The notes under the pieces were generated by a model. The model searched no databases and was not told the origin of the DNA. It saw only the letters and a list, made by a program, of their open reading frames with translations. A stretch of DNA of 23,414 nucleotides. Source: Candidatus Limnocylindrales bacterium. GTDB taxonomy: Bacteria > Moduliflexota > Moduliflexia > Moduliflexales > JAUQPW01. Location of the stretch: positions 62,001 through 85,414 of the forward strand of contig DATMBG010000029.1 of the NCBI GenBank assembly GCA_035559535.1, given 5' to 3'. Numbering within the stretch: position 1 is the first letter of the stretch; each line of letters starts with the position of its first letter. Below, one piece after another: positions 1 to 23,414 of this stretch. The translations under genes were made by a program, and so were the position numbers.

Positions 1-453
1 ACCTTCAACAACAGCGGCTTCACTTGCGTTTGCTTCGGGCAAAAGAATACCACCCAGTCTTTTGTCCCTTGCAGCTAAAGTCATGGGAAGGATTCCCGGA
101 ACAGGTCTCAAACTTCCATCCAGGGAAAGTTCTCCTACCAGGAGAAGATCTTTTAACTTGTCAGGATTAACAAATCCCATGCAGCTTAACAATCCTATGG
201 CAATGGGTAAGTCAAAGGCAGACCCCTCTTTCCGAATATCTGCCGGAGCCAGATTGACAATGATCCGATTGACCGGAAAAGCAAATCCACAGTTCGTGAT
301 GGCCGCTTTAACCCGTTCCCGACTTTCCCGAACAGCTCCGTCAGGTAATCCTACAATGGTAAAGCTTGCCAATCCCAGGCTTAAATCAACTTCTACTTCC
401 ACCAGATATCCATCGATTCCCATAACGGCACTGCTCAAAACCTTAGACAGCAT
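1..453 (-). CDS. comM: YifB/ComM family Mg-chelatase-like AAA+ ATPase, N-terminal part (runs off the left edge)
   Basis: Manual translation of the minus strand from ATG 453: MLSKVLSSAVMGIDGYLVEVEVDLSLGLASFTIVGLPDGAVRESRERVKAAITNCGFAFPVNRIIVNLAPADIRKEGSAFDLPIAIG. This has the hallmark IVGLPD..VRESRERV and NLAPAD.RKEG..FDLPIA motifs and a GGGGAG SD upstream. Absent from the ORF track because there is no stop in the window. Confidence 0.93.
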   Translation of the reverse strand, partial: MLSKVLSSAVMGIDGYLVEVEVDLSLGLASFTIVGLPDGAVRESRERVKAAITNCGFAFPVNRIIVNLAPADIRKEGSAFDLPIAIGLLSCMGFVNPDKLKDLLLVGELSLDGSLRPVPGILPMTLAARDKRLGGILLPEANASEAAVVEG

Positions 454-759
454 AAGTCTCCCCCCAAATAAAAAGGATTTATTTAAAAGTCGATTACCCT
501 CGGCAAGTCATCCGGTATAACCAGGAAACTTTTCCCTACAAGCTCGTCCTGAACCTTGAGCTTATCGAATCGTTTCACGGAAAAATTAATCCTCAACTTT
601 ACCATCTTCTAAAAATTTGGGTTATAGGTCAAGTTCTTTTATACAAAAAGGTATCCGTATCAATTTAGTAGGTGGAAAAAGAACCCTCCCTCATCCTCCC
701 TCCCCTCCCTTATCTTTACCCACATTTTTCGATTTGGGAGGATGGGCTCAAAACGGTTA

Positions 760-786
760 GTAGGTCAACCATCCCGGTTGACCCAC
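760..786. repeat. GTAG-type REP-like palindrome
   Basis: GTAGGTCAACC-ATCCC-GGTTGACCCAC: perfect 8-bp stem GGTCAACC/GGTTGACC (763-770/776-783) starting with GTAG. Confidence 0.5.
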
Positions 787-846
787 CTTGCAAAAAGAGG
801 AATCTTTCCCTCACGAAGGAGATTCAATGCATTTCGCTACTCAAGG

Positions 847-884
847 GCCACTTAAAAGTTAAGCCAAACTAAGTAAACAAAGTA
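847..884. repeat. Solo copy of the MITE-like end motif
   Basis: GCCACTTAAAAGTTAAGCCAAACTAAGTAAACA (847-879) is the reverse complement of 3845-3878 except for one indel in the A/T run, and is followed by AAGTA. Confidence 0.85.
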
Positions 885-952
885 ATAATTCCATAGAGTT
901 TCTTACCCGATATGCAATTTTTCCCGGTGAAAGGGACAGGGAATTAAAAAAC

Positions 953-1005
953 TTGACAAATTTATAAAAACAGAATTATAAAGTAAACTAACCCAATTTG
1001 GGTTA
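953..1005 (+). promoter_or_regulatory. Putative sigma70 promoter and operator for the cytochrome c gene
   Basis: TTGACA 953-958, TATAAA 977-982 (18-nt spacer), then the perfect palindrome TAACCCAA-T-TTGGGTTA at 989-1005. Confidence 0.5.
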
Positions 1006-1108
1006 CTTTGAGTAAGAGCATGATACCTTACCTTCTCAATGGATTTGGGACGTGGAGAAAGCATTTCCGGAATCTCGGAGAGAGGATAAGGAAAGATAGT
1101 TAGTAGAA

Positions 1109-1666
1109 ATGATAAAGCAAGCCTTGATCGCAATCCTTTTATTTATGGGCTTTATTCTTACTCCATCCCTTATTAATGAAGTTCCTGCCCAGCAATCTGA
1201 CAGTCGGGTGACCCAGGGTTTCCTCATCAATCCGGTTCCTCTGGTTAATATAAAAGGAAAAAATCTTGCTTTAGTGGGTTTAGGTAGTTATATTGTCAAT
1301 GCCCAGGCAGGTTGTAATGATTGTCACACCTGTCCCTCTTATACGCCGGGGCATAATCCCTTCAGCGGTGGAGATGGCCAATACAATGCTTTTAACTATC
1401 TCGCCGGAGGGGTACCCTTTGGGCCTTTCATCGTATCTGCGAATATTACTCCAGACTCAACCGGGAAACCGGCCGGTCTGACCTTCAATCAGTTCAAGCA
1501 AGCCTTACGTACAGGTCAGGATCCAATGGCTCCCGGTAACATACTCCAGGTGATGCCCTGGCCGGTATTCCGTCATATGACGGATCAGGATCTTCGGGCT
1601 ATTTATGAATACTTGAGCGCTATTCCCCATGCAGAACCGGGAACCTGCTCCGGGCCCGGAGAATAG
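1109..1666 (+). CDS. Exported monoheme c-type cytochrome
   Basis: N-terminal hydrophobic signal, one CxxCH motif (CNDCH), SANITPD...G and MPW...MTDQDLRAIYEYL C-terminal cytochrome c helix with a likely Met ligand. Confidence 0.85.
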   Translation: MIKQALIAILLFMGFILTPSLINEVPAQQSDSRVTQGFLINPVPLVNIKGKNLALVGLGSYIVNAQAGCNDCHTCPSYTPGHNPFSGGDGQYNAFNYLAGGVPFGPFIVSANITPDSTGKPAGLTFNQFKQALRTGQDPMAPGNILQVMPWPVFRHMTDQDLRAIYEYLSAIPHAEPGTCSGPGE

Positions 1667-1755
1667 AGGTTTATTTAGATCGACTATTAAGTTGGGAGTC
1701 TGACTGAGAAGCAGGCCCCGAACCGTTTACTATTCAAGAAAAAAGGGAGGCTCTG

Positions 1756-2394
1756 TTGGATACTTCCAGGTTACGTAGGGAGTACAGGTTGGACCGCCTC
1801 AATGAACAGGATTTAGATCCCGATCCCTTTAAACAGTTTAGTAAGTGGTTTCAGCAAGCTCTGGAGGCCCAACTCCTTTTACCCGATGCCATGACGCTGG
1901 CCACCGCAACCCGGGAGGGTAAGCCTTCGGCAAGAATTGTTTTACTGAGAGGTTTTGATGAGCGCGGTTTTGTTTTTTATACCAATTATGAAAGCCAGAA
2001 GGGTCAGGAGCTTGCAGAAAACCCTTATGCCGCTCTGGTTTTTTACTGGGCCGAACTGGAGCGGCAAGTCCGTATTACGGGTCAGGTTCAAAAGGTTACG
2101 CGGGAAGAGTCTGAAAATTATTTTCGAAGTCGCCCCCTGGAAAGTCGTCTAAGCGCGTGGGCTTCGAGACAAAGTCAGGTTATCCCCAGTCGAGAGGTTT
2201 TAGAAAGTAAAGTAGAGCAACTGCGGGCGGAGTTTCCAAATGGAAATATCCCGCTCCCCCCCGATTGGGGGGGATTTCGCTTAGTTCCTCAAACGATAGA
2301 GTTCTGGCAGGGACGCCCCAATCGCTTACACGATCGATTCCGCTACACCCGTCAACCGGATAATAGCTGGTTGATTGAACGGCTGGCGCCCTAA
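1756..2394 (+). CDS. pdxH: Pyridoxamine/pyridoxine 5'-phosphate oxidase
   Basis: [75 protein letters not shown] before a TTG start. Confidence 0.97.
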
Positions 2395-2419
2395 CCTTTC
2401 CTAAAGAAAGGAGAGTATT

Positions 2420-2782
2420 ATGGCACGGATATTAATTATTGCAACCAGTGGTTCAGAAGATCCTACCCGTGCGGGTATGGCATTTTTGTTCGCCAAAGGT
2501 GCGGTAGAAGGTGGACACAGACCGGAAGTGGTACTGGCAGGTGATGGAAGCGTCCTGGCGAAGAAAGTGGTTGCCGAAAGTATTGTCCCTGTGGGGCTAC
2601 CACCCCTTAAGGATTTGATTCAATTTGCCCTGGATAATAAAATACCGGTTTATACGTGAGGAGCCTGTGGAAAGGCCCGTGGGGTTACCGATGAAGATTT
2701 AAAGTGGTTAAACGCAACATGGGTAACACCGAAAGATACCCTGCAACTTTCTGTAGATGTAGATCGGGTTATAACTTTATAA
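2420..2782 (+). CDS. DsrE-family sulfur-relay protein, probable selenoprotein (Sec at TGA 2657-2659, codon 80; 120 aa)
   Basis: DsrE-like N-terminus (ILIIATSG.EDPTRA...GDG). The frame continues past TGA as U-GACGKARGVTDEDLKWLNATWVTPKDTLQLSVDVDRVITL to TAA 2780-2782, completing a typical DsrE C-terminus. TGA sits at the first Cys of the CxxC position. AAGGAG SD. Confidence 0.88.
2657..2689 (+). promoter_or_regulatory. Candidate bacterial SECIS element of the dsrE-like gene
   Basis: GGCCC (2674-2678) / loop GUG / GGGUU (2682-2686), plus lower pairs GG 2669-2670 with CC 2688-2689. The loop begins 19 nt after UGA. Confidence 0.55.
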
Positions 2783-2905
2783 AAAGGGTTTTAGAGTTCT
2801 ACAAAATGAAAACCCGTCCGGGATTACAGGTTTAGGAAAACTCAGGATAAACCCCCTGAGAGAGTCTGGAAGAAGTTTAAATTCGGATGAACCGGGATCG
2901 GTTGC

Positions 2906-3793
2906 CTATAAGGCTCCCACTGCTTCTAAGGCCCGTCGAACTTCCTCCCGTGCCTCTCCCCTCAAAGGGACCTGCGGTGGGAGTGGATCCCCTACTGGAA
3001 ATCCTTGAAGTTCCAGTCCTGCCTTGATGCAGGCGGCCAGAGAATACCTGGTAAATACCTGATTGATCCGCCACAGCTCCCGTTGCAGGGTCATGGCTTC
3101 CTCCCACTTCTTTGCCCTGGCCAGCTCGTAAAGTCGAACACTCTGAGAAGGAATCAAGCAAGCAGGTCCCGCCATCCAACCGACTCCCCCGATCAACATC
3201 ACACAAAGGGGAATATGGGCCGAAGAACTAAATATCCGGATTCGATCCCCTACCAAGTTCAAAATGGAAAGGAGCCGACCGGTATCCCCGGAAGCATCTT
3301 TGAGATAACGGATATTGGGTACCTTCATCAATTGCTCAAGGACCCGTAATGTCAGGTCGCCTCTCTGAAAATTCGGATTTGTATAAAGAACCAGGGGACA
3401 GGATACAGCCTGTGCAATTTCGGTAAAATAGTTTATTACCCCTGATTCTGGAATCGGGAAATAAGTTTCTAAAATGGCCAGAATGCCATTAACTCCCAGG
3501 GCCTCCAATTCACGGGCCTGTCGGACGGCTTCTGCCGTTGCTGTGGACGCTACTCCGGCTATGACAGGTACCCGACCTGCGTTCGCCTCCAAAACAACCT
3601 CAACAACATGCTGTTTTTGGGACCAGTTCAGATAAGCGAATTCCCCTGTACTACCCAGTGGCGTAAGACCCTGTACACCGGAACGTACTAAATGATCGAC
3701 TAAACGGGCTAATACCTCACTTTTGATATTTCCTTGACTATCAACAGGAGTTACCAGATAAGGAAAAACTCCATGAAAGTTTACTTCAGCCAT
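2906..3793 (-). CDS. Dihydrodipicolinate synthase (DapA/NanA) family aldolase
   Basis: GSTGEF, RVPVIAGV, catalytic Tyr (LYTNP) and Schiff-base Lys (YLKDAS). Substrate cannot be assigned. Confidence 0.92.
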   Translation of the reverse strand: MAEVNFHGVFPYLVTPVDSQGNIKSEVLARLVDHLVRSGVQGLTPLGSTGEFAYLNWSQKQHVVEVVLEANAGRVPVIAGVASTATAEAVRQARELEALGVNGILAILETYFPIPESGVINYFTEIAQAVSCPLVLYTNPNFQRGDLTLRVLEQLMKVPNIRYLKDASGDTGRLLSILNLVGDRIRIFSSSAHIPLCVMLIGGVGWMAGPACLIPSQSVRLYELARAKKWEEAMTLQRELWRINQVFTRYSLAACIKAGLELQGFPVGDPLPPQVPLRGEAREEVRRALEAVGAL

Positions 3794-3839
3794 GTTTTCA
3801 GTTTAAAACCCCACCAAAAATAACCAGGGATTTCTCTCC

Positions 3840-3968
3840 TACACTGTTTACTTAGTTTTGGCTTAACTTTTAAGTGGCTCTCACCCCCGGCCCCTCTCCC
3901 ACGCTGCGGGAGAGGGGAGTTGGGGAGTGAAAGCTGCCCTATGAGGCCAAAATTAAGTAAACAGGGTA
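3840..3968. mobile_element. 129-bp MITE-like element with 23-bp terminal inverted repeats enclosing a REP-like hairpin
   Basis: TACACTGTTTACTTAGTTTTGGC (3840-3862) and GCCAAAATTAAGTAAACAGGGTA (3946-3968) match at 21/23 and both end in TA. Internal 10-bp stem CCCCTCTCCC/GGGAGAGGGG (3891-3900/3908-3917). Confidence 0.6.
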
Positions 3969-4020
3969 CTACTGCCCTTTTTGCGGCTTTTTTCAATTTT
4001 TTATTTTTATTACCCCAAAA

Positions 4021-4049
4021 ATGATAACCCCTATTCAAAACCAGGTCAA
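4021..4049 (-). promoter_or_regulatory. Putative sigma70 promoter for the DapA-like gene
   Basis: Minus strand TTGACC (4049-4044), 17-nt spacer, TATCAT (4026-4021). Confidence 0.6.
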
Positions 4050-4359
4050 GGAAATAAACCAGGTTTATAGCCATAACGGGAATAACATCTCGCTAAGTTA
4101 GGTCCTTCGGACCCTCCTGGGTATCAAGTTAAAGATTAAACCTGGGGTCTAGACGTCTCCTTGGCCCCTATAGCTACCAGGGAAGGAACTTCGCTCCACA
4201 GTTTCTTCCCCAAACTCCTCCCTCCCACGTCGGGAAGGGGTACTTTTCCCCTTCTTAGCTTGATGTATAGGTTCCTAATCCCTATCCGCACCGGCATAAA
4301 GATTGAAAGTCCTCATTTGAAGTCCTTACACAAAATTGATCCAGATTTACCGGTTCTCC

Positions 4360-4389
4360 TTGACAAGACTTTTATCCTGGTTTTAACCT
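4360..4389 (+). promoter_or_regulatory. Putative sigma70 promoter for the PrcB-like gene
   Basis: TTGACA 4360-4365, 18-nt spacer, TAACCT 4384-4389. Confidence 0.4.
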
Positions 4390-4454
4390 GGAATAGAAGA
4401 CTCATATTCCTATAACCTTTAAGTCTAGAACCAGGGGACCTGGAGAGCTCTATT

Positions 4455-4988
4455 ATGAATATTTTGCTGGCAGGCTTGTTCCTGGGATTTGGAGTTATTT
4501 TTAATCTTGCCTGTTGGGTCGATTCGGAATCTTCAAAAACGGTTAAAGACTCTGTGGAGAAAGCGCAGACCGATCAGGAAAATGAAATGAAAATCCTTCA
4601 AACTTTTAAAGGTGCTTTTAGTGGGGTGACTCAGGCTAAAAATTTGGTGATCAACAAAAAAGAAGACTGGGAAAATTTATGGAAGGAGGTCCATAGCCTG
4701 ACGATTCCCCCACCTCCGCTACCGGATATAGATTTTACCAAGAATACGGTCCTTGCTGCCTTCATGGGACAGAAAGCTACAGGAGGCTATGCCATTTCCA
4801 TCTCGAAGGTTATTAAAAAAGATAAAGAAATTCTGGTTTATCTGGAAAGCAAAGAACCCCCGCGAGATGCCATGACGATTCAATCCCTGACGGCTCCGTA
4901 TTATATGGTGGTAGTTCCTAAGATTGAAGATGAGAAAATGATTCAATGGCAAGAAGCTCCCAAAACCGGGGACCATAAGCCACAATAG
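4455..4988 (+). CDS. Exported or lipoprotein with a PrcB C-terminal domain
   Basis: Hydrophobic leader ending in LAC. The segment P.PDIDFTKNTVLAAFMGQKATGGYAISI...QSLTAPYYMVVVPK fits the PrcB_C pattern. Confidence 0.8.
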   Translation: MNILLAGLFLGFGVIFNLACWVDSESSKTVKDSVEKAQTDQENEMKILQTFKGAFSGVTQAKNLVINKKEDWENLWKEVHSLTIPPPPLPDIDFTKNTVLAAFMGQKATGGYAISISKVIKKDKEILVYLESKEPPRDAMTIQSLTAPYYMVVVPKIEDEKMIQWQEAPKTGDHKPQ

Positions 4989-5001
4989 AGAAAATCAAAG
5001 A

Positions 5002-5070
5002 AGAAGATGGGGGATAGAAGATCGAGGATAAAAGCTAAACAAAGCCTTCCCTCTCTTCAATCTTCTATCC
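5002..5070. repeat. Inverted heptamer-repeat array forming a hairpin between convergent genes (possible terminator)
   Basis: AGAAGAT-GGGGGAT-AGAAGAT-CGAGGAT (5002-5029). GGATAGAAGAT (5012-5022) pairs with ATCTTCTATCC (5060-5070). Confidence 0.55.
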
Positions 5071-5086
5071 TTCAGGATTTTTGGAT

Positions 5087-6592
5087 CTATTTCTTCTCTC
5101 GGAGAATCCTGCGCAATGTTTTTCCCGAAGCGCTTCGTGGAATTTGATCCACAAATTCAACCACACGGGGAATTTTATAAGAAGCTATTCTCTCCCGACA
5201 AAACTGGATGATTTCTTCTGGGGATAGTTTCTCTCCTTCTTTAGGTACAATAAAGGCTTTGACCAATTCCCCTTTAACTTCATCTTTGATTCCAACTACT
5301 GCTGCATCGCGAACTTTTGGGTGCTTGTGGAGTACCTCTTCCACTTCCCGGGGATATACCTTAAACCCACCAAAGTTAATCATATCTTTGGTTCGATCGA
5401 CAATATATACATAACCATCTTTATCCATGGTTACGATATCCCCGGTGTGAAACCAGCCCTCTTCGTCAATTACGGCTCGGGTTGCTTCAGGTTTATTCAG
5501 GTACCCTTTCATGACGGCAGTTCCCCGGCATAAAAGTTCTCCCGGTTCTCCCAATGGGACGTCTTCACCCTTTTCATTGACGACTCGGAATTCAGTATCC
5601 CCCATGGCATAGCCGCAGGAACCGGGTCGGGTTTTTGTATAAGGAGCGGTGGTAATAACCGGAGAAACTTCGGTTAGTCCATAAGCCTCGGCGTATTCGA
5701 TGTGATACTCTTCTTTCAGTGTACGGATCAGTTCTACGGGCATAGGGGCCGCTGCTGAAAGAACAAACCGAAGGGAGCTGATATCCCGTTTTTTCATATC
5801 CGGGCTCTTACACAGATAATTATACATGGTGGGGACTCCCTGGAAAATCGTGGGTCGATATTTTTCTATGTCTGCCAGGACTTTCTCCGTTATGAATCTT
5901 GGTTCAATAACCACGGTGCCTCCGGCATACAGCATGGCCAGGACTCCGTTTATAAGTCCCCAACAATGAAAAAGAGGAGCGGCCACCATCAATCGATCGT
6001 CAGGTTGATAATGGATCTTGGCAAAATTTTCTGCATTGTCCCAGATGTTCAGATGCGTCAGCATAACTCCTTTAGGAAATCCGGTGGTTCCAGACGTATA
6101 TAAAAGATTGGCTACATCTCCCCGGTCACAATCCAGGGGTTTAAATTCCTTGGAATTTTTAGAGAGCCAGGTATCAAAAGCTAAAAATCCCTGAGTTTCA
6201 GACGTCCCGGTGATCAAAACCTGTTCTAGAGCGGGAAGATGATCCTGGATTTGGTGGAGAGTTGGAATATTATCGGGGTGGGTTACCATCACTTTTGCCG
6301 TAGCATCCTTTAAAATATAGCTGATTTCATCGGCCTTTAAAAGTACGTTTATAACATTGGCAACCATGCCTGCCTTCATACTTCCCAGGTAACTAATCAC
6401 GAGTTCAGGACTGCTGGGCAGGTCAATGGCAACCGTATCACCTTTTTTTAAACCGAAATTCACGAGACCGTTGGCGACCTGGTTAGTCCAGTCTTCTAAC
6501 TGAAGATAGCTTATCTCACGGCCCTCAAAAATTAGAGCAGGCTTATCAGGCTGCTCCTGTACCCATTTTTCAAAAATGGCTCCTACATTCAC
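5087..6592 (-). CDS. Long-chain fatty-acid--CoA ligase / AMP-dependent synthetase
   Basis: LYTSGTTGFPKGVMLTH AMP-binding motif, AYGLTE, GWFHTGD, IVDRTKDMI..GG, PRSASGK. GGAGG SD before a GTG start. Confidence 0.95.
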   Translation of the reverse strand: MNVGAIFEKWVQEQPDKPALIFEGREISYLQLEDWTNQVANGLVNFGLKKGDTVAIDLPSSPELVISYLGSMKAGMVANVINVLLKADEISYILKDATAKVMVTHPDNIPTLHQIQDHLPALEQVLITGTSETQGFLAFDTWLSKNSKEFKPLDCDRGDVANLLYTSGTTGFPKGVMLTHLNIWDNAENFAKIHYQPDDRLMVAAPLFHCWGLINGVLAMLYAGGTVVIEPRFITEKVLADIEKYRPTIFQGVPTMYNYLCKSPDMKKRDISSLRFVLSAAAPMPVELIRTLKEEYHIEYAEAYGLTEVSPVITTAPYTKTRPGSCGYAMGDTEFRVVNEKGEDVPLGEPGELLCRGTAVMKGYLNKPEATRAVIDEEGWFHTGDIVTMDKDGYVYIVDRTKDMINFGGFKVYPREVEEVLHKHPKVRDAAVVGIKDEVKGELVKAFIVPKEGEKLSPEEIIQFCRERIASYKIPRVVEFVDQIPRSASGKTLRRILREKK

Positions 6593-6706
6593 TTTGGGTT
6601 CCCTCCTTTTTTATTTAATCTTTTTTAGAGAGATAATCCTATAGCTACCATAATTATAATACCTTTGGTAAGACCCGGAGGTAGGGATAGAGATCATCTT
6701 GACTCC

Positions 6707-7492
6707 TTACAGATAAACGCTTTCTCCTGGCTTTGGAACAAGCAGTTTGAAAGGTTCCTGTTGAAAATCTTTTAAAAAGTCCCAGACCTTTTTTTTGAAA
6801 TCTCGTTGGATATGGATCAGGCAATAAGTTTTGATATTTTGCTCTTTGACCATTTCTAGGAGTTCCCGGATGGAAGCATGGAGATAAACTACGCGTTCCC
6901 ATGAGAAGGATTCATGGATCAGGAAATCACAATTTTTAAAAAGGGCTTTGGTGGCTTCTGAAAAACTTCCATCCCCGCTATAACAGACGGTTTTTCCTTG
7001 ATAAGAGATTCGGATTGAGTAATTGGTGACGGAGTGGATACTTTGGGCAAATGACAACTCCAGCTCTCGGAATCGGATTTGTTCTCCTGCGTGGACATCT
7101 ATAAATTCCAGGGGGAATTCTAACCGTGATATTAAAGTGGGATAGCCTATTTCCATCAATTTGTGAACATACTCTTGAGTGCCTGCATGCCCTATGATGG
7201 TTAAAGGAAGGGATCGCTTAGTTTCCCACATTCGGGTTAAGACAGCCGGTAGACCAAAGGCGTGATCGGCATGGTGGTGGCTGAGAAAAATACCGTGAAG
7301 GAAATCGGGATCTGTACTCTGTTTCCAGATTTGATGGGGAATACTGTACCCACAATCCATCAAAAGCCGGGTTTGTCCGGTATCACAGAGTATGGAAGTA
7401 TTGGGAAGCTCTTCATCGAAGGCTTCTCCGGTGCCAAGGAAAGTGAGTTTAAGATTTGAAGGCATGGGAAAAGGCTCTAAGGGATACGCCAT
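6707..7492 (-). CDS. Metallo-beta-lactamase fold hydrolase, ribonuclease Z-like
   Basis: LTFLGTG, LMDCG, SHHHADH (HxHxDH), YSGD, LIHE and LIH motifs. Confidence 0.85.
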   Translation of the reverse strand: MAYPLEPFPMPSNLKLTFLGTGEAFDEELPNTSILCDTGQTRLLMDCGYSIPHQIWKQSTDPDFLHGIFLSHHHADHAFGLPAVLTRMWETKRSLPLTIIGHAGTQEYVHKLMEIGYPTLISRLEFPLEFIDVHAGEQIRFRELELSFAQSIHSVTNYSIRISYQGKTVCYSGDGSFSEATKALFKNCDFLIHESFSWERVVYLHASIRELLEMVKEQNIKTYCLIHIQRDFKKKVWDFLKDFQQEPFKLLVPKPGESVYL

Positions 7493-7528
7493 GCATAACC
7501 TGGTGCTTTGGGTATTGTATGCATGGCG

Positions 7529-9406
7529 CTAGGGAATAACAGGCAAAATAATATGGGATGGATGTGCTGCATCATGGTAGATGGTATTCTCGGCGATTAC
7601 GGTTTTTCCATTGGACCATAACGGATCTCCGGTGTTTGGATTTATATCAAATCGCGGATAATTGCTACTGGAGATATCCAGCCGGATACAATGCCCTGCT
7701 TTAAAAAGATTACTGGTTGGATAAAGAATTAAAGTAAAGAGGTAAATCTCGCCGGGTTTCATCAATTCCGCTTTTTCTCGGGAGTTTCGATAACGGGCTC
7801 GAAGAATGGTATCGGTCAGGTTCATATCATATCCTTCCGGGTAGTCTTCGTTGGGTGGATGAACATCGATGAGTTTAGCCGTAAAGTCCGTATCCAGGGC
7901 GGAGGAAGAGGCCCATAGTTTAACCGTGATAGGTCCTGTAACCTCCAGATCTCTCTCTAAAGGAGGAGTTTGATACACCAAAACATCGTGCCGGGAAGCC
8001 AGGGGGAGGTAAGGGGGTTTGCAGCCAAAGAATTGAGGATGTTCTTTCTGATGGAAAGCTCCCGGGATTCCGATGATATCGATTTCTCGTTGCTCTATGG
8101 GGATTTCCCGTGCACCTTCCGGTCGAGGCATCAATCCTGCCAGGGAAGACATATTCCCTCCGATGGTTGGAACCGGATTTTTAGGATCGTACAGGTAACT
8201 ATCCGGGGGATCTTCTGGGGGTGGTTTCTGGGTACTCAAGCGACCGCCGCTGTGAAGATAATACTCGGTATAACGGGTCCGGGCCAGGGGCCATTCATAC
8301 TCATAGCGCCAATGACCTCCGTGGTTCATCCGCCCTTGTCCATTTTTTCTTCCATCTCCGCCGCCCATGACAAAGATTTTTATAGGCGGCTCGTCCAGGA
8401 TCCCGGTGGGGATTCCTTTCAACCACTGATCAAACCACTTGAGACGCAAAGCATTATAATCAATGATGGCTTCAGGTCCAAAATCTACATCCCCGGCGTA
8501 GCTCAGGCCTAAAGTTTTCCATCCATGCGTCCAGGGGCCCATGATGAGCTTGATCGGCTGCTTCTTGATCTTCGATAAGCCGACAAAATTGTCTAAGGTC
8601 GATCGGGTATAGGAGTCATACCAGCCACCCGAATAATAGGTAGGGACATCAGCGTGTTGCTCGTAATGCGCTTCGATATTAAAACCCTCTCCTTTCCAAA
8701 ATTCATCGTAATCTCCATGGGTAATAAGGTCAAAAACCCATTTTTCGTAGTCAGGGATAAATTTAAGGGGAGAGCAACCTTTTTTGAGGGGGGTTCGGGT
8801 AAGCCACTCCCGCATATTTACTTGAGCCAGAGCCTTCCCAATGACGGGATTTTCCAGGGCTTCTTTACTTTTAGGTCCTTGAAAACCTAGGGCCCAGCAT
8901 AAAAATCTCATTTCGAAAGCTCCCATGTGCCTTACAGAACTGGTATGGGCGTTGGATCCGCCTTGATTGATAAACATGGCTCTAAGATGGGGTGGATTAA
9001 GGGCAGCCAGAGAACTTTGTGCCCATGCCATATAGGAGGTTCCAATAGTCCCCACAGATCCATTACACCAGGGTTGCCGGGCAATCCATTCAACTGTATC
9101 GTATCCATCCGGGCCTTCGTTTTTAAGAAAATAAAAAGTTCCTTCGGATTTATACCGCCCTCGAACATCTTGAATCACTACCACATAACCTCGACTGGCA
9201 TAATATTCCCCATTCATCTTAACCCGCTCCGGGTCACTTTTATCGTAGGGGGTTCTTTCCAAAATGGCCGGAAATTTTTCCGGTACAGGCTCTCCATTCC
9301 GGGCCGGTCGATAAATATCGGTTGCCAGCCGCACCCCATCTCGCATAGGGACCAGGATATTCTTGATCACTACCACATCATACTCCGCAGGACGAGGATT
9401 TTCCAT
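7529..9406 (-). CDS. CocE/NonD family hydrolase (peptidase S15-like)
   Basis: VPMRDGVRLATDIYRP, RTPYDK, QDVRGRYKSEG, GTSYMA nucleophile elbow, GWYD, GPWTHG, LDISSSNYPRFD. ATG 9406 is preferred over TTG 9412. Confidence 0.95.
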   Translation of the reverse strand: MENPRPAEYDVVVIKNILVPMRDGVRLATDIYRPARNGEPVPEKFPAILERTPYDKSDPERVKMNGEYYASRGYVVVIQDVRGRYKSEGTFYFLKNEGPDGYDTVEWIARQPWCNGSVGTIGTSYMAWAQSSLAALNPPHLRAMFINQGGSNAHTSSVRHMGAFEMRFLCWALGFQGPKSKEALENPVIGKALAQVNMREWLTRTPLKKGCSPLKFIPDYEKWVFDLITHGDYDEFWKGEGFNIEAHYEQHADVPTYYSGGWYDSYTRSTLDNFVGLSKIKKQPIKLIMGPWTHGWKTLGLSYAGDVDFGPEAIIDYNALRLKWFDQWLKGIPTGILDEPPIKIFVMGGGDGRKNGQGRMNHGGHWRYEYEWPLARTRYTEYYLHSGGRLSTQKPPPEDPPDSYLYDPKNPVPTIGGNMSSLAGLMPRPEGAREIPIEQREIDIIGIPGAFHQKEHPQFFGCKPPYLPLASRHDVLVYQTPPLERDLEVTGPITVKLWASSSALDTDFTAKLIDVHPPNEDYPEGYDMNLTDTILRARYRNSREKAELMKPGEIYLFTLILYPTSNLFKAGHCIRLDISSSNYPRFDINPNTGDPLWSNGKTVIAENTIYHDAAHPSHIILPVIP

Positions 9407-9416
9407 TAACAAAAAC

Positions 9417-9481
9417 TGTAATACGTAATACGTAAAAAGGAAACCATCTCCTCATTTACCTATTACGTATAACCTTTTACA
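9417..9481. repeat. Inverted heptamer-repeat array
   Basis: TGTAATA-CGTAATA-CGTAAAA (9417-9437) faces ATTTACC-TATTACG-TATAACC-TTTTACA (9454-9481). ATACGTAATA/TATTACGTAT form a 10-bp inverted repeat. Confidence 0.5.
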
Positions 9482-9896
9482 TCCTTCTCAAGTAAGCTGA
9501 AAGAAAAATAATGATGGCTCCTAAGATTATATTTACCATTAGCCACCTGGGTCGATTCTTTTGAATATTGGAAAAGGCCGGTATTGGGAGGGTTAGCATA
9601 AGGGAAATAGTAAATAAGGATATAGCCAGAAGAATTTTGAGGGAAAGGATTCCTGTGTACCAACTGGAAAAAGGGGGATTGGTACTGGATATATTATAAA
9701 CCCCGGAGATTAAGATGAGTCCTATACAGGTCCAGATGATGGCGTTGAACCGACTTGAAATCTTACCCACTAAAACAGGAACCTGGGAACGGTCCAGGAC
9801 TTTTAAAGAAGGGATTAAAAATAAACGTAAAAAGATAACCCCCCCTAAGGCGATTACGGCCGATGTAATATGCACCCATTGCATGAACGTAGACAT
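9477..9896 (-). CDS. Four-TM membrane protein, CopD/DUF4149-like
   Basis: WVHI.SA...GG..F, LILISG.YN and L.LKILLA patterns, with four hydrophobic segments. Confidence 0.7.
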   Translation of the reverse strand: MSTFMQWVHITSAVIALGGVIFLRLFLIPSLKVLDRSQVPVLVGKISSRFNAIIWTCIGLILISGVYNISSTNPPFSSWYTGILSLKILLAISLFTISLMLTLPIPAFSNIQKNRPRWLMVNIILGAIIIFLSAYLRRM

Positions 9897-9909
9897 CTAA
9901 GTATTTCTC

Positions 9910-10137
9910 CTAATGACAGCCGCAGTTACCGCATCCTCCCCCTGAGCAACTCCCAACTGATTCCGATGAGGTTGAGGTTGAGAAGGAGCCAGTGCTTTTC
10001 ATTCCAAATACGGAAAACCTTCTGATCACTTCTTTACTTCCACAATTCGGGCACTGGACCTCTGTAAGGTTAGGGTTGCGAATTAATTTTTCAAATCTAT
10101 CCTTGCAAATAGCACAATCATATTCGTAGATAGGCAT
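9910..10137 (-). CDS. FmdB-family zinc-ribbon protein with a Cys/Gly-rich tail
   Basis: MPIYEYDCAIC...FE...CPNCGS..V.R.FS and the tail CSGGGCGNCGCH. AGGAGG SD. Confidence 0.92.
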   Translation of the reverse strand: MPIYEYDCAICKDRFEKLIRNPNLTEVQCPNCGSKEVIRRFSVFGMKSTGSFSTSTSSESVGSCSGGGCGNCGCH

Positions 10138-10155
10138 AACTTATAAACTTCCTCC

Positions 10156-11487
10156 TTATTTCCTGCTTTGAATTCGTTGTAGCAAGATTTGTCTGGATGC
10201 ATTTCGGACAACCTGTGGAATAGCCCTGCTTTTCTGTAAAAAATCCAGATCTTTTTTATTCAGCCGATTTAAATAATTTAGGGATATATCCACCGGTGTC
10301 TTAGGATTTTTAATCAGCCTGACCAGAATGTTATAGTTATTTACCCATTCTTTCCTGGCAGCTATAGCCCTCAAAACATCTTCGGAGACTTCCCGCATCC
10401 CGGCGATGACTTCAATTTCGGATTCGGTAATTTTGGGATTTTCTAATACCGTCAAAGCAACATCCCGGTCGGTATCCCGGATTAAAATTCTCCGTTCGGC
10501 TATCCCTCCTTTCCGCGCCAGTTGGATGCGCTGTCCCACATTCATTTTCTTGATTTGATCCTGAAGAGAAAGGTTTTCCTCTTCTCTTTCCTCAACGGGT
10601 TCTTCTACTTCAGCCGTTTTTTTTTGATCTGCCTGTTGATCCTGGAGAAATTTCAGAATCTCTTGTTCGGGGACTAAAGCGGGTAACCGTCGCATAACGA
10701 AAGCGACCAGTTCCGGAGTTAACCGAAGAGTTCGAGGATCTAGAGAGTCTGCATTTTTGGAAATAACCTGTAAAATCTGCTTGTTTGCTTCAGCCAGTCG
10801 TTCCAATTGCTTGATAATCTGCTCGTTGATCCGCTTCATGAAATCAGATACGATATTAAAATTTATCTCCAAAAGTTGTCCCACACAATCGGAAAGGGTA
10901 GGTTCAGATGGAATTTGTTTGATAGAGTCGGCTACTGAGGCTTCTCCAACTTTTTGCGAGGCCGTTTCCACCGACTTTTCAGCTCCCACTCTTTTAAGCA
11001 AATCTCTGGCCAGTTGTTCCCGGAGGGGAGCCGGCGTGGCCGGATTCTGAGCGATCAGCTTCATCAGATTGACCTGACTGCTTCCGAAGATTTTAACAAA
11101 TCGCTCCAGTAACTCAGGTCGGACATTGGGGTCTGCAGCAATAGCCTCGATAATCGATCCCGGCAGCAGTTTTGCAATATGCTCCAGGGTAGTGGCTGAA
11201 ACAGATGGATTTTTAAGAAGGGCCTGCTGAACGGCGGTACTGGTTTCAAAAATCCGGCTGAGGTAATCTAAGAACTGTGCATCAATCTCCGGGTCCTCTG
11301 CAATCATTACCACCTCGTGTTCTGGAAGGGCACTTAAAAGCATCCGGACCATTTCCCTGAACTCCCTATCAGGTCCCATGGCTAATTGGATTAGCACTTT
11401 CAAAGTCACTCCGAGATTTGCAGCCAGATCGTTGAGAGGGTTAGAAACCTTCATTTTGTTTTTATGTTCTTGGGATTGCATGGACAT
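10156..11487 (-). CDS. Hypothetical alpha-helical repeat protein (leucine-rich-variant-like repeats)
   Basis: 443-aa ORF with recurring [LI]..NP..[PS] units (KNPSVS, ADPNVR, QNPATP, ENPKIT, KNPKTP) and a conserved-looking C-terminal domain (LARKG...RRILIRD). Confidence 0.7.
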   Translation of the reverse strand: MSMQSQEHKNKMKVSNPLNDLAANLGVTLKVLIQLAMGPDREFREMVRMLLSALPEHEVVMIAEDPEIDAQFLDYLSRIFETSTAVQQALLKNPSVSATTLEHIAKLLPGSIIEAIAADPNVRPELLERFVKIFGSSQVNLMKLIAQNPATPAPLREQLARDLLKRVGAEKSVETASQKVGEASVADSIKQIPSEPTLSDCVGQLLEINFNIVSDFMKRINEQIIKQLERLAEANKQILQVISKNADSLDPRTLRLTPELVAFVMRRLPALVPEQEILKFLQDQQADQKKTAEVEEPVEEREEENLSLQDQIKKMNVGQRIQLARKGGIAERRILIRDTDRDVALTVLENPKITESEIEVIAGMREVSEDVLRAIAARKEWVNNYNILVRLIKNPKTPVDISLNYLNRLNKKDLDFLQKSRAIPQVVRNASRQILLQRIQSRK

Positions 11488-11507
11488 GGGATACGTTTTC
11501 TTTTACC

Positions 11508-12698
11508 CTATTCCAGAACGTTGGAAGCAGGCTTGTTTTTAACAGCTCCCGATAACGAAGTGATTCTAGGAAGCGTCACACCCGTAACTACTTCACCTCT
11601 CTTACCCAGAGGAGGTAACTTTTGATTATCTAGCTTAAGCTCTAATCCCCCCGCATTACCTGCACTGATGGCAAATTTTTCTCTGGCATACCAGGTCCTT
11701 GTCGTAGGGGGTTCTAAAATTCCTTCAAATACCTTTTCGTTGTCTGCATAGATGCGTACCCAGGCTTTTTCGATAAAGGTGATTTCCAGGCTGTGTTCTT
11801 TACCTTCACTGGTCGGAGATTTTTCTGTCGGGGTCATATTTACATTCTTTTCACCGGCAGCCGTAGGGGAACCAACTGCTCCGGCAGAATTACCGACCAT
11901 ATTGAGATAAGTACCTGTACCCTTTTCATTGTTTTGGGTATTCAGGGAGGCATTTTTTTCTCGGCTATTCTCATCGGTAGTTTGAGCAGAACTACCCGTC
12001 GGCCTGGCATCCTTAAAAGAAGGAGTCGTACCGGCTTGAAGGCTTTCCATAGAGGTATTCCTCGAAGAGGCTCTTATAGAGTCATGGGATCTGGCCAAGA
12101 CAGCCTCTTCTTTAAGGGGAGCTTCATTTTTTTGGGACAGTTGGGTTTGTTGAGAGGATGAAGAGGGGTTTGGAGGACTACCCAACGCTAATTCTAATAT
12201 GGAATGATCGGCCTCAGGTTGGTTTTTGACAGTCAGATCTTGATTTTTGCCGGGTAGTTCGTGTTTCTTAAACCCTTCTCTTATGAGGGACCGCTTGGAG
12301 TTAAAAAGAGAAAAAAAAGGAATAGATCCCTTTACCTGAAACGAATAACCCAGAATTAAGATTAGCAAGGGAACTAATACTGCTATAAATATCGAGAAAG
12401 CTTTGGTGCCTTTTTTTGAGGAAGGAGAGGTCTGAAGGAAAGGAGGCTGTGGATCTTTGGATAAGGAGTTTACAAATTGATCAAAGTTAAACACCGTCTC
12501 CTCGGGATTCAAACCGATAAACTTTGCGTAGGATTTCAGAAAACCTCGGACAAAAGTTGCAGCCGGAAGAGATTTTAGATCATCCTCTTCAATAGCTTTC
12601 AAATAACGTAAATTCACCTTTGTATAATCGGCAACCTCCTCCAGCGTAATCCCTCTCAATTCTCGTTCTTCTTTTAAAAGTTTTCCAAAAGATTTCAT
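11508..12698 (-). CDS. rodZ: RodZ-like protein (XRE HTH, TM helix, DUF4115)
   Basis: FGKLLKEERELRGITLEEVA..TK....YLKAIEEDD...LP..TFVRGFLKSYAKFIGL, a TM helix, an S/T-rich linker and a C-terminal W..I.AD...GNAGG domain. Confidence 0.85.
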   Translation of the reverse strand: MKSFGKLLKEERELRGITLEEVADYTKVNLRYLKAIEEDDLKSLPAATFVRGFLKSYAKFIGLNPEETVFNFDQFVNSLSKDPQPPFLQTSPSSKKGTKAFSIFIAVLVPLLILILGYSFQVKGSIPFFSLFNSKRSLIREGFKKHELPGKNQDLTVKNQPEADHSILELALGSPPNPSSSSQQTQLSQKNEAPLKEEAVLARSHDSIRASSRNTSMESLQAGTTPSFKDARPTGSSAQTTDENSREKNASLNTQNNEKGTGTYLNMVGNSAGAVGSPTAAGEKNVNMTPTEKSPTSEGKEHSLEITFIEKAWVRIYADNEKVFEGILEPPTTRTWYAREKFAISAGNAGGLELKLDNQKLPPLGKRGEVVTGVTLPRITSLSGAVKNKPASNVLE

Positions 12699-12852
12699 CT
12701 TTTACTGATCCCTTAACTGGATGGGAGGTTTATCTGGATGTTATACAGATCGTTTAGATCTCCCTGTTAGCTTTTACCATCCGTATCTTTGTTAAGGTAC
12801 TCTTTGTTGAGAAGGTAAAAACCTAAGGCATTCAGGCCTAATATTTGAGAGT

Positions 12853-12881
12853 ATCCTACTTACATCTTGAGAATCTGTCAA
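12853..12881 (-). promoter_or_regulatory. Putative sigma70 promoter for the rodZ-led minus-strand cluster
   Basis: Minus strand TTGACA (12881-12876), 17-nt spacer, TAGGAT (12858-12853). Confidence 0.65.
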
Positions 12882-12978
12882 ATAAATTTTTCGCTTGGCA
12901 ACGGTTTTTATGAAAGTTTAGACCCTTAAAAATAAAGAATGCATAGTTGACATCATAATTCAGGGACAAGGATTTCAC

Positions 12979-13007
12979 TTGACCTGATAGAGGCGTTAGC
13001 CTATAAT
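12979..13007 (+). promoter_or_regulatory. Near-consensus sigma70 promoter for amrA-cpsB
   Basis: TTGACC 12979-12984, 17-nt spacer, TATAAT 13002-13007. Confidence 0.75.
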
Positions 13008-13054
13008 ATACCCTTAGCTGGTATCAGTAAGCCTTTAGAAGATCGGAGGGATCT

Positions 13055-13657
13055 ATGAAAGAAGAAGAGTTATTAAGTTTTGACTTACAACAAAAACTCC
13101 TGCATATTGCCTGGGAAACTCTATCGATTTATCTCATTCATAAAAAAGTGCCGGAGATCGTGGTTACAGAGCCAGAATTACAGATGAAAAAAGGGGTTTT
13201 TGTGACTCTTAAAAAAGGGGATCTCTTGCGTGGATGTATAGGTGATATCGATGGAAAGCGTAGTTTATGGCAATCGGCTCAGGAAATAGTTATTGCCGCC
13301 GCTACAAGGGATCCCAGATTTCCTCCGCTGACTGAAGAGGAACTAAAGGATATTCATATAGAAATTTCCGTGTTATCTCCGTTTGAAAAAATTTCAGATC
13401 CGACCTGCATTCGAATAGGCCAACATGGGATTCTCGTCAAAAAAAGTCCTTTTAGTGGATTACTTCTTCCACAAGTCGCCGTGGAACAGGGATGGGATAC
13501 TCTGACTTTCTTAGAACATGCTTGTAAAAAAGCCTGGTTGCCAGGAGATGCCTGGAAGGATCCTGAAACGGAAATTTATGTCTTTACCGCTCAGGTTTTT
13601 GGTGCAAAACCAACTTTGGATAGTCGATATTCCCTTTCACATTCTACTTCAGAATGA
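13055..13657 (+). CDS. amrA: AMMECR1-domain protein (AmmeMemoRadiSam system protein A)
   Basis: GVFVTL, LRGCIG, AATRDPRFPPL, IEISVLS, G.HG, GLLLPQVA.EQGW, C.KA motifs. Confidence 0.95.
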   Translation: MKEEELLSFDLQQKLLHIAWETLSIYLIHKKVPEIVVTEPELQMKKGVFVTLKKGDLLRGCIGDIDGKRSLWQSAQEIVIAAATRDPRFPPLTEEELKDIHIEISVLSPFEKISDPTCIRIGQHGILVKKSPFSGLLLPQVAVEQGWDTLTFLEHACKKAWLPGDAWKDPETEIYVFTAQVFGAKPTLDSRYSLSHSTSE

Positions 13658-14427
13658 TCGATATTCATTCCCACATTTTACCTAATTTAGATGATGGAGC
13701 TAAAAACATAGAACAGGCCCTCCAACTGTGTCGAATGGCGGAGCGGGATGGGGTTAAGACCATGGTGGCAACTCCTCATATGCTGGATGGTCAATTCTCC
13801 TTCGGTCCTGAAACCATCCTTCTGAGATTTGCCGAATTGACCAGTTTTTTAAAGAAGGCCAAAATAAATTTAGAAATTTTACCCGGTGCGGAGATTCATA
13901 TCACCCCGAATCTGGCGCAAAAAATCATCCACCGGGAAGTGTTAACGCTTAACCATACAGGTCGATATATTCTTCTGGAACTACCTTTTCAAAGAATCCC
14001 TCCCCAAACAAAAGAAGTAATCTTTGATCTTCTGCTTAATCGGATAACTCCTATTATTGTCCATCCTGAAAGAATTGCCGAAGTTCAAGAAGATCCCAAC
14101 ACATTGTACGATTTTATTTCTCTAGGCGCTTTATCTCAGATAACGGCTTCCAGTCTTACCGGCAGGTTTGGATCGAAGGCGAAAAAATGTGCCATCCGCC
14201 TGATTGAACAGAACCTGACCCATATAATTGCCTCCGATACCCATTCCCCCGATTTAAGACCTCCTGGACTGACCGAAGCAGTTAAAATAGTGGGTAAAAT
14301 AATCGGCCAGGAAGCAGCCTGGAATATGGTGAGCCTATTTCCAGAGAAAATCCTGAAGGGAGAGCCCTTGGATCATTTACCTGAACCTACCCGAAGTAAA
14401 TCAAGTTCTTTTTGGTTTTTTCGTTGA
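13654..14427 (+). CDS. CpsB/CapC/YwqE PHP-family protein-tyrosine phosphatase
   Basis: MIDIHSHILP.LDDGA, VATPH, ILPGAE, YILLELP, VHPER, IIASDTH. ATGA overlap with the upstream gene. Confidence 0.93.
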   Translation: MIDIHSHILPNLDDGAKNIEQALQLCRMAERDGVKTMVATPHMLDGQFSFGPETILLRFAELTSFLKKAKINLEILPGAEIHITPNLAQKIIHREVLTLNHTGRYILLELPFQRIPPQTKEVIFDLLLNRITPIIVHPERIAEVQEDPNTLYDFISLGALSQITASSLTGRFGSKAKKCAIRLIEQNLTHIIASDTHSPDLRPPGLTEAVKIVGKIIGQEAAWNMVSLFPEKILKGEPLDHLPEPTRSKSSSFWFFR

Positions 14428-14491
14428 ATAAACCAGAGAATCCTTAAACCCTCCTGGATCATAGAAAAATCTTATATCAAAGGTTCTGGCT

Positions 14492-14510
14492 AAATAGAAA
14501 TTTTCTATTT
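14492..14510. promoter_or_regulatory. 9-1-9 palindrome upstream of selD (candidate operator)
   Basis: AAATAGAAA-T-TTTCTATTT, overlapping a possible -35 TTGCCT (14509-14514). Confidence 0.35.
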
Positions 14511-14643
14511 GCCTTATAGAGGGTTTTACTATTAGGTTAAATACAGGAAGATCTTAAATCTAGGATTTTTACCTTCAGGATGTCCCCTTAAAGGATTCAA
14601 AAGGTAGAGGGGTTAACCGGCTAGGGGATACCTTAAAGGAATT

Positions 14644-15693
14644 ATGAGCAAGAAAGACCGATGGGAATTGACAAAAACCGTTGAGTGCGGGGGTTGAGCT
14701 GCGAAATTAAGCCCAACGGTGTTGGGCCACGCACTGGCAGGACTAAGCAGACCGGCCGATGAAAATCTTCTGGTGGGTATTGAAACAGCCGATGATGCAG
14801 GGGTCTATAAATTGACCTCAGATCTGGCTTTGGTTCAGACGGTGGATTTTATTACGCCCATCGTAGACGACCCCTATCTTTTTGGCCAGATTGCCGCAGC
14901 CAATTCCATCAGCGATATCTATGCCATGGGTGGAAGGCCCCTGACGGTCATGAATATTTTATGCTTCCCGGTTTATAAACTGGATTCTAAAGCCTTAGAC
15001 CTGATTTTAGAAGGTGGTCAGGATAAAGCCATGGAGGCCGGTGCAGTGCTTGTGGGAGGTCATACGGTCGACGATGATCAACTGAAATATGGGATGTCGG
15101 TGACCGGGATTGTGCACCCTGAAAAGGTTCTACGCAACTCTACGGCAAAATTAGGAGATAAGCTTATTTTGACAAAGCCTCTAGGAACCGGGATTATTTC
15201 CACTGCAATTAAGAAACGGAAGGCTTCTTTACAGGCCGAAGAGGAAATCTGCCGCAGTATGACCCAACTTAATAAAATCGCTGCAGAAGAGATGCAAAAC
15301 TTCACCGTTCATGCCTGTACCGATATCACCGGTTTCGGTCTTATAGGCCACGGTTGGGAGATGGCTAAAGGGAGCGGCCTGGGCCTGAAAATTCGGGCTT
15401 CCCAGGTTCCTATCTTCGAAGAAGCCCTTCCCCTTGCTAAAAAAGGCATACTAACCCGTGGGGATAGAACCAATCGGGAATATGTTCAAGGTAACTATAC
15501 CATCGATGAATCCATCTCAAAGGAAGTGGTTCACGTTCTGTTTGATCCCCAGACCTCCGGAGGTCTTCTGATTTCCATCTCTCCAGACCAGGCCGATGCG
15601 CTTCTGAAAAAGCTCTGGGAGCGTGGAATTACCGCTGCCCGAATTATCGGAGAGGTTATCCATGAAGCCGGACGGATTGTAGTAGTCCCATAG
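14644..15693 (+). CDS. selD: Selenide, water dikinase (selenophosphate synthetase), selenocysteine-containing (Sec at TGA 14695-14697, codon 18; 349 aa)
   Basis: ATG 14644 with an AAAGGA SD gives MSKKDRWELTKTVECGG-U-AAKLSPTVLGHAL, in frame with the 14719 ORF. Downstream motifs: DDAGVY, QTVDFITPIVDDPY.FGQIAAANSISDIYAMGG, GGHT, LTKPLGTG, TDITGFGL.GH, DPQTSGGLL. Confidence 0.96.
14695..14733 (+). promoter_or_regulatory. Bacterial SECIS element of selD
   Basis: Perfect 7-bp stem GCCCAAC (14711-14717) / loop GGU / GUUGGGC (14721-14727), with the loop 20 nt after UGA. Lower stem UGCG 14700-14703 with CGCA 14730-14733. Confidence 0.75.
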
Positions 15694-15749
15694 ACATAAA
15701 GGGCAGTAAACGTCCAGGGATAGTTAATAAAGAGACGGTAAGCTGCCCC

Positions 15750-16583
15750 TTATCTTCTCACTCCCTCCCATACCATTCCATAAAAAAAGTACCGCCGGGT
15801 TCTTTCCTCATAGATATCGAAAAAAGATTTTCCCTCCTTTTTCAATTGAGAGATGTGGGGAAAAATTTTTTCCAACTCGTGGTAGGTAAAAATTCTACGT
15901 TTCCAGGCCCTGAGAAACACCTCAAAATGTTGACTCAAGTCTTGGAGCACCTGGGGATTCGCAAGGGAGTGATAAAACAAATACAGGCGATTTCCTGGAT
16001 TCAACCTTTCGGAGGCTTGAAAAATCAACTTTCGCAAAAGCTCTGCCCCATCAAAACCTCCCTGGTAGGCTATAGAAAAAGTACCCGGGTTGGAAACCGG
16101 TTTTTGGGGTAAATTACTCAAGATTACATCAATGGACTCCGTTTTTGGAATGCTTTGTAAAAGATCTCCCTGGAAAAACAGAACGTCTGCCCGGTTTAAC
16201 TTTACATTCTCCCGGGCATATTTTAAGCACTTTTCATCTATATCCGTAGCCAGAACTCTTCTGGCCCCTAATCGATAACATAAGATGGATAAAAAACCGG
16301 TTCCACATCCTACCTCGCAAACCACCTGACCCTGGATCTTTTCTCGATCCTGGATCAAAACCCTGGCAATGGAAAAAGTTGCATGGTCGGCCCCTAACCC
16401 CAGCCGATCATCTCCCTGCTCCAGAATAGGTTCCAGACTCTCCAAAATGATTTCCCGCGGTCTCGGTCCTCCATAAACGAGGGAACTTTCCACAAAATCA
16501 GTGTGCTGGACGGCTCCTTCTGTATGGATATTTAACGATAACGTGCTCTGAAGGGTTTTTAAATAAACTGAAAAATCCCTCAT
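15750..16583 (-). CDS. Class I SAM-dependent methyltransferase (HemK/PrmA-like)
   Basis: VCEVGCGTG motif I, VLATDID, FQGDLL, DVILSNLPQ (NPPY-equivalent), GG.DG.ELL. Confidence 0.82.
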   Translation of the reverse strand: MRDFSVYLKTLQSTLSLNIHTEGAVQHTDFVESSLVYGGPRPREIILESLEPILEQGDDRLGLGADHATFSIARVLIQDREKIQGQVVCEVGCGTGFLSILCYRLGARRVLATDIDEKCLKYARENVKLNRADVLFFQGDLLQSIPKTESIDVILSNLPQKPVSNPGTFSIAYQGGFDGAELLRKLIFQASERLNPGNRLYLFYHSLANPQVLQDLSQHFEVFLRAWKRRIFTYHELEKIFPHISQLKKEGKSFFDIYEERTRRYFFYGMVWEGVRR

Positions 16584-16941
16584 CTGATCCTTTTAAAATA
16601 ATACCCCAGGCGGTCCCTGCTTTATACCACATTTCAATACCGACCTGGTATAATATAATACCCCAAGGATAGCCTCCTGGCAATTATGCAGTATTTTCAT
16701 AATGAAGTGGTGTGGTATGACCTTTTAGGGTAAAATTGAAATAAAGAGTTGATATATGATTTTATCAATGTACTTTATGTTTAAGCAGTCTTCTTTAAGA
16801 ATTACATTTTTCGAATTCAAGGGGTAAATAAACCCGAATATTAAATTTACAATACCGTAAAAGCAATCCAGATAGATAAAGGTTGCAGGCTTTCGGGTAA
16901 ATTTTACGGTAATGTGAGATTTTTTACTCTGAGGATCTCTT

Positions 16942-18231
16942 ATGAGTAATTCTTTACCCCATGTTGTTATTATTGGTGGCGGATTTGGTGGGCTTTATGC
17001 TGCTCGAGAGTTACGTCGTGCACCCGTACGAGTGACCGTAATTGACCGTCACAACCACCATCTTTTTCAGCCTTTACTATACGAGGTAGCGACGGCTGCT
17101 CTTTCTCCGGGTGAGATTGCCGAACCGATTCGCCATATTCTGCGTCGTCAGCATAATACCTGTGTACGGCTGGCAGAAGTCATCGGGATAGATGTGGCTG
17201 CACGTCGGGTAAAGCTCTCCAATCATGAGGAGATTCCTTACGATTATCTTATTGTAGCCACCGGTGCTACCCATTCTTATTTTGGTCACAACGAATGGGC
17301 TGAGATAGCGCCGGGATTAAAGACCCTTGAGGATGCCATTGAAATTCGGCGTCGCTTCTTATTGGCCTTTGAAAAAGCAGAATGGGAGTCAGACCCAAAG
17401 CGACGGCGAGCGCTTCTCACCTTCGTCATCATTGGAGGGGGCCCAACGGGTGTTGAACTTGCCGGTACTATGTCAGAGGTAGCCCGACGCATGTTGGTAA
17501 AGGATTTTAAACATCTCGATGCCGACAGTATTCGTGTGATACTCCTGGAAGGTTTACCTCGGGTACTCCCTGCATATCCAGAAAACCTGTCTGAGAGTGC
17601 CAAGAAGCAGTTGGAAAAGTTGGGGGTTGAAGTCCGGGTTAATACCAGGGTTACGGGTATCGAACCGGGTGCCGTCCTTATCGGTCAAGAGCGAATTGAA
17701 ACGGAGAATATATTCTGGGCGGCCGGGGTGGCAGCTTCGCCACTTGGTGCGACTCTGGGTGTTCCCTTAGACAGAAACGGACGGGTGGAGGTAAAAGTTG
17801 ATCTGTCTATTGAAAATCATCCGGAAGTGTTCGTCATTGGGGATCTTGCGGCCGTTACCGATGCCGAAGGTAAAAAGGTTCCAGGTGTTGCCCCTGCAGC
17901 TATCCAGATGGGGCGCCATGCGGCTAAAAATATTCAAGCAGATCTTAAAGGACTCCCTCGGAAACCCTTCATTTATAAAGATAGAGGTAAGCTTGCAACC
18001 ATTGGCCGTGCGGCTGCCGTTGCCGATCTGGGTCGGTTTCAATTCTCGGGATTGTTTGCCTGGTTGGCCTGGCTCATTGTCCATATTTACTTTCTTATCG
18101 GTTTCGATAATCGTCTTCTTGTACTCTTCCAATGGGCCTGGGCCTACCTGGGCTTTAACCGTAGCACAAGACTGATTACCTACTACGAAACTCAGTATGA
18201 GCCCTCCCCAAAACCACAAAAAATCATTTAG
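16942..18231 (+). CDS. ndh: Type II NADH:quinone oxidoreductase
   Basis: VVIIGGGFGGL, HLFQPLLYEVAT, GGGPTGVELAG, WAAGV, VFVIGD, APAAIQMG, G.LATIGR, WL.VHIYFLIG. Confidence 0.93.
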   Translation: MSNSLPHVVIIGGGFGGLYAARELRRAPVRVTVIDRHNHHLFQPLLYEVATAALSPGEIAEPIRHILRRQHNTCVRLAEVIGIDVAARRVKLSNHEEIPYDYLIVATGATHSYFGHNEWAEIAPGLKTLEDAIEIRRRFLLAFEKAEWESDPKRRRALLTFVIIGGGPTGVELAGTMSEVARRMLVKDFKHLDADSIRVILLEGLPRVLPAYPENLSESAKKQLEKLGVEVRVNTRVTGIEPGAVLIGQERIETENIFWAAGVAASPLGATLGVPLDRNGRVEVKVDLSIENHPEVFVIGDLAAVTDAEGKKVPGVAPAAIQMGRHAAKNIQADLKGLPRKPFIYKDRGKLATIGRAAAVADLGRFQFSGLFAWLAWLIVHIYFLIGFDNRLLVLFQWAWAYLGFNRSTRLITYYETQYEPSPKPQKII

Positions 18232-18341
18232 GGCCTCAGGTAGACCGGATCCGGTCCCTGGCCGGAAGTAGGGGGAGGGGGTGGTCGGCTTTACCCGATA
18301 TTTTTAGGACAGACCTTTGGTACCTTAAAAACTAGAAGGGA

Positions 18342-19535
18342 GTGAAGTTTATGGAAGCATTATCCAAAACACCTATCTTACCCCAAGATGAACTAGAAAT
18401 CCTAATGCAGAAGCATGAGGGACCTTGTATCTCAATTTTTATGCCTGCTTATCGGACGGAGGTCCAGCAGAATACCATTCGATTTAAGAATATGCTTCGG
18501 AAGGCCGAGGAACTTCTTAATGCGAGGGGTTGGCGAGAATCCGAAACAAAGGAGCTGTTGGGCCCGGCCCAGGGATTATTGAAGGATAGCTATTTTTGGC
18601 AACATCAACGGGATGGCCTGGCGGTATTCTGCTCCTCGGAGCTTTTTCGTTATTACCCTCTCCCAACTCGATTTGAGGAATTGGTAGTCGTTGCAGATCG
18701 CTTTCACGTTAAACCGCTCCTTTCGTTATTTAACGGAGATGGACAATTCTATGTCCTTGCCCTCAGCCAAAAAGATGTTCGATTACTTAAGGGTTCTCGC
18801 TATAGTGTTACAGAAGTCGATTTAGAGGGAGTACCCAAGAGCCTTGCCGAGGCCCTCCAATATGATGATTACAGCAAGTTAACCCACTTTTATCCAGGTT
18901 CCCAGGGCAGGTCCAGTGGTAAGATAACTCCGCTTTCAGGCCATGGAGTTGGCGGGGATGATGATAAGCGGGAGCCCCGGGATGAAATCCGCCGTTATTT
19001 TCTCCAGATCGACGCAGGGCTCCATGATCTGCTTCGGGAAGAACGAGCACCACTGGTTTTAGCCGGGGTTGAGTATCTTCTACCCATTTATAGGGAAGTA
19101 AGTACCTATCCCCATTTGATGGAGGAAGGTATAACCGGGAATCCAGAAGGATTACATGCAGAAGAACTCCATGAACGGGCCTGGACCCTCGTCCAACCCT
19201 ATTTTCAGAAGGCTTTCAACGCAGCAGCCGCCCAGTACCGACAATTTGCAGGTACCCCACGCGCTTCCCATGATATTCATGTGATTCTCCCGGCCGCTTA
19301 TTACGGTCGAGTCGACTTTCTGTTTGTTGCCACAAATGTCCAGCAATGGGGTACCTTTGATCCGAATACCCATACCGTTCAGTTACACTCTAATCCGGAA
19401 CCCGGCGATGAAGATCTATTGGATTTAGCAGCCGTTCAAACCTTCCTGCACGGAGGAAGGGTATATGCCGTCTCCCGGGAAGAGATCCCCGATGACCACC
19501 ATCATGGACCCCTGGCTGCCGTATTTCGCTATTAA
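18342..19535 (+). CDS. Bacterial archaeo-eukaryotic release factor-like protein (baeRF3/baeRF7 type)
   Basis: PCISIFMP, IRFKN.L..AE, GLAVF, F.VKPLL, FYVLALSQ, PLVLAGVEYL.PIY, A..GRVD.LF, DLLD.AA.QT..HGG.VY, AVFRY. The start may be GTG 18342 or ATG 18351. Confidence 0.8.
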   Translation: MKFMEALSKTPILPQDELEILMQKHEGPCISIFMPAYRTEVQQNTIRFKNMLRKAEELLNARGWRESETKELLGPAQGLLKDSYFWQHQRDGLAVFCSSELFRYYPLPTRFEELVVVADRFHVKPLLSLFNGDGQFYVLALSQKDVRLLKGSRYSVTEVDLEGVPKSLAEALQYDDYSKLTHFYPGSQGRSSGKITPLSGHGVGGDDDKREPRDEIRRYFLQIDAGLHDLLREERAPLVLAGVEYLLPIYREVSTYPHLMEEGITGNPEGLHAEELHERAWTLVQPYFQKAFNAAAAQYRQFAGTPRASHDIHVILPAAYYGRVDFLFVATNVQQWGTFDPNTHTVQLHSNPEPGDEDLLDLAAVQTFLHGGRVYAVSREEIPDDHHHGPLAAVFRY

Positions 19536-19551
19536 AGGATTTAAGTCGGAC

Positions 19552-19604
19552 ATAGCTCGAAAGGCCGGTCGCCCAGGATCTGGAGAGCCGGCCTTTCGAG
19601 CTAT
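19552..19604. terminator. Long hairpin between convergent genes (likely bidirectional terminator or repeat)
   Basis: Perfect 17-bp inverted repeat ATAGCTCGAAAGGCCGG (19552-19568) / CCGGCCTTTCGAGCTAT (19588-19604), with an inner CCAG-GAT-CTGG. No poly-U tail. Confidence 0.6.
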
Positions 19605-19609
19605 AGGGG

Positions 19610-20500
19610 TTATCTCTTACCCAGAGAAATGTAAATTCCCATCAGGATACAGCTTCCGCCTAAAACTTCTATCCAAGTTGGAACCTCTTTTAATAAAAGA
19701 TAGGCTAATAGGGAAGCACCGACAGGCTCTCCCAGAATACTTACCGAAACCACAGGGGCCGGGAGATATTTTAAGGACCAGTTAAAGGAAGAATGACCGA
19801 TAATGGTCGGAATAAGGGCCAGAAGCAGGAATAGAAAATAGGTTTTCAAAGAATATCCCCGTAAAGGAAGGTTAAGCCATACGCTTAGAAAAATTAAGAG
19901 GAGTGCAGAAGTTGTGTAGACAAGAAAAATATAAGTTAACAAGGAGAGTTGCTGCCTCAGTTTCCTTCCAAGCAGGAGATAGAAGGCCATCATTCCTGCA
20001 CCGGCCAGGGCCAGGAAATCACCCCATAACCCGCCTTTTCCTGTAGAGTATCCCCCTGTACTTATCAAGATTCCACCTCCCAGGGTCATAACGATGCCCA
20101 CAACTAACCGCCGAGAAACCCGCTCTTTCAAAATAAAATGGGAAATTATCCCAACAAAAATAGGACTGGTTGTAACCAATACCACGGATCTGGTGATGGA
20201 AGTATATTGTAGGGAGGTAATCCAGAGGGCAAAATGTAACCCTAAGAAAAATCCGGATAATAGAGAGAGAAGAACTTGCTCGAAGGATAACCGGTTTAAC
20301 TCCTTAAAACGGGTTATAAGGGTAACAGGTAGTAAAATGATAGCGGCCAACCCCATTCGATATCCCGCAATAATTAAAGGAGGAACTTGTGAAGGAGGAA
20401 TTTGAACAAGTCGAATTAATATGGCTGCAAAGGAAACGCTGACAATTCCCAAAAACAAACTCAGGTAAAGTTTTAATGGTGAGGGCCTCTGTTGCGTCAT
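19610..20500 (-). CDS. DMT/EamA family transporter
   Basis: About 10 TM segments in two EamA repeats; HFALWITSL.YTS, GDFLAL.GA, GHSSFNW.L, LGEPVGA. Confidence 0.93.
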   Translation of the reverse strand: MTQQRPSPLKLYLSLFLGIVSVSFAAILIRLVQIPPSQVPPLIIAGYRMGLAAIILLPVTLITRFKELNRLSFEQVLLSLLSGFFLGLHFALWITSLQYTSITRSVVLVTTSPIFVGIISHFILKERVSRRLVVGIVMTLGGGILISTGGYSTGKGGLWGDFLALAGAGMMAFYLLLGRKLRQQLSLLTYIFLVYTTSALLLIFLSVWLNLPLRGYSLKTYFLFLLLALIPTIIGHSSFNWSLKYLPAPVVSVSILGEPVGASLLAYLLLKEVPTWIEVLGGSCILMGIYISLGKR

Positions 20501-20567
20501 GGAATACCCTAAGTAAATCGAACAAGTTGATGAAAGTCAAGAAATTTAATAAGATATTCTTTCGTTC

Positions 20568-20596
20568 TTGACACTCAACAGGAAGTTTGATAGGGT
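20568..20596 (+). promoter_or_regulatory. Putative sigma70 promoter (extended -10) for the Crp/Fnr gene
   Basis: TTGACA 20568-20573, 17-nt spacer, TG-A-TAGGGT (-10 at 20591-20596). Confidence 0.55.
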
Positions 20597-20613
20597 GACC
20601 CTCAGATTTGCTT

Positions 20614-21312
20614 ATGAAGGAACAACCGGAAAAAACCCTAAAGATAAAAGAGTTTTTAAAACAAGTTCCTCTTTTTACGGATCTGGAAGATGAGGAGATT
20701 GATCTGATCTACCAGGTTTCGCGGATTGTACACTATCCTCCGGACACCCTTATTCTTAGTGAAGATGAACCGGGTAATAGACTCTATGTCATCCTGACCG
20801 GAAGGGTCAAAATCGCCCTGTGGGGAGAAGAGGGGCAGGAAATCATTCTTTCAGTTTTAAAACAGGGAGAGTTTTTTGGAGAAATGTCCCTTTTGGATGA
20901 AGAACCCCGATCTGCCAATGTGGTTACCCTGGAAGATACCGAAACCATTAGCATCCAACGAAAAGATTTTACCGCTCAGATGAAAAAACACCCCGGGATA
21001 CTTTTGAAAGTCGCCAGGGAACTTTGTAGAAGGTTACGAAATGCAGATAAAAAGATAGGAGATCTGGCCTTTCTCCAGGTGTATGGACGTGTTGCTCAGC
21101 TACTTATGCAACTTGCAAGCTCCCAGGGGATCGTGACCAAATATGGAATCCTCATCCCCAATATGCCAACTCATCGGGAAATAGCAGCCAATTTGGGAAG
21201 TTCTCGGGAGGCGGTGTCTCGAGTTTTGAGTGACATGAAAAAAAGAGGTCAAATTTCTACGTCAGGTCGGCAACTCATCCTCCATGAAAAACTCATGGAC
21301 ACTCTGGATTAA
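20614..21312 (+). CDS. Crp/Fnr family transcriptional regulator (cNMP-binding)
   Basis: LYVILTGRVKI, GEFFGEMSLLD..PRSANV cNMP cassette and HTH TH.EIA..LGSSREAVSR. No Cys cluster. ATG 20614 (alternative TTG 20608). Confidence 0.95.
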   Translation: MKEQPEKTLKIKEFLKQVPLFTDLEDEEIDLIYQVSRIVHYPPDTLILSEDEPGNRLYVILTGRVKIALWGEEGQEIILSVLKQGEFFGEMSLLDEEPRSANVVTLEDTETISIQRKDFTAQMKKHPGILLKVARELCRRLRNADKKIGDLAFLQVYGRVAQLLMQLASSQGIVTKYGILIPNMPTHREIAANLGSSREAVSRVLSDMKKRGQISTSGRQLILHEKLMDTLD

Positions 21313-21672
21313 TCTTTCAACCTATTTCTCCTTTCTTTTACGAGCTTTTAACCCTTCCTTTCTGGCAACAGTTTTGCTGAATAAAAAAACTTATACTCCC
21401 TTTACCTTTTTTAAACATCACCTTTTGTCGTCATAAACCCCAGGGGGGGTTGGTGTTGTTGGGTTAACAAAACTTAAGATCAAATTTTTAATTGTTGAGA
21501 GAGCTATTTCGTCTAAATTTTAGACATATTTAAAATATATTCTTCTGAAAGCCAGATTTTTACAGATCTGATAGGGACTTTAAACCAAATATCCTGAACC
21601 TCACTAAAATAAACCGTTAAACTGGTTTGACAGAAATTGTCCATGGTTAGAAGGAAAATTGTCACTTTTTGA

Positions 21673-22557
21673 TTGTTATTTTTACCTACTTATCCAGTGT
21701 GTAGAATTTACTTAAAAAAAATCTATCAATCCAGGCCAATTCTTTTAGGGGTTGTAGGGTTTCTTTTAGGAGTCGTAACAGGGGTAACAGGGTTTTTAAA
21801 ACCAGACTCGGTAGAAAGATATTCGCTCCCCCATCCCACGATTTCTGTAACGATCTTCATGGTGATTTGCTTCCTCTATGCGCTTATGGCCGGGTTGATT
21901 CATGGTCATAGTCGCCTGAAGCAGGTTTCGGCAAAAGTCTTAAAGGCTCAGGAAGAGGAGAGAAGGAGGCTTTCCAGGGAGCTTCATGATGGTATAGGAC
22001 AATCCATGCTGGCTATTAAATTAAATCTTCAAATGATGGAAGAGAAGGTGAAGAAGGGGATTCCCATCGGGCGAGAGTCCCTGCAAGAGCTTATTCTGGA
22101 GATTTCTAATTCCATTGAAGAAATACGGCAGGTAGCTATGGACCTGAGACCTTCCATTTTAGAACACATAGATCTGATCAGTGCCCTGGAATGGTATGGA
22201 AAAAAATTTCAGGCAAAGTCAGGTATACAGGTAAAGATCTACGCCGAGGGTCCTATAGAAACTTCTCTTATGGTGAAAGACAATTTGTATCGGATTTATC
22301 AAGAAGCCCTTAGTAATATCCTTAAACATGCAAAGGCCAGTTTGGTAGAAACCACCCTTCAAGTCCGGGGGAAGATTTTATCTTTAAAGATTACAGATGA
22401 TGGGAAAGGTTTTGAGGTGACCCGTTTACCGGGAACCCATCAAGGACTCGGGCTTTCTACGATCCAGGAGCGAACCGAACTTTTAGGGGGGATTTTTAAG
22501 GTAATGAGTTCAAAGGGGAAAGGGACGATGCTTTACCTTGAAATACCCTTTACCTAA
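21673..22557 (+). CDS. Sensor histidine kinase, HisKA_3 (NarX/UhpB type)
   Basis: Two TM helices, AQEEERRRLSRELHDGIGQ H-box, LRPSIL, QEALSNILKHA, DDGKGF, GLGL...ER...LGG. Start codon uncertain. Confidence 0.92.
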   Translation: MLFLPTYPVCRIYLKKIYQSRPILLGVVGFLLGVVTGVTGFLKPDSVERYSLPHPTISVTIFMVICFLYALMAGLIHGHSRLKQVSAKVLKAQEEERRRLSRELHDGIGQSMLAIKLNLQMMEEKVKKGIPIGRESLQELILEISNSIEEIRQVAMDLRPSILEHIDLISALEWYGKKFQAKSGIQVKIYAEGPIETSLMVKDNLYRIYQEALSNILKHAKASLVETTLQVRGKILSLKITDDGKGFEVTRLPGTHQGLGLSTIQERTELLGGIFKVMSSKGKGTMLYLEIPFT

Positions 22558-22585
22558 ACTCGTACGTGTTCAGGGGGTACCTTCT

Positions 22586-23221
22586 ATGATTCGTGTTATT
22601 GTTGCCGATGATCATACCCTTTTCCGGCAAGGGTTGGTAGAACTACTTCATTCTACCAAGAGTGTGACGGTAATCGGAGAGGCCCGAAATGGCTCAGAAG
22701 CCTTAAATTTGATAACCCATATGCAACCTGACGTAGCCATCCTGGACATCTCGATGCCGAATCCCAATGGAATTGAGATTGCCAGGGAAGTCCATCGAGG
22801 GAATTTAAACACTAAAATCATCCTTCTCACCATGCACAAAGACCCTATTCTCCTCTCCCAGGCTTTAGACACCTGTGCTTCCGGTTATCTCCTTAAAGAT
22901 AATACCTTGGAGGATCTGATCTATGCTCTAAAAGCCGTTACTTCCGGGGGAAGGTTTATCAGTCCTTCTTTAGCCGAAAACATTTTAAAAATCCAACAAG
23001 CCCCAAATATGACGCTGACCCAACGAGAACGAGAGGTTCTAAAATGGATTGCCTGGGGCTGCTCAAATAAGCAGATAGCTACCAAGCTCTTTATCAGCGT
23101 TAAGACCGTTGAGACCCACCGAACGAGAATCATGCAAAAACTTAACCTTCACAATACGGCAGATCTGGTTCGGTATGCTATACAATCAGGGTTGATAGGG
23201 TCTTATACTTTGTTCTGGTAA
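22586..23221 (+). CDS. NarL/FixJ family response regulator (REC plus LuxR HTH)
   Basis: MIRVIVADDH, PDVAILDISMP, LTMH, GYLLK, LTQREREVL...G.SNKQIA..LFISVKTVETHR. ATG 22586 is preferred over the 22538 start. Confidence 0.95.
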   Translation: MIRVIVADDHTLFRQGLVELLHSTKSVTVIGEARNGSEALNLITHMQPDVAILDISMPNPNGIEIAREVHRGNLNTKIILLTMHKDPILLSQALDTCASGYLLKDNTLEDLIYALKAVTSGGRFISPSLAENILKIQQAPNMTLTQREREVLKWIAWGCSNKQIATKLFISVKTVETHRTRIMQKLNLHNTADLVRYAIQSGLIGSYTLFW

Positions 23222-23341
23222 TAAAAAGCGATCATTACCAGGTGTGGCCGCGATGAAACCACCCTCTGAGGTGAGAGAAACGGCCTCGTTCCTATCTTCC
23301 CATACAAGGGCCTCCCGGAAGTATCCTTGTAACTCTCTTCC

Positions 23342-23414
23342 CTCACCCCCGGCCCCTCTCCCCTCACCCCTTGTCCTCCTCTCCTGTGTAGGGGCGGGAG
23401 GCCTCCCGCCCCTA
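23342..23414. repeat. Cluster of REP-like elements at the right edge
   Basis: CTCACCCCCGGCCCCTCTCCC (23342-23362) is identical to 3880-3900. A perfect 26-nt palindrome TAGGGGCGGGAGGCCTCCCGCCCCTA (23389-23414) is preceded by G, giving GTAG. Confidence 0.75.

Follow-up and report, generated by a model that had tools for sequence, protein, structure and literature searches.

DsrE-like selenoproteins with a UxxC motif have been known since 2005, when a 'DsrE-like protein, Pfam02635, UxxC' was presented as a new selenoprotein family from the Sargasso Sea, consisting of two sequences with a predicted SECIS element (PMC1088965). A DsrE-like selenoprotein was listed for Desulfovibrio vulgaris in 2006 (PMC1794560), the GOS data yielded groups named 'DsrE 1' (2 sequences) and 'DsrE 2' (19 sequences) in 2008 (PMC2398784), and two reviews (PMC9312934, PMC13188914), in the parts that deal with them, list DsrE-like selenoproteins as functionally uncharacterised. 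As described in the relevant passages of this literature, the published proteins match PF02635, carry a UxxC motif with selenocysteine (Sec) in first place and have Cys-containing homologues, all of which they share with the protein described here, and their function has been approached through bioinformatics only. The first-pass annotation of the DNA analysed in this work, a stretch of 23,414 nucleotides (hereafter the window), had noted that Sec-containing DsrE-like proteins were on record, and those same passages bear it out; the window gene adds one member to a group that is already known.

Among proteins of solved structure, the best match to the window protein is the DsrE/DsrF-like protein 3mc3 of Sulfolobus solfataricus (E 2.1e-12 over residues 2-118; TM 0.85), whose function is not established; it has Cys in the column of the putative Sec at residue 80 (U80), but differs in having Cys for Sec and in being without a second Cys (C-V-Q-S). 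E. coli YchN (1jx7), for which we know of no function, resembles the window protein as a stand-alone small DsrE fold with C-x-x-C in the same place, followed by R-G (C-K-T-C-T-D-G-R-G-I), although it carries Cys rather than Sec and is the weaker match (E 2.6e-5). TusD of E. coli (2d1p_A) and DsrE of Allochromatium vinosum (2hy5_A) have the same fold, and the conserved Cys of TusD, which we take to be the persulfide-carrying Cys78, aligns with U80; unlike the window protein, which has C83, TusD is without a CxxC-type second Cys. The window protein is further set apart from the TusBCD and DsrEFH relays by falling short of the NCBIfam TusD equivalog cut-offs and by having no partner subunits encoded next to it.

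Reading frame, fold and homologues of the DsrE-like gene

The gene occupies positions 2420-2782 of the plus strand (120 residues plus TAA), with a Shine-Dalgarno-like GGAG, read from the sequence, at 2410-2413 (+), 6 nt ahead of the ATG. Under translation table 11 the open reading frame (2420-2659) gives 79 aa and ends at the TGA at 2657-2659, and the frame behind this codon stays open for 40 further codons (GACGKARGVTDEDL...DRVITL) up to the TAA at 2780-2782; both the stop at 79 aa and the 40-codon extension had been pointed out in the first-pass annotation and were confirmed from the sequence. The read-through product has 120 residues with the motif U80-G-A-C83 (UxxC), in which the UGA of codon 80 (2657-2659, +) is assigned to Sec from its alignment with Cys and from the conservation of the TGA, while the TGT of codon 83 (2666-2668, +) encodes a Cys whose TGY codon is invariant in all 61 distinct Sec-type sequences and which would likely be the resolving residue. 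We conclude that 2420-2782 is a genuine DsrE-like selenoprotein gene that gene callers cut short at 79 residues. To the fuller reading, namely that of a 120-residue DsrE-fold selenoprotein with a SECIS-directed Sec80 and a U80/C83 pair that would act in redox or sulfane-sulfur chemistry, we assign, from sequence comparison, a probability of about 0.88.

The Pfam DsrE/DsrF-like domain PF02635 matches residues 3-119 of the read-through protein (E 3.1e-13; 50.4 bits versus a cut-off of 22.7 bits) and the match covers positions 2-115 of the 116 in the model; since it extends across the TGA, the domain requires the part encoded behind that codon. PF02635 is the sole Pfam match of the read-through protein up to E = 1, and no AhpC/TSA or Redoxin-type domain was found at this threshold. 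An AlphaFold2 model built from a 34-sequence alignment reached a pLDDT of 97.8, with none of the 120 residues below 90, and a pTM of 0.90. In this model the post-TGA part supplies strands 99-102 and 116-119 together with helices 91-95 and 104-113, U80 lies at the end of strand 77-80, and C83 falls within helix 81-86. The top Foldseek matches in the PDB were 2hy5_A (DsrE), 1jx7_A (YchN), 3mc3 and 2d1p_A (TusD), and a profile search of PDB sequences placed U80 in the column of the Cys of 3mc3 (Y-V-C-V-Q-S), of YchN (L-C-K-T-C) and of TusD (N-I-C-V-A-A). The 120-residue DsrE fold proposed from the letters of the sequence is thus upheld by the Pfam match, by the confidence of the model and by the DsrE, TusD and YchN fold matches. 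Among NCBIfam models, those for TusD (NF001237 and TIGR03012) scored below threshold, with 16.5 and 16.3 bits versus cut-offs of 92 and 89.25. The name 'predicted peroxiredoxin', which one source gives to homologues, was considered and rejected, as the fold search returned DsrE-type structures and not thioredoxin-fold peroxiredoxins.

A collection of 5.8 billion proteins, searched by word index, gave 161 matches. Among the best 120 of these, nearly all are exactly 79 aa long and cover 66% of the query, and hence end at the same codon as the 79-aa ORF of the window, which is the truncation by standard pipelines that had been predicted; those that bear a name go by 'DsrE family protein' or 'predicted peroxiredoxin', and the MAGs that carry them are labelled Betaproteobacteria, Burkholderiales, Myxococcaceae, Deltaproteobacteria and Eisenbacteria. 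When 1.84 billion cluster representatives were searched exhaustively with HMMER, 449 proteins were obtained at E <= 0.001, which include many full-length forms of 118-121 aa as well as, among the best 150, at least 31 representatives of 78-80 aa. When 30 full-length representatives were aligned with four read-through proteins (alignment A1, 34 rows), the column of U80 held mostly Cys (C-x-x-C), the remainder being Ser, chiefly of the ...S-G-M-S-S-K... type, and neither Trp nor Gly stood opposite U80 in any of the 34 rows. The first-pass annotation had located the TGA at the first Cys of a CxxC motif; the full-length homologues agree, with Ser in some paralogues, and the conserved Cys of TusD is found there as well. 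NCBIfam has no model for this clade (the best is that for TusD, at 16.5 bits), and because nearly all of the best 120 homologues are in addition kept as 79-residue fragments, the clade is systematically truncated. This constitutes a systematic gap in annotation, as a consequence of which the selenoproteome counts of soil bacteria are underestimated. In some rows of A1, such as P0170, P0173, P0217 and P0225, Ser replaces both Cys (S-G-M-S-S-K); by analogy with DsrF/H and TusB/C in the relay complexes, these paralogues are probably non-catalytic.

Conservation of the TGA codon and the selenocysteine machinery

The phylum of the window is represented by nine genomes in our collection (G000-G008). 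The gene is present in both genomes of the window's own genus, that is, in G000 and, with one in-frame TGA, in G001, and none of the seven genomes of the sister family gave a match with the window's protein as query. A scan of genome contigs yielded three loci in total (L022, L023 and L024), all with TGA at codon 80 and with read-through proteins 93, 78 and 77% identical to the window protein over all 120 residues. In metagenomes, the aligned codon is TGA in 79 of 80 loci, which continue with x-x-C-x-x-A-R-G-V, keep the conserved C-terminus and have best-segment identities of 43-75%; the count arises partly by construction, the query patterns having been taken from Sec-type proteins, while the depth of divergence does not. 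The 80th locus (L050), which has a frameshift behind codon 16, was left unevaluated; its match measures 359 nt versus 360 expected, from an assembly error or a decayed copy. MAGs that bear the labels of several other phyla also contain copies 75-80% identical to the window gene, a patchy distribution that could reflect horizontal transfer.

The substitution pattern behind the TGA resembles that ahead of it. When 69 distinct full-length genes were compared with the window, their differences at codon positions 1, 2 and 3 amounted to 0.33/0.28/0.67 behind the TGA and to 0.33/0.22/0.71 ahead of it, and this similarity indicates that the tail is under the same purifying, coding-type selection as the rest of the gene. 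The similarity that was to be looked for behind the TGA is therefore present, and the TGA itself recurs in dozens of independent assemblies (G001 and the 79 of 80 metagenome loci), which answers the concern that it might be a sequencing error. With respect to sequencing data, no RNA run was listed for this stretch. The contig from run X1 shows no alternative letters at a depth of 28, but the assembly may have been made from X1, which hence is not counted as independent; the contig from run X2 spans only 2447-2647, stops short of the TGA and lends no independent support. A second contig in run X1 (record 4), from another organism and aligned to 2672-2709 of the window, carries a related gene reading ...ACC TGA GGG CTT TGC...; therefore, more than one member of the community has a Sec-type copy.

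The TGA is also used as an ordinary terminator by these organisms. It ends 2 of the 17 long ORFs of the window and also terminates the DsrE-like gene itself in L023, in L024 and in many metagenome loci, which shows that the genetic code has not been reassigned. The genome of the window (95.8% complete) encodes selB (408.6 bits versus a cut-off of 242), selA (622.1 bits versus 268), selD (388.6 bits with TIGR00476 versus 125) and a tRNA-Sec (selC; 74.5 bits versus 47), and selB was above cut-off in all three of the other genomes that carry the gene. Thus selA, selB and selC, the presence of which had been proposed as a check, all occur, together with a selD that contains Sec: the selenophosphate synthetase gene lies within the same window, at 14644-15693 (+), some 12 kb from the DsrE-like gene, is recorded with '1 TGA', and has this in-frame TGA at 14695-14697 in the motif ...C-G-G-U-A-A-K-L..., so that selD is itself a selenoprotein gene.

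A compact SECIS candidate within the Ala-Arg-Gly-Val codons

The part of PMC8659212 that describes the SECIS element of E. coli gives a 17-nt upper stem-loop (nucleotides 15-31) at a distance of 11 nt from the UGA; its apical loop contains G23 and U24, and its U17 is bulged. The SECIS candidate of the window (2669-2689, +), recognised by covariation and frozen codons, has its core hairpin at 2674-2686 (GGCCC-GUG-GGGUU) with G23, U24 and G25 of the loop at 2679-2681, in a numbering that counts from the U of UGA and in which the hairpin spans positions 18-30; the window copy has an extra lower stem of 2 bp that pairs 2669-2670 with 2688-2689. As in the fdhF SECIS of E. coli, to the extent that this source describes it, the hairpin lies inside the coding sequence downstream of the UGA and presents G23 and U24 in its loop at an equal distance from that codon. 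It differs in that the loop has only 3 nt (GUG), in that the lower stem varies between clades, and in that the bulged U17 is not conserved, position 17 being A in 30, U in 18, G in 11 and C in 2 of 61 sequences. The window hairpin is small, with 5 core pairs of which two are G-U, and has a free energy of -6.2 kcal/mol; a plain fold of 2650-2720 was no better than shuffles (z = -0.40), and a search of the whole window against Rfam at the gathering threshold gave no match.

Conservation was evaluated in 81 related 72-nt segments around the TGA, of which 61 are distinct, taken from the window, the three genome loci and 77 metagenome loci, leaving out L049 (indel), L050 (frameshift) and L061 (contig end). 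Across the 61 distinct segments, positions 19-29 almost always read G-C-C-C-G-U-G-G-G-G-U, the consensus hairpin being GGCCC-GUG-GGGUY, and these positions correspond to the codons for Ala86-Arg87-Gly88-Val89. In a set of 69 distinct genes, codon 86 always ends in C (69 of 69) and codon 88 is without exception GGG (69 of 69), while 64 of 68 genes use CGT as codon 87; the synonymous entropy of codons 86, 87 and 88 is accordingly 0, 0.32 and 0 bits, as compared with 1.02-2.01 bits for 21 further conserved codons of four- or six-fold degeneracy, a comparison that was made only against codons within the same genes. With synonymous sites frozen in this way, conservation of the amino acids fails to explain the pattern. 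A search of 400 genomes around G009 for Cys-type homologues with the ARGV motif found only more distant Cys forms of the CxPC type.

The ungapped alignment A3 supports a 12-pair helix with three or four invariant core pairs. Pair 27/39 is GC in 43 sequences, CG in 5, GU in 5, AU in 3 and unpaired in 5, while pairs 26/40 (UA 18, AU 16, GU 2) and 24/42 (GC 18, CG 16, and others) change on both sides. Double changes filled 50 cells versus 28.9 expected, and the covariation score of 0.122, versus a shuffled mean of 0.055, was reached by none of 500 shuffles and lay above every slid register. The lower stem, as predicted from this alignment, is clade-specific, because only some of the clades retain the outer pairs. 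Taken together, the candidate hairpin at 2674-2686 fits a bacterial SECIS. The first-pass annotation had claimed a SECIS-like hairpin behind the TGA, and this stood but for one detail: a conserved and covarying hairpin is present at 2674-2686, and is distinct from the hairpin of minimum free energy directly behind the TGA. The latter (structure B) was rejected for want of covariation, with a single both-sided change and a score of 0.066 versus 0.063 in shuffles. The compact element, with its 5-bp core and its G23-U24 loop in the A-R-G-V codons, provides a testable signature for recovering such genes, and is a convenient natural minimal SECIS for reporter work.

Proposed role, alternative readings and gene neighbourhood

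In the mechanism that we propose, the small mRNA hairpin at 2674-2686, situated in the invariant Ala-Arg-Gly-Val codons, would recruit SelB carrying Sec-tRNA(Sec), and UGA80 would in consequence be decoded as selenocysteine and not as a stop, on grounds that are comparative rather than experimental. U80 stands where TusD/DsrE have their conserved active-site Cys and where YchN-type proteins have the first Cys of their CxxC, and would form with C83 a selenenylsulfide/selenol-thiol couple, in which Sec would attack a disulfide, persulfide or polysulfide as the oxidised sulfur substrate and C83 would resolve the adduct. The protein would accordingly be a stand-alone redox or sulfane-sulfur-handling protein and not a subunit of a DsrEFH/TusBCD relay. 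We infer this selenenylsulfide/persulfide chemistry from the motif, its position and the protein family.

A plain reading of translation table 11, which yields the 79-aa ORF, and the public annotation of homologues at 79 aa would both favour a true stop, such that the gene would be a pseudogene or encode a 79-residue DsrE fragment, the frame behind the TGA being a remnant. We regard this as highly improbable and exclude it because the 40 codons behind the TGA remain conserved in copies with as little as 43% overall identity, show the coding pattern of 0.33/0.28/0.67, and complete both the Pfam domain and the fold, including strands 99-102 and 116-119; in a decaying remnant, moreover, a single open frame would not have survived in 79 of 80 independent contigs. 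That the TGA should be a sequencing or assembly error for TGC or TGT, and the product an ordinary CxxC protein of the DsrE family, gains some colour from the existence of Cys-type full-length homologues and from the possibility that the assembly was made from the only run covering the codon. Its chances are nevertheless vanishingly small and it too is excluded, because the same TGA recurs in many independent assemblies, namely in G001, in all three genome loci and, across many samples, in 79 of 80 metagenome contigs, and even the contig from X1 is without other letters at its depth of 28.

The chemical identity of residue 80 rests on the comparison of sequences, which leaves room for decoding as something other than Sec, either through a reassigned code (Trp or Gly) or through SECIS-independent, near-cognate insertion of Cys or Trp. 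Such decoding is very unlikely in view of the TGA terminal stops in L023, L024, many metagenome loci and 2 of the 17 long window ORFs, the complete Sec machinery, the conserved hairpin at SECIS spacing, and homologues that have Cys at residue 80 with Trp or Gly in 0 of 34. There is, finally, a slim chance that the protein is a Sec-containing subunit of a DsrEFH/TusBCD-type relay, passing a persulfide on U80 towards DsrC or TusE, as the alignment of U80 with the conserved Cys of TusD and a fold like those of 2hy5_A and 2d1p_A might suggest. The TusD equivalog scores, however, are far below their cut-offs, no DsrF/H or TusB/C-like gene is adjacent, the genome of the window contains a single match to the DsrE-like protein at E <= 1e-10, and the invariant C83 suggests an intramolecular couple, whereas TusD (N-I-C-V-A-A) has no second Cys.

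The window protein may belong to a separate branch of the DsrE-like selenoproteins, the published groups having been likened to it by domain and motif. Its clade (U-G-x-C-x-x-A-R-G-V) comes mainly from records labelled soil, groundwater and similar. A second Sec-type subfamily (L115, U-I-P-C) is 37% identical to the window protein over 94 residues and has Sec in the same column, and in the sample of 400 genomes around G009, 15 of 124 match rows had one in-frame TGA. We consider it rather doubtful, although worth stating, that the clade forms a distinct and very widespread DsrE branch, mostly of soil and groundwater, in which Sec is essentially fixed, the SECIS loop lies in the Ala-Arg-Gly-Val codons and the protein handles sulfane sulfur or selenium. 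If this were true, the protein might be, for example, a persulfide/polysulfide reductase or a carrier delivering selenide to SelD, a role unlike that of the generic thiol oxidoreductase assumed for 'DsrE-like' selenoproteins.

The DsrE-like gene is flanked upstream by a gene of the pyridoxamine-phosphate-oxidase (PNPOx) type (1756-2394, +) and downstream by a gene of the DHDPS family (2906-3793, -). No operon is evident around it in the window, the neighbours give no functional context, and no DsrF/DsrH or TusC/TusB-like partner gene was found among them. Neighbourhood clustering of 82 loci, with antisense ORFs cleaned out, likewise revealed no universal neighbour. One clade (L070-L097, L080, L084 and L104-L106) shows the recurring order MerR (-), DinB-like (+), Sec gene (+), LysR (-), MBL-fold protein and MFS transporter, with each of these neighbours present in 5-13 of the 82 loci (window included), many contigs being too short to judge, and with the MBL-fold protein of L106 fused to two rhodanese domains. 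This recurring neighbourhood gives a weak hint of thiol or sulfane-sulfur stress chemistry.

Two further observations concern neighbouring genes. The DsrE-like Sec gene of L057 is followed, after 46 nt, by an ArsC-family gene (PF03960; 4361-4741, +), as are those of L055 and L056. This ArsC-family gene contains an in-frame TGA in the motif K-K-G-U-G-T-C-E-N, making two adjacent selenoprotein genes, and is probably truncated or mis-started in annotation. Within the window itself, an ORF of 185 aa at 1109-1666 (+), with no Pfam match at E <= 0.001, has an N-terminal hydrophobic segment and a C-N-D-C-H motif that is a possible c-type haem site.
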